64,000 nucleotides of DNA from Thermoanaerobaculia bacterium (GCA_041671505.1 JBAZBK010000001.1:5582-69581); one strand, 5' to 3'. Counted from the first letter of the stretch, positions 1-64,000 are shown. The notes: a model not told the origin generated them from the sequence alone. Program-made: numbers and translations.

Positions 1-1
1 C

Positions 2-1198
2 CGCTCACTCCTCGTCGAGACGAAGGACAAGCCCCTCCCACTCGACGAGCACGAGGACGTCCATTCGTTCGTCGAATCGGCGCTCGCCGCGAAGGTCGGA
101 AAGCTCGCGAAGAAGCTCCACACCGGCCGGTCGCGCAACGACCAGGTCGCGACCGACCTCCGCCTCTGGCTCGCCGACGCGACGCTCGAGGCGACGTCGC
201 ACGTCGCGGCGCTCGCGAAGACGCTCGTCACGCTCGCGAAGAACGAGGCGGCCACGCCGATGCCCGGCTACACCCACCTCAAGCAGGCGGAGCCGGTGAC
301 CTTCGGCCACTGGTGCCTCGCCTACGTCGAGATGCTTTTCCGCGACGCCGACCGGCTCGTCGCGGCGTTCGCCCGCGGCGACGAGTGTCCGTTAGGCAGC
401 GGCGCGCTCGCCGGCTCCCCCGTCGACGTCGACCGCGACGCCCTCGCCGCCGCGCTCGGCTTTTCCAGGCCGACGGCGAACTCGCTCGACGCCGTCTCCG
501 ACCGGGACATGGCAGCCGACTACCTCTACGCCTCGACGCTGATGCTGACTCACCTGTCGCGGCTCTCCGAAGACCTGATCTTCTACTCGTCGGACGAGGT
601 CGGCTACGTCGAGCTTCCCGACGCGATGGCGACCGGCTCGTCGCGCATGCCGCAGAAGAAGAATCCCGACGTGCTCGAGCTCCTGCGCGGCCACGCCGGC
701 CGCGCGATCGGCGAGACGACCGGATTCCTCGCATTGCTCAAGGGGCTCCCGCTCGCGTACGACAAGGATCTGCAGCTCGACAAGGAGCCGCTCTTCCGGA
801 TGCGCGACACGATCGACGCCGCGCTCCCCGCGCTCGAGGCGCTCGTCGCCGGCCTCGCGCTGAACCGCGACCGGATGCGCGCCGCCGCGTCGAGCGACCT
901 TCTCCTCGCGACCGCGGTCGCCGACGCGCTCGCAGCGCGCGGCATCGCGTTCCGCGAGGCGCACGACATCGTCGGGAAACGGATCGCCGAGGCGATCGCG
1001 AAGAAGAAGACGCTGAAGGAGCTGGGACCGGGAGGCGGGATCACCGCCGACGATCTCAAGGCACTCGACCCGTCGCGCTCGGTCGCGGCGAAGAAGGCGA
1101 TCGGCGGCACCTCGCCGAAGCGAGTCCGCAGCGCGGCCGCAGCAGCCGCGAAGCGGGCAGACGCGCTCGCAAAGCTGGTCACGAAGGAGATCCACTGA
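2..1198 (+). CDS. argH: argininosuccinate lyase, 5'-partial (continues upstream of window)
   Basis: Frame-2 translation from base 2 contains the fumarate-lyase signature TGRSRNDQVATDLRLW, with GSSxMPQKKNPD downstream. The ORF listed from 260 is an internal Met only. The stop overlaps the argJ start (TGATG). Confidence 0.85.
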   Translation, partial: RSLLVETKDKPLPLDEHEDVHSFVESALAAKVGKLAKKLHTGRSRNDQVATDLRLWLADATLEATSHVAALAKTLVTLAKNEAATPMPGYTHLKQAEPVTFGHWCLAYVEMLFRDADRLVAAFARGDECPLGSGALAGSPVDVDRDALAAALGFSRPTANSLDAVSDRDMAADYLYASTLMLTHLSRLSEDLIFYSSDEVGYVELPDAMATGSSRMPQKKNPDVLELLRGHAGRAIGETTGFLALLKGLPLAYDKDLQLDKEPLFRMRDTIDAALPALEALVAGLALNRDRMRAAASSDLLLATAVADALAARGIAFREAHDIVGKRIAEAIAKKKTLKELGPGGGITADDLKALDPSRSVAAKKAIGGTSPKRVRSAAAAAAKRADALAKLVTKEIH

Positions 1199-2379
1199 TG
1201 AAACTGCCGAAGGGCTTCGCGGCCTCCGGGATCCGGTCGGGGATCCGGAAGAAGCGACCCGATCTCGCCCTGATCGTCGCGGAGACGGGGGCGAACGCGG
1301 CTGCGATCTTCACGACGAACCGCATCGTCGCGGCTCCCGTCACGATCTCGAAGGCGTCGCTCAAGGCGAGCGGAGGCCGCGTCAAAGCCGTCGTCGTCAA
1401 CGCAGGCTGCGCGAACGCCGTGACCGGCAAGGAAGGTCACGACGCCGCGAAGCGCGTTCAGGCAAGAGCCGCCGAGCTTCTCGGATGCCCGAAGGACGAG
1501 GTGCAGATCGCCTCGACGGGCGTCATCGGCGTGCTCCTCCCCGACGCGAAGGTGCGGACGTTCCTTCCCGACGCGATCGCCCGACTCTCCTCCGGCGGAA
1601 TCGACGCCGCGTCGCACGCGATCCTCACGACCGACGTCGGCCCGAAGGTCGCGCAGGCGAGCTTCGCCTGGAATGGCGGGCGCGCGCGCGTCGTCGGCAT
1701 CGCCAAGGGCGCAGGCATGATCCACCCGAACATGGCGACGATGCTCTCGTTCGTGATGACCGACGCACCGGCGACTCCGGCGTTCCTCAAGTCGGCGCTC
1801 GTCGAAGCGGCGTCGACATCGTTCAACGCGATCTCCGTCGACGGCGACACGTCGACCAACGACACTGTGCTCCTGATGGCGTCCGGCGCCGCCGGCGGCG
1901 CGGCGATGAAGGGTGGCGCCGAGAGCAAGGCGTTCGTCGACGCGCTCACCAAGGTCTGCCGCGATCTCGCCTGGATGATCGTCCGCGACGGCGAAGGCGC
2001 CACCCGCGTGATGGAGATCGAGGTAAGCGGGGCGAAGAGCGACAAGGACGCGAAGCTCGCCGCGCACGCGATCGCAACCTCGCCGCTGGTCAAGACCGCG
2101 CTGCACGGCGGCGACCCTAACTGGGGCCGCATTCTGGCCGCCGTCGGCCGGAGCGGAGCGCGCTTCAATCCAAAGCAGGTTTCGCTGAAGTTAGGCCCGA
2201 TCACGCTCGTGCAGGACGGTCAGCCTTGCGCCTACAAGGAAAGGGATGCCGCGAAGGTCGTCTCCCGCGAGCGGGTTCCGGTTCTCGTGTCACTCGGTTC
2301 GGGCCCCGGCAAGGCGATGATCATGTCGTCTGATCTCGGCCACGACTACGTCTCGCTGAATGCGGACTACAGGAGTTAG
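1198..2379 (+). CDS. argJ: bifunctional glutamate N-acetyltransferase / amino-acid acetyltransferase (ornithine acetyltransferase)
   Basis: MKLPKGF...VNAGCANAVTG...ATMLSFVMTDA...TSTND motifs are typical of ArgJ. The start overlaps the argH stop. The longer ORF 313..2379 is an N-terminal artefact in the argH frame region. Confidence 0.9.
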   Translation: MKLPKGFAASGIRSGIRKKRPDLALIVAETGANAAAIFTTNRIVAAPVTISKASLKASGGRVKAVVVNAGCANAVTGKEGHDAAKRVQARAAELLGCPKDEVQIASTGVIGVLLPDAKVRTFLPDAIARLSSGGIDAASHAILTTDVGPKVAQASFAWNGGRARVVGIAKGAGMIHPNMATMLSFVMTDAPATPAFLKSALVEAASTSFNAISVDGDTSTNDTVLLMASGAAGGAAMKGGAESKAFVDALTKVCRDLAWMIVRDGEGATRVMEIEVSGAKSDKDAKLAAHAIATSPLVKTALHGGDPNWGRILAAVGRSGARFNPKQVSLKLGPITLVQDGQPCAYKERDAAKVVSRERVPVLVSLGSGPGKAMIMSSDLGHDYVSLNADYRS

Positions 2380-2383
2380 GCGA

Positions 2384-2515
2384 AAGGCAGGCCAGAGGCC
2401 AAAGGCCAAAGCAGGCAATGATGTGGCGCAGACACTCCTGTCTGCGCGCGGCGCGAAGCGCCGCATGATTCTTAGCAACGGCCCTCGGCCGTTGCGCGAA
2501 GGCCGGAGGCCTTCG
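2384..2515. terminator. Cluster of four GC-rich hairpins in a convergent intergenic gap (argJ on +, GH3 gene on -)
   Basis: Successive perfect inverted repeats gcgcagaca/tgtctgcgc, gcggcgc/gcgccgc, gcaacggcc/ggccgttgc and cgaaggcc/ggccttcg, preceded by aggcc/aaagg repeats. Probably a bidirectional terminator or REP-like region. Confidence 0.4.
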
Positions 2516-4111
2516 CTACAGGAGCACCTCGCGCCAGCCGGTCTCTGGGCGCAGGCACGATGCTTTGACCGCTCCGAGGAGTTGTCCGCGGTGCGCGAGC
2601 TCGGCGACCACCGCACGGTGCGCACCCTCACCAACCTGCACCACCTCGACCGCAGCGAGCTGTCCCAGCTTCCGCGCCCAGTCGTAGTGCGGATTCGCCG
2701 AGAGCTCGCGCTCGAGACGCTGCGCGATTCCCTCCGGCAGCGATGCGCGCGCATCGACGAAAAGCACGTACCCCGCGGCCGCATCCGACCGCTCCGGCGC
2801 GAGCATCGCGAACTCAGGCATTCTCTCGTCGCCACCGAATGCGGCGGCGAGCGCCGACGCGACGAAGCCTTCGCTCAGCTTCTCGCCGCAGAGGTCAGAG
2901 ATCCGGTCCTCTTTCCCGACGAAGCGGATCGATGGGGTATTCGAGACGAATCCATCGACGCGCACCAGGTCGTGAAGGCGGTAGCGGTAGAGCCCACCCG
3001 AGGTCGTGACGACCACGGAGTAGGTCTCCCCTTCCCGCGCCTCCTCGACGCCACGTACTTCGCCTCCGGCGTCGACCATCTCGATGAAGTGGCTCCCGAT
3101 CGCGATCGGCCTCGCCCCTCCGAACGGCAGCGAGACGATCGCCTCCGTCGCGACGAGTCCCTTCGGCACGATCGGCGTCGCCGGAATGAGCCGACGCAGC
3201 GCCGCCACGGCGCCCGCCGCCTGCCCGTCCGCCCAGCAGCTGATGCAACCGAGCCTCGGCCACACGCTCTCCGGCCGCGCCGGATCGGCCGCCTCGAGAC
3301 TCCGCGCGAGCGCGCGATCACCGCGCATGACGATCGCCGCGTCGGCGCCCTCGAGACCCGGCACCCGCACGCCATCCGCAACTGCGCGTAGCAGATCGCC
3401 CCATCGCTCCGCCATGAAACTGCAGAGCAGCTCGAGGAACGACGGATGCCACACGGAAACGACGCGCAGCTCCCTCGCGCGGAGCAGGAAGAGGAGCGTT
3501 GCCATTCTGAAGTCGTCGACGTTTTCGACGTGACGCACCGACGATGGCACGGCGAGCGACGCCCTAACCAGTCTCCTCGACCAGAATCCGAGGTATGCGG
3601 AGTCGTCGTCGAAGCCGACCGGCACTGCGCCCGCTTCGTTCGACTCGGGGATCGCCGGAGAGATCGCCCAGTACGACGGGCCGCGCAGCAGGTCGCGGTT
3701 CCCGCGGAACATGTCGGAGATCCATGCGCCGATCGCACGCTGAAACTCGCGGCGGAGCGACGGCGTGAACGGGATCAGCTTCCGCGCCGCGGTGCTGCCC
3801 GAGCTCGGAACCAACCTCTCCACCGCGTCGGCAGTGAGCACCCGCTGTTCACCGGCCCGAATCCGCTCGACGTACGCGACGTAGTCGTCGTAGCTCGAAA
3901 GCGGCACGCGCTCGCGATAGTCGGACACCGAACGGATCCCGGCAAAACCCATTGCGCGCCCGAATGCCGTCCCTTCGTTGCGCCTCACGATTCGCTCTAG
4001 CAACGCGGCCTGCTCCCGCGCCGGATCGTCGAGGGCGCGGCGCAGCGCGCCAGCGTCTTTCCGGCACGACCGTTCCCACGCAAGGTTCGCGAGGAACGCG
4101 CTCGCCTTCAC
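2516..4111 (-). CDS. GH3-family acyl-acid amido synthetase (adenylate-forming, amino-acid conjugating)
   Basis: 531 aa. Contains the GH3 motif-I-like SSGSTAARKLIPFT plus further GH3-like blocks. Its start ATG overlaps the stop of the upstream acyltransferase gene. Confidence 0.8.
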   Translation of the reverse strand: MKASAFLANLAWERSCRKDAGALRRALDDPAREQAALLERIVRRNEGTAFGRAMGFAGIRSVSDYRERVPLSSYDDYVAYVERIRAGEQRVLTADAVERLVPSSGSTAARKLIPFTPSLRREFQRAIGAWISDMFRGNRDLLRGPSYWAISPAIPESNEAGAVPVGFDDDSAYLGFWSRRLVRASLAVPSSVRHVENVDDFRMATLLFLLRARELRVVSVWHPSFLELLCSFMAERWGDLLRAVADGVRVPGLEGADAAIVMRGDRALARSLEAADPARPESVWPRLGCISCWADGQAAGAVAALRRLIPATPIVPKGLVATEAIVSLPFGGARPIAIGSHFIEMVDAGGEVRGVEEAREGETYSVVVTTSGGLYRYRLHDLVRVDGFVSNTPSIRFVGKEDRISDLCGEKLSEGFVASALAAAFGGDERMPEFAMLAPERSDAAAGYVLFVDARASLPEGIAQRLERELSANPHYDWARKLGQLAAVEVVQVGEGAHRAVVAELAHRGQLLGAVKASCLRPETGWREVLL

Positions 4112-4848
4112 GCGCCTCTCCGCCCGGAGCCCGCCGTTTCAGGAGCGATCGCGCCGCTGACCATCCGCCAGCCGGCGCGCGTGAGGTTGGCGGCCGAGAT
4201 CTCCGTCAGACAGACGAGCTCGTCCCCATCGGCGTGCCCGGGATTGCGCTCGAGGAAGAAGGCGACGTGCGGGTCGTGCAGCCTACCGACGGCGAGCTCG
4301 CGAAGGTGCGGCCGCAGGCGCGCCGGCTCGCGGAACCTGACGATCCCCGCCGCGGAATCGTATTCGTCGCCTAACAACGGACCCGCGAGCGCGTCGATCC
4401 GTCTCGCCGTCTCCGGTGGCGTCTCCGCGTCGAAGCACGGATGGAAGGAGCGCCAGAAGAGCGGCAGGTATCGGTAGGTGCGAAATCCCGACGTCAGCAG
4501 CAGCCAGAAGATCCGCGACGTCGACGCGCCCGACTGCAGCTCGAGGATCGACGCGATCCAACTTCGTGCGAGCGCCGGACTGCCCCAGTGCGACGGATCG
4601 ACGATCGTGTCACCGGAGTAGACGATCGAGACCCGCTCGCCTTCGAGCTCCGTCACGTAGAAGAGAATCGTCGAGAAGCCCGCGAGCGTTCCGTCAGCGT
4701 CCCGGAGCAGGAGGACCCAGTTCTTCCCACCGAGGTCGAGCTCGAACCTCGCACGGGAGACGTTCTCGAAATGCGCGTCGATCAGCGCGTACATCTCGCC
4801 GACGACTTCGGGCGCGAGCGCGCTGCGTGCGGTGAGCGTTCCGATCAC
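4108..4848 (-). CDS. GNAT-fold N-acyltransferase, N-acyl amino acid synthase-like
   Basis: The conserved C-terminal 247 aa (VIGTLTARS...FYVTELEGERVSIVYSGDTIVDP...) lies behind a GTGA start/stop overlap with the upstream gene at 4845-4848. The 506-aa ORF listed (to 5628) has an Arg-rich N-terminal extension that overlaps the neighbouring gene and is judged artefactual. An alternative ATG start is at 4794. Confidence 0.55.
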   Translation of the reverse strand: MIGTLTARSALAPEVVGEMYALIDAHFENVSRARFELDLGGKNWVLLLRDADGTLAGFSTILFYVTELEGERVSIVYSGDTIVDPSHWGSPALARSWIASILELQSGASTSRIFWLLLTSGFRTYRYLPLFWRSFHPCFDAETPPETARRIDALAGPLLGDEYDSAAGIVRFREPARLRPHLRELAVGRLHDPHVAFFLERNPGHADGDELVCLTEISAANLTRAGWRMVSGAIAPETAGSGRRGA

Positions 4849-5951
4849 AGCGTCGCCACCTCCACGTGCAGCGGCCGGGCATCGAGCCCCGTCGATTCCT
4901 CTCCGTCGTAGAGCACTCCGTAGAGAATGCTCCCGAGGATGCGGGCGCGCAATCGGTTCCGCAGCGCCGGAACGAGCGGCCGGCTCTCCGCGAGGCCAAG
5001 AACGAGCAGCTCGAGCTTCCGCGCCACAGCCGTGTTTCTGATCCGGTCGATCAGCGCGATCGCGACGGCCGGATCGTCGTCGATCACCGCGAAGTGAGAG
5101 ATCGTGGCGATGCGCAGTCTCTCGCCGACCGCCGGCAGCCTCGGTTGGCCCGTCATCGAATACCAGGCGTTCGCGATGCCCCGCACGCGCCCTAACCATG
5201 GCGCATAGCCGCGCACGACGCTCTGCCGATATTCCGACTGGTCCCAAAGCGCCGCGCCGCCGACGATCACACCCTCGCGCATTGCGACGACGAAATCGTC
5301 GAGCGACAAATCGCGTGTGGCCTCGTTCGACAGCAGATCGCCCTCGGTCCAGACGGGCGCGAGCTGATACGCGCGGTATTGCGCTTGAAGAAACGACGCG
5401 ATCGGCGCGGCGCCCACTGCAGCACCTCGCTCGATTGTCAGACCGGAGGGCGCGCTCGAGGCGCGTCTCGAAGCGACCGGGACGAGCAGCGTCCGGAACC
5501 CGCCGAGCGGAACGTAACGCGGAAGGCCACGTACGCCTCGCTCGAGAAAGCGCCGCGCCGTCGCGTTGTCCGCCATGATGCTCGTGTAGTCGAAGGGGAG
5601 CTCGTCGTCGAGACGCGACGCGCGGCACGCTGCGAATCCCGCCTCGATCGTGTGTCTGATCGAAGCCGCCGCGCGCTCCGAGCGAAGCTGCCCGAGGTAA
5701 CCGACTCTCGCCAGACTGCCGTTCACCCAGACTCGGCGCACCGCTCTGCTGCAGAGCCCCGTCACCGCTCCATCGGCTTCTCGTGCGACGAAGACATGGT
5801 GCCGCTCACCCTCGACGGTCGCGGAGAGCGCCGCATCGGGCTCGCGCTCGAAGGTGAGTCGGATGTCACCTTCCATCGGCGTGCGGCGCAGCAGCGCGCG
5901 CACCGCCGCGTCGTCTTCGGGGGTCGCCCGCTCAAGCACCCGTCGCGGCAT
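4845..5951 (-). CDS. GNAT-domain protein with C-terminal domain of unknown function
   Basis: 368 aa. The N-terminal roughly 170 aa show GNAT features (TPEDDAAVRALL..., ...ADNATARRFLERG). It overlaps the downstream gene by 4 nt and the upstream radical SAM gene by 20 nt, so the genes are translationally coupled. Confidence 0.5.
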   Translation of the reverse strand: MPRRVLERATPEDDAAVRALLRRTPMEGDIRLTFEREPDAALSATVEGERHHVFVAREADGAVTGLCSRAVRRVWVNGSLARVGYLGQLRSERAAASIRHTIEAGFAACRASRLDDELPFDYTSIMADNATARRFLERGVRGLPRYVPLGGFRTLLVPVASRRASSAPSGLTIERGAAVGAAPIASFLQAQYRAYQLAPVWTEGDLLSNEATRDLSLDDFVVAMREGVIVGGAALWDQSEYRQSVVRGYAPWLGRVRGIANAWYSMTGQPRLPAVGERLRIATISHFAVIDDDPAVAIALIDRIRNTAVARKLELLVLGLAESRPLVPALRNRLRARILGSILYGVLYDGEESTGLDARPLHVEVATL

Positions 5952-7335
5952 GGGCCATCACGCTCCCCCGAGGCAGCAGCTCGCCGGGCCAGCTCTCGTC
6001 TCCCATCGGCAGGCCGTTGCGCCCCGAGACGTCGCGTTGATGCAGCGTGTTCGCGACGAGGAACGTCGCAAGCATCCGCGGATTGCGAAGATGCACCGGG
6101 TGCCGCATCCGCTGGACGATGCTCGGCCACGAGTAGAAGTCGCGCCGCGCTTCGAGGCAGAGCGCCGCGAGCTCCTTCGGCTCGAGCCGCTTCGGCAGGA
6201 ACGGCACGTCGTTGTACCTGTATCGCGCGTCGAGCCACCACGCGTCGTGCAGCAGCCTCCCCTCGGTCGCGAGCCTCGCGTAGAGCGGCGTCCCGGGAAA
6301 CGGCGTGATGTGATTGAACGCCGCGATGAAGAGCGCCTGGTCGCGCGCGAACCTGACCGTCTCCCGGATCGACTCCGGCGTGTCCTGGTCGTAGCCGAAG
6401 ACGAAGGTCCCGTAGGTCCGCAGGCCGAAGCGATGAAGATTCGCGATCGCCGCCGCCGCGCCGCCGCGCATCAGGTTGAACCCCTTGTTCATCGTGCGGA
6501 GCGTTTCGGGGTCGAGCGACTCGAGGCCGACGAGTACTCCCTGGCAGCCGCTCCGCCGCATCAGCTCGAGCGCTTCCTCGTCGTGCGCGACGTGGATCGC
6601 CGTCTGGCTGACCCATCGCACTTTGAGAGGAATCAACGCGCGCATGAACTCCTTCGCCGCGTCGAGCTCGCACGTCATGTTGTCGTCGACGAAGAAGATC
6701 ATCTTCCCCGACGCGCGCACTTCTTCGACCTGGGCTAGCACGCTGTCGAGCGAGTGGACCGCATGCGTCGCGTTGTGGAACGACTGCACCGCGCAGAACT
6801 CGCACTTGAACTTGCAGCCGCGCGCGAACTCGATGAGGTGGATAGGCAGGTAGTTCTTCCCGCGATAGATCGAGCGCAACGGCCTAACCGATCCCGCGAG
6901 CGATCCCGTCCCCGCGTATGCGTCTGCCGCGTTTCCGCGGCGGTAGTCGTCGATGACCTGGCGGAACGTCGTCTCTGCGTCGCCCGTCACGATCGTCTCG
7001 CAGTGCGCGCGGACCTCCGACGGGCAGAGCGTCGCGTGGTAGCCCCCCATCACCACGGGGACTCCCCGCTTCCTGTACTCGCTCGCGATCTGATAGGCGC
7101 GGCGCGCCGTGTAGGTCTCGACGCTGATCGCGACGAGGTCGGTCGGCGCGTCGAACGGGACCTTCTCCATCCGGTCGTCGTAGAAGCGCACATCGACATC
7201 GGGCGACGCGAGCGCGGCGAGATTCGCCGCGGGAAGCGGCTCCATCTGCCACGTACGGATGTAGCCGCGCATCCCCACCCTCCGGCCGACGCAGGGATGG
7301 ACGATCGTCAGCCGGAAGCGCTCACGCGATCTCAC
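5932..7335 (-). CDS. B12-binding radical SAM enzyme (class B), paralog 2
   Basis: 467 aa. Rossmann-like N-terminal cobalamin-binding region, a CKFKCEFC CxxxCxxC cluster motif, and end-to-end similarity to the upstream paralog. Overlaps the upstream gene by 14 nt. Confidence 0.85.
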   Translation of the reverse strand: MRSRERFRLTIVHPCVGRRVGMRGYIRTWQMEPLPAANLAALASPDVDVRFYDDRMEKVPFDAPTDLVAISVETYTARRAYQIASEYRKRGVPVVMGGYHATLCPSEVRAHCETIVTGDAETTFRQVIDDYRRGNAADAYAGTGSLAGSVRPLRSIYRGKNYLPIHLIEFARGCKFKCEFCAVQSFHNATHAVHSLDSVLAQVEEVRASGKMIFFVDDNMTCELDAAKEFMRALIPLKVRWVSQTAIHVAHDEEALELMRRSGCQGVLVGLESLDPETLRTMNKGFNLMRGGAAAAIANLHRFGLRTYGTFVFGYDQDTPESIRETVRFARDQALFIAAFNHITPFPGTPLYARLATEGRLLHDAWWLDARYRYNDVPFLPKRLEPKELAALCLEARRDFYSWPSIVQRMRHPVHLRNPRMLATFLVANTLHQRDVSGRNGLPMGDESWPGELLPRGSVMAHAATGA

Positions 7336-8680
7336 GCGCCGCCTCGTCGCTCCGCCCCAGCGGAGCCGGAATCATCGCGTCGCACGTGTACATGCGATCG
7401 AGGTGATAGGCGTAGTAGCGGTAGCCGAAGTTCGTGCCGAGTGCCGTCATCCAGGGCGCGGCGGTCCGTCGCAGGCGCGACCACATCCCCGGCAGGCTGT
7501 AGGCGTGCTTCCACGCGAGCTCGGTGCCGCGCTGCAGCTCCGCCGCGGTCATCAGCGCCGGGCGGAAGACGACGTGCTGCCCGTCGTAGAGGCTCCAGTC
7601 GCGCGTCGTGATGCGCCCCTGCGCGTCGAGGTCGCGATGCAGCGGCGTCGCCGGGAACGGCGTCACGATCGCAAAGCGCGGAAGATCGATGCCTGCGCTC
7701 ACCGCGAGCTTCGCGGTCTTCAGGAAGACGTCGGGGCCGTCGTCGTCCAACCCGAAGACAAAGCAGCCCTGCAGCGCGATGCGATGCCGGTGCAGTTTCT
7801 CGACGACCTCCGCGTAGTTGCCCGGAACGTTGAATCCCTTTCCCGTCTGCCGCAGCGACACCGGCGAGAGCGATTCGAGTCCCATGAGCAATCCCCGACA
7901 GCCGCTGCGCGCCGCGAGCGCGAGAAGTGGCGCGTCGTCGCAGAGGAGCGTCGTCGCCAGTCCGTACCATGCGATCCGCAGAGGGACGAGCGCCTCGAAC
8001 AATTCGGCCGCGTACTCCTTGTCGGCGATGATGTTGAGGTCGACGAAGATCGCGTGCTTCGCGCGGCGCCGGCGGATGTCTTCGACGATCGCCTCGACCG
8101 GCTTCTGGTAGGGCTTTCGTCCCCACGCCGTCGGCACGACGCAGAAGCTGCAGTTGTGGATGCAGCCGCGCGTCGCCTCGAAGACGTTCGCGGTGAGGTA
8201 GCGACCCTCGGGCAAAACCGAGCGATCGGGAAGCGGATAGCCGGTCAGTGTGAGATCCGGCCGCTGGTCGTAACGGCTCTTCATCGCCCCGGCCGCGAAG
8301 TCTCGCAGCAGCTGCGGCCAGCTCTCCTCCGCGTAGCCGACGACGATCGCGTCGGCGTTCGGCGCCGCGTCGTCGGGGACGAGCGTGACGTGAGGCCCCC
8401 CGAGGACGACGGGGATGCCGCGAGCGCGAAACTCCGCGGCGAGCTCGTAGGCGCGCATCGCGGTTCCGGTGATCACCGTCATCCCGACGAGATCGACGTC
8501 GATCGAGGTGTCGACGTCCTGAATCCCCTCGTCGAAGCAGACGACGCTCGCGTCGAGCTCGGGAGGGACCAGCGCAGTGAGCGTCGGGAGCGTCAGCGGC
8601 ATGTAGCGCAGCGACTTCCTGAAGATGCCCTTCCGATAGCGGTAGAGCGGTCCCTTGGGTGAGATTAGTGCGATTCGCAT
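7322..8680 (-). CDS. B12-binding radical SAM enzyme (class B), paralog 1
   Basis: 452 aa. MRIALISP... B12-binding N-terminus and an ATRGCIHNCSFC radical SAM motif. Confidence 0.85.
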   Translation of the reverse strand: MRIALISPKGPLYRYRKGIFRKSLRYMPLTLPTLTALVPPELDASVVCFDEGIQDVDTSIDVDLVGMTVITGTAMRAYELAAEFRARGIPVVLGGPHVTLVPDDAAPNADAIVVGYAEESWPQLLRDFAAGAMKSRYDQRPDLTLTGYPLPDRSVLPEGRYLTANVFEATRGCIHNCSFCVVPTAWGRKPYQKPVEAIVEDIRRRRAKHAIFVDLNIIADKEYAAELFEALVPLRIAWYGLATTLLCDDAPLLALAARSGCRGLLMGLESLSPVSLRQTGKGFNVPGNYAEVVEKLHRHRIALQGCFVFGLDDDGPDVFLKTAKLAVSAGIDLPRFAIVTPFPATPLHRDLDAQGRITTRDWSLYDGQHVVFRPALMTAAELQRGTELAWKHAYSLPGMWSRLRRTAAPWMTALGTNFGYRYYAYHLDRMYTCDAMIPAPLGRSDEAAREIA

Positions 8681-8782
8681 CGTGTGCGCTCTAGGTTTTC
8701 GCGGTGACTCGAGATTCGATGACCATCATAAGGCGCGGCGAGGGGACTCCCTTCCCGCGGCGCCGTAATGGTGACGAAGGTT

Positions 8783-10261
8783 TCACGCGTCCGCCCCCGC
8801 GACTGATCCGGGGCTGAAGCTTCCGTCATGGCTGCGCTGGCGTCGCGCGAAACTCACGATCGATGCGCGGAACGTCTCGAGAAGTCGCCGCGCGCGGGCG
8901 TCGTCGAGCGCTTCGATCTCGCGAGAGGCGCTCTCCAGCGCCCGTTCGGAGCGCGTGAGCTCTGCCGCCGACCATGCGCGGAACGCTTCGCTGCAGCGCA
9001 GCTCGCCCACCGAGACGTTCGACCAGGCTGAACGAGGCACGTTGACGAGCCCGTGCGCGAGGTCGTCGTCGAGATCGCGGAAGACCGAGCACCAGGCGAG
9101 CGCACCGAGCAGCGCCGGGACATCGCTCGCTCGCGCGCGACAGCCGGTGACGACGAGCATCAGGTCGACCGAGAGCTCGAAGGTACGGCGATGATGCGCG
9201 GCGAGCTGCCGTTCGTCCCAGACGGCTCGCGCGAGAACACGCTCACGATCGACGCGCATTTCGCACACGAGCGCGATGAATTCGGCCTGCGGGTCGGCCT
9301 CGTCCGAGCGAATGGCGTCGAGCTCCGCGAAGAGCGCTCCCGTCAGTCGGGAGAGTGGTTCCGACGTGAACCGCCGACGCGTCATCTGGTCGATGAGCTC
9401 GTCGACGACCTCGAGCGGTTCCCGCGCCGACGCACGGTCGCCATCGAGCAAGTCGTCGATCCACTGCGCCGTGCAGAAGGCGAAGCGCACGGCACGCCTC
9501 GCGCGCCAGCGAAGAAGCGAGGGAAGCCAGATCGCGAGAAAGATCACGAAGTAGCGGCGGTGCCTGATGGAGAATCGCGCGCACTGCTCGAGACAGCAGA
9601 GCTCGGCCCAGAGATTCGAGCGCGATTCCCGCCGCTCGAGAGGCCGGTAGACGAGCAGTATTCCCGCCGCCGCGAGCGCGGCTCCACCGACGAGATCGAC
9701 GAGATGATGCTCCTGGATCAGCAACGCAGACGCCGCCACCGCCGCGCTCCAGCCGATCCAGAGCGCGCGCCCCATCGCACCGGAGCGGCGCGCATAGGCC
9801 CACGCCGCCGTGCAGGCGAAGGCGACGTGAAGCGACGGGAACTGGTTGTACTCGAGGTTGATCGCGTCGGCGAGATTGAAGAAGCCGGCGGCCCAGCCGT
9901 GAACGACGGGGCGCGCGAAGGCGGTCGTCTGCGGGAATGCGAAGAAGAAAGCAGTGGCCACGAGCGTCTCGATGACGAGGGCTGCCCAGAGCGGTACGAG
10001 CTCTCCCGGACTGCGAAACACGAACGGCGCGAGCATCAGCGCAGGAGTGATCGTGAGGTAGACGATCGCGAGCGACGGCACGAACGGGAGGCTCGACTCG
10101 AACGGCAGATCCCAGGCAGAGAGGCCGATGAGGCGCGACGTCCACCACGACGCCCCTCCGTAACAAAGCGCAAAGAGAATCGCGAATGCCGCGCAGAGCG
10201 GGATCGTGCTCCGAAGCTCGCGTCCGGGCCAGGCGAGAAAGGCCTCTCGCGGCGCCGTCAT
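8783..10261 (-). CDS. Fusion protein: N-terminal PAP2_3 (Aur1/IPC-synthase-like phosphotransferase) membrane domain plus C-terminal squalene/phytoene synthase family domain
   Basis: Start set at the ATG at 10261, which overlaps the stop of the upstream desaturase gene (ATGA). The N-terminal half is multi-TM with PAP2 motifs FPSLHVA and HHLVD. The C-terminal half carries both Asp-rich SQS/PSY motifs: FAFCTAQWIDDLLDGD (compare YAFCRvADDviD) and FRDLDDDLAHGLVNVP (compare RDxxeDxxxGRxYLP). The 781-aa ORF listed (to 11128) has 289 Arg-rich N-terminal codons overlapping the desaturase gene and is rejected. Confidence 0.75.
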   Translation of the reverse strand: MTAPREAFLAWPGRELRSTIPLCAAFAILFALCYGGASWWTSRLIGLSAWDLPFESSLPFVPSLAIVYLTITPALMLAPFVFRSPGELVPLWAALVIETLVATAFFFAFPQTTAFARPVVHGWAAGFFNLADAINLEYNQFPSLHVAFACTAAWAYARRSGAMGRALWIGWSAAVAASALLIQEHHLVDLVGGAALAAAGILLVYRPLERRESRSNLWAELCCLEQCARFSIRHRRYFVIFLAIWLPSLLRWRARRAVRFAFCTAQWIDDLLDGDRASAREPLEVVDELIDQMTRRRFTSEPLSRLTGALFAELDAIRSDEADPQAEFIALVCEMRVDRERVLARAVWDERQLAAHHRRTFELSVDLMLVVTGCRARASDVPALLGALAWCSVFRDLDDDLAHGLVNVPRSAWSNVSVGELRCSEAFRAWSAAELTRSERALESASREIEALDDARARRLLETFRASIVSFARRQRSHDGSFSPGSVAGADA

Positions 10262-11265
10262 GATGCGAGCCTCTCCGCGTCCGGAATCTCGGCATTCGCG
10301 GGAAGCGGACGCGGACCGCGCCACATCTGCAGGTAGATCGTCCAGAACGAAGGCCGTTCTTCGCTTCGATCCACGAGCCCCCCGAGATGAATCCACGGAA
10401 CCTGGGGATGGCGGTGGTGCGCCAGGTGATGGTGGTAGTTGAGAAAGAGCCTTCGTGTGAGGCCGTTCACCCGCAGATTCCATGCGCCATCGCGTACGTC
10501 GAGCTTCGAGAAGGCGTGGTCGGTGTACTGCAGCGAGCTCCAGTTGAGCGCGAAAGCGGCGTAGCAGGCGAGCCATCCCGTCCAGCTGAGATCGAGCACC
10601 TGGAACATCGCCACCTGCACCGCGGCGCTGCAGAGCAGCTCGAGCCGGATCCTGACTCCCGATGCGTCGGCGAGACCCGCGAACATCGACGCCCCGCCCG
10701 TCTGCAGTGCGAGCTGCGAGTCGCGCGCCCCGAGGAACCTTGTCTGAAATGCCCGCGGAACGATGAAGTAGACGAGCCCGCCGAGCGGAACGAAGAGCCA
10801 GTAGAGCCCGGTGAGGATCGCGTACCACTGCGCGTACTTCAGGACGACGTTGTCGCCGGGATGAACATAGTCGAACTGCTCTGCCGCCGTCCGGTTGCGC
10901 GCGTGGTGCGCGAGGTGAAAGACGCGCTGTAGTGCGAGCCCGGTCGGAAAGAACGCCGCGGCGAGACGCCCGATCCACTCGTTCAGACCCCGATGCGCGT
11001 GAGCGATTCCGTGCACCGACTCGTGCAGCAGCGCGAACATCGTGTTGTTGAGGAAGGCGAAGGTGATCGCGGCGACGACGACGGTCCAGGTCGAGCCATG
11101 TGAAGCGAGACGCAGCAGGAAGGCGCAAGATGCGGCGACGGCGACGAGGAGCACGAGATTCCAGCTCCCCGGAATCGGGTAGTCACCGTTACGTGGAAGC
11201 CGCAAATCGCCGATGAGGATCATCCTTTGTCTCTTGTTCCCCTCAGACCGCCATCTCACTGACAT
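10258..11265 (-). CDS. membrane fatty-acid desaturase/hydroxylase superfamily protein (CrtW/DesA-like di-iron His-box enzyme)
   Basis: Three His boxes, HESVHG, HLAHHAR and HHHLAHHRHP, with several hydrophobic segments. An alternative start is at 11223. Confidence 0.8.
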   Translation of the reverse strand: MSVRWRSEGNKRQRMILIGDLRLPRNGDYPIPGSWNLVLLVAVAASCAFLLRLASHGSTWTVVVAAITFAFLNNTMFALLHESVHGIAHAHRGLNEWIGRLAAAFFPTGLALQRVFHLAHHARNRTAAEQFDYVHPGDNVVLKYAQWYAILTGLYWLFVPLGGLVYFIVPRAFQTRFLGARDSQLALQTGGASMFAGLADASGVRIRLELLCSAAVQVAMFQVLDLSWTGWLACYAAFALNWSSLQYTDHAFSKLDVRDGAWNLRVNGLTRRLFLNYHHHLAHHRHPQVPWIHLGGLVDRSEERPSFWTIYLQMWRGPRPLPANAEIPDAERLAS

Positions 11266-11287
11266 ACGAATCGCTGGTGAAAGCCGG

Positions 11288-11432
11288 TGTCATCCCGAGC
11301 GAAGCGAGGGATCTGCTTCAGACCCCACTGACCGCTTCCTCAACAAGAGTCACGGCCATTCGGGCCTGTTCTCGCTGAGGAGTCGGTCAATTCACCCTTC
11401 TTGCAGATTCCTCGCTGCGCTCGGAATGACAC
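11288..11432. repeat. MITE-like palindromic element (short variant of the TGTCATCCCGA-terminus family) inside the operon, between the desaturase and NTF2 genes
   Basis: Terminal inverted repeats TGTCATCCCGAGCGAAGCGAGG (11288-) and CCTCGCTGCGCTCGGAATGACA (-11432). The termini match those of the 160-bp elements at 27954, 47756 and 48522. Confidence 0.4.
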
Positions 11433-11472
11433 CTCGTCGAATCCCGCATTCTGCTCGAGTCGATTCTCCCCT

Positions 11473-12120
11473 TCAGGCCGCGGCTCCCATCCGCCCGGAG
11501 CGCTTCCCGATCACGAAGCCGACGAGGAGACCGAGCGGAAGAAGCACCATCGCCGTCCCGAAACCTAACTTCCTCACCTTCGCGAGAACCGGATTGTCGA
11601 AGACGTTCGCGGAGTAGTGAAAGCTCGCGATCAGCCAGCGATCGCCTTCGCGCACCATCGTGCAGCTCCACCGCCCCTTGATGTCGAACGTCTGCCCACC
11701 GACCAGCTCGTAGTGGTCGTTCGAGCTCCCGTAGGCGACGCCCGTGTCGCCCCCGTAGAGCGTCGTCAGGGCGTCCGCCTCGAACGCGACCTTCACGTCC
11801 TTCACGACGTGACCCGGCCCGTTGAGCATCTTGTCGAAGTAGGCGCGAATCGCGTCCTTCCCTTTGCAGACGTCGCCGTTCATCGTCGTGAATACGACGT
11901 CGGGCGTCACGTTCGCGACGATCGTCTCGAGGTCGCGCTCGTTGAGCGCCTTCGACATCGTCGCCTTCAGCTGGCGAAGCGCCTGATGCACGGCTTCGTC
12001 GTTTGCGGGCACCGGTGCGATGACCGGAGCCGGCGACGTCGCGGAAGCGGGCGCCGGCGCAGTCGCGCTCGGCGCGACGACCGCGATCAGCAGCAGGGTG
12101 GAAAGCAGTGAGCTCATCAT
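11473..12120 (-). CDS. NTF2/SnoaL-like fold protein with signal peptide and C-terminal TM anchor
   Basis: Start at the ATG at 12120 (MMSSLLSTLLLIAVVAPSATA..., GAGGAG Shine-Dalgarno 5 nt upstream). Its ATG overlaps the upstream Rieske gene stop (ATGA). The ORF listed to 12432 has an Arg-rich extension inside the Rieske gene and is rejected. Confidence 0.5.
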   Translation of the reverse strand: MMSSLLSTLLLIAVVAPSATAPAPASATSPAPVIAPVPANDEAVHQALRQLKATMSKALNERDLETIVANVTPDVVFTTMNGDVCKGKDAIRAYFDKMLNGPGHVVKDVKVAFEADALTTLYGGDTGVAYGSSNDHYELVGGQTFDIKGRWSCTMVREGDRWLIASFHYSANVFDNPVLAKVRKLGFGTAMVLLPLGLLVGFVIGKRSGRMGAAA

Positions 12121-13238
12121 GTCTCCTCTCGCTCGAATCGGGGAAGGTCGCAGAGATACTGATAGCAGGCGTCGAGTGTCGCATCGCGCTCGTCGTCGAA
12201 ACGCGGGTGGAACCTGATTCCCTGGAGAGCCCTCACGTCGCGCCTGAGAAACGCGATGAAGAGGAGCTTCGCAAGGTGCGCGTGGATGACGTGAAGCCCC
12301 GATGGACGCCTCGGCACGCCGACGAGCGGCAGCAGCGACACGCCGCCCGAAACCGGACGCAGGCTCACGATGAGGAAGCTGCGCCTCGTTCCCACGGTCG
12401 CTTCGACCACGACCATGCTCCCGCCGGCACAAGTGACGACGTTGCGGATGTCATCGCCCGACAGCGCGCGCATCGCCCGGTCGCTCCACCCATCCCCCGT
12501 AACCGACGTCGCGTATCGAATCCGGAACGTCATCGCGTCGGGCCGATCGATCTCCGGCTCGCAGTGGAGACGACGCCGATGCACGCTGCCGAGATGCGCC
12601 ATGTCGAATGCGTTGGCGACCGGCACGAACCAGGGGCAGTCGATGAACGCCGGCTTGCCCGATACGAAGAAGAGCGTCTCGGGATCGACGCCGGAGAACG
12701 AAGGGATCGGCAACGGAGGATTGGCGCCGAGGTAGACGAAGATCATCCCGAACTTCTCCGCAGCGCTGAACTGCCGGCGTCTCAACTCCGCGGGGACTTC
12801 GGCCCGTCCCGGAATCGATTCGCACGCGTCGCCGTAGAGCCAGTGGTGGAGCGGGCAGCGAAGGCGGTCGCCGACGACGTCGCCATGCGATAGATCGACA
12901 CCCTGGTGCGCGCAGTGCGCGGGAATCGCCCGGACGGTTCGCGACTCGCGGCCGCGGAACAGCACGATCTGCTCGCCGCCGACTTCGAACCGGCGCGCCT
13001 CGCCAGGACGCAGCGACGACGACGGCGCCAGCATGTACCACCACGGCACGAGCTGCGGCGGCACGCGCTCGGGAGGCGGTTCGTCGGAACGAACCTGCAG
13101 AAAGCGACCTTTCGAGGTCGCGATCAGCGGCCGGATGTGCGTCTCATGTTCAGGAATTCCGAAATTATAGGGCCGAAGCGCCACGCGCAGCACGTCGAGG
13201 TGGCCGCGGTCGCCGGGGAGCGCGAGGCCAGCGGGCAC
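12117..13238 (-). CDS. Rieske [2Fe-2S] domain non-heme iron oxygenase-like protein
   Basis: 373 aa. Rieske ligands CAHQG...(17 aa)...CPLHHW (CxH...CxxH) after a typical VPWWYMLAPSSSL...VLFRG lead-in, with a large C-terminal catalytic domain. Confidence 0.8.
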   Translation of the reverse strand: MPAGLALPGDRGHLDVLRVALRPYNFGIPEHETHIRPLIATSKGRFLQVRSDEPPPERVPPQLVPWWYMLAPSSSLRPGEARRFEVGGEQIVLFRGRESRTVRAIPAHCAHQGVDLSHGDVVGDRLRCPLHHWLYGDACESIPGRAEVPAELRRRQFSAAEKFGMIFVYLGANPPLPIPSFSGVDPETLFFVSGKPAFIDCPWFVPVANAFDMAHLGSVHRRRLHCEPEIDRPDAMTFRIRYATSVTGDGWSDRAMRALSGDDIRNVVTCAGGSMVVVEATVGTRRSFLIVSLRPVSGGVSLLPLVGVPRRPSGLHVIHAHLAKLLFIAFLRRDVRALQGIRFHPRFDDERDATLDACYQYLCDLPRFEREET

Positions 13239-13284
13239 GCCTCGACCCTGCCGTTCCGCACATCGCTCGAGCTCGAAGCTGAAT

Positions 13285-13326
13285 GGCTGCCCGCATAAAG
13301 AAAACTGCCCGGCGCGAATCGCTCGC
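13285..13326 (-). terminator. intrinsic terminator for the secreted-protein gene
   Basis: 12-bp perfect stem ctgcccggcgcg/cgcgccgggcag with a 7-nt loop, followed on the minus strand by TTTTCTTTATG. Confidence 0.5.
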
Positions 13327-13368
13327 GCCGGGCAGTGGAAACAACACCGCTGAAAGACTTGAAGACGC

Positions 13369-14175
13369 TTACTGCTGCTCGAGCGGCGTCTTCCCCGCCT
13401 TGTCTTCGATGCCGCGGACGAACACCTGGTCGCCCGACTTGTTGTCGACGACCGAGCCCCACGAGTAGATCGGCTGCGTCGACTCGAAGGTGACGAACCC
13501 GTCGTTGAACCACACCGTCCCGAAGAGCTCCGCCATCGACATCTGGCGCATGCTCTTCGGCGGGATCGTGATGACGAGCCCCTCGAGAAGCCTGACCCCG
13601 GGCGCGCCGTAGAGCACCGACTTGATCGTCGCAGGCTCGCTGCCCGGATTCATCACGCCGACGTTCGTACGGAATGACGTCGCTCCGGCGATGCCGGTGT
13701 CGAAGCTGTTCTTCAGGTGCAGCACCACCGTCTGCAGCTTCGCGTCGGAGAGCGACATCGCCGGCACGTACTGCCCGTAGGTTCCCTGTACAGCGGCGTT
13801 AGGCGAATCGGTGTAGATGCGCGAGTCGGCAACGAACTCGTAGCTCGCGTCGGTGTCGGAGTCGAGCCGGAGCGCGCCGATCGTGTTCGCCGTCTCCCCG
13901 AAGAAGTCTCCGACGATGTCGTTGAGCACGACCATCTGGCGCTTCGGCACCGTCACCAGCCGCCCGGGGATGTTCGTCCCCTCGACGCCCTGCGGCAGGT
14001 AGTGGATCGACACGCTGATGTCGTCCGTCGACGACGGGTTGAAGATCCGCACGTCGGTGCGGAAGAAGGTGTTGTTGCCACCGGCTACTTTCCCCGCGAC
14101 TGGGATGTACATGTTCTTCGCCGATGCGCCGAGAGCGAAGGTCGACAGGATCAACAGGTACAGGATGCGTTTCAT
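13369..14175 (-). CDS. secreted hypothetical protein
   Basis: Start at the ATG at 14175 (MKRILYLLILSTFALGASA signal peptide, AGGAGAT Shine-Dalgarno). The upstream part of the listed ORF has no Shine-Dalgarno and is not a signal peptide. Confidence 0.6.
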   Translation of the reverse strand: MKRILYLLILSTFALGASAKNMYIPVAGKVAGGNNTFFRTDVRIFNPSSTDDISVSIHYLPQGVEGTNIPGRLVTVPKRQMVVLNDIVGDFFGETANTIGALRLDSDTDASYEFVADSRIYTDSPNAAVQGTYGQYVPAMSLSDAKLQTVVLHLKNSFDTGIAGATSFRTNVGVMNPGSEPATIKSVLYGAPGVRLLEGLVITIPPKSMRQMSMAELFGTVWFNDGFVTFESTQPIYSWGSVVDNKSGDQVFVRGIEDKAGKTPLEQQ

Positions 14176-14394
14176 GGGCCGATCTCCTATGACGATTGTG
14201 AACACGGGGCCAGGACCTGGGGACCGCGAGAACGTCCGCGAAGCCCTTCGCGGACGAGTCACATGAATACGTTTCCTCGCGACATTCTGTTTCCGCCTTC
14301 CGGTTGCAAAATCGTTACGGGCGGGCGGGTCCTGCGGGCGGGAGGGCTCCCTAACAAACGAGGCCGTTTCCGGCCCGCTGCGAGGGAACGCGAG

Positions 14395-15276
14395 TTACTT
14401 CGGCCAGCGCACGAATTTTGAGGGCAGAGGCTGGAACTCCGAGGGGAGCGGCGCGGTGAAGAGCATCTTCCTGCCGGTCCGCGGGTGCAGGAATCCGAGA
14501 GTTCGCGCATGAAGGGCGAGGCGCCCGAACGGGTCGCTCGCCGCGCCGAAGCGCGCGTCGCCCGCGACGGGAAATCGCTGGTCCGCGAACTGCGCGCGGA
14601 TCTGGTTCCGTCGTCCCGTCTCCAGCGTCACCTCGAGCATCGAGTAGAGCTTTCCTCTCTCGACGACGCGATAGTGCGTGATCGCGAGCTTTCCACCGTC
14701 GCGCTCACCGACGACGCGCACCATCAGCGTGCGCGGTTCCTCACGGAGGTACGACCGGATGGCTCCCTCATCCGTAGGAGGGCCGCCCTCGACGATCGCG
14801 ACGTAGACGCGATCGATATCGTGCTCTTTGAACGTCTCCTTGAGCACGTCGCGCGCGAGGGGGCTCTTCGCCAAGAGCATCACCCCTGAGGTGTCGCGGT
14901 CGAGCCGGTGGACGATGTGGACCTTCTCGCGCTCACCGGCCCGCAGGTACTCATTCAGAAACGCCTCGGCCGTCTGCTCCGTCTCGTCCTTCGTCGCAAC
15001 GGAAAGCAGCCCCGACGCCTTCGCGACGACGATGACATCGTCGTCCTCGTGAAGGATCGACAGCGCGCCCGAGAGCCCCCGCAACTGCGAGCGGTTCGCG
15101 AGATCGATCTCGTCGCCCGGCACGACCCCGCGCCGCGCGTTCTTCTCGAGCACGCCATTGACGCTCACCCTCGACTGCTGAAGCATCTGCCGCAGCGTCG
15201 TCTTGCTCGACTCGGGAAAGCGGAGCGCGAGCGCGGAGAGGAGATCGGTCTTCGCATCGGCGACGAATTTCGGCAC
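14395..15276 (-). CDS. rluD: RluA-family 23S rRNA pseudouridine synthase (RluD-like, S4 + catalytic domain)
   Basis: N-terminal S4-like region and the HRLDRDTSGVMLLAK catalytic Asp motif. Confidence 0.85.
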   Translation of the reverse strand: MPKFVADAKTDLLSALALRFPESSKTTLRQMLQQSRVSVNGVLEKNARRGVVPGDEIDLANRSQLRGLSGALSILHEDDDVIVVAKASGLLSVATKDETEQTAEAFLNEYLRAGEREKVHIVHRLDRDTSGVMLLAKSPLARDVLKETFKEHDIDRVYVAIVEGGPPTDEGAIRSYLREEPRTLMVRVVGERDGGKLAITHYRVVERGKLYSMLEVTLETGRRNQIRAQFADQRFPVAGDARFGAASDPFGRLALHARTLGFLHPRTGRKMLFTAPLPSEFQPLPSKFVRWPK

Positions 15277-15478
15277 GAGAGGGATCTTAGCGCGATCACC
15301 GCCGATCTCGACTCGACATCCCGAAGGGATGTCAGAAGGTAGCCGGGGGTCGCCGCGCGAAGCGGGGCGACCCCCGGATGCAGCGAACGGGAAACCCGCA
15401 CCCCGGAAGCGGTGCCAGCGATTGACATTCCGACCATGGGAAGCTGCATCATTCGGCAGTCACCCGAAGGAGAACGCC

Positions 15479-15937
15479 ATGCGCAGAGCACCCCGACCCA
15501 CCCTCGAAATGAGCGACGCCCGGCAGCAGGGGCTCTTCAACATCGGCGAGGCCTCCGACGCCTCGGGTGTCAGCGCGAAGATGATCCGGCACTACGAGTC
15601 GATCGGGGTGATCCCGCCCGCAGACCGTACGTTCTCCAACTATCGCGTCTATTCGAGGAACGACGTCCACACCCTCCAGTTCGTCCGCCGTGCCCGCGAC
15701 CTCGGGTTTTCGATGAAACAGATTCAGGAGCTGTTAGGGCTCTGGCAGGGGCACAAGAGCAGCCGCGAGGTGCGCAAGGTCGCGCTTTCGCACGTCGCCG
15801 AGCTCGACGAGAAGATCCGTGAGATGGAGGCGATGAAGCGGACGCTCGAAACGCTCGCCTCGCACTGCCACGGCGACGACCGTCCCGAATGCCCGATCCT
15901 GGACGATCTGGCGGGAGAGGCAGGCGAGAGGCGATAG
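15479..15937 (+). CDS. cueR: MerR-family Cu(I)-responsive transcriptional regulator
   Basis: MerR HTH (GEASDASGVSAKMIRHYESIG) and a C-terminal CHGDDRPEC metal-binding loop as in CueR/HmrR. GAAGGAG Shine-Dalgarno 7 nt before the ATG at 15479. Confidence 0.85.
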   Translation: MRRAPRPTLEMSDARQQGLFNIGEASDASGVSAKMIRHYESIGVIPPADRTFSNYRVYSRNDVHTLQFVRRARDLGFSMKQIQELLGLWQGHKSSREVRKVALSHVAELDEKIREMEAMKRTLETLASHCHGDDRPECPILDDLAGEAGERR

Positions 15938-16095
15938 GCGAGAGGCGAAGAGCGGGCGTGTGGAGTGCGAAAGCGGAGCTTTCGCACTCCACATCACAAT
16001 GCCTCTCTGCCGGCTCTCGCCTCTCGCCTCTCGCCTCATCGCCTCATCGCCTCATCGCCTCATCGCCTCATCGCCTCATATCCTCACATTCCTCA
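15915..16095. repeat. GC-rich repeat region: CGCCTCT/CGCCTCAT heptamer-octamer tandem arrays flanking a perfect 14-bp-stem hairpin (15961-15991)
   Basis: tggagtgcgaaagc gga gctttcgcactcca, then (ctctcgc)x3 (ctcatcgc)x5. Lies between the convergent cueR and copA genes. Related copies occur at 26280-26580, 49717-50048 and as fragments elsewhere. Confidence 0.6.
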
Positions 16096-18853
16096 ACCTC
16101 AGCGCGTTCGTAATCACCGACACCGAGCTGAAGCTCATCGCCGCGGCCGCGATCATCGGGCTCATCACGACTCCGAAAAGCGGGTAGAGGACGCCCGCCG
16201 CGATCGGCACGCCGAGGGCGTTGTAGAAGAAGGCGAAGAAAAGGTTCTGCCGGATGTTCTTCATCGTCGCCTGGCTGAGGCGCCGCGCGCGCACGATGCC
16301 GCGCAGGTCGCCCTTCACGAGAGTCACTCCCGCGCTCTCCATCGCGACGTCGGCCCCCGTTCCCATCGCGATGCCGACCTCGGCCTGCGCGAGCGCCGGC
16401 GCGTCGTTGATGCCGTCGCCCGCCATCGCGACGATGCGTCCTTCACTCTGCAGCCGCTTGATCGCGTCAGCCTTCCCCGAAGGGAGCACTTCGGCGATGA
16501 CCTCGTCGATGCCGAGAGTTCTCGCGACCGCGGCAGCGGTCGTCCGGCTGTCGCCGGTCAGCATCACGATGCGGAGCCCCTCCGCGTGCAACTGCCTGAT
16601 CGCTTCGGCGGTCGTCTCCTTCACCGGGTCGGCGACGCCGACGAGTCCGACCGCCTTGCCGTCCGCGACGACGAACATCACCGTCTGTCCTTCGCCGCGC
16701 ATCGATTCCGCGCGCGACGCGAGCGCAGCCGCATCGATGCCGATCTCCGCGAGCATCGCTGCGTTACCGAGGGCGACGCTCACGCCATCGACCACGCCTC
16801 GCACTCCCTTGCCGGTGACCGAAGCGAAATCGTCGACCGGGCGGATGACCACGCCGCGCTCGAGCGCGCCGTCGATGATCGCGGCCGCGAGCGGATGCTC
16901 GCTCGCCGCCTCGACGCTCGCCGCGAGCCGGAGCAGCTCCTTCTCGTCCATACCCTCGGCTACGACCGTCGCGAGTCGCGGCTTCCCTAACGTCAACGTT
17001 CCCGTCTTGTCGACGACGAGGGTGTCGACCGTCCTCAGCACTTCGATCGCCTCGGCGTTGCGAAAGAGAACTCCCGCGGTCGCGCCTTTCCCCGTCGCGA
17101 CCATCACCGACATCGGCGTCGCGAGCCCGAGAGCGCAAGGGCAGGCGATGATGAGCACCGCGACGGCGTTCACGAGCGCGAACGCGAAGCGCGGCTCGGG
17201 ACCGACCGCGGCCCACACCGCGAAGGTGATCAGTGACGCGACCATCACCGCGGGCACGAACCACGAGGCGACGGTGTCGGCGAGTTTCTGGATCGGCGCG
17301 CGGCTCCGCTGCGCCTGCGCGACCATGTTGACGATCTGCGAGAGAAGCGTGTCGGCGCCGACTCGCTCGGCACGCATGAGCAGCGAGCCCGTGCCGTTCA
17401 CCGTCGCGCCGATCAGGCGGTCTCCCGCTCCCTTCTCGACCGGGAGCGCCTCCCCCGTCACCATCGACTCGTCGACGCTCGAAGAGCCGCTGAAGACCAC
17501 GCCGTCGACGGGGATCTTCTCGCCCGGACGGACGCGAAGGGTGTCGCCCGGCTGCACTTCACCGAGGGGCACGTCAGTCTCGACGCCGTCGCTGCCGAGA
17601 CGGCGTGCGGTCTTCGGTGCGAGGCCGAGCAGCGCGCGGATCGCGGCGCCTGTCCGGCTGCGCGCCCGGAGCTCCATCACCTGGCCTAACAGCACCAGCG
17701 CCACGATCGCGCCTGCCGCCTCGAAATAGACGCCGACGTGCCCCTGTGCGTCGCGGAACGCGGCGGGGAAGATGCCCGGCGCGAGCGTGGCGACGAGCGA
17801 GTAGAGATACGCCACCGAGACGCCGGTGCCGATCAGCGTGAACATGTTGAGGTGCCGGTTCACGAGCGACGCCCACCCGCGCTCCATCAGCGGCCATCCC
17901 GCCCAGAGCACCACCGGCGTCGCGAGCGCGAGCTCGATCCAGTTGCCCCACATCGTCAGCGTGTGGCCGAGCATCTCGTGCGAACCGGGCAGATGCCGGA
18001 GCATCGCGAACGCGACGAGCGGCACCGTGAACAGGAGACTCACCTTGAAGCGGCGCGTCATGTCATCGAGCTCCGGATTCGCCTCATCGAGCGTCACCGT
18101 CCGCGGCTCGAGCGCCATGCCGCATTTCGGGCAGGCGCCAGGCTCCTCTCTGACGACCTCGGGGTGCATCGGGCAGACCCATTCGGTCTTCGTCGCCGGC
18201 GCGGTGATCGTCTCCGGCTCGAGCGCCATGCCGCACTTCGGGCAGGCGCCGGGGCCTTCCTGCCGAACCTCGGGATCCATCGGGCAGGTGTGGATCGCCT
18301 GCGCGAGATCGCCCGCCGGCATCGCGAGCTTCTTCTCGCCGCGGAGGTACGGGCCGGGATCGGCGTCGAACCTCGTCTTGCAGCCCGTCATGCAGAAGTA
18401 GTAGGTCTTACCGTCGAGGACCGAGGTCGCCGCGGCCCTCGCCGGGTCGATCGTCATCCCGCAGACGAGGTCCTTGACTGTCTGGCCGCTCGTTTCAGGG
18501 GCCGCAGCGCCGTAGGCCGCAGGATCAACGTCGAACTTCTCCTTGCAGATCTTCGCGCAGAAGAAATGGTTCGTGCCGCCGACCATCGACGAGCCTGCGG
18601 CCTTCGCAGGGTCGATCGTCATGCCGCAAACCGGGTCCTTGACCCGTTCCACTTCCGGTGCGGTCGCGGCGAAACCGTACGCACCTGGATCGGCGTCAAA
18701 CTTCTCCTTGCAGCGCGGCGAGCAGAAGTAGACCGTCGTGTCGCCGGCGCGCGACGTTCCCGCCGCCTTCGACGGATCGATCTTCATGCCGCAGACCGGG
18801 TCGATGACGCGGTTGTCCGCATGTTCAAGGCCGTGATGTTCGTGGCTGTTCAT
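16076..18853 (-). CDS. copA: copper-translocating P1B-type ATPase with N-terminal 3x YHS domains and 2x CPMHPE/CPKCGM heavy-metal-binding domains
   Basis: 925 aa. Three DPVCGMxIDP...YYFC repeats (YHS), two CPM[DH]PEV...[12 protein letters not shown] repeats, a CPC transmembrane motif ([13 protein letters not shown]), DKTGTLT phosphorylation site and [10 protein letters not shown] hinge. Confidence 0.95.
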
Positions 18854-18888
18854 GACTCCTCCAATGATGGCTCAGCAGCGTGGCGACT

Positions 18889-19113
18889 TCATCCTCGCGA
18901 GTAACCGCCGCCTCCGCAGCACGACGAGGTCGCGGCCGGCGCTTCGACGAGCGATCCATGCCCCGTGTCGAACTCGCTCTTGCAGGAGATGGCGCAGAAG
19001 TAATAGGTCGTCCCGTCGTGATGCGAACTTCCCGCGGCGGTGGCAGGATCGATCAGCATCCCGCAGACGGGGTCGGTCACGAGGTTGTGTGGGGTCGTGT
19101 TCGTGCTGTTCAT
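18889..19113 (-). CDS. small YHS-domain metal-binding protein, first gene of the copA operon
   Basis: 74 aa from the ATG at 19113 (GAGGAG Shine-Dalgarno). Contains DPVCGMLIDP...YYFCAISCKSEF and a C-terminal CCGGGG. Confidence 0.6.
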   Translation of the reverse strand: MNSTNTTPHNLVTDPVCGMLIDPATAAGSSHHDGTTYYFCAISCKSEFDTGHGSLVEAPAATSSCCGGGGYSRG

Positions 19114-19163
19114 CGTCAGGCTCTCCTCATCATCTGTCGTCGACCGATCACCGGTCGAAACAC

Positions 19164-19194
19164 AACATAAGGCTTCCCACGATGGGAAGGTCAA
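19164..19194 (-). promoter_or_regulatory. MerR/CueR-type promoter: -35 TTGACC, 19-bp spacer containing the dyad CTTCCCA-TCG-TGGGAAG, -10 TATGTT
   Basis: Read on the minus strand: cccaTTGACCttcccatcgtgggaagcctTATGTTgtg. The 19-bp spacer and 7-3-7 CTTCC...GGAAG dyad are diagnostic of CueR operators. It sits about 50 nt upstream of the YHS/copA start. Confidence 0.65.
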
Positions 19195-19368
19195 TGGGCG
19201 GGTTTGTGCGGCGCAGCCACTCCGGCCCGCACGTCGCCGAAGGCGGCCGGTCAGCAGGAGCAGGACACGCCGTACGCCTGAACCTGCGTCGCGAACGTCA
19301 CGCCCGCGGCGCTACCTCCGGCTTCGGGGGCCCGCGAGAGTGTCTGCGCCACGAAATCGGGGCGACGG

Positions 19369-20289
19369 TCAGCGGCTGCCCTTCGTCCCGATCTCCACCC
19401 GTCTCATCCCCGTCCCCGCCGCGTCGACGACATGCGCCTCGATCGTCTTGATGCGGCCGTCGTCGTCGATCTCGTAGAGATTGAAGCCGGAGCGGATCAT
19501 CGGGTCGTCGTGGTCGAGCGCGCCGCCGCTCGACGAGACGATCTCGAGCGAGCCGGCCGCGGTGGCGAGTGCACGGCGTGTCCTGATGTGAAGGTGGCCG
19601 AAGAGAACGAGGCCGCGCGGGAGCGGCGAGAGCGATGCCCGGAGCGCAGCGCCGTCGACGAGCCCGTCGCGTCGCTGTTTCCGCATCGGCCGATCGTCGA
19701 CTGGCGGGTGGTGCAGCAGGATCACAGGAGTCCGCTTCGCCACCTCGGGGTGCGCGAGCACGCGATCGAGCGCGGCGAGCTGTCCGGCGCCGACCAGCCC
19801 CGCGGCGATGAACGGCGGGCGCGGCACCGCGCTGGAGAGCGCAACGATCGCGACGGGGCCGCGCAGCTTCACGCAGGGAAACGAGCCCGATGGCAGCTCG
19901 AGCGCCAGCTCCGGGAAATCGCTCTTGAGAAATGTGTCGAAGTGATACGGGAAGCGTCGCCTGTTATGGATCTTCCTGAGGTAGGTGTCGTGGTTGCCGG
20001 GAATGACCGTCACTTCGACGCGCTGCGCGATCTCGTCGAGCAACATGCGCGCCTCGAGGTATTCGCTCTCCAGCGAGAGATTCGTGATGTCGCCGGTCAC
20101 GACGACCTGGTCGGCGCTCGCCGCCGCCGCGGCGAGCGTGGTGCGAAGGTAGTCGAGCCGGTAGACCCGCTTCCGCTTCAGCGCCAGGTTCGCATAGCCG
20201 GTCAACCGCTTGTTGAACAGCATCTTCCGCCACTCGAACCCGAGCGGCGAGAGGACGTGGAGATCGGAGACATGGGCGATGCGAAACAT
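19369..20289 (-). CDS. calcineurin-like metallophosphoesterase
   Basis: Start at 20289 (MFRIAHVSDLHV). GDITN and GNHD motifs. The listed ORF's 48-aa extension lacks homology. Confidence 0.75.
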   Translation of the reverse strand: MFRIAHVSDLHVLSPLGFEWRKMLFNKRLTGYANLALKRKRVYRLDYLRTTLAAAAASADQVVVTGDITNLSLESEYLEARMLLDEIAQRVEVTVIPGNHDTYLRKIHNRRRFPYHFDTFLKSDFPELALELPSGSFPCVKLRGPVAIVALSSAVPRPPFIAAGLVGAGQLAALDRVLAHPEVAKRTPVILLHHPPVDDRPMRKQRRDGLVDGAALRASLSPLPRGLVLFGHLHIRTRRALATAAGSLEIVSSSGGALDHDDPMIRSGFNLYEIDDDGRIKTIEAHVVDAAGTGMRRVEIGTKGSR

Positions 20290-20360
20290 CGGGACGATGA
20301 GTTTACCGCGCCGGAGTTTGGCGGTCGGACTCCAATGGCATTGAGTTGAGCCCAAGAAAA

Positions 20361-20461
20361 GGCTGAAGTCAGAACGTAGAACGATGAATGTTGAACCCAG
20401 AAATGGATCCACGGCGCGTTTCTGGGTTCTCAATTCATCGTTCTACGTTCTAACTTCAGGC
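20361..20461. repeat. MITE-like 100-bp palindromic element, family A (GAAGTYAGAACG...)
   Basis: Arms gctgaagtcagaacgtagaacgatgaatgttgaacccagaaa and its near-perfect reverse complement around tggatccacggcgcg. A second copy is at 53743-53846. Confidence 0.6.
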
Positions 20462-20559
20462 TTTCATTGACGTCAATATGGGACCTTCGGTCCGTCCCAA
20501 ACTTCCGCCCCCCAACGAAAGCGGCCACCCTTTCGGGTGGCCGCGGATCGATCGAAAAC

Positions 20560-20635
20560 TGGAGCCGTTGACCGGACTCGAACCGGTGACCTGCTGATTA
20601 CGAATCAGCTGCTCTACCAACTGAGCTACAACGGC
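20560..20635 (-). tRNA. tRNA-Thr (anticodon CGT)
   Basis: Cloverleaf on the minus strand: GCCGTTG acceptor, anticodon loop TTCGTAA, T-loop GGTTCGAGTCC, CCA encoded. Confidence 0.9.
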
Positions 20636-20749
20636 TTGGGGCTGCTTGCCGGCCGGTCCGGAGCAGCGCGGATTATACCGATGCCCGCGCGGCTGTCCAG
20701 CCTTCCGAAGCGTGCGGGAGAACGCGGCTCACCCCGAGGGTATTTCGGA

Positions 20750-20900
20750 TCGCGAAATTCGGACTTGAGGAGCAGGCGAGAGGCGAAGGGCGATAGGCGA
20801 GAGCAAGCAGATTCGGATGTTCGACGGTACGCGGTGGCGGCGGCGAGATCGACAGCTGAGGGGGTGCTTATCGCCTCTCGCCCATCGCCTCTCGCCCGCC
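20750..20900. repeat. GGCGAGAGGCGA / TCGCCTCTCGCC degenerate heptamer arrays (fragments of the GC-rich repeat family)
   Basis: aggcgagaggcgaagggcgataggcgagag at 20760 and cgcctctcgcccatcgcctctcgccc at 20865. Both lie in a 440-bp non-coding stretch upstream of tRNA-Thr. Confidence 0.4.
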
Positions 20901-21076
20901 GTTGAACTCCCAACCTACACTGAGTACTTCTGCGAGGTGCGGGCCGCTGCGATAAAGCTGCGTAGGCTCGGGGGGGTGGGATCAGGTTGCGGAACAAACC
21001 AGCGGTTAACTGCGGTGATCGATACTGAATGGATCGCAGGCCGCCCGCACCTCGCTATTTCTCGATCCTTATTCGT

Positions 21077-21805
21077 CTAGATCGACACCATTTCTTCGAG
21101 GGCTGCGTGGTCGGTGACCATCACCGTCGAGCCCTTGATGTCGATGATCTTCTTCTTGCGCAGGTCGCTCAGAAGCCGCGTAATCGTCTCGCGCGTGGTG
21201 CCGAGCATCTGCGCGATCTCCTCGTGCGTGAGCACGACCTTCAGGCGGAACGAGCCGTTGGTCTTCGTCGTCTCGTCGCACCAGTCGAGCAGCAGCTTGG
21301 CGAGCTTCTCTCCCGTCGACGACGAGAGCCCCAGCGCGCGGATCTCGCGCTGCGCCATCTGGTACTTCTCCGAAAGCTGCTCGGCGGTGTGGAAGCAGGC
21401 CTCGGTGTGCTCGTTGAGGAACGCGAGGAACTCCGTCCGCTTGATGAAGTTGACCTGGCACGGCTCGATCGTCTCCGCTGAGACTTCGTACGGCTTGCCG
21501 AGGATCGCGGAGCTGAGGCCGAGAACTTCGCCCGGCTGCACGATCTTGAGGATCAGCTTTTTCCCTTCGCTCGAGGAGGTCGTCAGCTTCACCCTGCCGC
21601 TGCAGAGGATGAAGACGCCTCGCGGCTGCTCCTCCTCGACGAAGAGAAGGGCGCCTCTCGGGTAGACGCTGGTGAACTTGATCCGCTCCAGCCCTTCCAT
21701 CGTCTTCTTGGTGAGGTTGCAAAACGGCCGGTCGGTCCGGTCGAGGCAGTCCATGCAGCTGTAGTGGACGTCGATGTTGTACGGTGAAGGCATCGCTCGC
21801 TCCAT
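21077..21805 (-). CDS. Crp/Fnr-family transcriptional regulator with N-terminal Cys cluster (FNR-like candidate O2/redox sensor)
   Basis: cNMP-binding beta-roll and a C-terminal HTH (EEIAQMLGTTRETITRLL). N-terminal Cys at CMDC...C plus a central Cys resemble the FNR [4Fe-4S] ligands. Start is 21805 or 21793. Confidence 0.85.
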   Translation of the reverse strand: MERAMPSPYNIDVHYSCMDCLDRTDRPFCNLTKKTMEGLERIKFTSVYPRGALLFVEEEQPRGVFILCSGRVKLTTSSSEGKKLILKIVQPGEVLGLSSAILGKPYEVSAETIEPCQVNFIKRTEFLAFLNEHTEACFHTAEQLSEKYQMAQREIRALGLSSSTGEKLAKLLLDWCDETTKTNGSFRLKVVLTHEEIAQMLGTTRETITRLLSDLRKKKIIDIKGSTVMVTDHAALEEMVSI

Positions 21806-21993
21806 CTCCTTCGTCCGGGGGGCCGGCGTACCCGGGGCCGGCTCTCTTCGTTCCTGTCACTGAATCTAGGGAAGGAGCGCACTTCGGGCGAGCAGTACTG
21901 TCACGGAGTGATGTGACAAGTGTCACGAGCAGGCAAGGCCGCCGGTCGGCGCATCCTCGTGAATGCGTCACCCGCGGGCGTGCGGTTGCCTGA

Positions 21994-22440
21994 CTACGAC
22001 GCCTTCGACATCAGCGGGCCCGAGCTCCGGATAAGCTCGAGGCAGCGGTCGACGTCCTGGCTGAGAAGTCTCAGCACCGCGAGACGCCCTTCCGGGTGCT
22101 CGTCGAGGAATCGCAGGACGGCGTCCTTGCGGACGAAGCCGGCGCGCGTGGAGGCGATGACCTCGCCCGTCGCGCCCCAGGGCCTGTCGGCGAACAGGGG
22201 GCCGAGCCCGAGGATCTGCCCGCCGCGCGCGAGCCGTTCGGTGATCGGAACGCCCGCGGCGTTCCGGTAGGTGAGCTGAACCTTACCGCGCTGGATGAGG
22301 TAGATCCCGTCTGCCGGCTCGTTCGCGTTGAAGAGCCGGTCACCCGTCTTGAGAATCATCGGCTCGACGAACTCGCCGAGCGCGCGGAACAGCTCGACCG
22401 CGTTCATCGTGCGTGACTGCGTGGCGGCTGGTCGTGTCAT
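21994..22440 (-). CDS. cyclic-nucleotide-binding domain protein (no DNA-binding domain)
   Basis: cNMP-binding fold (ADGIYLIQRGKVQL...). Start is ambiguous, 22440 or 22407. Confidence 0.6.
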   Translation of the reverse strand: MTRPAATQSRTMNAVELFRALGEFVEPMILKTGDRLFNANEPADGIYLIQRGKVQLTYRNAAGVPITERLARGGQILGLGPLFADRPWGATGEVIASTRAGFVRKDAVLRFLDEHPEGRLAVLRLLSQDVDRCLELIRSSGPLMSKAS

Positions 22441-22718
22441 CGTCCTGTGCTGCCGGTGTTCCTCTCTGCCGATCATGCATGCAGAATAGAGAGCACCCAG
22501 AGACACTCATGTGACCAGTGCTACGCGTTTTTGTGACTCGCTGAACACGAGAGCGGGTCGCAGGTGCGAAGTGAGGCGGACTTGCGCGGTGAGGCGAACG
22601 AAACGTTGCAACGCGACGAAGTGCCACGATCGCCCCGTAAACAGGGGTCGATCGCAACCTTCGCCACGCCGCGCGCGCGCACCGAACAGCTTCGGGAGGC
22701 CTTGCTGCCTGAGCAGTC

Positions 22719-22732
22719 GTGACATCCATCAC
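22719..22732. promoter_or_regulatory. candidate Crp/Fnr-family operator GTGA-N6-TCAC upstream of the porin-nrfHA operon
   Basis: cGTGAcatccaTCACc lies about 75 nt upstream of the porin start. It matches the CRP-type half-sites TGTGA/TCACA except in flanking positions. Confidence 0.3.
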
Positions 22733-22802
22733 CCGCGTGACCTCGGTCATTCCGCGGCCACGGGAGCGATAGTCGAATACGCACCGACGAAAGGGAGAGG
22801 AC

Positions 22803-24254
22803 ATGAAGGGACCGGGAGTCAAATGTCTCGTGCTGCTGGCAACGTTGATCGTCGCACTGACACCTGCCGCGCTGGTCGCGGAGGAACCCGCGCCGGGGTC
22901 GGTTGACCTGAGCGGCAACTGGCGCGTGCGCGCGGAAGACTGGAGCTGGTTCGACACCAGTGCCGGCGATACCGACTATTCGTTCTTCGGTTCGCTGCTC
23001 ACCCTCAACGCAGGGCAGAAGCGCGAGACGGTCGACTGGCTCGTCGAAGGCGCCGTGCCGCTTCTCTGGAGCCTGCCCGAGCACGCCATCGCTCCCGCGC
23101 CGCAGGGGCTTCTCGGGCTCGGCGCGAACTACTACCAGGCGAACGGCGACGACAACTCCGAAGGGATCTTCCTGCGGCAGGCCTACCTCAACTTCAAGGG
23201 GCTTCCCAACGGACGCACCGTCAAGATCGGCCGCACCATCTTCAACGAAGGGCTCGAGCGCAAGTACGACGATCCGAACATGACGTGGCTCAAGCGCATG
23301 CGAATCTCGCAGCGACTGATCGGTGACTTCGGCTTCTCGCACGTCGGCCGCAGCTTCGACGGCGTGACCTACGCTCACGAAACCGGTAAGAGCAACTTCA
23401 CCCTGATGGCGGGCGTGCCGACCGAAGGCGTCTTCGACACCGACGGCAACGACGAGATCGACGACATGTTTCTCGCTTACGGCGCCTACACGCGCGAGAC
23501 GAGCGCGTCACCCGGCGAGTGGCGCCTCTTCGGCATCTACTACGTCGATGATCGCGGTCTCGTGAAGACCGACAACCGCCCGTCGGCCACGCGCAATCTC
23601 GACCGCGAAAAGATCGCGCTCTCCACGATCGGATTCAACTGGGTCCAGACCGTGCCGGTCGGAGAGAACGGCCTCGTCGACGTCCTCTTCTGGGGCGCGC
23701 TCCAGTACGGCGACTGGGGCACCCTCGACCAGTTTTCCAGCGCGTTCGCGTTCGAAGCGGGCTACCGCCTCACCGGCGTCCCGGGCAAGCCCTGGTTCCG
23801 CGTCGGAATGTTCGACGGAAGCGGCGACGACAACCCGACCGACGATCGTCACGAAACCTTTTTCCAGATCCTGCCGACACCGCGCCTTTACGCGCGCATG
23901 CCGATCTACAACCTGATGAACAGCAGCGACAAGTTCTTCCAGGTGTTCGCCGAGCCGGGAGAGAAGTGGACCGTCCGCTGCGACGTCCACGAAATCGCCC
24001 TGAGCGAGTCGTCAGACCTCTGGTACTCCGGAGGCGGCGCGTTCCGCTCCGACAACTTCGGCTACGCGGGCCGCCCGTCCGGCGGGAACGACGGCCTTCT
24101 CTCCGTCATCGACCTCTCCGTCGACTACAAGATCAACAAGAACTTCTCGACCACGCTCTACCTCTCGCATGCGCAGGGCGGAGCGGTGATCGACAACATC
24201 TACGACGGGGACACGGCGCAGTTCCTCTACCTCGAGATGACGGCAAAGTTCTAA
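22803..24254 (+). CDS. outer-membrane beta-barrel porin, alginate-export-like family
   Basis: Signal peptide, alternating amphipathic strands, a C-terminal ...LEMTAKF with terminal Phe, and GGGAGAGG Shine-Dalgarno. Confidence 0.7.
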   Translation: MKGPGVKCLVLLATLIVALTPAALVAEEPAPGSVDLSGNWRVRAEDWSWFDTSAGDTDYSFFGSLLTLNAGQKRETVDWLVEGAVPLLWSLPEHAIAPAPQGLLGLGANYYQANGDDNSEGIFLRQAYLNFKGLPNGRTVKIGRTIFNEGLERKYDDPNMTWLKRMRISQRLIGDFGFSHVGRSFDGVTYAHETGKSNFTLMAGVPTEGVFDTDGNDEIDDMFLAYGAYTRETSASPGEWRLFGIYYVDDRGLVKTDNRPSATRNLDREKIALSTIGFNWVQTVPVGENGLVDVLFWGALQYGDWGTLDQFSSAFAFEAGYRLTGVPGKPWFRVGMFDGSGDDNPTDDRHETFFQILPTPRLYARMPIYNLMNSSDKFFQVFAEPGEKWTVRCDVHEIALSESSDLWYSGGGAFRSDNFGYAGRPSGGNDGLLSVIDLSVDYKINKNFSTTLYLSHAQGGAVIDNIYDGDTAQFLYLEMTAKF

Positions 24255-24283
24255 GATCGAGCCGTCATTCAGGAACAGCACGC

Positions 24284-24736
24284 ATGAAACGAGCGCAAAT
24301 TCTCGCAATTGTCGTCGGGGCCGCAATCGGAATCGCCGTCGGCATCGGGGGCTACACCTTCGCGTACGCGAAGGGAGCCGCGTATCTGCACGACGATCCG
24401 GCCGTATGCGCGAACTGCCACATCATGACCGAGCAGCTCGACGGGTGGCGCCACGGAAGCCACCGCTCGGTCGCGACCTGCAACGATTGCCATACGCCTC
24501 CCGGTCTCGTGCCGAAGTACTACGTGAAGGCGAAGAACGGCTTCTGGCATTCGTTCTACTTCACGACCGGTCTCTTCCACGAGCCGATCCGCATCACCGC
24601 GTCGAACCGCGACGTCACCGAGCAGGCCTGCCGCAAGTGCCACGCCGCGATCGTCCAGGCGATCGATCCCGTGGCGGGCCATGACGAACAGACATCCTGC
24701 CTCCGCTGCCACCGCGACGTGGGCCACAGGCACTGA
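24284..24736 (+). CDS. nrfH: cytochrome c nitrite reductase small subunit, NapC/NirT-family tetraheme quinol dehydrogenase
   Basis: N-terminal TM helix and four CxxCH motifs (CANCH, CNDCH, CRKCH, CLRCH). Start at the ATG at 24284 with an AGGAACAG Shine-Dalgarno. Confidence 0.9.
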   Translation: MKRAQILAIVVGAAIGIAVGIGGYTFAYAKGAAYLHDDPAVCANCHIMTEQLDGWRHGSHRSVATCNDCHTPPGLVPKYYVKAKNGFWHSFYFTTGLFHEPIRITASNRDVTEQACRKCHAAIVQAIDPVAGHDEQTSCLRCHRDVGHRH

Positions 24737-24757
24737 GCAAACATTGAAGGTGAGACC

Positions 24758-26275
24758 ATGACCGAACAGAACGACACCGCAAAGACCCCGGGCATCCTCA
24801 AGCCTCTCCTCGTCACCGCGCTCGTCACGGCGGTGCTCGCGATCGGCGCGACGGCGCTGCTCGTCAACATCTTCGAGAAGAAGGAAGAGGCGAAGAATCC
24901 CTTCTTCCGCGTCGTCGAGCTCGACGACGAAACCGAGGATCCGGAGATCTGGGGCAAGAACTTCCCGATGCAGTACGACGGCTACAAGAAGACCGTCGAC
25001 CAGGTCCGCACCCGCTTCGGCGGCAGCGAGGCGGTTCCGCACACGCCGACCTCCGCCGACCCGCGCGCCGTCATCTCGCAGTCGAAGATCGAAGAGGATC
25101 CGCGCCTCAAGACGCTCTGGGCCGGCTATGCCTTCGCGAAGGATTTCCGCGAGGAGCGCGGCCACGCCTACATGCTCGAGGACCAGATCTTCACCGAGCG
25201 CCAGCAGGTCAAGCAGCCGGGAACCTGCCTCCACTGCCACGGGTCGATGTACCTCCCCTACAAGCACGCGGGGAACGGCGACCTGATCAAGGGCTTCGAG
25301 AAGATCAACCCGATGCCTTACATGGAAGCGAAGAACCTGGTGAAGCATCCGATCGCCTGCATCGACTGCCACGACCCGAAGACGATGGCGCTCCGCGTGA
25401 CCCGCCCAGGCTTCATCGAGGGAATCGCGGCGCTCAAGGAGTCGCAGGGAATCAAGGGCTACGACGTCAACAAGATGGCGACGCGCGCCGAGATGCGCTC
25501 CTACGTCTGCGGCCAGTGTCACGTCGAGTACTACTTCAAGGGGCCCGAAAAGCGCCTCACCTACCCCTGGGCCAACGGCATCAAGGCCGATCAGATCCTC
25601 GAGTACTACACGACCGGCAACGGCAAGGAGCACAAGGACTGGACGCACGCGGAGACCGGAGCTCCGACGCTCAAGGCGCAGCACCCCGAGTTCGAGATGT
25701 GGAACCAGGGCATCCACGCGCGGAGCGGCGTCGCCTGCGCCGACTGCCACATGCCCTACACCCGCGTCGGCGCCCTGAAGATCAGCGACCACCACGTGCA
25801 GAGCCCGCTGCTCAACACGAACAACGCCTGCCAGACCTGCCACAAGTGGTCCGAGGAAGAGATGAAGGCGCGCGTCGAGACGATCCAGGAGCGAACCTGG
25901 GAGATGCGCAACCGCTCGATGGACGCCCTCATGGAGCTGATCAACGACATCAAGGCGGCGCAGGCGGCAGGGGTCTCCGAAGCGCAGATCACGGAAGCGC
26001 AGATCGCGCAGAGGAAGGGGCAGTTCCTGCTCGACTTCGTCGAGGCGGAGAACTCGACCGGCTTCCACGCCCCGCAGGAGGCCGCCCGCATCCTCGACCT
26101 GTCACTCGACTACACCCGCAAGGGACAGCTCGCGTTGCGCGCGAAGTTCCCGCAGGTCGTCGTCGTCGGCCAGCCGCCGCTGCCGCCGCCTCCCGCGGCT
26201 GCGGCGCCCGACGCTCACGGCGCGGCACCCGCAGCAACTCCCGCCCCGGCACCCGCGGCAAAGTCGGGACGGTAG
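24758..26275 (+). CDS. nrfA: pentaheme cytochrome c nitrite reductase (ammonia-forming)
   Basis: Five CxxCH motifs (CLHCH, CIDCH, CGQCH, CADCH, CQTCH) and NrfA-like spacing, with a Pro/Ala-rich C-terminal tail. Confidence 0.9.
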   Translation: MTEQNDTAKTPGILKPLLVTALVTAVLAIGATALLVNIFEKKEEAKNPFFRVVELDDETEDPEIWGKNFPMQYDGYKKTVDQVRTRFGGSEAVPHTPTSADPRAVISQSKIEEDPRLKTLWAGYAFAKDFREERGHAYMLEDQIFTERQQVKQPGTCLHCHGSMYLPYKHAGNGDLIKGFEKINPMPYMEAKNLVKHPIACIDCHDPKTMALRVTRPGFIEGIAALKESQGIKGYDVNKMATRAEMRSYVCGQCHVEYYFKGPEKRLTYPWANGIKADQILEYYTTGNGKEHKDWTHAETGAPTLKAQHPEFEMWNQGIHARSGVACADCHMPYTRVGALKISDHHVQSPLLNTNNACQTCHKWSEEEMKARVETIQERTWEMRNRSMDALMELINDIKAAQAAGVSEAQITEAQIAQRKGQFLLDFVEAENSTGFHAPQEAARILDLSLDYTRKGQLALRAKFPQVVVVGQPPLPPPPAAAAPDAHGAAPAATPAPAPAAKSGR

Positions 26276-26279
26276 ACCT

Positions 26280-26580
26280 AACCTGATGCGGTCACTCGAA
26301 GGGCGCGGGCAACCGCGCCCTTCGCATGTGGAGTGCGCAAGCGAGAGCTTGCGCCCTTCCTCGGCGGAAGCGGCAGCTTCCGCTCCGTCGCCCGCGCAGC
26401 CGACCGCCGAAGCTGCATGTGGGGTACGAAAGCGAAGCTTTCGCGGCGGCGTGAAGCGCCGCAAAAACCGACAGGGGCACGTCGCCGTGCCCCTGCATAC
26501 TTCGCCGAAGCTCTCGCTTCGGCATGGAAGAGCGCAAGCTCTCGCTTGCGCACTCCACATCGCTACTTTGCGACCAACAC
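26280..26580. repeat. Array of about 8 consecutive GC-rich hairpins (REP/BIME-like) including two copies of the GTGGAGTGCGMAAGC motif
   Basis: Perfect inverted repeats at 26299-26324 (11-bp stem), 26333-26352, about 26380, 26415-26435, 26471-26490, 26499-26520 and 26531-26553. The last ends ...gcgcactccacat, as at 15961 and 49990. Confidence 0.6.
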
Positions 26581-27771
26581 GGTCGCCGCAACCGCCGCGA
26601 GCGCCTCTTCCAGATCCATCCGGATGTCGGCGAGATCCTCGCAACCGACCGCTAACCTAACCAGGCCGGGGGTGATCCCCTGGAGCCTCTGCTCCTCGAC
26701 GGGCACGCCCTTGTGCGTCATCGACGCAGGGTGCTCGATCAGCGACTCGACACCGCCGAGCGAAACCGCGAGCGTGATCATCTTCACCGCGTTCATCGCG
26801 ACGCGTCCCGCCTCGACGCCGCCGTGGAGCTCGAAGGCGATCACCGATCCGGGGCCCGACATCTGCTTCTTCGCCAGAGCGTACTGCGGATGCGACGGAA
26901 GTCCCGGATAGCGGACCCACGCAACTGCCTCGTGCTTCTCGAGCCACTCGGCGATCGCCATCGCGTTCTGCTGCGCGCGCTCCACCCGCATTCCGAGCGT
27001 CCGGATGCCGCGCAGGACGAGCCACGCCTGGTGAGGGTCCATCGTGCAGCCGAAAGCGATCGTCACGTCGCGGATCGCCTTGAGATGCTCGGGCTTGCTG
27101 GTGATGACGATGCCTGCGACGACATCCGCATGGCCGTTGAGCGACTTCGTCATCGAATGGAGGACGATGTCGGCGCCGAGCTCGAGCGGGCGCTGCAGGA
27201 TCGGGCCGGCGAAGGTGTTGTCGACGACGAGAGGAATCCCGGCACCGCGCGCCGCGGCCGCCGCGGCCTCGAGGTCGACGAGGTCGACCGTCGGGTTCGC
27301 AGGCGTCTCGACGAAGATCAGGCGCGTCTCCGCACGGATCGCCGAGGCGATCCCCGCTGCGTCGACCGACGCGACGTAGGTCGCCGTGATCCCGAAGCGG
27401 GAGAAATACTTGTCCATCAGACCGCGCGAGGGGCCGTAGACGGGGTGGGTCATCACGACGTGATCGCCCTGGCGAAGCAGCGCGAGGAGCACCGAGCTCA
27501 CCGCTGCCATGCCGGTCGAAGTCGCAACGGCGCCGCAGCCCCCTTCGAGGTCGGCGACACACGCCTCGAGCGCCTGCACTGTCGGGTTGCCGAGCCGCGT
27601 GTAGATCGGGCCGGACGACTCTCCAGCGAAGCGCGCCGCCCCTTCTTCCGCCGTCGGGAACGCGAACGTCGAGCTCTGGTAAATCGGAACCGAGACCGCG
27701 CCGCGGTGCTCGGACGGGTCGAGCCCGCCATGAATGATCGTCGTGTTGCGTCCCGCTGAACCCTTCTTCAT
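26563..27771 (-). CDS. PLP-dependent Cys/Met-metabolism enzyme (methionine gamma-lyase / cystathionine gamma-synthase family)
   Basis: 402 aa. Contains the SMTKSLNGH PLP-lysine motif of the family, with a GAGGGAG Shine-Dalgarno. Confidence 0.85.
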   Translation of the reverse strand: MKKGSAGRNTTIIHGGLDPSEHRGAVSVPIYQSSTFAFPTAEEGAARFAGESSGPIYTRLGNPTVQALEACVADLEGGCGAVATSTGMAAVSSVLLALLRQGDHVVMTHPVYGPSRGLMDKYFSRFGITATYVASVDAAGIASAIRAETRLIFVETPANPTVDLVDLEAAAAAARGAGIPLVVDNTFAGPILQRPLELGADIVLHSMTKSLNGHADVVAGIVITSKPEHLKAIRDVTIAFGCTMDPHQAWLVLRGIRTLGMRVERAQQNAMAIAEWLEKHEAVAWVRYPGLPSHPQYALAKKQMSGPGSVIAFELHGGVEAGRVAMNAVKMITLAVSLGGVESLIEHPASMTHKGVPVEEQRLQGITPGLVRLAVGCEDLADIRMDLEEALAAVAATVLVAK

Positions 27772-27953
27772 CTGGATGCTCCCTCTGGCTGAAATCGTTC
27801 GGTCGGTCCCGGCCGGAAGCGCCGGCGGAACGGCGCATTCTCCACCGGATCGCCCGGCGTTCCCTATGCTCCCTCAACCATCGCCTCGTGATCGGCGTCA
27901 CCGGAAGGTGAGCCGATTCGTCGGCGGTGGGGCCATCCGGAGCGCGCACGACC

Positions 27954-28118
27954 TGTCATCCCGACGACCGATCCCGCGCAGCGGGAGCGGAAGGAGGGAC
28001 CTCGCAGGCTGGTACATATGGTGTACTTCTCCACCGCCGTCGCCCGTGGCACGTCAGTACCAGCCTGCGAGGTCCCTCCTCCTTCCCCCGCTTCGCGTGG
28101 TCAGTCGTCGGGACGACA
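27954..28118. repeat. MITE-like 165-bp palindromic element, family C (TGTCATCCCGACGA ... GCAGGCTGGTACA ...)
   Basis: Left arm ctgtcatcccgacgaccgatcccgcgcagcgggagcggaaggagggacctcgcaggctggtac; right arm gtaccagcctgcgaggtccctcctccttcccccgcttcgcgtggtcagtcgtcgggacgaca. Highly similar copies are at 47756 and 48522. Confidence 0.6.
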
Positions 28119-28392
28119 ATTCGCTCGGAGGTTGCCAGATATAGCCAGCTTCCTGGAAACGACACGCTGAAGGCCCTCTCTCCGCCCGCACGTCCGCCTT
28201 CCAGCTCTCTCGCACCCCTTTCTCTCCCCGCGTTCACCGAATCTCGACACCGTTCGAAATCCCGGCGCGGGGGACGCTGTTCGAAACCTCGGAATCCGAA
28301 TCGAGTCTCATCGGATGACGGGGGTGCGCGGCGCGCGGCGACGCGTGTGCGCGGTGCTCCCGGGGAATTCGCAGTGGAAGGAAGCCGATCGA

Positions 28393-29121
28393 ATGTTCGA
28401 CCGTAAGTTCTTCGCCGAGGGTGCCGCGATCGTCGTTCTCGCGGTGCTCTGCGCAGCTGTCTCCAATTTCGCCGCCGCGAGAGAGCGTAAAGTCGCGCTC
28501 GTTGGAAGCTACCCGCGCGCACTTCAGGTACCCGCGACGGTGACCGACCCCGCGCCCGAGGCGGCGACGACGGCGGTTGCCGTGACGGACACGGCTTCGG
28601 CGACGACGACGGAAACCACGACGGCGACGGAGTCCGCCACGACAACGACGACGCCGACCGCGACGGCGACGGAAACGATGACGCCGCCATCAACGACGAC
28701 ACACGCACCGACCGCTCAAGTGAAACTCCCGGCCGGCGTTCCGGTGCCACCGAAACCGCGAAAAGTCTTCCTCCCCCATCCCGACAAGGCGTTCGTCGAG
28801 ATCAGCAGCGAAGACGCCATGCAGCTCTGGCACGAGAAGGCGATCTTCATCGACGCCCGCCGCACCGACGTCTTCGCACAGGGGCACATCGCAGGCTCAC
28901 GCTCGATGCCGGTATGGGAAGCCGACATCGACGACCGCATCCGCGCCTTCTTCGACGAAGTCACCAACCAGCAGCAGCCGATCATCGTCTACTGCTCCGG
29001 AGGCAACTGCGAAGACTCGCACATGCTCGCCGACAAGCTCTGGGGCGTCGGCTACGAAAACGTTCTCGTCTACGCCGACGGCTTCCCCGCGTGGCAGAAG
29101 ATGGGGGGAGCTGTCGAGTAG
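28393..29121 (+). CDS. membrane-anchored rhodanese-domain sulfurtransferase with Thr/Ala-rich linker
   Basis: Start at 28393 (MFDRKFFAEGAAIVVLAVL is a TM anchor) with a GGAAGGAAG Shine-Dalgarno. Contains a low-complexity T/A linker and a rhodanese domain with active-site YCSGGNCEDS. Confidence 0.75.
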   Translation: MFDRKFFAEGAAIVVLAVLCAAVSNFAAARERKVALVGSYPRALQVPATVTDPAPEAATTAVAVTDTASATTTETTTATESATTTTTPTATATETMTPPSTTTHAPTAQVKLPAGVPVPPKPRKVFLPHPDKAFVEISSEDAMQLWHEKAIFIDARRTDVFAQGHIAGSRSMPVWEADIDDRIRAFFDEVTNQQQPIIVYCSGGNCEDSHMLADKLWGVGYENVLVYADGFPAWQKMGGAVE

Positions 29122-29348
29122 GCAATGCGGAATTCGGAATGCGGAGTGCGGAATGAAGGCTCGATTTCCGCCGCTGCGCCGACACCGCAATGAAGAATGG
29201 AGAATGTCGAATGAAGAATGAAGAAGCAAGAACCGCGCAAGGGTGCGGCGAGTCCACGACTCGGGCCGTTTCTCAATTCTTCATTCCTCATTCTTCATTC
29301 GACATTTCGGTTTGCCATTCCGCAATCCGCATTCCGCAATCCGCATTG
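29122..29348. repeat. MITE-like nested palindrome, family B (arms built from GAATG / AAGAATG tandem repeats)
   Basis: Outer arms gcaatgcggaattcggaatgcggagtgcggaatgaagg and its reverse complement; inner arms caatgaagaatggagaatgtcgaatgaagaatgaagaag and cttcattcctcattcttcattcgacatttcg. A second copy is at 58051. Confidence 0.6.
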
Positions 29349-29356
29349 ACGAAATC

Positions 29357-29851
29357 ATGACGAACCTTCGCACCTTTCTCACCTCCGACTGGCTGACGGT
29401 TCGCGTGCAGATCGCGCTCGGCGCGATCTTCGTCGCGGCGTCGCTGCCGAAGCTGCTCGACCCGCCGAGCTTCGCCCACATGATCTACAACTACCGGCTC
29501 GTGCCCGGCTTCGCGATCAACGCGATCGCCCTCGTCATGCCGTGGCTCGAGATCCTCTGCGGCGTCGCGCTGATCCTCGGGATCTGGCGTCGCCCCGCCG
29601 CGGCGATCATCGGGGCGATGCTCGTCGTCTTCATCATCGCGATCTCGATCAACCTCGGCCGCGACAACGCCGTCAACTGCGGTTGCTTCGACATCACCTC
29701 GGCGAACAAGTCGCACGACGAGCTCGTCGGCGAGATGTGGTGGGTCATCACACGCGACATCGGAATGCTGCTCATGGTCGCCCAGATCCTCCGGGCCTCG
29801 GGCCAGCGGCCCGCGAGCCTGCAGGACGATGCCGTCGCCGTGGTCGACTGA
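29357..29851 (+). CDS. MauE/DoxX-family membrane protein
   Basis: Four hydrophobic helices and the MauE-type NCGCF motif. Confidence 0.65.
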   Translation: MTNLRTFLTSDWLTVRVQIALGAIFVAASLPKLLDPPSFAHMIYNYRLVPGFAINAIALVMPWLEILCGVALILGIWRRPAAAIIGAMLVVFIIAISINLGRDNAVNCGCFDITSANKSHDELVGEMWWVITRDIGMLLMVAQILRASGQRPASLQDDAVAVVD

Positions 29852-29908
29852 AGGAATAGCGGACGGCACCCGAGACATACGCTGCCCAAACACGAGGCAA
29901 CTCACACG

Positions 29909-30535
29909 ATGAAGAACCAGAAACGATTCCGGGCAATGCTCGCGGTGACCGCGGTGGTCGCGCTCGCGACGGCCTGCTCGAAGAGCGAACCCGCGACCTC
30001 CGTCGCGAGCCAGCCCTCCGCTCCGCCCACCATGACGACCGACGTTCCGGCACAGCCCCCCGCGGGCGAGCTTCAGCCGACGCCCGGCGCGCCGGTCGCA
30101 ACCTTCACGCCGTCGACCGACACCGCGGCGCCGATGCTTCCGGTGCTCGGATCGACTCCGATCCAGACGCCGTCCGACGAGCACACACAGTCGCCCGCGA
30201 AAACGGGAGTCCGGCGCATCGCTCCCGAAGAGGCGGCGGTGCTCGTGCAGAGCGGTGACGCGATCCTCGTCGACGTCCGGTCGCAGGAGGCGTTCGTGGC
30301 GGACCACATCCGCGGCGCGAAGCACATCCCCTACGGGGAGATCGAATTGCGGGCGCGACAGGAGCTTCCGCCGACCCGCTGGATCATCCCCTACTGCACG
30401 TGACCCGCTGAGGAATCAAGCGCCGGTGCGGCGCTCAAGCTCGAGGCTCTCGGATACAAGAACGTCGCCGCCCTGCTCGGCGGTCTGCACGCCTGGGAAG
30501 ATCGCGGATACCCGATGGCAACCGGCGCGAACTGA
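29909..30535 (+). CDS. lipoprotein rhodanese-domain sulfurtransferase with in-frame TGA (30401-30403) at the catalytic position: probable selenocysteine-containing rhodanese
   Basis: Lipoprotein signal peptide (LATAC) and a Pro-rich linker, then the rhodanese domain. The listed ORF stops at TGA after IIPYCT, but the same frame continues for 44 codons (PAEESSAGAALKLEALGYKNVAALLGGLHAWEDRGYPMATGAN) that align with the C-terminal half of single-domain rhodaneses such as GlpE (C-YHGNSSKGAAQYLLQQGY...GGFEAW). The TGA falls exactly on the catalytic Cys column. A 7-bp-stem hairpin AGCGCCG-GUG-CGGCGCU begins 16 nt after the UGA. Confidence 0.55.
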
Positions 30536-30544
30536 GTCGCAACT

Positions 30545-30625
30545 TCGGGGACTTCGGGGTCACACCTGGAAACCTGGACTTCCCGGCGCCGGAAGTCCAG
30601 GTTTCCAGGTGTGACCCCGAAGTTG
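30545..30625. other. very long near-perfect hairpin (about 36-bp arms) immediately downstream of the Sec-rhodanese gene
   Basis: gcaacttcgggg(acttcgggg)tcacacctggaaacctggacttcc cggcgccgg ggaagtccaggtttccaggtgtgaccccgaagttgc. The arms are perfect apart from a 9-bp duplication in the left arm. Confidence 0.6.
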
Positions 30626-30708
30626 CGGAGCTCCCTGATCCCCACCCATCACCGACGCCCCCGCCACAGCCGTGATAGAACTTTCTCTCCAACAACAGGA
30701 GGGAATGC

Positions 30709-32391
30709 ATGGACGCTCGCATCTGGCACAAGTGGTACGAGGATGGGATTCCGGCGAGCCTCGACTACCGCGACCTCCCGATCGCGCAGAACCTCTTCGA
30801 GGCGGCCCGCGTCTTCCCTAACCGCAGGGCGGTCGTCTTCGAGAACTGCGTCCTCACCTATGGCGAGCTCGACGACAAGGTCCGCCGATTCGCCTCAGGT
30901 CTCTCGGCCCTCGGCGTAAAGCCGGGGTCGCGCGTCGCGATTCAGCTCCCCAACCTCCCGCAGACCGTCATCGCCTACTACGCGACGCTCGCGCTCGGCG
31001 CGCAGGTCGTCATGACGAACCCGCTCTACGTGCCGCGCGAGATCATCCACCAGTGGAACGACGCCGCCGTCGAGGTCGCCATCGTCGGCGACTGGCTCTT
31101 CCAGCAGCGAGTCTCCGCGATCCGCGACGAGCTGCCGGCGAGGCACTACGTCACCACCGGCATCGCCGACCTGCTCGGGGCCCCGCTCCGCTGGCTCGCG
31201 CGGATCAAGCTCACGAAAGACGGGATGGCGGCGAAGGTTCCGCCACAACCCTCCGTGCACGCGTTCACCGACCTCGTCGCGACGCATCCACCGAAGACCG
31301 ACCTGCCGAAGATCGACCTCGACTCGGTCGCGGTGCTGCAGTACACCGGCGGAACGACCGGCCTCTCGAAGGGAGCGATGCTCACGCACCGCAACCTCAC
31401 CGCCAACGTGCAGCAGACCATCGCTTGGTTCCCCTCCCTCATCCCGGGACACGAAGTCTGGCTCACCTGCCTCCCCCTCTTTCACATCTTCGGTATGACG
31501 ATCGCCATGAACTGGCCGGTCGCGTTAGGCGGCACGATGGTGCTGATGCCGAACCCGCGCGACATCCCGAAGATGATCACGCTGATCGGAAAGCACCGGG
31601 TGAGCGTCTACCCCGCGCTTCCCGCCCTTTTCACGGCAGTCATCAACCACCCCGACTCGAAGAAGACCGACCTCACCTCGGTCAAGGGATGCTTCTCCGG
31701 CTCCGCGCCGCTCCCCGTCGCCATCCTCGAAGATTTCGAGGCGATGACCGGGGGAACGATCGTCGAGGGTTTCGGCATGACGGAGACCTCGCCCGTCACC
31801 CACTGCAATCCAGTCAAGGGAACGAGGAAAGTCGGCAGCATCGGCATCCCGATCTCCGACACCGACGCGCGCATCGTCGACATCGAGACGGGAACGACCG
31901 ATGTCCCCCTCGGGCACGAAGGCGAGCTCCTTCTCAAAGGCCCGCAGGTCATGCCCGGCTACCTCAACCGCCCCGACGAGACCGCCAGCGCTCTGCGCGA
32001 CGGCTGGATGCACACCGGCGACCTCGCGCGCATGGACGAGGACGGCTACTTCTGGATCTGCGGCCGCAAGAAGGACATGATTCTGACGAGCGGCTACAAC
32101 GTCTTCCCCGACGAGATCGACCGCATCCTCGCGAGCTGTCCAGCCGTCCTCGAGGCGGCGACCATCGGCATCCCCGACGCGAAGCGCGGCGAAGCAGTGA
32201 AGTCGTTCATCGTCCTCAAGCCGGGCATGCAGGCCACCGAAGAGGAGATCGTCGCCTTCTGCCGCGAGCAGCTCGCCGCGTACAAGGTCCCGCGCTTCGT
32301 CGAGTTCCGCGCGGAGCTTCCGAAGAGCGCCGTGCAGAAGATCCTCCGCCGCGAGCTCGTCGAAGAGGAAAAGCGAAAGGCGGCGCACTGA
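30709..32391 (+). CDS. fadD: long-chain fatty-acid--CoA ligase (AMP-dependent synthetase)
   Basis: LQYTGGTTGLSKGAMLTHRNL AMP-binding motif, GYGMTET-like and C-terminal motifs; 560 aa. Confidence 0.9.
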   Translation: MDARIWHKWYEDGIPASLDYRDLPIAQNLFEAARVFPNRRAVVFENCVLTYGELDDKVRRFASGLSALGVKPGSRVAIQLPNLPQTVIAYYATLALGAQVVMTNPLYVPREIIHQWNDAAVEVAIVGDWLFQQRVSAIRDELPARHYVTTGIADLLGAPLRWLARIKLTKDGMAAKVPPQPSVHAFTDLVATHPPKTDLPKIDLDSVAVLQYTGGTTGLSKGAMLTHRNLTANVQQTIAWFPSLIPGHEVWLTCLPLFHIFGMTIAMNWPVALGGTMVLMPNPRDIPKMITLIGKHRVSVYPALPALFTAVINHPDSKKTDLTSVKGCFSGSAPLPVAILEDFEAMTGGTIVEGFGMTETSPVTHCNPVKGTRKVGSIGIPISDTDARIVDIETGTTDVPLGHEGELLLKGPQVMPGYLNRPDETASALRDGWMHTGDLARMDEDGYFWICGRKKDMILTSGYNVFPDEIDRILASCPAVLEAATIGIPDAKRGEAVKSFIVLKPGMQATEEEIVAFCREQLAAYKVPRFVEFRAELPKSAVQKILRRELVEEEKRKAAH

Positions 32392-32504
32392 GAACGCCGG
32401 CCACCTGCGGATAGCTGCAACACTGCAAGCTATACTCGTCCTGTCCAGACAGTTGAATTCGAATCGGGCGACGATCGTCACTCGCGCCTGATGCGGCCGC
32501 GCGC

Positions 32505-35234
32505 ATGGTTGACCTCAACGCACCCGATCAGCCCTCGGCAACACGCAAGAGCGCAGTCGCAATCGCTCTCGGCCTCGCGTGCGTTGCTGGAACGTTCCGC
32601 ACCATCAGCGCCTCGTTCCCGCCTCACGAAGTGACGATCGTCTGGAGCCTCTTTCTCCCGATGCTCGTCGCTCTCGCCTGGGGCTGGCGCTATGGACTCG
32701 TCGCCGCCACCGTTGGAGGCGCGGCGCTCTCTCCACTCCTGCTCTGGCCCTCCAACGGTTACGCGAACATCGGAGCGTTCCTCCTGTACGGCGGCTGGCT
32801 CGTCTGGCATGGAGTCTTCTCCGACTGCCGCCGCCGCTGGCCTTCGCCCTGGAACAACCTCTACGTGGCACAGCTCGTCTACACGCCGCTCATCTTCGGG
32901 ATCCTGCTCGGAACCTATCCGATGCTGTTCCGGCTGAATCCTCCCTTCTGGGCGCCGGCTGCCGCGACGTCGATGTCCGGCCAGGTGCTGCAGACGATCG
33001 CGATCAAGGACAGCTTCGTCCTCGCGTTCCACATCCTCCTCTGTGACGCGCTGCTGACCATCGGCCCGGTGAGGCGAGCATTCTCACTTCCCCTCTCCTC
33101 GGCCGCACGTCTCAACTTCCGGATCATCGCGGGCGCGCTCCTGACCGGTGCGGTCATCCTCGGCGGATACATCGCGCTCGACGCGACGATGCAGGGACGT
33201 CCGGCCCTCGCCGAGCTCGCGGAAGGGATGTCGGACGAGCACGAGAAGCTGCTGCTCTTCGCGTCGCTGCTCAGCCTCGTCGCGGGGGTCCAACTGGCGA
33301 AGTACGTCGAGCGCCGGCTCGAAGTCGAAGAAGCGCTCCGCGCGAGCGAGGCGAACGCCCGGACGATCTTCGACTCCGTGAACGATGCGATCTTCATTCA
33401 CGACGGCGAGAGCGGCGCGATCCTCGACGTGAACAGCCGCGCGTGCGAGATGTACGGCTACGAGGCGGACGAGTTCCGGAGCCTCGACATCGGAGAAATC
33501 AGCCTCGGAGAGTCCCCGTACTCGCAAGCGGATGCGCTTCAGCTGATCGTCGACGCGATGCGCGGCGAGCCGCGCCTCGTCGAGTGGAGAACGAAACGGC
33601 GCGACGGCACGCTTTTCTGGTCGGAGGTGAACCTTCGCCGCGCGACGATCGGCGGCCATGAGCGCGTGCTCGTTGTCGTCCGGGACATCACGGAGCGGGT
33701 TCGAGCGATCGAAGGGCTCCAGGAGAGCGAGCGGCGCTACCGGACGCTCTTCGAGTCGGCCACCGACGCCGTGCTCGTGGTGAAGGACGATCGCTTCGTC
33801 GATTGCAATCTGCGCACGCTCGACGTCTTCGGATGCAGTCGCGAGGCGATCATCGGATCGGGCCCCGAGCGCTTCTCCCCGCCTCTCCAACCCGACGGGC
33901 GCGACTCGGGTGCGGCGGCGGCCGCGAGGATCGAGGCGGCGCTGGCAGGAGACTCGCAGAGTTTCGAATGGATGCACGTCCGCGCGGACGGAAGCCCGTT
34001 CGACGCCGAAGTCAGCCTGACGAGAGTCGACCTGCTCAGCGGCACCTACATCGTCGCCACCGTGCGCGACGTGAGCGAGAGGAAGAAGCTCGAGTCACAG
34101 CTGCGCCAGTCGCAGAAGATGGAGGCGATCGGCCAGCTCGCCGGTGGCGTCGCGCATGACTTCAACAACCTGCTCACCGTGATCACCGGCTACGCCGGAA
34201 TCCTCGCGATGGAGCTCCAGGGCAACGCCGACCAGAGCGAGCTCGTCGAGCAGATCCTCAAGGCCGCCGACAAGTCGGCGAAACTGACGAGTCAGCTCCT
34301 CGCCTTCAGCAGGAAGCAGGCGATCGCCCCGAAGCCCGCCGACCTGAACGAGCTCGTGAAGGGAGTCGAGAAGCTGCTGCTCCGCGTGATCGGCGAGAAC
34401 ATCGAAGTGCGCACGAGTCTCGCTCCGGGCAGGTTACTGGCGATGGTCGATCCCGTCCAGATCGAGCAGGTCATGATGAACCTCGCGACCAACGCCCGCG
34501 ACGCCATGCCCGCGGGCGGCACCTTCTCGATCACGACCGAGCGGATCGATGTCGAGGAGACGTTTGCGCGGCTCCACGGCCTCGCGGGCGCGGGTCCCTA
34601 CTGCCTCGTCATCGTCTCCGACACCGGCACGGGCATGGACGACGAGCAGCGGCAACGGATCTTCGATCCGTTCTACACGACCAAGGGCGTCGGGAAGGGA
34701 ACCGGCCTCGGCCTGTCGATCGTCTACGGCATCGTGAGGCAGCACAAGGGCGGCATCAGCGTCTACAGCGAGCCAGGCAACGGGACGATCTTCCGGATCT
34801 TCCTCCCGCTCACTCCCGATGCCGAGGTCTGGCCCGAAGAGCGAAGCGACCCCGCGCCGCAGGGGCATGGCGAGACGATCCTCGTCGCCGAGGACAGCGA
34901 AGAGGTCAGGCTCTTCGTGACCAGGCTGCTCAGGAAATCAGGTTACGAAGTCATCGAAAGCGCGAACGGCGAAGAAGCCGTCTCGGCGTTCGGCGCAAAC
35001 GCGGAGCACATCGCGCTCGTGCTGCTCGACGTGATCATGCCGAAGAAGAGCGGCAGGGAAGCGTGGGAAGAGATCCGCGCGATGAAGCCGTCGGTCAGGG
35101 CGCTCTTCTTCAGCGGCTACACGGCCGACATCATCGAGCGGAATGGCCTCCTCGACGAGGGCCTCGAGCTGCTCTCGAAACCGGTCGCGCCCGCGGAACT
35201 GCTCACGAGAGTCCGCACGATCCTCGACCGGTAG
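32505..35234 (+). CDS. hybrid sensor histidine kinase (polytopic N-terminal sensor, 2 PAS, HisKA, HATPase_c, receiver)
   Basis: Multi-TM N-terminal region, PAS repeats, H-box AHDFNNLL, G-boxes and a C-terminal receiver ([11 protein letters not shown]...VLLDVIMP). Confidence 0.9.
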
Positions 35235-35252
35235 CGGTGGGCTCACGGCCGG

Positions 35253-35867
35253 CTAACGGGCTACGCCGCGATAGTTGAAGCTCGCTGGCCTGAAGCCCCT
35301 CTGGTAGGCGCTCTCGTGAAGCTCGACTTCGAATCCACCGTCTCTGAGCCGGGCCGGCACGTCGATGTCGAGACTGCATCCTCCGCTGAAGATTTTCCAC
35401 AGGGGATTGAGTCGCTCCTGCCATCTGCGGACGGCGATGTCCGGCGCGACGCCGTGCTCGCAGAAGAGGAGCTTCCCGTCCGGTACGAGGACGCGATGCA
35501 TCTCCGAGGTCGCGGCGGCGAGATCGGGAATCGTGCAGAGCGACCAGGTGACGACGATCGTGTCGATCGAGCCCGACTCCAGCGGGATCGACTCGGCGCA
35601 TGCCTCGATGAGCTCCACATCGACCGGTGCCGCGGACGCCCGGCTCGCGGCAAGCGTGAGCATCTCGGCCGACCGGTCCAGGCCGAAGACTCTCTCCACA
35701 CTCGCGGGGTCGTAGAACGACAGGTTCAGTCCCGACCCGACGCCGATCTCGAGCACGCGTCCGGAGGCGTGCGGCACGACTTCCGCCCGCTGGCGCATCA
35801 TCCGGCTGCCGCCACAGACGTGGTGAACGATCCTGGGCAAGAGGTATCGGGAGTAGAACCCCATCAA
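35253..35867 (-). CDS. class I SAM-dependent methyltransferase (Methyltransf_11-like)
   Basis: VLEIGVGSGLN motif I and DTIV motif. Confidence 0.8.
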   Translation of the reverse strand: MMGFYSRYLLPRIVHHVCGGSRMMRQRAEVVPHASGRVLEIGVGSGLNLSFYDPASVERVFGLDRSAEMLTLAASRASAAPVDVELIEACAESIPLESGSIDTIVVTWSLCTIPDLAAATSEMHRVLVPDGKLLFCEHGVAPDIAVRRWQERLNPLWKIFSGGCSLDIDVPARLRDGGFEVELHESAYQRGFRPASFNYRGVAR

Positions 35868-36101
35868 GCCATCATACCGGCGCGAGCCGGATCAGCACTC
35901 GAGCGGCGGCAGACATTCGGCTGAACGCCTGCTTTACTGCCTTCTCAATTCAACGCTCTAGCTTTCAGCTTCAGCTTCTCCTCCGTCAGTTCGAGGCCAT
36001 TCGGTGTGACCCCAGCCCCGCTCGTCACTCCCGCACGGGGCGAACGTCACTCACATCGCCCTTCCTGCGGGACTACCGTTGATGACCTCAGGGAGGATCC
36101 G

Positions 36102-36578
36102 ATGGCGAAAAATATCCGGTTCCGACTCAATGGAAGACCGACAACCCTCCCGCCGAACCCGGAGCGAACGCTGCTGCGCGCGCTTCGCACCGACCTCGGC
36201 CTGACCGGCACTCATTACGGCTGCGGCATCGGCGAGTGCGGGTCGTGCACCGTCGTGGTCGACGGCAAGGCGGTCCGCTCCTGCGTCACGACCCTCGCCG
36301 ACATCGAGGGCAAGGACGTGGTCACCATCGAGGGGCTCGCAAAGGGCGACAAGCTCCATCCGCTGCAGAGCGCATTCATCGAGCACGGCGCGTTCCAGTG
36401 CGGTTACTGCACCTCGGGGATGCTGATGAACGCCTATGCGCTGACGAAGGAGAAGAAAACACTCTCCCGGGCGGAGATCATCGACGGGATGGAGGGAAAC
36501 CTCTGCCGCTGCGGCGCGCACACGAGGATCATCGCCGCGATCGAAGAGGTCACGGGCGCGAAAGGAGGCCGGTCATGA
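36102..36578 (+). CDS. [2Fe-2S]-binding small subunit of a xanthine dehydrogenase-family molybdo-hydroxylase (IorA/CoxS-like)
   Basis: CGIGECGSC and QCGYCTSGM...CRCGAH cluster motifs, GGGAGG Shine-Dalgarno, and stop overlapping the next start (ATGA). Confidence 0.85.
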   Translation: MAKNIRFRLNGRPTTLPPNPERTLLRALRTDLGLTGTHYGCGIGECGSCTVVVDGKAVRSCVTTLADIEGKDVVTIEGLAKGDKLHPLQSAFIEHGAFQCGYCTSGMLMNAYALTKEKKTLSRAEIIDGMEGNLCRCGAHTRIIAAIEEVTGAKGGRS

Positions 36579-38704
36579 CCGCTTCGACCGAGCTCGACCG
36601 CCGTGAATTCGTGAAGCTGATCGGCGGCGGCATCGTCGTCCTCGTCACCATGAGCCCCTCGGAGCTTTTCGCACAGCAGCGTCAGTACCCGACCGACGTC
36701 AACGCATACCTCCACATCGCCGGCGACGGCCGCATCACGGTCTTCTCCGGGAAGATCGAAATGGGCCAGGGGGTGATGACGTCGCAGGCGCAGATGGCCG
36801 CGGAGGAGTTAGGCGTATCGCTCTCGCGGATCGAGATGATCCTGGGCGATACCGACAAGTGCCCGTGGGACATGGGGACCTTCGGCTCGCTGACCACGCG
36901 CATGTTCGGGCCGGCGCTTCGCGCGGCATGCGCCGAGGCGCGGTCGGCGCTCGTGCAGCTCGCGTCCGAGCGGTTAGGCGTGCCGAAGGAGCAGCTCGTC
37001 GTCGACGACGGCGTCGTCTCGGTCGCCGCCGATCGCTCGAAGAAGGTGACCTACGGCCAGCTCGCGAACGGCAAGGCGATCACCCGCACGCTCGACGAGA
37101 AGGCGGTGCTCCGCTCGGTCGCCGAGTTCAAGGTGATGGGACGCTCGCCGAAGCGGGTCGACGGCGTCGAGAAGGTGACGGGCCGCGCGAAGTACGCGGC
37201 CGACCTCACGCTTCCCGGGATGCTGTCGGCGCGAATGGTCCGCCCGCCGGCACACGGCGCGAAGCTCGTCAGTGTCGACACGACGAGAGCCGGGAAAGTC
37301 GAAGGCCTTACCGTGGTGAACCAGGACGGGCTCGTCGCGGTGCTTCACGCGGATCCCGAAATCGCCGCGCAGGCGGTAAAGACGATCGTCGCGAACTGGC
37401 AGGTGCGCAAGGTCGCCGTCGACACCGATTCGATCTTCGACTACCTCGTGAGCAAGGCTCCTGAGCCGGAGGCGCGCGAGGCCCGCGGCGACGTCGCGGC
37501 GGCACGCAAGCGCGAGAAGACGCTCATCGAGATGACGTGGCGCACCGGCTACCGCGCGCACGCGCCGATGGAGCCGCACAGCGCACTCGCCGAGGTGAAG
37601 GACGGCAAGGCGACGGTCTGGGCATCGACGCAGACACCGTTCCCGACGCGCGATGCCGTCGCGAAGGCAATCGGCTTCGATCCCGCGAACGTAAGGCTCA
37701 TCACTCCCTACGTCGGCGGTGGCTTCGGCGGAAAGTCGTCCGCGGGGCAGGCGGTCGAAGCGGCGCTCCTGGCGAAGATCGTCGGCAAGCCTGTGCAGCT
37801 CGAGTGGACGCGCGAGGAGGAGTTCTTCTTCGACGCCTTCGATCCCTCCTCGGTCGTGAAGATCGCCTCGGCGATGACCGCCGAGGGAAAGATCACGATG
37901 TGGGAGTACGACGTTTACTGTGCGGGCTCGCGATCGACCGAGATCTTCTACGACGTGCCCGACAGCGTCGTCCGCATCCACGGGAGCTGGCGCGGGGCGG
38001 GCGCAGACACCCATCTGTTCGCGGTCGGGCCATGGCGCGCGCCGGGAGCGAACACGAACGTCTTCGCGCGCGAGTCGCACGTCGACGTCATGGCCGCGGC
38101 CGCGCGGATCGACCCGCTCGAATTCCGCCTGAAGAACACCAAGGACGAGCGGATGCGCCGCGTGCTCGAGGCCGCCGCGAAGGCAGCGGACTGGAAGGCG
38201 GCTCCGGGACCGAGCGGCCAGGGACGCGCCATCGCGTGCGGCATCGACGCGGGCACGTACGTCGCGCTCGTCGCCTTCGTGAAGGTCGACGAGAAGACGG
38301 GACGCGTAAGAGTCGAGCGCGTCGTCTGCGCGCAGGACATGGGAATCGTCGTCAATCCCGACGGCGCGACGATGCAGGTCGAGGGCTGCGTCACGATGGG
38401 GCTCGGCTACGCGTTCACCGAAGAGCTCCGCTTCGACGGCGGAAAGATCCTCGACACCAACTTCGATAGCTACACGATTCCGCGCTTCTCATGGGTGCCG
38501 AAGATCGAGACGGTGCTCGTGAAGAACGACGAGCTCGCGCCGCAGGGTGGCGGCGAGCCGGCGATCGTCCCGATGGGCGCTGTGATCGCGAACGCGATCT
38601 TCGACGCGTGCGGCGCGCGGCTCGAGCGCCTGCCGATGACGCCCGAGCGGGTGCTCGCGGCGCTCGCGAGGACGAAGACGAAGGACTCGGGCGCGGCGGG
38701 ATGA
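36575..38704 (+). CDS. molybdopterin-binding large subunit of an aldehyde/isoquinoline oxidoreductase-type enzyme with Tat signal
   Basis: Start at the ATG at 36575 (MTASTELDRREFVKLIGGGIVVL is a twin-Arg signal). 709 aa with Mo-hydroxylase large-subunit architecture. The listed 822-aa ORF extension overlaps the small subunit and is rejected. Confidence 0.85.
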   Translation: MTASTELDRREFVKLIGGGIVVLVTMSPSELFAQQRQYPTDVNAYLHIAGDGRITVFSGKIEMGQGVMTSQAQMAAEELGVSLSRIEMILGDTDKCPWDMGTFGSLTTRMFGPALRAACAEARSALVQLASERLGVPKEQLVVDDGVVSVAADRSKKVTYGQLANGKAITRTLDEKAVLRSVAEFKVMGRSPKRVDGVEKVTGRAKYAADLTLPGMLSARMVRPPAHGAKLVSVDTTRAGKVEGLTVVNQDGLVAVLHADPEIAAQAVKTIVANWQVRKVAVDTDSIFDYLVSKAPEPEAREARGDVAAARKREKTLIEMTWRTGYRAHAPMEPHSALAEVKDGKATVWASTQTPFPTRDAVAKAIGFDPANVRLITPYVGGGFGGKSSAGQAVEAALLAKIVGKPVQLEWTREEEFFFDAFDPSSVVKIASAMTAEGKITMWEYDVYCAGSRSTEIFYDVPDSVVRIHGSWRGAGADTHLFAVGPWRAPGANTNVFARESHVDVMAAAARIDPLEFRLKNTKDERMRRVLEAAAKAADWKAAPGPSGQGRAIACGIDAGTYVALVAFVKVDEKTGRVRVERVVCAQDMGIVVNPDGATMQVEGCVTMGLGYAFTEELRFDGGKILDTNFDSYTIPRFSWVPKIETVLVKNDELAPQGGGEPAIVPMGAVIANAIFDACGARLERLPMTPERVLAALARTKTKDSGAAG

Positions 38705-38736
38705 GCTTGGTGGTGGGGTGAGACACCACCACTCAC

Positions 38737-39783
38737 TCAATACCCTTCGCCTTCGGCCGCCGCGTGGGCCTTGCCGCGGTGGTGGCGGAAGATCAGCGTC
38801 GTATAGCAGACGGCCAGCACGAGCCCGAACGGCCACCAGAGGAGGCCGGCGCGCAGCGACTCGGGAGCCGCCGCTGCGTTCGCTGCAGTCAGCGACCAGG
38901 CGGGGTCGATGGTCGAGCGCAGCCAGACGGGATAGAGCGATGCCGCTGTGGCGGCGAGCAGCCCGAGAACGAACGCCGATGATCCGAGGAACGCGGCGAG
39001 ATCGCCTCCGCGACGGCGGGCGAGGACGCTCGTGGCAAGCCCGACGCACGCCGCGAGCGTGGCCGCAATAGCGAGCGGGCGCTTCGCGACGGCGCCCATG
39101 ACGTGCGGCGCGACGTAGACCGTTCCCGCCGTCGCAACGAGCCAGAGCACGACTACGACGGGGAAGAGCCGCGCCGCCAGTGCGCGGCTGCGGCTCGACA
39201 CGTCGCCGTCGGTCTTCCAGGTCAGGAAGAGCGCGCCGTGATGGGCGAGCACGGCGAGCGCCGTGACGCCCGAGAGAACCGTGTACCAGTCGAGAATCCC
39301 CAACGCGCCGCCCGGCGAGAACGAATCGAAGAGCGGAAGCGCGAACCAGCCATCCGCAGAGAGCGGCACGCCGCGCACGACGTTTCCCAACGCCGCACCA
39401 AGCAATACCGGCGCGAGTACCGATGCCAGCGAAAAAGTGGCGTCCCAGAACGCGCGCCACATCCCGTCGGAAACGTGCGAACGGAACTCGATCGCGATGC
39501 CGCGCAGAATCAGCACCCAGAGCAGCATGAAAACGGCGAGATAGAGTCCCGACAGGCCCGAGGCGAGCACCTTTGGAAAGGCGAGGAAGAGCACGCCGCC
39601 GCCGGCGAGGAGCCACACCTCGTTGCCGTCCCAGAAGGGGCCGATCGCCGCGAGCACCTGCCGTCGCTCTCCGTCGCTTCGCGCGACCAGGAGGTGCAGC
39701 GCGCCTGCGCCGAAGTCGAAGCCGTCGAGGACGACGTAGACGGCGAACACCATCACGGCAATGGCAAACCAGAGCGCTTCCAT
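38737..39783 (-). CDS. cydB: cytochrome bd ubiquinol oxidase subunit II
   Basis: MEALWFAIAVMVFAVYVVLDGFDFGAGAL... is the canonical CydB N-terminus; about 8 TM helices. Confidence 0.9.
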   Translation of the reverse strand: MEALWFAIAVMVFAVYVVLDGFDFGAGALHLLVARSDGERRQVLAAIGPFWDGNEVWLLAGGGVLFLAFPKVLASGLSGLYLAVFMLLWVLILRGIAIEFRSHVSDGMWRAFWDATFSLASVLAPVLLGAALGNVVRGVPLSADGWFALPLFDSFSPGGALGILDWYTVLSGVTALAVLAHHGALFLTWKTDGDVSSRSRALAARLFPVVVVLWLVATAGTVYVAPHVMGAVAKRPLAIAATLAACVGLATSVLARRRGGDLAAFLGSSAFVLGLLAATAASLYPVWLRSTIDPAWSLTAANAAAAPESLRAGLLWWPFGLVLAVCYTTLIFRHHRGKAHAAAEGEGY

Positions 39784-39796
39784 CGAGTTTCTCCGA

Positions 39797-41194
39797 TCAG
39801 TCGTGGTCAGGCGAGCCTAACGGACGAGGGCCGTGCTCGACCTCGCGTGCGACGAGCATCAGGAACAGCATCCCGAGCACGAGGTAGAGCCCCGCGAACC
39901 CGAGCGTCGTGAAGAGTGTCGAGCCGCCGTGCACGGTCGGCGAGCCCCCTTCCGCGGTGCGCATGATTCCGTAGATCAGCCAGGGCTGGCGACCGAGCTC
40001 GGCGCTCAGCCATCCGGCGGTGTTCGCGATGAAGGGAAACGGGAACGCGAGCGCGATGCTCCAGAGCAGCCAGCGGCTCGTCGCGAGCCAGCCGCGCCAG
40101 AGCCAGAGCGTCGCGATCCCCATCAACCCGATGAAGAGCGTGCCTAACCCGACCATGATGTGGAACGAGAAGTAGAGAAGCTCGATGTTCGTCGGCCATT
40201 CGCTCTCCGGAAAATCCTCGAGCCCCTGCACGTTGGCGGAAAAGTCGCCGTACGCGATGTAGGAGAGGACCGCGGGGAGCTCGATCGGATTGTCGAGCTT
40301 GCGTCCGGCGACGTCGGGCTGGCCGATCACCGCGAGCGGCGCCTTGGGCCCGCTCTTGAAGTGCCCCTCCATCGCAGCGAGCGTGATCGGCTGATGCGCG
40401 GCGACCATCCTCCCCTGCTCGTGACCGGTCGGCATCGCGGAGAGCATCGCAGCGATCAGGCCGGCGACGACGCCGGTGTTGAGCGAGACGCGCGCCGCCG
40501 CGGCATGCTCGCCGCGCAGCGACCAGTAGGCCCCGACCGCCGCCATCGCGAACGCCCCGGTCACCGCGGCCCCGCACATCGTGTGCGCGTACTCCAGCAG
40601 GCCCCAGGGATTCGCGAGGTAGGCGCCGAGGTCGGCGATCGACAGCACGCCGTTCGCGTCGCGCGTGTAGCCAACCGGATGCTGCATGAACGCATTGGTC
40701 GTGACGATGAAGTAACCGGAGGCCCAGCTTCCGACGAAGAGCGCGACCGCCGCGAGGAAGTGCTTGCGCGGCCCCAGCTTCCTCTCGCCCCAGACGAGGA
40801 GGGCGAGGAAGCTCGACTCGAGGAAGAAGGCGAAGATCCCCTCCATCGCGAGCGTCTGCCCGATGACCCCGCCCGCCTTCGCGGAGAAGCCCGCCCAGTT
40901 CGTGCCGAACTGAAACTCCATCGGGATTCCGGTGACGACGCCCATCGCGAACGAGAGGCCGAAAATCCTGATCCAGAAGCGCGCCGCGTCGTCGAATTCC
41001 GGACGGCCGGTGCGAAGACCGATTCCCTTCAGCACGACGATGAGCAGCGCGAGCCCCATCGTGAGCTGCGGGAAGAGATAGTGATACGTGATCGTGAAAC
41101 CGAACTGCAGGCGGTGCCAGAAAAGCGGATCGCTCAACGCGAGCCTCCTTACGACGAGAAGAAATGCGTCCGGAGAGACGATGATGTCACGCAA
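39797..41194 (-). CDS. cydA: cytochrome bd ubiquinol oxidase subunit I
   Basis: LQFGFTITYHYLFPQLTMGLALLIV... heme b558 region, Q-loop, 465 aa. The exact start is uncertain. Confidence 0.9.
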   Translation of the reverse strand: MRDIIVSPDAFLLVVRRLALSDPLFWHRLQFGFTITYHYLFPQLTMGLALLIVVLKGIGLRTGRPEFDDAARFWIRIFGLSFAMGVVTGIPMEFQFGTNWAGFSAKAGGVIGQTLAMEGIFAFFLESSFLALLVWGERKLGPRKHFLAAVALFVGSWASGYFIVTTNAFMQHPVGYTRDANGVLSIADLGAYLANPWGLLEYAHTMCGAAVTGAFAMAAVGAYWSLRGEHAAAARVSLNTGVVAGLIAAMLSAMPTGHEQGRMVAAHQPITLAAMEGHFKSGPKAPLAVIGQPDVAGRKLDNPIELPAVLSYIAYGDFSANVQGLEDFPESEWPTNIELLYFSFHIMVGLGTLFIGLMGIATLWLWRGWLATSRWLLWSIALAFPFPFIANTAGWLSAELGRQPWLIYGIMRTAEGGSPTVHGGSTLFTTLGFAGLYLVLGMLFLMLVAREVEHGPRPLGSPDHD

Positions 41195-41234
41195 TCGCCA
41201 TGATTGAAACCGGGCGGCTCGATCGAGGTGCGCC

Positions 41235-41543
41235 TTACAGCTCGATCGACTGCCACCCCATGAACTGCGGGTGCCCGATCATCAGCCCCTCCGGCATCCT
41301 CGCCGCGCCGTGCGCCTTGCGGAAGGCTTCGCTGCGAGTCCAGGCGGTAAAGCTCTCCTCCGACTCCCATATGACATGGCTCGCGTAGCGATGCGAGCCG
41401 TCTTCGTGATCCTGCCCTCGCACGAGATGAAACTGGACGAATCCCGGCACATCGCCGAGGTGGCTTTCACGCTCTCTCCAGCGCGCCTCGAACTCCCCGC
41501 CCCTGCCTGCTGCGATCCTGAAGTGGTTCATTGCGACGTACAT
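41235..41543 (-). CDS. ABM-family (antibiotic biosynthesis monooxygenase / IsdG-like) small protein immediately upstream of cydAB
   Basis: Start at the ATG at 41543 (MYVAMNHFRIAAGRGGEFEARWRERESHL...), an ABM ferredoxin-like fold signature. The N-terminal 54 codons of the listed ORF are judged an artefact. Confidence 0.6.
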   Translation of the reverse strand: MYVAMNHFRIAAGRGGEFEARWRERESHLGDVPGFVQFHLVRGQDHEDGSHRYASHVIWESEESFTAWTRSEAFRKAHGAARMPEGLMIGHPQFMGWQSIEL

Positions 41544-41938
41544 GAGTCGATGTTGTATCAGATCGACGCGGTGACACGTAGCAGTAACAACTCCAATCCG
41601 ACCGCTTTCGCCACGCGAATTCGACCCGCGTGGCCCCGAAACGAGGGCCACGCCTAACCGTCGCGGGAACATTCCGGCATCCGGGGCGGTTACCCCGATC
41701 GACAATGAGCACCCTCTTCTCCCTCCCCCGATTCTCCTTCCGCACCCGTGTCACGCCCGGGTGTGCGGGTCGCGTCGCGCCTTCGCGATGAGACTCGCCT
41801 GAGTCCCCGACAATTCTGATTCGCAGCCCGTCCGGCGCTTCGCGTCGGTCGAATGCATACGCGCAGGTCCCCGCTCCGGTCCGGGCGGAGCCTGTTCACG
41901 AGCGCGGGACGAAACGCGCCACCAAAAGGAAACTTCAA

Positions 41939-42352
41939 ATGTTCGAAGGAACGATCTGCGTCACGGCACAGGACAAACTACGGCTCACGAGACTGCTGAG
42001 CGAAACCGATACCACGGGAGAAGATCGCGAGCATCTCGACGATCTGCGCCACGAGCTCTCGCGCGCGAGCGTCATCCCGGCAGTCGACATCGCGCCCGAC
42101 GTCGTCACGATGAAGTCGCGCGTTCGCGTGCTCGACCTCGACGACATCTGCGAGCTCGAGTACACGATCGTCTACCCCCACGAAGCCGACTACGCGACCG
42201 GCCGCATCTCGGTCCTCGCGCCGATCGGCACCGCGCTGCTCGGCTACCGCGAAGGCGACACGGTCGAATGGCAGGTACCCGGAGGAAGGCGCCGCCTGAA
42301 GATCGACGCGGTCCTATATCAGCCGGAAGCGGCGGGCAACTTCGCGCTCTGA
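41939..42352 (+). CDS. rnk: GreA/GreB-family protein, regulator of nucleoside diphosphate kinase (Rnk-like)
   Basis: 137 aa with a C-terminal GreA/B FKBP-like domain (TVEWQVPGGRRRLKIDAVLYQPE). Confidence 0.8.
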   Translation: MFEGTICVTAQDKLRLTRLLSETDTTGEDREHLDDLRHELSRASVIPAVDIAPDVVTMKSRVRVLDLDDICELEYTIVYPHEADYATGRISVLAPIGTALLGYREGDTVEWQVPGGRRRLKIDAVLYQPEAAGNFAL

Positions 42353-42490
42353 GGCCGGCGCGAGGGGTCGGAGCCGCAGTTTGAAGTATGGAACACGCCT
42401 ACACGTCAAACTGCAGCTCCGACCCATCATCTGACCCGCCGCCCTCGGCATTGCGGCGCTCCCCACCCTGCAATACACTCGTGCCGTTGC

Positions 42491-42567
42491 GCGCCCGTAG
42501 CTCAATTGGATAGAGCATCAGACTTCGGATCTGAGGGTTGGGGGTTCGAGCCCCTCCGGGCGCGCCA
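42491..42567 (+). tRNA. tRNA-Arg (anticodon TCG)
   Basis: GCGCCCG acceptor, anticodon loop CTTCGGA, T-loop GGTTCGAGCC, CCA encoded. Confidence 0.9.
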
Positions 42568-42610
42568 GAGTTCGAGCCGTCTTCTCTTTACACCTCGCGA
42601 GGCCTGAACC

Positions 42611-43180
42611 ATGTCAACACTCCTCCTCCGCTTCGTCCTCTCCGCAGTGCTCGCGCTTCCTGCTCTAACTCTTTCGCGCCCGCTGCTCGCCGAAGAGAAG
42701 GGTCCTGACGGGATGTTCGACGCGGTCGCGGAGGTGAAGGGACCGCAGGGGACGCGGTCGATGCCGGTGACGATCGAAGTGCGCAATCCGATGACGCTCG
42801 CCGAGGCACAGGGGCTGCGCGATGTCCTCGAGAAGGGCGGGCAGCAGGCGCTCGCGAACGCGATCCGCGGGGCGAACCGCGGCAGCCTCATGCTCGGCGC
42901 GGTCTCGTACCCTCTCGATATCGTGGTCGCCGAGCCGGAGGGCGACAGGTGGAAGTACGCGATCGTCACGGTGCGCAATTTCCACTGGAACGAGGAGGCG
43001 CTCGGCGAAGAATCGCTCGACTTTCCCTTCACCGTCGTCACGTTCGAAGCGCCCGGCTTCGGTCGCGGCGAGGGTAAGGTCATGCCGCGCGCCGCGCTGT
43101 CGATCGGCGCGGACGGCCGCCTCGCCGTCGAGAAGTACCAGGGAACCGACGGGCGGATGAAGGACGTGAAGCGGCGTTAG
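42611..43180 (+). CDS. secreted hypothetical protein
   Basis: Signal peptide MSTLLLRFVLSAVLALPALTLS; no recognisable motifs. Confidence 0.5.
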   Translation: MSTLLLRFVLSAVLALPALTLSRPLLAEEKGPDGMFDAVAEVKGPQGTRSMPVTIEVRNPMTLAEAQGLRDVLEKGGQQALANAIRGANRGSLMLGAVSYPLDIVVAEPEGDRWKYAIVTVRNFHWNEEALGEESLDFPFTVVTFEAPGFGRGEGKVMPRAALSIGADGRLAVEKYQGTDGRMKDVKRR

Positions 43181-43412
43181 GACGGGGAAACAAGCACAGA
43201 CGCGCCGCGCTCACGCGCGACGCATCAGACGGCGCCGCTGCCGCGGCGCGTTCAAATTTCTCGTGACGCAACCCCGCGCTTACGGGCGGGGCTAATTAAA
43301 AACGGCCGCTGCCGCGGCCGAAAGATGGCAGCCAACGCGGGACGCCCGCGCCCATCTCCACATTTTCCGTCCTGCAGCGCCTTCCTCCACCCCTGCCGTT
43401 TACAATCCCCCC

Positions 43413-44744
43413 ATGCACCGCCGAGTCCCATGCATCACCATTCTCCTCGTCGCTCTCACGTTCGCGGCGCCTTCCTCCGCGGAGGTCAGGGCGTCCGACC
43501 TGGAAGGGCACTGGCTGTCGTCCCGGTACATCGACGCTCTCGACCAGACACGCTCCCTCACGAACGCAGCAGAGATCGCGATTCCTCTCGAGGTCGCGAT
43601 CGAGCCGTTCGGCGCCGGTTACCGGCTCTTCGTCTCGAGTTTCCACGAGGCGACCTGGAGCGCGATCGTGCGCGTCGATCAGGGCGAAGGCGATCGCTGC
43701 ACTCTCGCCCTCGGTCCCTACGAGACCGTCCCCGTCCCATCGAGCGCACTGACGAAGGTCGCCGCGACGCTCGTGCGCGACCGCTACGGCCGCGTCGAGA
43801 AAATGCAAATGGCCATATGGGGCGAGGAGAACGTCGAGTTCCGCCGCATCGAGATGCCCGCCGAGCAGTTCGTGAACACGATGCTTCTCGCCGGCGCGTG
43901 GCGCGATCTCGACGGCGGCCACTGGTCGTTCGACCCGAAGGGAACCCTCACGCGCCCCGACGGCAAGGTCGTCTCGTACTCTCCGTCGATCGACACCTCG
44001 GAGGCGTGCTGCGATTACCTCACGATCGACGGGACGCGAACCGGCTTCGCGCTGCGCGACGATACGCTCTGGATGTACCGCGAGTTCGAGGACCCGGAGG
44101 GATGCCCGATCTCGTGCGACAAGACGAAGCCTCTGCACATCCTCATCCGCGAAGTCGCAGGTGACGCGAAAAGCCCCGTCGCCCTCACACGAGTGAAGCT
44201 CGCTCCGCTCTCGAAAGACGGCGCGACCTGGGGAGCGAGCGGCCGTCAGGTCGCCGTCTCGCTCAACAACGCCGACGGCAAGGCGGATCCCGAGATCTTC
44301 ACCGAGCCGCCGTTCGTCGTCACCGACCGAAGGAGCGGCGCGCACTGCGAGATCGACGGCGGCATCTGGGAGCGCAACGCGATATGGCTCAGCGCCGACG
44401 AATCGCTCCTCGCGACGGTGACATTCAGTGGCTCGAACTCGACGCTCTCGGTCTACCGCACACGCGACTGCAAGGAGACCGCGTCGGCGCCGGTCGACGA
44501 ATCGACGTTACGCGTCGACGCCGACCGGCTCGAGCACACCGGGATCTGCGAGCCTTACGGCGAGGATTCGTGGGACTGTTTTCCGGCGGCGATCTGGCGC
44601 CTCGGTCGCGACGGGAGCCTCGACCTTCTCGCCGAGGAGTCGGCGCGCCTCACCAGCGGCGTGTTCGGCGTCGCGTTCACCGGCAGGAGCGACATCGAGC
44701 ACGCCCGGACCGATCGCGCCACACTGAAACCGGCCTCGCGTTGA
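43413..44744 (+). CDS. secreted hypothetical Cys-rich protein
   Basis: Signal peptide, 443 aa, several Cys pairs; no recognisable motifs. Confidence 0.5.
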   Translation: MHRRVPCITILLVALTFAAPSSAEVRASDLEGHWLSSRYIDALDQTRSLTNAAEIAIPLEVAIEPFGAGYRLFVSSFHEATWSAIVRVDQGEGDRCTLALGPYETVPVPSSALTKVAATLVRDRYGRVEKMQMAIWGEENVEFRRIEMPAEQFVNTMLLAGAWRDLDGGHWSFDPKGTLTRPDGKVVSYSPSIDTSEACCDYLTIDGTRTGFALRDDTLWMYREFEDPEGCPISCDKTKPLHILIREVAGDAKSPVALTRVKLAPLSKDGATWGASGRQVAVSLNNADGKADPEIFTEPPFVVTDRRSGAHCEIDGGIWERNAIWLSADESLLATVTFSGSNSTLSVYRTRDCKETASAPVDESTLRVDADRLEHTGICEPYGEDSWDCFPAAIWRLGRDGSLDLLAEESARLTSGVFGVAFTGRSDIEHARTDRATLKPASR

Positions 44745-44813
44745 CTCGACTTCGTTCCGCGTCCACGTCTCCCGGCGAGAGTCGCGTGAAAATGATGCGC
44801 GGAACCACTAGAC

Positions 44814-47747
44814 TTGCAGACTGAGATGATGAGGTCGTCAATTCATGCAGGCTGGATGGCGGTCGTCGCATTCGCGGCGCTCGCCGCGATCATTTCGCCG
44901 GCCGCGCTCGCGTTTTCTCTCGCCGACTACCACCTCGAGGTCATCCAGAGCGAGCTGCCGCAGAACACGGTCCACTCGATCCTCCAGTCCCGCGACGGCT
45001 ACCTCTGGATCTCCACGTACGAGGGAGTCGTCCGCACCGACGGCGTCACCTACACGATTCTCGACCGGCAGTCGACCGGCGGCGGTCTCAGCGCGAGCGG
45101 CGTGCTCGACATGCACGAGGGACGCGACGGCTCCCTCTGGTTCGGCACGTTCCTCGGCGGGGTGAGCCGCTTCAGACAGGGCACGTGGTCGCACTGGGGC
45201 GAACCGGAGGGTCTCGAAGGCCAGTTCGCGCGTTCCGTTTGCGAAGCGGGCGACGGCACGATCTGGGTCGGCACGAACTCGGGGCTGTTCACGATCAAGG
45301 CGGACCGCGTCGCCCGCGTCACGGACCCGAAGCTTGCCGGCGCCGTACGTCGCATCGAGACGACCCCCGAGGGGGACGTCGTGATCGGTTATGACGACGG
45401 CCGCCTCCTGCGCGTCACGGCGAGCGGCGGGGTGAGCGATCTCTCGTCGCTGCTGTCGGGCGCAGGAGTCTTCGCGCTCGCGGTCGATGCGAAGGGGACG
45501 ATCTGGGCGGGCACCGACGGCGACGGCCTGTTCAGGATCGCCGGGGGTCAGGTCTCGAAGTTCGGGACCGCGGAAGGTTTGACGAGCAAGAAAGTACGGG
45601 CGCTCATGGTCGACACCGACGGCGCCGTCTGGATCGGAACCGAGGGCGGCGGGCTCGACATGCTCGCCGGAGGAAGAGTCGAGTCGCTGCGGGCGGCCAA
45701 CGGGCTGCCGACCGACATCGTACGGGCGATCACCCGCGATCGCGAGGGAACGATCTGGCTCGGGACGAACGGCGGCGGTCTCGTCGCGCTGAAGCGCAAG
45801 AAGTTCTCGCTCTACACGACGCGGCGCGGAATGTCGTCGGATGCGGTGCGCGTGATCCTCGAATCGCGCGATGGCACGATCTGGATCGGCACCGACGGCG
45901 GCGGCGTGAACCTGGTGCGGAACGGATCGATCTCGGTGATCGGCAAGGCGCAGGGACTGCCGAGCGAATTCGCACGCTCGCTGCTCGAGACCCGCGACGG
46001 GACGATCTGGATCGGCACGGTCGGCGGAGGGCTCGCCTCGTACCGTGGCGGAGTCGTGCGCCGCTTCGAAGGGACGCTGCCGAGCGACACGATTCTCTCG
46101 CTCGCCGAGGCGCCCGACGGCGCGGTCTGGGCCGGAACGAACCGCGGGCTCGTGGAGATCCGCAACGGCAAGGTCTCGCGACTGCTCGACGGCACTTCGG
46201 AGTTGCAGGACAACGCCGCGAACGCGCTCCAGGTCGATTCGCGCGGACGAGTCTGGGCAGGAACGGCGTCGGGGCTCTACATCATCGACGGCGAGCGGAT
46301 CGAGACGGTGCCGATCGAAGGCGCGCTCGACCGCTCGATCTTCTGCATCAAGCTCGAGAACGACGGTTCGGCGTGGATCGGCTCGAACGGCGGCCTCGCG
46401 CTGCTGCGCGACGGCCGCTTCTTCAATTTCCATGGCTCGCACGGCGTGCCCGAGGATGGCGTCTTCCAAATCCTCGAAGACCGCGTCGGGTTCTTCTGGC
46501 TCAGCGGGAACCGCGGCATCACGAAGCTCTCGCGCTCGGCGCTCGAGAAGGTCGCGCGCGACGGCGGCGGACGCGCGGAGGCGGAGCACTTCGGCCGCGC
46601 CGACGGGATGCACACGAACCAGTGCAACGGTGCGTCGCAGCCGGCTGGATGGGCGGCGCGCGACGGCGCGCTCTGGTTCCCGACGCCGTGGGGCGCGGTC
46701 AGGGCCGACCTGCTTCACATGCCGGTCAACACGTTCCCTCCTCCCGTGCTCGTCGAACGAATCCGGGTCGATGGCAACGTGGTGACTTCCGGCCCGCAGG
46801 GGCTCGAGCTGAAGGCGGGACGCCACCGGATCGAAGTCGACTACGCCGCGATGAGCTTCATCGCCCCCGAGGCCGTGCGGTTCAGGACGAGGCTCGAAGG
46901 CCTCGACGAGCAGTGGGTCGACCGAGGCGCGCGGCGGACCGAGATCTACACGAACATCGGGCCGGGCGAATACGCCTTCCAGGTGATCGCCGCGAACAAC
47001 GACGGCGTCTGGAACGAGAAGGGAACGGGGTTCAACGTCGCCGTGAAGCCCTTCTTCTGGCAGGCGCCCGTATTCATGGTGCTGGTGGCGATCGCGCTCG
47101 GCATCGTGCTCTGGGGAATCCTCCTGATGCGGACGCGCCACCTGATCGAGCACCGGCGCGAATTGCAGGAGCTGGTCGAACAGCGCACGTCGGAGCTGGA
47201 GACGCTGAACGAGCAGCTGACGCACCTCTCGGCGACCGACTCGCTGACCGGGACGGCGAACCGGCGGCGCTTCGACGAGGCGCTCGACCACGAGTGGAAC
47301 AGGACGATCCGGAACGTGCAGACGCTCTCGATCCTGATGATCGATGTCGACCACTTCAAGGAGTACAACGACGACCACGGGCACCAGCAGGGCGACCTCT
47401 GCCTCAAGCAGATCGCCGACGCGCTGGTCAAGGGCGCGCGGCGGGGAGGCGACCTGGTCGCGCGCTACGGTGGCGACGAGTTCGCCGTCATCCTCGCGGC
47501 GACCGGCGCCGAGAACGCCGCGCAGATCGCCGAGACGCTGCGCCGCGACGTCGAGAAGCTCGACATACGCTGCCAGTCGTCGGTGAGGGTGACGGTCAGC
47601 ATCGGCGTGGCGACGGCGCAGCCGGTCACCGGCTCCTCGCACAAGGCGCTCGTCGCCGCCGCCGACGTCGCGCTCTACCAGGCGAAGCACGACGGGCGGA
47701 ACCGCGTGGCGCTGAGCATCGTGCCGGACGACGTCCCGGCGTCGTGA
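44814..47747 (+). CDS. two-component-regulator-propeller (Reg_prop) / Y_Y_Y sensor fused to a TM helix and GGDEF diguanylate cyclase
   Basis: Many Reg_prop repeats (GLxxxxVxxIxxDxxGxIWIGT), a TM segment, and a C-terminal GGDEF domain with RYGGDEF. Confidence 0.85.
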   Translation: MQTEMMRSSIHAGWMAVVAFAALAAIISPAALAFSLADYHLEVIQSELPQNTVHSILQSRDGYLWISTYEGVVRTDGVTYTILDRQSTGGGLSASGVLDMHEGRDGSLWFGTFLGGVSRFRQGTWSHWGEPEGLEGQFARSVCEAGDGTIWVGTNSGLFTIKADRVARVTDPKLAGAVRRIETTPEGDVVIGYDDGRLLRVTASGGVSDLSSLLSGAGVFALAVDAKGTIWAGTDGDGLFRIAGGQVSKFGTAEGLTSKKVRALMVDTDGAVWIGTEGGGLDMLAGGRVESLRAANGLPTDIVRAITRDREGTIWLGTNGGGLVALKRKKFSLYTTRRGMSSDAVRVILESRDGTIWIGTDGGGVNLVRNGSISVIGKAQGLPSEFARSLLETRDGTIWIGTVGGGLASYRGGVVRRFEGTLPSDTILSLAEAPDGAVWAGTNRGLVEIRNGKVSRLLDGTSELQDNAANALQVDSRGRVWAGTASGLYIIDGERIETVPIEGALDRSIFCIKLENDGSAWIGSNGGLALLRDGRFFNFHGSHGVPEDGVFQILEDRVGFFWLSGNRGITKLSRSALEKVARDGGGRAEAEHFGRADGMHTNQCNGASQPAGWAARDGALWFPTPWGAVRADLLHMPVNTFPPPVLVERIRVDGNVVTSGPQGLELKAGRHRIEVDYAAMSFIAPEAVRFRTRLEGLDEQWVDRGARRTEIYTNIGPGEYAFQVIAANNDGVWNEKGTGFNVAVKPFFWQAPVFMVLVAIALGIVLWGILLMRTRHLIEHRRELQELVEQRTSELETLNEQLTHLSATDSLTGTANRRRFDEALDHEWNRTIRNVQTLSILMIDVDHFKEYNDDHGHQQGDLCLKQIADALVKGARRGGDLVARYGGDEFAVILAATGAENAAQIAETLRRDVEKLDIRCQSSVRVTVSIGVATAQPVTGSSHKALVAAADVALYQAKHDGRNRVALSIVPDDVPAS

Positions 47748-47755
47748 GGACGCCT

Positions 47756-47915
47756 TGTCATCCCGACGATCCCACGTAGCGGGAGAGGAGGGACCTTGCA
47801 GGCTGGTACAGATGAGATCTCCTGCCGGATCATTCCGCGCCCGTGGCACGTCTGTACCAGCCTGAGAGATCCCTCGTCGCGCCCCCGCTTCGCAGGGTCG
47901 CTTCTCGGGATGACA
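47756..47915. repeat. MITE-like palindromic element, family C copy 2
   Basis: cttgtcatcccgacgatcccacgtagcgggagaggagggaccttgcaggctggtacagatg...gtaccagcctgagagatccctcgtcgcgcccccgcttcgcagggtcgcttctcgggatgaca. It fills the convergent gap between the GGDEF gene and the L,D-transpeptidase gene. Confidence 0.6.
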
Positions 47916-47922
47916 CTACGCG

Positions 47923-48441
47923 TCACGGCCTGATCTCGATCGCGGTGCCGTCGCCGACGGCGCGCCAGATCTCCTCGATTTCCTCGTTGGTCACCGCGAT
48001 GCAGCCGAGCGTCCAATCGCTGGCGACGTGCTCTGCGCCGAGCCAGCCCATCCCGTTAGGCAGCCCGTGGATCATGATCGCGCCGCCCGGGTCGACGCCG
48101 CGCCGCGCCGCCTCCCGACGGTCGCGCGCGCTCGGGTAGGAGACGTGGAGCGAGCGGTGGTAGGAGCTCTTCGCGTTCCTCCAGTCGATCACGTAGCGCC
48201 CTTCGGGAGTCTTCCCGTCCCCTGCCTGCCGCTTGTGCCCGTCGGGATCGGGGCCGAGCGCGACGCGGTAGGCGCGAAGCTCCCGTCCTCGCCGGAAGAG
48301 CGTGAGGCGGCGCTCGCTCTTGTCGACGACGACGACGTCAGCGCGCGTCCCGGCGGGAAGAGGGGCGCGCGGAGCGTCCCCGAGGGCGCCGAGTGCGAGG
48401 AGCAAATGCAGCGGCAAAGTGAGCACGAGGGAAGTGCGCAT
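47923..48441 (-). CDS. L,D-transpeptidase (YkuD domain) with signal peptide
   Basis: Start at 48441 (MRTSLVLTLPLHLLLALGALG) and catalytic HGxxxxxxxG...SDWTLGCIAV motif. The upstream part of the listed ORF is a translation of the family-C repeat. Confidence 0.8.
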   Translation of the reverse strand: MRTSLVLTLPLHLLLALGALGDAPRAPLPAGTRADVVVVDKSERRLTLFRRGRELRAYRVALGPDPDGHKRQAGDGKTPEGRYVIDWRNAKSSYHRSLHVSYPSARDRREAARRGVDPGGAIMIHGLPNGMGWLGAEHVASDWTLGCIAVTNEEIEEIWRAVGDGTAIEIRP

Positions 48442-48521
48442 GAAAATTGGACGCGGGAACGGGGTGGAAGGAAACTGCGGGGTAGCGCCGATCAGCAGTT
48501 CCCGCGAACGCCCGTACGAGC

Positions 48522-48680
48522 TGTCATCCCGACGATCCGGCGCAGCCGGTGAGGAGGGATCTCGCAGGCTGGTACATATGAAGTCTTCCGCCCGAAAGCT
48601 CGCGACCGTTGCACGTCTGTACCAGCCTGCGAGGTCCCTCCTTCCTCCCCCGCTTCGCGGGGTCGGTCGTCGGGACGACA
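48522..48680. repeat. MITE-like palindromic element, family C copy 3
   Basis: ctgtcatcccgacgatccggcgcagccggtgaggagggatctcgcaggctggtacatatg...gtaccagcctgcgaggtccctccttcctcccccgcttcgcggggtcggtcgtcgggacgaca. It lies in the divergent region between the L,D-transpeptidase gene and the fur-like gene. Confidence 0.6.
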
Positions 48681-48743
48681 AGACCTGCGGGCCGCCCTCT
48701 CCACCGGAATACATCTCACATTAGAACCGTTCCAAATCGAGAC

Positions 48744-49154
48744 ATGGCACAGAAGCTCATGGCGCTGCTTTCCGGACACGGCGTTCAGCCGTCGGCGCAG
48801 CGTGCCGCGGTGGCGAAGTACGTTCTCGCCACCGACGAGCATCCGACGGCCGACCGCGTCTTCAGCGTGGTGCGCGAATCGTTCCCATGGATCTCGCGGG
48901 CGACCGTCTACAACACGCTCAACCTGTTCGTCGAGAAGGGGCTGCTGCGCCAGCAGGCGCTGACGCAGGGAAGCGTCGTCTACGATCCGAACACGGCGAG
49001 GCACCATCACTTCATCGACGAGACGACCGGCGCGATCCACGATGTCCCGTGGGAAAGCGTCGAGGTCTGCAACATCGAGGCGCTCGAAGGGTTCGACGTC
49101 ACTGACTACCAGGTCGTGATGCGCGGCAGGAAGCGCCGTCGCCGCCGCTCATGA
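48744..49154 (+). CDS. Fur-family transcriptional regulator (Fur/PerR-like)
   Basis: Start at 48744 (MAQKLMALL). Contains the Fur winged-helix and HHHF motifs, and CNIEALEGF. Confidence 0.85.
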
Positions 49155-49218
49155 CCTCCCGCCGCGCTCGGCTCCGGGACGCGCGGCAGGATTTCCGATC
49201 CGGAGACAGGAGACGAAC

Positions 49219-49716
49219 ATGGCAACCAAAGCGAAAGGAATCACCGCGATGCCGATCGACATCGGCATCTCCCAGGCCAACCGCAAGGCGATCGCGAAGG
49301 GGCTCTCCCACCTCCTCGCCGACACCTACACGCTTTACCTGAAGACGCACAACTTCCACTGGAACGTCACGGGGCCGATGTTCAACACGCTCCACCTGAT
49401 GTTCGAGGCGCAGTACAACGAGCTCGCTCTCGCGGTCGACTTGATCGCCGAGCGGATCCGGGCGCTCGGTTTCCCCGCGCCGGGAACCTACAAGGAGTAC
49501 GCGCGCCTCTCGTCAATCAAGGAAGACGACGGCGTGCCGTCCGCGGACGAGATGATCCGCAAGCTCATCGAGGGACAGGAAGCGGTCGTCCGCACCGCGC
49601 GCTCGATCTTCCCCGTCGTGAACGACGCCAACGACCAGGCGACCGCCGACCTGCTGACGCAGCGGATGAACATTCACGAGAAGACGGGCTGGATGCTGCG
49701 AAGTCTGCTGGGGTAA
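49219..49716 (+). CDS. dps: Dps (DNA-binding ferritin-like protein)
   Basis: Ferroxidase-centre residues in [12 protein letters not shown]...[11 protein letters not shown]. Confidence 0.9.
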
Positions 49717-50048
49717 GGCAGGCGAAAGGCGAGAGGCGATAGCAGGCAAAGGCCAGAGGCCAAAGCAGGCAGCAGTTCGCTGTGGACCGAACGGTTCCCA
49801 CGCGATGCCAGGAATCGTCAAGGGGCGCGGTGTACCGCGCCCCTTTTGTCTTGCCTGCGATTCCTGATTGAACGCAAACACGGCCGATCGCAGTCGCGCA
49901 CTGCACAGCGCTAATGAAGCGCGCCACGCATCACGTCACACCGCGGCAGCACGATGCGGCGCTTTGCGCCGCCGCGAAAGCTCCGCTTTCGCACTCCACA
50001 CGCTACCCTGCCTGCTCCTCGCCTCTCGCCTCTCGCCTTTCGCCTGCC
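49717..50048. repeat. GC-rich repeat region (GGCGAGAGGCGA-type heptamer arrays plus a GCGAAAGC...GCTTTCGCACTCCACA hairpin)
   Basis: aggcaggcgaaaggcgagaggcgatagcaggcaaaggccagaggccaaagcaggcagc at 49720; ...gcgaaagctccgctttcgcactccacacgc at 49975; cctcgcctctcgcctctcgcctttcgcctgcc at 50010. Confidence 0.5.
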
Positions 50049-50477
50049 CTAACTCGTGATGTAGTGCTCGAGCTGCGCGATCAGGAACTGCTGCTCTTCG
50101 ATCATCGCCTTGACGAGATCACCGATCGAGATGACGCCGACGACGCGGCTGCCGTCCGCGACGGGGAGGTGGCGGATCCGCTTGTCGGTCATGATGGCCA
50201 TCGCCTCGTCGATCTTCAGGTCGGGGCGGCCGCAGACGACGCGCGCGGTCATGATCTCGCGCACCGGCATCGTCGAGGCGTCTTTCCCGCCGAGGATCAC
50301 CTTGCGCGCGACGTCGCGCTCGGAGACGATCCCTTCGAGGTGCGTCCCTTCCATCACCAGGAGCGCGCCCACCCTCTTCGCGTCCATCGTCCCTACCGCG
50401 TCGAGCACCGAGGCGCCGGGACCGATCGAGTACACCTCGGAACCCTTCGCCGAAATGAGGTTCATGAGCGTCTTCAT
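50049..50477 (-). CDS. CBS-domain pair protein
   Basis: Two CBS motifs (GIVSERDVARKV and VISIGDLVKAMI). Confidence 0.8.
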   Translation of the reverse strand: MKTLMNLISAKGSEVYSIGPGASVLDAVGTMDAKRVGALLVMEGTHLEGIVSERDVARKVILGGKDASTMPVREIMTARVVCGRPDLKIDEAMAIMTDKRIRHLPVADGSRVVGVISIGDLVKAMIEEQQFLIAQLEHYITS

Positions 50478-50536
50478 GCGGCACCTCCAGCAGCCTTCAC
50501 TGAGTGAATGAAATTGATAATACGTCCGCGAAGGCT

Positions 50537-50655
50537 GAATTGAGAATTGAGAATTGAGAATTGAGAGATGGCGGGAATCTTGGTTGTGAAACGGGGCACA
50601 AGAGAGGGTGCTACCCGATCACCATCTCTCAATTCTCAATTCTTAATTCTCAATG
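50537..50655. repeat. palindromic element with arms made of (GAATTGA)n / (TCAATTC)n tandem heptamers
   Basis: gaattgagaattgagaattgagaattgagagatgg - 48-bp GC-rich core - ccatctctcaattctcaattcttaattctcaat. Confidence 0.5.
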
Positions 50656-50665
50656 TGCTTCACCA

Positions 50666-51967
50666 CTACCAGCGGATTCTGAAGTAGACGACCAACTTCG
50701 TCTCCATCGGCGTCGGGACGCCTCCGCGCGTGCCCGGCTTCCAGTGCGACGCGAGCGCTGCTGTCCGCGCCGCTTCGTCGAAGCCGAGTCCCTTGGGAGG
50801 GCCGATCGGCGTGGCACTGATGACGCGGCCCGTCTCGTCGACGAGAAGATTGAATTCGACCGCCGACTCGACGCGCCGCTCGCGCGCCATCTCCGGGTAC
50901 TTCGGAATGACCTGCGCGAGCAGCCGCGGCGGGGTGCTCGCGGCGGGCACCGTCTCGCGCGGCGCCGTCGATGGCGGCGCCGGCGGCGCGGGGCGCGGGT
51001 CGGCATCAGCGGCGGGCAGCTCGACCGCGGCGTGCTCGGTCGGCGTCCGGATCGCATCCGCGGCCGCGGGCTGACCATTCGCCGGCCTCGATTCGAGCCG
51101 TTCGTTCAGCTCGCGCACTTTCGACTGAAGGCCAGCGATCATTTCGCTGCTCTTCTTCGCGTCGGGCGTCCGCTGCTCTTTTTGCGCCGCGGTCAGGCGA
51201 TCGATCTCCTGCTGCAGCTCGGTGATGCGCGCGAGGAGCAATTTCTCCTCGTTGATGGCATCGGGCGAGACGGCGGGAACGGCGGGGCCGGCGGCGGGCG
51301 GCGGAACGACCGGCGCCGGAGTGCGGCTGGAGAAGAAGACGACGACCGCGATCGCAATCACGGCGAGCACCGCCAACGCGCCGCCCGAAACGGCGAACCG
51401 GCGGCGCGCCACTTTGCGCTTGAGCGCCTGCTTCTCCTCGTAGAGCCGTTCGTCGGCATAGGCGAGCACCGCCTTCCCACTCTCGCCATCGGCCGGCCAC
51501 GCTGCGACCCCGATTGAGAAGCTCACCGGGATCTCGATCCGCTGCTCCTCCTCGGGAGCGAAGAACTCCGCCTCGAGCATCGCCGCGCGCGCCCGCTCTC
51601 CGAGCATCGTCGCCTCCGCGGCTTCGGCGAGCGGAAGAAGGACGACGAACTCGTCACCGCCGTAGCGGAAGATGAAGTCTCCCGCCCGGAACGTCCGGTT
51701 GAGAATCCTCCCCGTCTCGCGCAGTACTTCGTCTCCCGACAGATGCCCGTAGCGGTCGTTCACGTCCTTGAAAAGATCGAGGTCGAGCATCACGATCGCG
51801 AAACGATCGACGAGCGCGACCAGCTCGTCCCAGCGCTCCCCGAGGATCTGCTCGAGAAGGCGGTAGTTGTAGAGCCCCGTCATCCCGTCGCGAAACGCGA
51901 GCTCCGTGTCGCGCGGGCGCAGTGGCTCCAGCACGCTACGGGAGGCGTCGTCCGGTCGGTTCGTCAT
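50666..51967 (-). CDS. GGDEF diguanylate cyclase fused via a TM helix and Pro-rich coiled-coil linker to a C-terminal TonB_C domain
   Basis: Start at 51967 (MTNRPDD). The N-terminal GGDEF domain has RYGGDEF, then a TM helix (ALAVLAVIAIAVVVFF), a Pro/Ala-rich spacer, and a C-terminal ...YPEMARERRVESAVEFNLLVDETGRV...KLVVYFRI TonB C-terminal fold. Confidence 0.7.
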   Translation of the reverse strand: MTNRPDDASRSVLEPLRPRDTELAFRDGMTGLYNYRLLEQILGERWDELVALVDRFAIVMLDLDLFKDVNDRYGHLSGDEVLRETGRILNRTFRAGDFIFRYGGDEFVVLLPLAEAAEATMLGERARAAMLEAEFFAPEEEQRIEIPVSFSIGVAAWPADGESGKAVLAYADERLYEEKQALKRKVARRRFAVSGGALAVLAVIAIAVVVFFSSRTPAPVVPPPAAGPAVPAVSPDAINEEKLLLARITELQQEIDRLTAAQKEQRTPDAKKSSEMIAGLQSKVRELNERLESRPANGQPAAADAIRTPTEHAAVELPAADADPRPAPPAPPSTAPRETVPAASTPPRLLAQVIPKYPEMARERRVESAVEFNLLVDETGRVISATPIGPPKGLGFDEAARTAALASHWKPGTRGGVPTPMETKLVVYFRIRW

Positions 51968-52094
51968 GGCAGATTGCCGCATCAGGCTACACCGATAATG
52001 ATGCTGCGGCCAGAGGCCGCAGGCTGTCAGCTGTACTACGACGGAACGGGCCCGGGGGTTCGCAGCGGATGTTTCAAGACTGTATATTCGCCGG

Positions 52095-52856
52095 GTGAGC
52101 CCAGCTCGACGCCCAGCTCCCGGCAACCGTCCGCTCAAGACGCTCGAGCGCGTCATCTCGAAGGCGGGGCTCGGCTCGCGGACGAGCGCGCGGCGATGGA
52201 TCTCGGAAGGGCAGTTCAGCGTCAACGGACGCGTCGTGCGCGATCCCGACCATTGGGTCGACCTCGAGCGCGATCTCGTCGAGCGGGACGGGCGCCCGGT
52301 CGACGTCGCCGAGCGCGAATATCATCTCCTGTACAAGCCGACCGGTTACATCACCACGCACCACGACCCGCAGGGACGGCCGACGGTCTGGGACCTTCTC
52401 CCCGATCGCGAGCGTTACCTCTTCTCCGTCGGCAGGCTCGATCTCGACACGAGCGGGCTCCTGCTCCTGACGAACGACGCCGACTTCGCCGAGCGGATGA
52501 CGAACCCCGACTACAAAGTGCCGAAGACCTACGTGGTTAAGGCCTCGGAGCACCTCCGCGAGGAGCAACTCGACCGGCTGCGCCTGGGCATCGAGTTGAA
52601 GGACGGGCCGACGAAGCCGGCGACGGTGATGCGCCTCCGCGAGCCGGGAGGGATGACGGTCTTCGAGATCACGATCGAGGAAGGGCGCAACCGCCAGGTC
52701 CGGCGGATGGTCGAGGCGTTAGGCGCGAAGGTGATCAGCCTCGCGCGGATCTCGATCGGCCCGCTGGCGATCGGCGACCTCGAGCCGGGGCAGCATCGCG
52801 CGCTGACGCGCGAGGAGGTGTCGGAGTTGTTCGGCGCCGCGGGGCGGCGGGGGTAG
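52095..52856 (+). CDS. RsuA/RluB-family rRNA pseudouridine synthase (S4 + catalytic domain)
   Basis: S4 region (RLERVISKAGLGSRTSARRWI) and catalytic GRLDLDTSGLLLLTND; GTG start. Confidence 0.8.
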   Translation: MSPARRPAPGNRPLKTLERVISKAGLGSRTSARRWISEGQFSVNGRVVRDPDHWVDLERDLVERDGRPVDVAEREYHLLYKPTGYITTHHDPQGRPTVWDLLPDRERYLFSVGRLDLDTSGLLLLTNDADFAERMTNPDYKVPKTYVVKASEHLREEQLDRLRLGIELKDGPTKPATVMRLREPGGMTVFEITIEEGRNRQVRRMVEALGAKVISLARISIGPLAIGDLEPGQHRALTREEVSELFGAAGRRG

Positions 52857-53035
52857 TTGTTAGTTGTTAGTTGTTAGTTAGAAAAGTCAGTCAAGGAGAA
52901 AAACCAGAGAAGAGTGAAGAGTTGGGGAGGAGATCCATGCAACTCTTCTCTCTTCATTTTTCTCTCTTCTCTCTTCTCTCTTCACTCTTCTCTCTTCCCT
53001 CGCCTCATCGCCTCTCGCCTCTCGCCTCATCGCCT
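52851..53035. repeat. composite low-complexity element: (GTTAGTT)x3, an AGAGAAG/CTTCTCT-armed palindrome, then CGCCTCAT/CGCCTCT heptamers
   Basis: gttgttagttgttagttgttagttag ... agagaagagtgaagagttg gggaggagatccatg caactcttctctcttcatttttctctcttctctcttctctcttcactcttctctcttccctcgcctcatcgcctctcgcctctcgcctcatcgcctc. Confidence 0.45.
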
Positions 53036-53072
53036 CAAGGGCGTAGAATCCTCGAAACACGGAGATCCACGA

Positions 53073-53699
53073 ATGCTCAAGCGAACCGCGATTCTGCGTC
53101 CCGCATCCGAAGACCGGCTCGAGAGCCTCATCGCGATGCGGCTCAAGCCGGGCGCCGACAAGGCGCTGATCGACCAGCGCATCTGGGACCTCTTCGGCGA
53201 GAACTGGTGCATCATGTTCACCGACCTCGCCGGTTTCTCGCGCAACGTCGCGCAGTTCGGGATCATCCACTTCCTTCAGACGATCTACGAGTCGGAGCGC
53301 GTCTGCGTGCCGGTGATCGAGGACCACGACGGGATCCTGCTCAAGTCCGAGGGTGACAGCCTGCTCGTGATCTTCCGCAACGTGCAGAAGGCGATCCGCG
53401 CCGCGGTCGAGATGCAGCGAAGGCTTCACGACTACAACGCCGACAAGGACGACGAGGAGAAGGTCCTGCTCTGCGTCGGCCTCGGTTTCGGCCGCGTGCT
53501 CAGGATCGGCGACACCGACGTCTTCGGCGCCGAGGTCAACGCATCGAGCAAGCTCGGCGAAGACACGGCGAAGGCGGCCGAGATCCTCGTGACCGAGGCG
53601 GTGAAGGAGGCGGCGACCGACCTCGCAGGCATCTCGTTCGAGCCGATCCCCGAGATTCCCCCCGGCGCCGGCGCGGCATACCGTCTGCTCTATAACTGA
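53073..53699 (+). CDS. class III adenylate/guanylate cyclase catalytic-domain protein (stand-alone CHD)
   Basis: Start at 53073. FTDLAGFS metal-binding motif and cyclase fold; 208 aa. Confidence 0.75.
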   Translation: MLKRTAILRPASEDRLESLIAMRLKPGADKALIDQRIWDLFGENWCIMFTDLAGFSRNVAQFGIIHFLQTIYESERVCVPVIEDHDGILLKSEGDSLLVIFRNVQKAIRAAVEMQRRLHDYNADKDDEEKVLLCVGLGFGRVLRIGDTDVFGAEVNASSKLGEDTAKAAEILVTEAVKEAATDLAGISFEPIPEIPPGAGAAYRLLYN

Positions 53700-53742
53700 G
53701 CACGCCGAGCGCCCCATTACCGCGGGACCGCGCCATTCACTT

Positions 53743-53846
53743 GAAGTTAGAACGGTGAACGATGAATTGAGAATCCAGAAGCAAGACGTTTTCGCCGTTT
53801 CTTCTTTCCAGGTTCTCACTTCATCGTTCAACGTTCTAACTTCGAA
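53743..53846. repeat. MITE-like 100-bp palindromic element, family A copy 2
   Basis: gaagttagaacggtgaacgatgaattgagaatccagaag ... cttctttccaggttctcacttcatcgttcaacgttctaacttcg. The arms are about 85% identical to the copy at 20361. Confidence 0.6.
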
Positions 53847-53944
53847 CGACTCGCGCGAAGCCACCGATCGCCTCATACGCGCGCGCGTAACCCCCGCCAG
53901 AATCCATAACCCCATCGCCTTCCGTCGATTACAATCGTTGCCTA

Positions 53945-56900
53945 ATGGGCAACCGGGCGAGACGCGGGGGCCGGATCACGAGGAAACTGTCTCGTGTTCG
54001 CGCTAGCTTCGCGTTCGCCGCGCTCATCTTCGGCGCGTTTATTTCCAGCTCTTCGTCCGCGCAACAGCTTCCCGCCATCAACTACGGCGCCGACGAGGGG
54101 CTGTCGCACTCTCAGGTCTGGTCGATGTTTCAGGACTCGCGCGGTTACCTCTGGGTCGGAACCTCGGATGGGCTGAACCGCTTCGATGCCGTCTCGTTCT
54201 CGGTGTTCCGCACGCGCGACGGGCTGCGCAATCCGACGATCCGGACGATCGCGGAGGACGGGAGCGGAAAGCTCTGGTTCGGAACCGACGACGGAGTCTC
54301 GACGTTCGACGGACGTCGCTTCACGTCGTTTTCCACGGCCGACGGCCTGGGAAAGGGCATCGTCTGGGGGAGCGCGACCGACAAGTTCGGCCGCCTCTGG
54401 TTCGCGACGCAGTACGGCGGCGTGAGCCTGCTCGAGAAGGGCCGCTTCCGCTCGTTCAGCACGAAGGAGGGGCTCGGGAGCGAGTACGGCTACTCGCTTC
54501 TCTCCGATTCGAAAGGCTACCTCTGGATCGGGCACCGCGGCGCAGGCGTCACGCGCTGCGTCCCCGACCGGGAGAAGGGGTTGTCGGAATGTCGCCGCTT
54601 CACGAAGGCGGACGGGCTCGCGCACGACGACGTTCACGCGATCACCGAGACGCGCGACGGTGCGATCCTGTTTGGCACACGCGGTGGCGGCATATCGAAG
54701 TGGGACGGCTCGCGCTTCACCACCTACACGAAGGCGAACGGCATCGCCGACGACGACGTCTACGCGCTTCTCGTGAACGTCCGCGGCGACCTGGTGGTCG
54801 GCACGGTCAACGCCGGCCTCAGCATCTGCGACGCCTCCTTCTCCTCCTGCCACTCCTACAGCACGGCGAACGGCCTCCCCGACAGCAGCGTGCTCGGTCT
54901 CTACGAAGGGCGCGACCACGCGCTCTGGGTCGGCTTCCAGGGCGGCCTGACGCGCATCGCGAGCGACCGAATGGCGAGCTACTCGCTCGGCAGCGGCCTG
55001 CCTAACAGGACGGTGTACGCGATCGAGCCCGACAAGGACGGAACGGTCTGGATCGGCACGCTCGGAGGCCTCGTCCGCGTGCGGAACGGGCCGGCGCCCG
55101 GGGCCGCGGCGCGAATCGACACCTGGATCGACGAGTTCCCCAGCAAACAGATATGGGACCTGCATCGCGACGCGCGCGGCCGGTTATGGGTCGCGTCGCA
55201 GACGGGCCTCTGCCTCTTCGAGGCGACGCGCGGCTGCGTCGACGTGATCGACAAGAACGACGGCCTGGCGAGCAGCGAGCTCATCTCGCTCGCGGAGACG
55301 CGTGACGGAGCTCTCCTCGTGACCGGCACCGAGGGTCTCTCGATCCTCCGTTACGAGGGCAAGGGAATCAAGCCGAAGATCCGCAACTACACCGTCAAGG
55401 AAGGTCTCGCGGGAAGCTACGCGATCGCGATCGCCGAGGATGCCGCCGGGCGCATCTGGGTCGGAAGCGACCAGGGGCTCTCGATGATCGACGGCGACCT
55501 CGTGCGCCAGTTCACGACGCAGGACGGGCTGCCGATCAACGAGATCAATGCGATCTACATCGCTCCCGACGACACCGGCTGGGTCGGGACGAACGGCGGC
55601 GGGCTCGTGCGGTTCAACCCGCCGACTCCCGGCTCGCCTCAGAAGCCGCGCTTCACCGCCTTCGGGCGCGACGTAAACGTCCCCGACGCGGTGGCGGCGA
55701 TCGAGCCCGATGGCAAAGGGAAGCTCTGGATCGGCGCGACCGACGGGCTCTTCCTCTTCGACCCGGCGCAGGCCGGGATGCGCGATCCGATCGTCCTCAA
55801 GGTCGACAAGCAGGCGGGGCTGATCGCGAACGAGGTCAACGCCTTCGCCACCGATGCGCAGGGAGGGCTCTGGATCGCCACCGCCGGCGGCGCCACGCGC
55901 TACGACGGCGCCCTCGCGCAGGACGCTCCCGCGCCTCCTCCCGTGACGATCGAGTCGCTCCGGATTCCGGGGCGCTTCTGGCGCGCCCCATTCACGCAGA
56001 TCGTCGAGGGACAGAAAGTCGACGGTTGGCTCGGCGACGAGTCACTCAAGCTTCCGCCGCGGCTGACGAGCTTCCGCGTCGACTTCCGGGGCCTCTCGTT
56101 CCGCGAGACGAGCCGGCTCCGTTACCAGGTCAGGCTCGAAGGGTTCGATTCCGACTGGTCGGAGCCGACGGCGGAGTCGTTCAAGGAGTACACGAATCTC
56201 GACCCGAAGAGCTACACCTTCTCCGTCCGGGCCTCGACCCGGCCTAACGCCTGGGGCGAGCCGACGCGGATCGCGTTCGAGATCGAGCCGGCATGGTGGC
56301 AGACGAAGACGTTCCTCGCCGGCGCCGTCGCCGGCTTCGCGCTGCTGCTCTTCGTCGGCTACCGCGCGCGGCTCTACCAGATGAGGCGGCGCAACCAGCA
56401 GCTCGCGGAGGCGGTCGATGAGAGAACCGACGACCTCCGCCGCTACGCCCGTGCCCTCGAGGAGCACTCTCGCGCGCTCGACCGGGCGAACGCGCGCATC
56501 CGCGAGGCCGACAGGGTCAAGAGCGAGTTCCTCGCCAATATGAGCCACGAGCTCCGCACGCCGCTCAACTCCATCATCGGCTTCTCCGACGTCCTCGTCC
56601 CGTCGCTCGAGCCGAAGATCGGCGGGCGCGAGTTCCGCTTCCTCTCGAACATCCAGACGAGCGGCCGCTACCTGCTCCTGCTCATCAACAACCTGCTCGA
56701 CCTCTCGAAGATCGAGGCCGGGCGCGCGGAAGTCTTCCCCGAAAAGACCAACATCGGCGACTTCGTCGCGAGCACCTGCGAGATCGTCCAGGGCTACTCG
56801 CGCGACCGAGACATCGAGGTCGTCGCGCGCATCCCCGACAATCTGCCCGAGGTGACGGTCGACATCCCGAAGTTCAAGCAGATCCTCCTCAACCTGCTGT

Positions 56901-58048
56901 CGAACGCGGTGAAGTTCTCGAAGTCGGGCGATGTCGTCGAAGTCGCCGTCACGACGATCTCCGCGGCCGAGTCACCGATTCGGGTCGACTCCTTCGAGCT
57001 CGCCGTCAGCGATCAGGGGCCCGGCATTCGCGACGAGGACCGCGAGCTCATCTTCGAGGAGTTCCGCCAGGTGGGCGGGGGCGCGGCGCATCCCGGCGGG
57101 ACGGGACTCGGCCTTGCGCTGGTGCGTCGCTTCGTCCTCCTGATGGGCGGACGGATCGACCTCGCTTCGACGCCGGGGAGCGGAAGCACGTTTCGCGTGA
57201 CACTGCCGATCGCCGTGCGCGAATCGACCGAGCATGCGCGACATCTCGTCAGCCGCGACGGCATCCAGCCGCGCATCGTCCTCATCGGCCTCGAGCGCGC
57301 GCATTTCGCCTCGCTCCCCGCAGCTCTGGAGAACGAGGGCTTCGCGCCGGTGCGCGGCGCCGACCTCGACGCGGCGGCGCGCGTCGCGCGCGAGGTCGAC
57401 CCGGTCGCGGCGATCGTGAGCGTCGGGCTGAATCCGAGCGACGGCTGGAGCCTCTTCGCCTCGCTCCTCGACGAGTATTCGCTCAAGGACCTGACCCTCG
57501 GGGTCTGCGTCATCGCCGAAGGAAAGATTGCGGTCGCGGTGGGACTCGACCACCTCGAGACGCTGCCAGTGAAGGCCGAGGATCTCGCGCGCGAGGTCGC
57601 GAGCCTGACCGGTCTCGGCGTGGCCGATCGCGGTCCGGTGCTCATCGTCGACGACGACGCGGGGCGGGCCAGGGCGCTCGAGCGCGCGCTATCGGTCTAC
57701 GGCCTTTCGGCGCGCTTCGCATACTCCGCCGCGGAAGCGCTCGATCTCGCGGTGGCCGAGGAGCCGAGCGCGCTCGTCGTCAACCTGGTGATGAAGGGAT
57801 GCGTCGGACTCGACGCGATCCGCAGGCTGCAGCACGAGCGGCGGACGCGGCACACGCCGGTGATCGCCCTCGTGTCGGACCAGGGTCCCGGGGGCGAGGC
57901 GTGCGCCGAGATGGCGCGGGCCTCAGGATCGGAAGAGCAGGCCTCCTTCGCCGAGCTCGCGCTCACGATGCACGAGCTCCTCCGCCGCCGCAGCGCCCGC
58001 GCCGTCCGCATCGCGGCGCAGAGCCTGTCGTATCCGAACAACGGTTGA
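53945..58048 (+). CDS. very large hybrid sensor kinase: signal peptide, about 14 Reg_prop beta-propeller repeats, Y_Y_Y, TM, HisKA, HATPase_c, two receiver domains
   Basis: 1367 aa. H-box MSHELRTPLNSI, N/G-boxes, and two D-containing receiver domains (LIVDDDAGRA...). Confidence 0.9.
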   Translation: MGNRARRGGRITRKLSRVRASFAFAALIFGAFISSSSSAQQLPAINYGADEGLSHSQVWSMFQDSRGYLWVGTSDGLNRFDAVSFSVFRTRDGLRNPTIRTIAEDGSGKLWFGTDDGVSTFDGRRFTSFSTADGLGKGIVWGSATDKFGRLWFATQYGGVSLLEKGRFRSFSTKEGLGSEYGYSLLSDSKGYLWIGHRGAGVTRCVPDREKGLSECRRFTKADGLAHDDVHAITETRDGAILFGTRGGGISKWDGSRFTTYTKANGIADDDVYALLVNVRGDLVVGTVNAGLSICDASFSSCHSYSTANGLPDSSVLGLYEGRDHALWVGFQGGLTRIASDRMASYSLGSGLPNRTVYAIEPDKDGTVWIGTLGGLVRVRNGPAPGAAARIDTWIDEFPSKQIWDLHRDARGRLWVASQTGLCLFEATRGCVDVIDKNDGLASSELISLAETRDGALLVTGTEGLSILRYEGKGIKPKIRNYTVKEGLAGSYAIAIAEDAAGRIWVGSDQGLSMIDGDLVRQFTTQDGLPINEINAIYIAPDDTGWVGTNGGGLVRFNPPTPGSPQKPRFTAFGRDVNVPDAVAAIEPDGKGKLWIGATDGLFLFDPAQAGMRDPIVLKVDKQAGLIANEVNAFATDAQGGLWIATAGGATRYDGALAQDAPAPPPVTIESLRIPGRFWRAPFTQIVEGQKVDGWLGDESLKLPPRLTSFRVDFRGLSFRETSRLRYQVRLEGFDSDWSEPTAESFKEYTNLDPKSYTFSVRASTRPNAWGEPTRIAFEIEPAWWQTKTFLAGAVAGFALLLFVGYRARLYQMRRRNQQLAEAVDERTDDLRRYARALEEHSRALDRANARIREADRVKSEFLANMSHELRTPLNSIIGFSDVLVPSLEPKIGGREFRFLSNIQTSGRYLLLLINNLLDLSKIEAGRAEVFPEKTNIGDFVASTCEIVQGYSRDRDIEVVARIPDNLPEVTVDIPKFKQILLNLLSNAVKFSKSGDVVEVAVTTISAAESPIRVDSFELAVSDQGPGIRDEDRELIFEEFRQVGGGAAHPGGTGLGLALVRRFVLLMGGRIDLASTPGSGSTFRVTLPIAVRESTEHARHLVSRDGIQPRIVLIGLERAHFASLPAALENEGFAPVRGADLDAAARVAREVDPVAAIVSVGLNPSDGWSLFASLLDEYSLKDLTLGVCVIAEGKIAVAVGLDHLETLPVKAEDLAREVASLTGLGVADRGPVLIVDDDAGRARALERALSVYGLSARFAYSAAEALDLAVAEEPSALVVNLVMKGCVGLDAIRRLQHERRTRHTPVIALVSDQGPGGEACAEMARASGSEEQASFAELALTMHELLRRRSARAVRIAAQSLSYPNNG

Positions 58049-58050
58049 AG

Positions 58051-58195
58051 CATTTCGGATTGCGGATTTCGGAATGAAAGGCAAGCGGCAAAACCGAAAT
58101 GAAGAATGTCGAATGGAGAATGATGAATGTAGAAGAGGACAAGGCCCTGTTTCAATTCTCCATTCTTCATTCCTCATTCGACATTCTTCATTTCG
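58051..58195. repeat. MITE-like element, family B copy 2 (GAATGAAGAATG arms)
   Basis: gcatttcggattgcggatttcggaatgaaagg ... gaaatgaagaatgtcgaatggagaatgatgaatg ... caattctccattcttcattcctcattcgacattcttcatttcg. Shares 30-40-bp blocks with the element at 29122. Confidence 0.55.
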
Positions 58196-58271
58196 AAGTC
58201 CGATCGGCGACGCACCTCACGAATCGTCGCTCCTGGAACTAGATCCTCCTTCCTGATCGTTTCCCCTCCCG

Positions 58272-59213
58272 ATGCCTCCCACCGGACGCTTCGCCCCCTC
58301 GCCCACCGGGCCGCTGCACCTCGGCAGTCTCGTCGCCGCGGTCGGGTCATGGCTGTTTGCACGGAAAGAGGGAGGGCGATGGCTCGTGCGCGTCGAAGAC
58401 ATCGACACCCCGCGCGTCGTCCCCGGATCGGAAGACGAGATCCTCGCCGCGCTCGTTCGCTATGGCCTCGAGTGGGACGGCGAGGTCGTTCGCCAATCGG
58501 AGCGCACCCCGCTTTACGAGGCTGCGCTTGCAGTCCTCCGCGAGCGGGGTCAGGTCTTCGACTGTTCATGTTCGCGCGCCGAGCTCCAGCGTGCGGCCTC
58601 GGCTCCGGCGGCAAACGATCCGCAGGAGGCCGACGGGCCGGTCTATCCCGGCACCTGTCGCGCAGGGCTTCCCGCCGGCCGTGCCGCGCGGGCCGTGCGC
58701 TTCCGGGTCCCCGAGGGCATCGTCGCCTTCGACGATCTCGTCCATGGCGTGGTCGGAGAGGACGTCGCGCTGCGCACGGGCGACTTCGTCGTGAAGCGCG
58801 CCGACGGCCTCTTCGCCTATCAGCTCGCCGTCGTCGTGGACGACGCGGAGCAGGGAGTGACGCAGGTCGTTCGCGGCGGTGACCTGCTCTCGTCGACCGC
58901 GCGGCAGATTGCGTTGCAGCGTGCACTCGGCGTCGCGACGCCGTCATATGCGCATCTCCCGCTCGTCACGACGCGCGAGGGTGCGAAACTCGGCAAGCGT
59001 GACGGCGCGCTCCTGCTGCCGTCGCTCGACTCGCGCCGCGTGGGTGACACGCTATCGCTCGCCCTCGCGATCCTCGGAATCGCGGGAGTCGACCCGCGCG
59101 ACCCGCGCGCGATGCTCGACGAGGCGCTCGCGCGATTCGAGGCGGGCGCGGTCCCGGGTGCCGTAGTGGCGATCGACGATTCTTCAGCTGTCGACGGCCC
59201 CACCCTCCCGTGA
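58272..59213 (+). CDS. gluQ: glutamyl-Q tRNA(Asp) synthetase (truncated GluRS paralog, YadB)
   Basis: Class I HIGH-like region (SPTGPLHLGSL) and a GluRS catalytic-domain-only length of 313 aa. Confidence 0.85.
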   Translation: MPPTGRFAPSPTGPLHLGSLVAAVGSWLFARKEGGRWLVRVEDIDTPRVVPGSEDEILAALVRYGLEWDGEVVRQSERTPLYEAALAVLRERGQVFDCSCSRAELQRAASAPAANDPQEADGPVYPGTCRAGLPAGRAARAVRFRVPEGIVAFDDLVHGVVGEDVALRTGDFVVKRADGLFAYQLAVVVDDAEQGVTQVVRGGDLLSSTARQIALQRALGVATPSYAHLPLVTTREGAKLGKRDGALLLPSLDSRRVGDTLSLALAILGIAGVDPRDPRAMLDEALARFEAGAVPGAVVAIDDSSAVDGPTLP

Positions 59214-59397
59214 ACGGGCCCGCTCCCGCGCTCGAGCCCGGCGCCCCGCCTGCTTTGACCTCTGACCTTTGACCTCTGACCTGCTTCTCGCCCCTTGCCC
59301 CCCCGCGCCTACCTCCCTATAATCCCCCTCCTCCGGGAGGCCCGGAGGCTGGAATAAGGCTCTGCCGATCCGGCTTTAGAAATTTTCGCAACGGTGT

Positions 59398-59473
59398 GGG
59401 GCTGTAGCTCAGTTGGGAGAGCGCCTGAATCGCACTCAGGAGGTCATCGGTTCGATCCCGTTCAGCTCCACCA
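59398..59473 (+). tRNA. tRNA-Ala (anticodon CGC)
   Basis: GGGGCTG acceptor with G3:U70, anticodon loop ATCGCAC, T-loop GGTTCGATCC, CCA encoded, followed by TTTTTTCCC. Confidence 0.9.
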
Positions 59474-59645
59474 TTTTTTCCCTCCTCAAAACAAAAGACT
59501 TTCCCCGGGTCCCCGGACCCGGGCGACCCTCCCCAATCGGCGGAGGTGTCTACCCGGGTGTCTACCGCGGCATTGCGCGAGATTGCACCGGTTCCGGCAG
59601 CTGAGCAGCCGTCGAATTCCACATTGATGTCCATGGGGGTGAACC

Positions 59646-59837
59646 ATGGATCTGCACGAGCTCGTGAGCCGAACCGAGATCGCCGAGAGGCTCGGCGTCC
59701 GTCCCGCGACCATCGGGAAGTGGACCCGGCTCAAACTGTTCCCCGAGCCGGTCGAACGGATCAGCAACCGGGTGCTCCTCTACGAAAAGCGCGCCGTGGA
59801 GAGAGCGATCGCGGCGATGACGGCACGCACGACGTAG
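59646..59837 (+). CDS. AlpA/excisionase-like HTH DNA-binding protein
   Basis: 63 aa. MDLHELVSRTEIAERLGVRPATIGKWTRL matches AlpA/Xis-type HTHs (MerR superfamily). Confidence 0.6.
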   Translation: MDLHELVSRTEIAERLGVRPATIGKWTRLKLFPEPVERISNRVLLYEKRAVERAIAAMTARTT

Positions 59838-59839
59838 CG

Positions 59840-61054
59840 GTCGCAAAGAAACCGTCCAGCCGCTACCCGGGCCTCAAGTACGACGAGGCGACGCGGACGG
59901 CAACGTTCGACGTCTACCGACCGGGCTCCGCCGGAAAGTTTCGTCGACGACGCACCATCCACCACACGACGCTGGCGGATGCGAAGGTCCTGTGGCGCGC
60001 ATTCCTCGATGAAGTGGCGGCCGAGGTACTCCCGAAGGACCAGGCGCCGACCCTCGCGCAGTTCTACTCGACCAAGTTCGACGAACTGATCGCGCCCTCC
60101 GTCGCTCCATCGACGGCGAGGGAGTACGGATACGTATTCGAACGGCACATCCTGCCGGCGCTCGGGAATCTCCGGATCACGTCGCTCACGACTGGCGCGG
60201 TGAATCAGTTCTCCGCATCGCTCCTCGCAGCGGGATACTCGCCCTGGACCGCGAACGCCTACGTCAACGTGCTCTCGGCCGTCCTCTCGTACGCCGTGCT
60301 CTTCGGCGTGGTCAGTGAGCCACCGCTGAAGACGCGTCCGAAGAAATACAAGACCGAGAAACCGTGCAACGAGCTCTCCGACGAGGAGGAGTCGCGCCTG
60401 CTGGCCGCGTTCGATGACGAGGCCGGCTTCCGGGTGTACCTCGCGCAGCACATGCCGAAGGGCAGACCGTCTGAAGCACCTGGCAACCACTTCGGGGGGC
60501 GTCGCGCCCACGGTGCGGGCCTGCGATCCGACGGCGAAGCAGCGGGCGACTACTTCCGCCGGTATCGACGAGCGAAGGCGATCATCCTGCTCGCCGTCGA
60601 CCTCGGGCTCCGGCTCGGGGACCTTCTCGGGTTGCAGTGGTCGAGCGTCGACCTCACCGAGGCCCTCGTCTCCGTCGTCATGAAGAAGACGAAGCGAAAG
60701 GTGGTGGTGCCGATCAGCACGCGCTGCCTGGCGGTGCTCGCCGCCTTCCGCGCCGAGAGCCCAAAAGCGAAGTTCGTCCTCATCGACGAACAGGGGCGAC
60801 GGTACGGCGTCCAGCGCGTGCGGCGGTACTTCACCATCGCGAAGACCCTCGCCGGCTTCCCGGAGGACCGTCGCATTCGGCTACACGACCTTCGTCATAC
60901 GTATGGGACAAAACTCGCCCGTCGATCCACGCCGCTGCTCGACATCAGCAAAATGCTCGGGCACAGCTCGATCGCGGTCACCCAAAGGTACGCTCGCGTC
61001 GACGAGACCGCCATACGCACCGTGCGAGCCGCGGTCAATCGCAATCCCGAGTGA
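59840..61054 (+). CDS. tyrosine-type site-specific integrase (start codon uncertain)
   Basis: Catalytic boxes LAVDLGLRLGDLLGLQW (Arg), HDLRHTYGT (H-x-x-R) and LGHSSIAVTQRYARV (Tyr), with a SAM-like core-binding N-domain. The frame is open from 59546 but overlaps the alpA-like gene, and no ATG/GTG/TTG lies in frame between 59700 and 60010. The true start may be non-canonical or at the GTG near 60013. Confidence 0.8.
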   Translation, partial: VAKKPSSRYPGLKYDEATRTATFDVYRPGSAGKFRRRRTIHHTTLADAKVLWRAFLDEVAAEVLPKDQAPTLAQFYSTKFDELIAPSVAPSTAREYGYVFERHILPALGNLRITSLTTGAVNQFSASLLAAGYSPWTANAYVNVLSAVLSYAVLFGVVSEPPLKTRPKKYKTEKPCNELSDEEESRLLAAFDDEAGFRVYLAQHMPKGRPSEAPGNHFGGRRAHGAGLRSDGEAAGDYFRRYRRAKAIILLAVDLGLRLGDLLGLQWSSVDLTEALVSVVMKKTKRKVVVPISTRCLAVLAAFRAESPKAKFVLIDEQGRRYGVQRVRRYFTIAKTLAGFPEDRRIRLHDLRHTYGTKLARRSTPLLDISKMLGHSSIAVTQRYARVDETAIRTVRAAVNRNPE

Positions 61055-61130
61055 AGGACAGCCTAACCCCTCCTGCCGTAACACCAAATCGGTCACGGCA
61101 CCTGGTGGCCCGTCGAAGGTGGAGTAGCTC

Positions 61131-61589
61131 TCATCGCCTCGCGATGCTCCGTGCGAGCATCCGGAAGGTATCCGCCTCTTCCCGATTAGCCTCCCGTAGG
61201 GCTTCGGGCGAACACCGATGAACCGTCCGGAATGCATGCTGGATTCGGCACGCGCTGCACTGCACGTCACCTTCCGCGTGAAACGCCGCGCGAACTGCCA
61301 CGACTTCGGGACGGTCCCCGGGGTATTCGTCGAGCGCGCGGAGGATCTCGTCGGAATCGCAGTCACCCAGCAGGTAGCGATACGAACTCGCCAGCGCGAA
61401 AGTCGGTTCCCATCCATGGGCGAGTTCGCGCGCGGCGTGATTGATCAACTCCGCGATGTCCCACCGGTTAATTCCACGGCGTCGACTCGGTAGCCAGTGA
61501 CTTGCGTAGATCGGGTAGCTCTCGACCACCGTCACCTCTCGAGGCTTCCACGCGCTCGGCTCTCGCAATTTCAGCTTGCCCTTCTTCAT
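61131..61589 (-). CDS. hypothetical protein (island cargo)
   Basis: Start at 61589 (MKKGKLKLREPSAWKPREV...), which overlaps the stop of the upstream gene (ATGA). No recognisable domain. Confidence 0.45.
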   Translation of the reverse strand: MKKGKLKLREPSAWKPREVTVVESYPIYASHWLPSRRRGINRWDIAELINHAARELAHGWEPTFALASSYRYLLGDCDSDEILRALDEYPGDRPEVVAVRAAFHAEGDVQCSACRIQHAFRTVHRCSPEALREANREEADTFRMLARSIARR

Positions 61590-62185
61590 GGTCTCGCTGC
61601 CTCGCCGATTCTCGGGGCGAAGGGCTCGGAGCTGTGGTTCCAGCACACGCCCAGGAGCCGGACCCGGAGTCGCGGCCCCGGACGTCTGAACATCTCCTTG
61701 ATCCCGTACCGGACACGAATCCCGTGGCCACGGTGTGGGACGTCGGCGGTGCCGCTGAGATCACTCCAGTCGTCCGCGCGGTAGACGAGGTACCTATTCC
61801 GTTCCAACCAGCTCTGCGATGCGCCCACGAGGGCACGGGTCTGCTCGGCATAGGCGAACCGGATCGGACGGTTCGGCTCGCCGACCGGGAGGTGAACACC
61901 GTCGATGAGCTGGAAGGAGAAGACCCGCCACTCGAGCGTCTCGTAGTCGGGAAGGGCGACGCGAATGAGTCCGGGCGACACGGGTCGATCGAAGCCGACT
62001 GGCATCGCTTCTGGCAGCCCTATGCAGCAGCTGTGCAGTCGTCGCTCGATGTCGTATCGACGCCGCTTCGCACACCGCGTAGTCCCACGGATGAGGTACG
62101 GCGCTCCCGAGATCTCACGGCCACGCTCGAGCTTCTGCAGGATCCAGTTGCTCTCTCGAATGATCTGGTCACGCTGGTCGTTCAT
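61586..62185 (-). CDS. hypothetical protein (island cargo)
   Basis: 199 aa, translationally coupled to the downstream gene; no recognisable domain. Confidence 0.45.
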   Translation of the reverse strand: MNDQRDQIIRESNWILQKLERGREISGAPYLIRGTTRCAKRRRYDIERRLHSCCIGLPEAMPVGFDRPVSPGLIRVALPDYETLEWRVFSFQLIDGVHLPVGEPNRPIRFAYAEQTRALVGASQSWLERNRYLVYRADDWSDLSGTADVPHRGHGIRVRYGIKEMFRRPGPRLRVRLLGVCWNHSSEPFAPRIGEAARP

Positions 62186-62748
62186 TCTCCTCCGGGAAGT
62201 CGCCTAGCTGCCGGGGCGGCGACTTGCGTTCGGCGCTCCGGTTAGGCTTTCCTAATCCCAAGGTACGGCGCCTCTCGAAAAAGGGCACCTTTCGTGCCCT
62301 CTCGCCGGGGGGCTCACTCTAGGACCGCGCGCGCCTTGCGGCGGCCGTACAGCCGTAGATCTGCGCGGGTTGGCGATGCGACGTAGATTTCACGGAGAGC
62401 CACTCAGGTCTCTGGAGGAGCGCGACTTATCGTGGACTTCACCGTAGTGCTGCCGGTAGTAGCCACGCGGCTCGGGCGGGCCGTTGAAGAAAGGCCAGCG
62501 GGTGGCTTACCGGTGTTTCTTCTGGACTACACCATCTCGCCTCAGCGTAGTCCTTGTTGAGTGACTCCGGATTGACGGCAAACGTAATCCCTGTTGGGCG
62601 ACTCGCGTAGCCTGTCCCGGTCGAGGTCGCATAGTCGGGCAACGGCATTGGCTAGGTCAAGGAAGCGGCCATCAACCTATGACCGAACGTGGAGGAAACT
62701 CGCAGCAACAACCACAACCTTTACCCGCCCGTCGACCGGGGGCGACGC

Positions 62749-64000
62749 TTACGCTTCGTTCACAATGGCCGCGAGCATGATCGCCGCTTCGGAGCGCGTC
62801 AGGGATCGGTAGGGTTCGAATCGGCCGTTGTTCCCCGAGGCCACACCTGCCTTAACGATGGCGGCGACAAGCTGCCGCTCGGTCGGATCCGTCACGTCGC
62901 TGAAGTCGATGTTGCCACCCGAAGGCAGACCTGCGGCTTGAACAATCATGCGCGCCGCTTCGATGCGCGTGACGTATCGATCCGGCCCGAAGAACCCACC
63001 TTGTCCCGACGCCCACCCGCGCTTAGCGATGGCTGCGATGTACCCGGCGAGCGACGAGCGCGGAGAGACGTCGCTGAATGGGGCAGCTCCAGCTTCGGGA
63101 GAGACCCCTCGGACTCCCGCGAGCATCTTGGCAAACTCGCCGCGCGTCACGAGACCATTCGGGTCGAACGTGCCGTTTCCGCGCCCCTGCACGATGCTGC
63201 GCTCGCGCAGCAGGGCGATCGCTGCGGAGGCATTGCTGCTCGAGAGGACATCGGAGAACCCGGAGTCTCGGGCGAGCGTGACACGCGGGGCGTCATCGAG
63301 GTCCGACTCGTTGCCTACTGCGTCCTCCGCCGTGACCGCGAACGTCCCTATCCCCGTGACGGTCGCGCTGAGTGTGCGCGTCGTGGTCAATTCGACGCCG
63401 GTCTTCCCGGACATCCGGTACACGTGGTACTTCTCGACGTCATCGTCGCTCGGGCTCTTCCACGTGAGCTTCGCTCCGTTGCCAGTGGCCTCAATGCGGA
63501 GGTTCTTCACCGCTCCGGGGGCTTCGACATCGCGTGTGATCGTGATGCTCGCCACGCTCGATGTGCTGCGGTCACTGCTGTACCCGCGAATGGTGAACGA
63601 GTTGTCTCCGTCATCGAGGCTGGCGCGGTACCGCCATTCGTGGCTGACAGAATCGAGTGTCGCAGCCGTCCCGTTCACCTCGACGATCGCGACATCGACT
63701 CCGCTCGTGCCGCGGAGGTCAATCGAAGACGAGTCAGTCGTGAGGTCCTCATCGTCCTTGTTCTTCGGTGAGGTGATTGTGATCGCGACATCGGCAGTGC
63801 CGCTCAGGAATGTGGGAGTGCATGACCGAATGACGTCGGGACTGCCACCGGTGCAGTACGCCGGGAGCGCGCTCGCCACGTTGCGAGTCTTGAGTCCGTT
63901 CGAGCAGGTTCCCCAGTCGCTGTAGGTGAAGGTCGAACACGTCGGCGGGACGAATCGGCAGCTCGACGGGAGCGGACTTGGAATCCCCTCTGCGATGATC
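62749..64000 (-). CDS. S-layer-homology (SLH) domain surface protein, 5'-partial (continues past window end)
   Basis: Three C-terminal SLH repeats (FSDV...G...FxP...VTRxEAAxML) preceded by Ig/Fn3-like beta-rich repeats. The frame stays open upstream of the listed GTG at 63879 through base 64000. Confidence 0.75.
   Translation of the reverse strand, partial: IIAEGIPSPLPSSCRFVPPTCSTFTYSDWGTCSNGLKTRNVASALPAYCTGGSPDVIRSCTPTFLSGTADVAITITSPKNKDDEDLTTDSSSIDLRGTSGVDVAIVEVNGTAATLDSVSHEWRYRASLDDGDNSFTIRGYSSDRSTSSVASITITRDVEAPGAVKNLRIEATGNGAKLTWKSPSDDDVEKYHVYRMSGKTGVELTTTRTLSATVTGIGTFAVTAEDAVGNESDLDDAPRVTLARDSGFSDVLSSSNASAAIALLRERSIVQGRGNGTFDPNGLVTRGEFAKMLAGVRGVSPEAGAAPFSDVSPRSSLAGYIAAIAKRGWASGQGGFFGPDRYVTRIEAARMIVQAAGLPSGGNIDFSDVTDPTERQLVAAIVKAGVASGNNGRFEPYRSLTRSEAAIMLAAIVNEA

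Follow-up and report, generated by a model that had tools for sequence, protein, structure and literature searches.

A very probable selenocysteine codon in the gene of a predicted exported, rhodanese-type lipoprotein from a Thermoanaerobaculia bacterium

Background

Rhodaneses that contain selenocysteine (Sec) are an established selenoprotein family, as the original prediction for the locus described here had assumed. Five forms are distinguished in recent reviews, and one of these, form 3 (COG0607 form 2), carries the motif CxU (PMC13188914, PMC9312934). The CxU form is credited to the bSECISearch paper (reference 13 of PMC13188914; reference 11 of PMC9312934). It is exemplified by TKB26178.1 and is specifically catalogued by NCBIfam as NF041203, "rhodanese_LYCAU, rhodanese-related (seleno)protein". 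Proteins of this form have a single rhodanese domain, a Y-C-x-U motif that ends the central strand, and homologues with Cys in place of Sec.

The bacterial SECIS elements (bSECIS) of the E. coli fdhF/fdnG type are hairpins within the coding sequence, immediately 3' of the UGA, with a G/U-containing apical loop. A published model gives numerical criteria for such elements (PMC13188914, section 5). Both Acidobacteria and Chloroflexi include Sec-decoding members (PMC1794560, Table 2).

The rhodanese fold is shared by GlpE (1gmx), PspE, YgaP and the Francisella protein 6mxv. In the canonical single-domain sulfurtransferases the active site is a G/R/S-rich cradle. A rhodanese-family thiol oxidoreductase also occurs together with a DoxX membrane protein in M. 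tuberculosis, where DoxX-SseA-SodA is summarised as a membrane-associated oxidoreductase complex (PMC6930017, citing Nambi et al.).

Here we describe a rhodanese gene with an in-frame TGA in a 64-kb stretch of DNA from a Thermoanaerobaculia bacterium (the window). Its relationship to the CxU selenoproteins, its predicted SECIS element and its neighbouring genes are presented, and alternative readings of the TGA are weighed where the evidence bears on them.

Results and discussion

One reading frame on both sides of a TGA

The + strand ORF at 29909..30403 translates to 164 residues that end in ...PPTRWIIPYCT, and is closed by TGA 30401-30403. Rereading the frame gave the same end as the original prediction. 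Past this TGA the frame runs uninterrupted as PAEESSAGAALKLEALGYKNVAALLGGLHAWEDRGYPMATGAN to a second TGA at 30533-30535. The extension had been put at 44 codons; the open frame and its end point stand, and the count becomes 43 sense codons, the trivial difference being the stop. The features of the locus are as follows.

29909..30535, + strand: predicted complete Sec-rhodanese lipoprotein gene, 208 codons with Sec as codon 165, plus stop
29909..29977, + strand: predicted signal peptide with a lipobox-like end (…VALATA-C23), read from the sequence and from the conservation of Cys23
30224..30499, + strand: rhodanese homology domain (PF00581), residues 106-197, with the UGA inside it
30395..30397, + strand: TGC, Cys163, the Cys of the C-x-U dyad, invariant in alignment A1
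30401..30403, + strand: UGA, read as Sec165; TGA in 78 loci, Cys in the CSCP/CHCG relatives
30419..30435, + strand: predicted bacterial SECIS hairpin, 7-bp stem, GUG loop, 22 nt from UGA to loop
30533..30535, + strand: TGA, taken as the true stop codon; orthologues end 42-45 codons past the Sec codon
30551..30623, no strand: perfect 33-nt inverted repeat with a 7-nt loop, directly past the stop codon

When the two parts are joined and U is written as C, the product matches the Pfam Rhodanese family PF00581 over residues 106-197 (E = 2e-13, 50.9 bits, threshold 22.2). The match spans the TGA, therefore the stop falls in the middle of the domain. A whole rhodanese domain is found only in the joined product of 208 residues.

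The TGA is no assembly error, because an independent assembly (L163, Logan SRR18595301) has a sequence identical to that of the window. Nor is the genetic code reassigned, since TGA, which closes 16 of the 28 long ORFs in the window, is the most frequent ordinary stop there. Together with the comparative evidence below, this indicates that the TGA at 30401-30403 is very probably a Sec codon in the gene of a rhodanese-type lipoprotein that would be exported. We hold with high confidence that 29909-30535 is one gene for a selenoprotein of 208 residues, in which the UGA at 30401-30403 would be recoded through the SECIS at 30419-30435.

The TGA is conserved and is replaced by Cys in relatives

The original prediction had called for an alignment of orthologues at this column. 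In the protein database all 23 close homologues (P0001-P0022 and P0026, 43-100% identity) stop exactly at ...IPYCT. One of them, P0001, is the NCBI/JGI gene call for the window locus itself, a "rhodanese-like domain-containing protein" of 164 residues from a Thermoanaerobaculia MAG. The next relatives beyond these truncated entries, P0023-25, span the full length, and their sequence, ...LYCTCPAEESSAGAA..., has Cys in the column of the TGA (YCTCPAEESSAGAA). The YCT-TGA-PAEESS of the window aligns with YCTCPAEESS of P0023-25. A second search seeded with P0023 returned 203 Cys-form relatives. Y111, C112, C114 and E117 are invariant in the 94 of these that were aligned; Y162, C163 and T164 are likewise invariant in alignment A1.

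DNA-level scans of metagenome and genome collections gave 160 loci. In 78 of them, 71 of which are distinct, C-[T/A/S]-TGA is present and the same frame goes on to encode the conserved C-terminal half of the domain (...SA[R/G]A...GY/F..V..L.GG...W..G.P). These loci span Thermoanaerobaculia, Pyrinomonadaceae, Blastocatellia and Vicinamibacteria within the Acidobacteriota, and the Anaerolineae of the Chloroflexota. Elsewhere among the 160 the same column holds Cys (TGC/TGT), as CSCP in 8 loci and as CHCG in 42 (Verrucomicrobiota). The TGA is fixed while the codons that flank it vary synonymously (TGC/TGT, ACC/ACG/GCT/TCT). The DNA of seven close orthologues, retrieved separately, shows TGA and an in-frame continuation in every case. 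The recurrence of the column in 78 independent loci and seven close orthologues is more than chance.

Conservation in frame past the TGA was a point on which the prediction could have failed, and it is present both in the 78 loci and in the seven orthologues. Among the latter, pairwise differences by codon position are 0.30/0.18/0.48 past the hairpin and 0.24/0.21/0.41 in the 39 codons upstream of the TGA. The downstream part is thus under the same protein-level selection, because its codon-position pattern matches that of the upstream coding part.

These results bear on the reading of the locus as a nonsense pseudogene, in which a Cys-type rhodanese gene was inactivated by a random stop, leaving a downstream frame that is in decay. 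The NCBI and JGI gene callers annotate just the 164-residue fragment, and Sec machinery was not found within the window, as a pseudogene would allow. A decaying remnant, on the other hand, would gather frameshifts and more stops, and would not be expected to show purifying selection downstream (0.30/0.18/0.48) with the stop similarly placed in orthologues. The TGA column is kept in 78 loci of two phyla, and these are not copies of one recent mobile pseudogene because their protein divergence is 30-60%. The original argument that a chance stop at this very residue is improbable is borne out by this conservation, and we give the pseudogene almost no credence compared with a recoded UGA.

A conserved hairpin lies downstream of the TGA

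The 7-bp hairpin described in the original prediction, AGCGCCG-GUG-CGGCGCU, is found at 30419-30435, with its first base at the 16th nucleotide after the UGA. Taken alone it has a folding energy of -11.1 kcal/mol. The 76-nt stretch around it is not more stable than shuffled sequence (z = +0.66). Since the stretch resembles its shuffles and the genome is 66% GC, stability by itself carries no information at this locus. It was therefore dropped as evidence for the hairpin, and comparative evidence was used instead. The published bSECIS criteria (PMC13188914, section 5) and the values for the window hairpin compare as follows.

Apical loop: required 3-9 nt; window hairpin 3 nt
Upper stem: required 4-16 bp; window hairpin 7 bp
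G within the first two loop positions: required; window hairpin GUG
Spacing from UGA to loop: required 16-37 nt; window hairpin 22 nt
Minimum free energy (MFE): required <= -7.5 kcal/mol; window hairpin -11.1 kcal/mol

All of these values lie within the published ranges, in line with the suggestion that the hairpin could act as a bacterial SECIS, and it is conserved across the Sec loci. The distance from the UGA (+16..+36) is constant in all 71 distinct Sec loci, and the hairpin has the form (C)GAGCGCC-CGUGC-GGYGYUC(G) or, in the window, AGCGCCG-GUG-CGGCGCU. Information content in the Sec forms is near-maximal at +18..+33 (AGCGCC.GUGCGG.G), third codon positions included; shared descent and the amino-acid constraint on S-A-R/G-A-A could account for part of this invariance. 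The same third positions vary in the 8 closest (CSCP) Cys forms despite the same S-A-R-A-A peptide. A near-copy of the hairpin is kept in 2 of these 8. Over +15..+40 the MFE averages -11.7 kcal/mol in the Sec forms and -4.9 in these Cys forms. The close orthologues differ less at third positions inside the hairpin codons (0.18) than on either flank (0.43-0.48).

The pairing itself is also conserved. The five pairs of its core are kept in 95-100% of 64 distinct rows. Changes at the pairs are G-C/G-U alternations with few double changes (C-G to U-A), and covariation is modest because the sequence is almost invariant. None of 500 shuffles reached the observed number of paired cells, the covariation score or the number of double-change cells, and shifted pairing registers all score far lower than the observed one. 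By these features the hairpin at 30419-30435 is the predicted SECIS element of the gene.

Comparison with the E. coli elements shows the same placement inside the coding sequence and the same type of loop. Spacing, stem length and energy are within the ranges of the bSECIS consensus (PMC13188914). The sequence is unrelated to that of the E. coli elements. The hairpins of this clade differ from them as well in being a compact, GC-rich helix of 7-9 bp with a GUG or CGUGC loop, in which no bulged U was identified, and in being unusually invariant across two phyla. The invariant core AGCGCC-CGUGC/GGUGC-GGYG offers a handle for finding further members. The Sec and Cys forms provide a clean contrast for the study of SECIS gain and loss.

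A GC-rich hairpin just past a stop codon could also be a terminator or attenuator. The 164-residue lipoprotein would then be a real product, and the following 43 codons would be non-coding or a separate small ORF. This arrangement is very improbable. The 164 residues make up about 60% of a rhodanese fold, without the active-site helix and the last strand and helix. The hairpin is followed by neither a start codon nor a T-run, protein-level conservation goes on for the 43 codons, and a separate perfect 33-nt inverted repeat stands after the second stop.

Proposed decoding of the UGA

The UGA at 30401-30403 would be recoded as Sec in the way that is standard in bacteria. The hairpin at 30419-30435 of the mRNA, inside the coding sequence, would serve as the SECIS and bind SelB with GTP and Sec-tRNA(Sec), and the Sec would be delivered when the UGA enters the ribosomal A site. 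In the product, a single rhodanese domain would follow a lipoprotein-type signal and a long tether rich in Pro and Thr.

The genes for this route were sought in the window. Searches for tRNA-Sec in the 64 kb (ARAGORN, Rfam) returned only tRNA-Thr, tRNA-Arg and tRNA-Ala, and tblastn with E. coli SelA, SelB and SelD detected no selA, selB or selD there. The same tblastn queries over all retrieved loci gave a sole clear match, a selD beside the Cys-form rhodanese in L020. ARAGORN gave no tRNA-Sec at 48 homologue loci either, although the lack of any ordinary tRNA in that output suggests a limit of the tool. A scan of the window for in-frame TGA with coding-like GC3 on both sides found no other selenoprotein gene; it returned the Sec-rhodanese and ordinary gene junctions. 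We infer Sec decoding in this genome from the conserved TGA with its SECIS signature and from the published Sec users in Acidobacteria and Chloroflexi, and decoding in this organism would be SelB-dependent.

The UGA might be decoded otherwise, or not exclusively as Sec. It could be read by near-cognate read-through as Trp, Cys or Arg, it could receive Cys via the Sec pathway when selenium is scarce, or the locus could give a mixture of the 164-residue and full-length forms. Sec decoding in bacteria is incomplete and depends on selenium, and the window, as described, held no Sec machinery. Such decoding is nevertheless improbable given a hairpin with SelB-type SECIS spacing and a G/U loop, and synonymous-site conservation only where there is a TGA. 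It is also opposed by the Sec/Cys pair at an invariant redox residue and by the closest curated family being a selenoprotein family.

Predicted signal, fold and active site of the protein

The N-terminus, MKNQKRFRAMLAVTAVVALATA-C23-SK, resembles a lipoprotein signal. Cys23 is kept in at least 90% of homologues. A linker of about 75 residues rich in Pro, Thr and Ala separates the signal from the rhodanese domain. The wider relatives start with a signal and Cys or with a transmembrane anchor. These features suggest that the Sec-rhodanese is exported and lipidated.

The AlphaFold (AF2) model of the Cys homologue P0023 has a pLDDT of 97-98 over the rhodanese domain. It superimposes on the solved rhodaneses 3tp9, 3nhv, 6mxv and GlpE at 1.6-2.2 A rmsd, and the PDB matches of the rhodanese domain are 6mxv, 1yt8 and 3tp9. 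The central strand of the model ends at the Tyr, which is followed by the turn C-T-C and by a helix that starts at the Pro. The turn is shorter than the canonical six-residue rhodanese loop.

The original prediction placed the TGA exactly at the catalytic Cys of rhodaneses, and this stands in part. The HMMER alignment is ungapped with high posterior and puts U on the Cys of CGGGFRS/CGSGFRS in both domains of 6mxv, and a residue count against GlpE also puts U on the catalytic Cys. The alignment to 3tp9, with a two-residue gap, places Cys163 rather than U on the catalytic Cys, and that to BH2092 also places C163 on the Cys. The choice depends on the alignment, and U on the catalytic Cys appears to be the better-supported one. 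The safest statement is that the functional unit is the invariant C-x-C/U dyad at the junction of strand and helix. Sec165 is most probably at the position of the classical nucleophile, the N-terminal end of the active-site helix.

The active site reads Y-C163-T-U165-P-A-E-E-S-S, with an invariant E in the P-A-E-E-S stretch. Cys163 lies two residues before Sec165, where the central strand ends, and is close enough to be its partner. The window protein shares its fold with GlpE, PspE, YgaP and 6mxv, and unlike them carries another invariant Cys two positions upstream and very probably uses Sec. Its acidic P-A-E-E-S contrasts with the G/R/S-rich cradle of the canonical single-domain enzymes. The dyad may do redox chemistry rather than plain thiosulfate:cyanide sulfur transfer, because the P-A-E-E-S stretch is acidic, unlike the basic cradle of thiosulfate sulfurtransferases. 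In the proposed mechanism the Sec165 selenol could take up selenium, a sulfane sulfur or an oxidising equivalent, to give an Se-S(-S) intermediate that Cys163 would resolve by forming a selenenylsulfide.

Relationship to the curated CxU family

The family of CxU rhodanese selenoproteins is not new, and by its sequence the window protein is clearly related to it. Both NF041203 and the window protein have a single rhodanese domain, a Y-C-x-U motif where the central strand ends, and homologues with Cys. The [L/x]-Y-C-x-U motif of the family takes the form P-Y-C-T-U in the window. NF041203 is the best NCBIfam match, at 65 bits for the window protein and 73-96 bits for all ten relatives tested, scores from which the writing of U as C may have taken a few bits. 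The equivalog cut-off of 115 bits was not reached by the window protein or by the ten relatives. These scores below the cut-off therefore indicate that the Acidobacteriota/Chloroflexota group is a sister clade rather than a curated member. Compared with NF041203, the motif of the group is YC[TAS]U-[PQLGA]-x-E-x-[ST]-S-A. The subclade of the window adds to the CxU form a lipoprotein-type signal, a long low-complexity tether and a cassette with a MauE/DoxX gene.

The Sec-rhodanese does not overturn current understanding. The practical gain is a corrected gene model, in which recognition of the Sec codon gives a complete domain. In the protein database P0001 and each of the 22 further close homologues are annotated in truncated form. 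The in-frame TGA behind this truncation is present in at least 78 related loci of Acidobacteriota and Chloroflexota from soil, sediment and groundwater. A widespread environmental clade is thus added to the CxU rhodanese selenoproteins.

A three-gene cassette in close orthologues

The Sec-rhodanese is the third and last gene of a cassette that is conserved down to 43% identity. The two genes before it are as follows.

28393..29121, + strand: anchored rhodanese, cassette gene 1 (PF00581, E = 1.3e-15)
29357..29851, + strand: MauE/DoxX-family integral membrane protein, cassette gene 2 (PF07291 MauE, E = 1.8e-26)

The first gene encodes an N-terminal membrane anchor, a Thr-rich linker and the motif YCSGGNCEDS. 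Orthologues indicate that 28393..29121 starts at Met27 of the listed ORF. An anchored rhodanese with the motif YCSGG[N/A]CEDS is present at the same position in L165 and L166. The MauE/DoxX protein has a conserved CGCFD motif. The inverted repeat at 30551..30623 is probably a terminator or a REP-like hairpin that closes the cassette.

A MauE gene is directly upstream of the Sec-rhodanese in L081, L165, L166, L167 and L168, and L164 has an unlabelled gene of 176 aa in the MauE position. The MauE neighbour was absent at the other Sec-rhodanese loci and accompanies the close orthologues L081 and L165-L168, probably also L164. Linkage to MauE across the wider Sec-rhodanese family was therefore rejected, and the cassette is clade-specific.

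The composition of the cassette suggests an extracytoplasmic thiol/sulfane redox relay that is coupled to the membrane. A speculative proposal, to which we give limited credence, is that such a relay depends on selenium, has not been described before and works at the outer surface of the cytoplasmic membrane. If it were true, the connection between the C-x-U dyad and the quinone pool would be made by the MauE/DoxX protein. The relay could serve the oxidation of sulfane sulfur or thiosulfate, or the handling of disulfides and persulfides as an alternative to DsbA/DsbB-type systems. The near-invariant SECIS of Acidobacteriota and Chloroflexota would then be a sign that the Sec form has spread horizontally. 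Its association with MauE/DoxX and with a second rhodanese provides a testable hypothesis for the function of MauE-type proteins and CxU rhodaneses.

M. tuberculosis DoxX-SseA-SodA, in the summary given by PMC6930017, likewise combines a DoxX membrane protein with a rhodanese-family thiol oxidoreductase. It is the only characterised parallel found, and may be taken as a lead only. The system in the window differs in that the membrane partner is of the MauE type, the rhodaneses are predicted to be extracytoplasmic, one of them is a probable selenoprotein, and the cassette is without SodA.

A different arrangement was seen in the Anaerolineae locus L112, where a C-A-U rhodanese is fused to a thioredoxin-like (seleno)lipoprotein domain of the Rcas_1661 family with the motif CPYC. 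This fusion again points to extracytoplasmic thiol-disulfide chemistry.

Variation among relatives of the Sec-rhodanese

The Sec-rhodanese gene, in which an in-frame UGA at the active site is very probably read as selenocysteine, has relatives that differ in domain architecture, in copy number and in the residue at the active site. In an Anaerolineae MAG (JAMJFU010000130.1, approximately 7750-8900) a C-A-U rhodanese is fused in a single frame to a Rcas_1661-family thioredoxin-like (seleno)lipoprotein domain, which matches NF041057 at 153 bits and has CPYC present. Tandem paralogues were found in two of the fetched loci. L019 carries two adjoining Sec forms (TGA at 378 and 952), and in L095 a Sec form (TGA at 442) adjoins a Cys form (TGC at 1073), in which a Cys codon occupies the same column.

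The Cys-form genes of two further loci, L128 (from 10187) and L020 (from 3271), retain nearly intact copies of the core of the SECIS, the conserved hairpin 3' of the UGA (AGCGCCCGUGCGGC and AGCGCUCGUGCGGCG, respectively). The persistence of this core in both genes suggests that Cys replaced Sec there recently. In L020 (WBZS01000043.1) a selD homologue (1788-2801), sharing 43% identity with E. coli SelD across 339 residues, is found directly upstream of a Cys-form (YCSCPTEHSSARAA) rhodanese of this family, an adjacency which hints that the rhodanese family is tied to selenium metabolism itself.

tRNA genes in the fetched loci

No ordinary tRNA genes were recovered by ARAGORN, run with many loci per run, in the 48 fetched loci (approximately 600 kb in total), and the sole call was an odd 'tRNA-???' in L164 (3813-3900). 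This yield is below chance expectation and may stem from the behaviour of the tool; the absence of tRNA-Sec in the 48 loci therefore weighs little.

A second in-frame TGA

At window position 24734 another TGA separates a long ORF ending in CLRCHRDVGHRH from the next long ORF in the same frame. It was rejected as a Sec codon and judged to be an ordinary stop, with the next ORF starting afresh behind it (…MTEQNDTAKT). The upstream ORF contains a CxxCH motif (CLRCH).

Inverted repeats in and after the rhodanese cassette

Two intergenic repeat features were recorded:

29121-29348, spacer of 235 nt separating the upstream rhodanese from the MauE gene, taken up throughout by nested imperfect inverted repeats
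30551-30623, perfect inverted repeat of 33 nt with a 7-nt loop, arms ACTTCGGGGTCACACCTGGAAACCTGGACTTCC / GGAAGTCCAGGTTTCCAGGTGTGACCCCGAAGT

The perfect repeat starts 16 nt past the stop codon that ends the full-length Sec-rhodanese frame. Because its stem far exceeds the usual length of intrinsic terminator stems and no obvious T-run is present at the repeat, it may be a REP-like element. The spacer is richer in AT than its surroundings; its inverted repeats are built of the short units AATGCGG, AATGAAG and CATTCCGCAATCCG (twice) and have arms of 33-42 nt that are 80-91% complementary.
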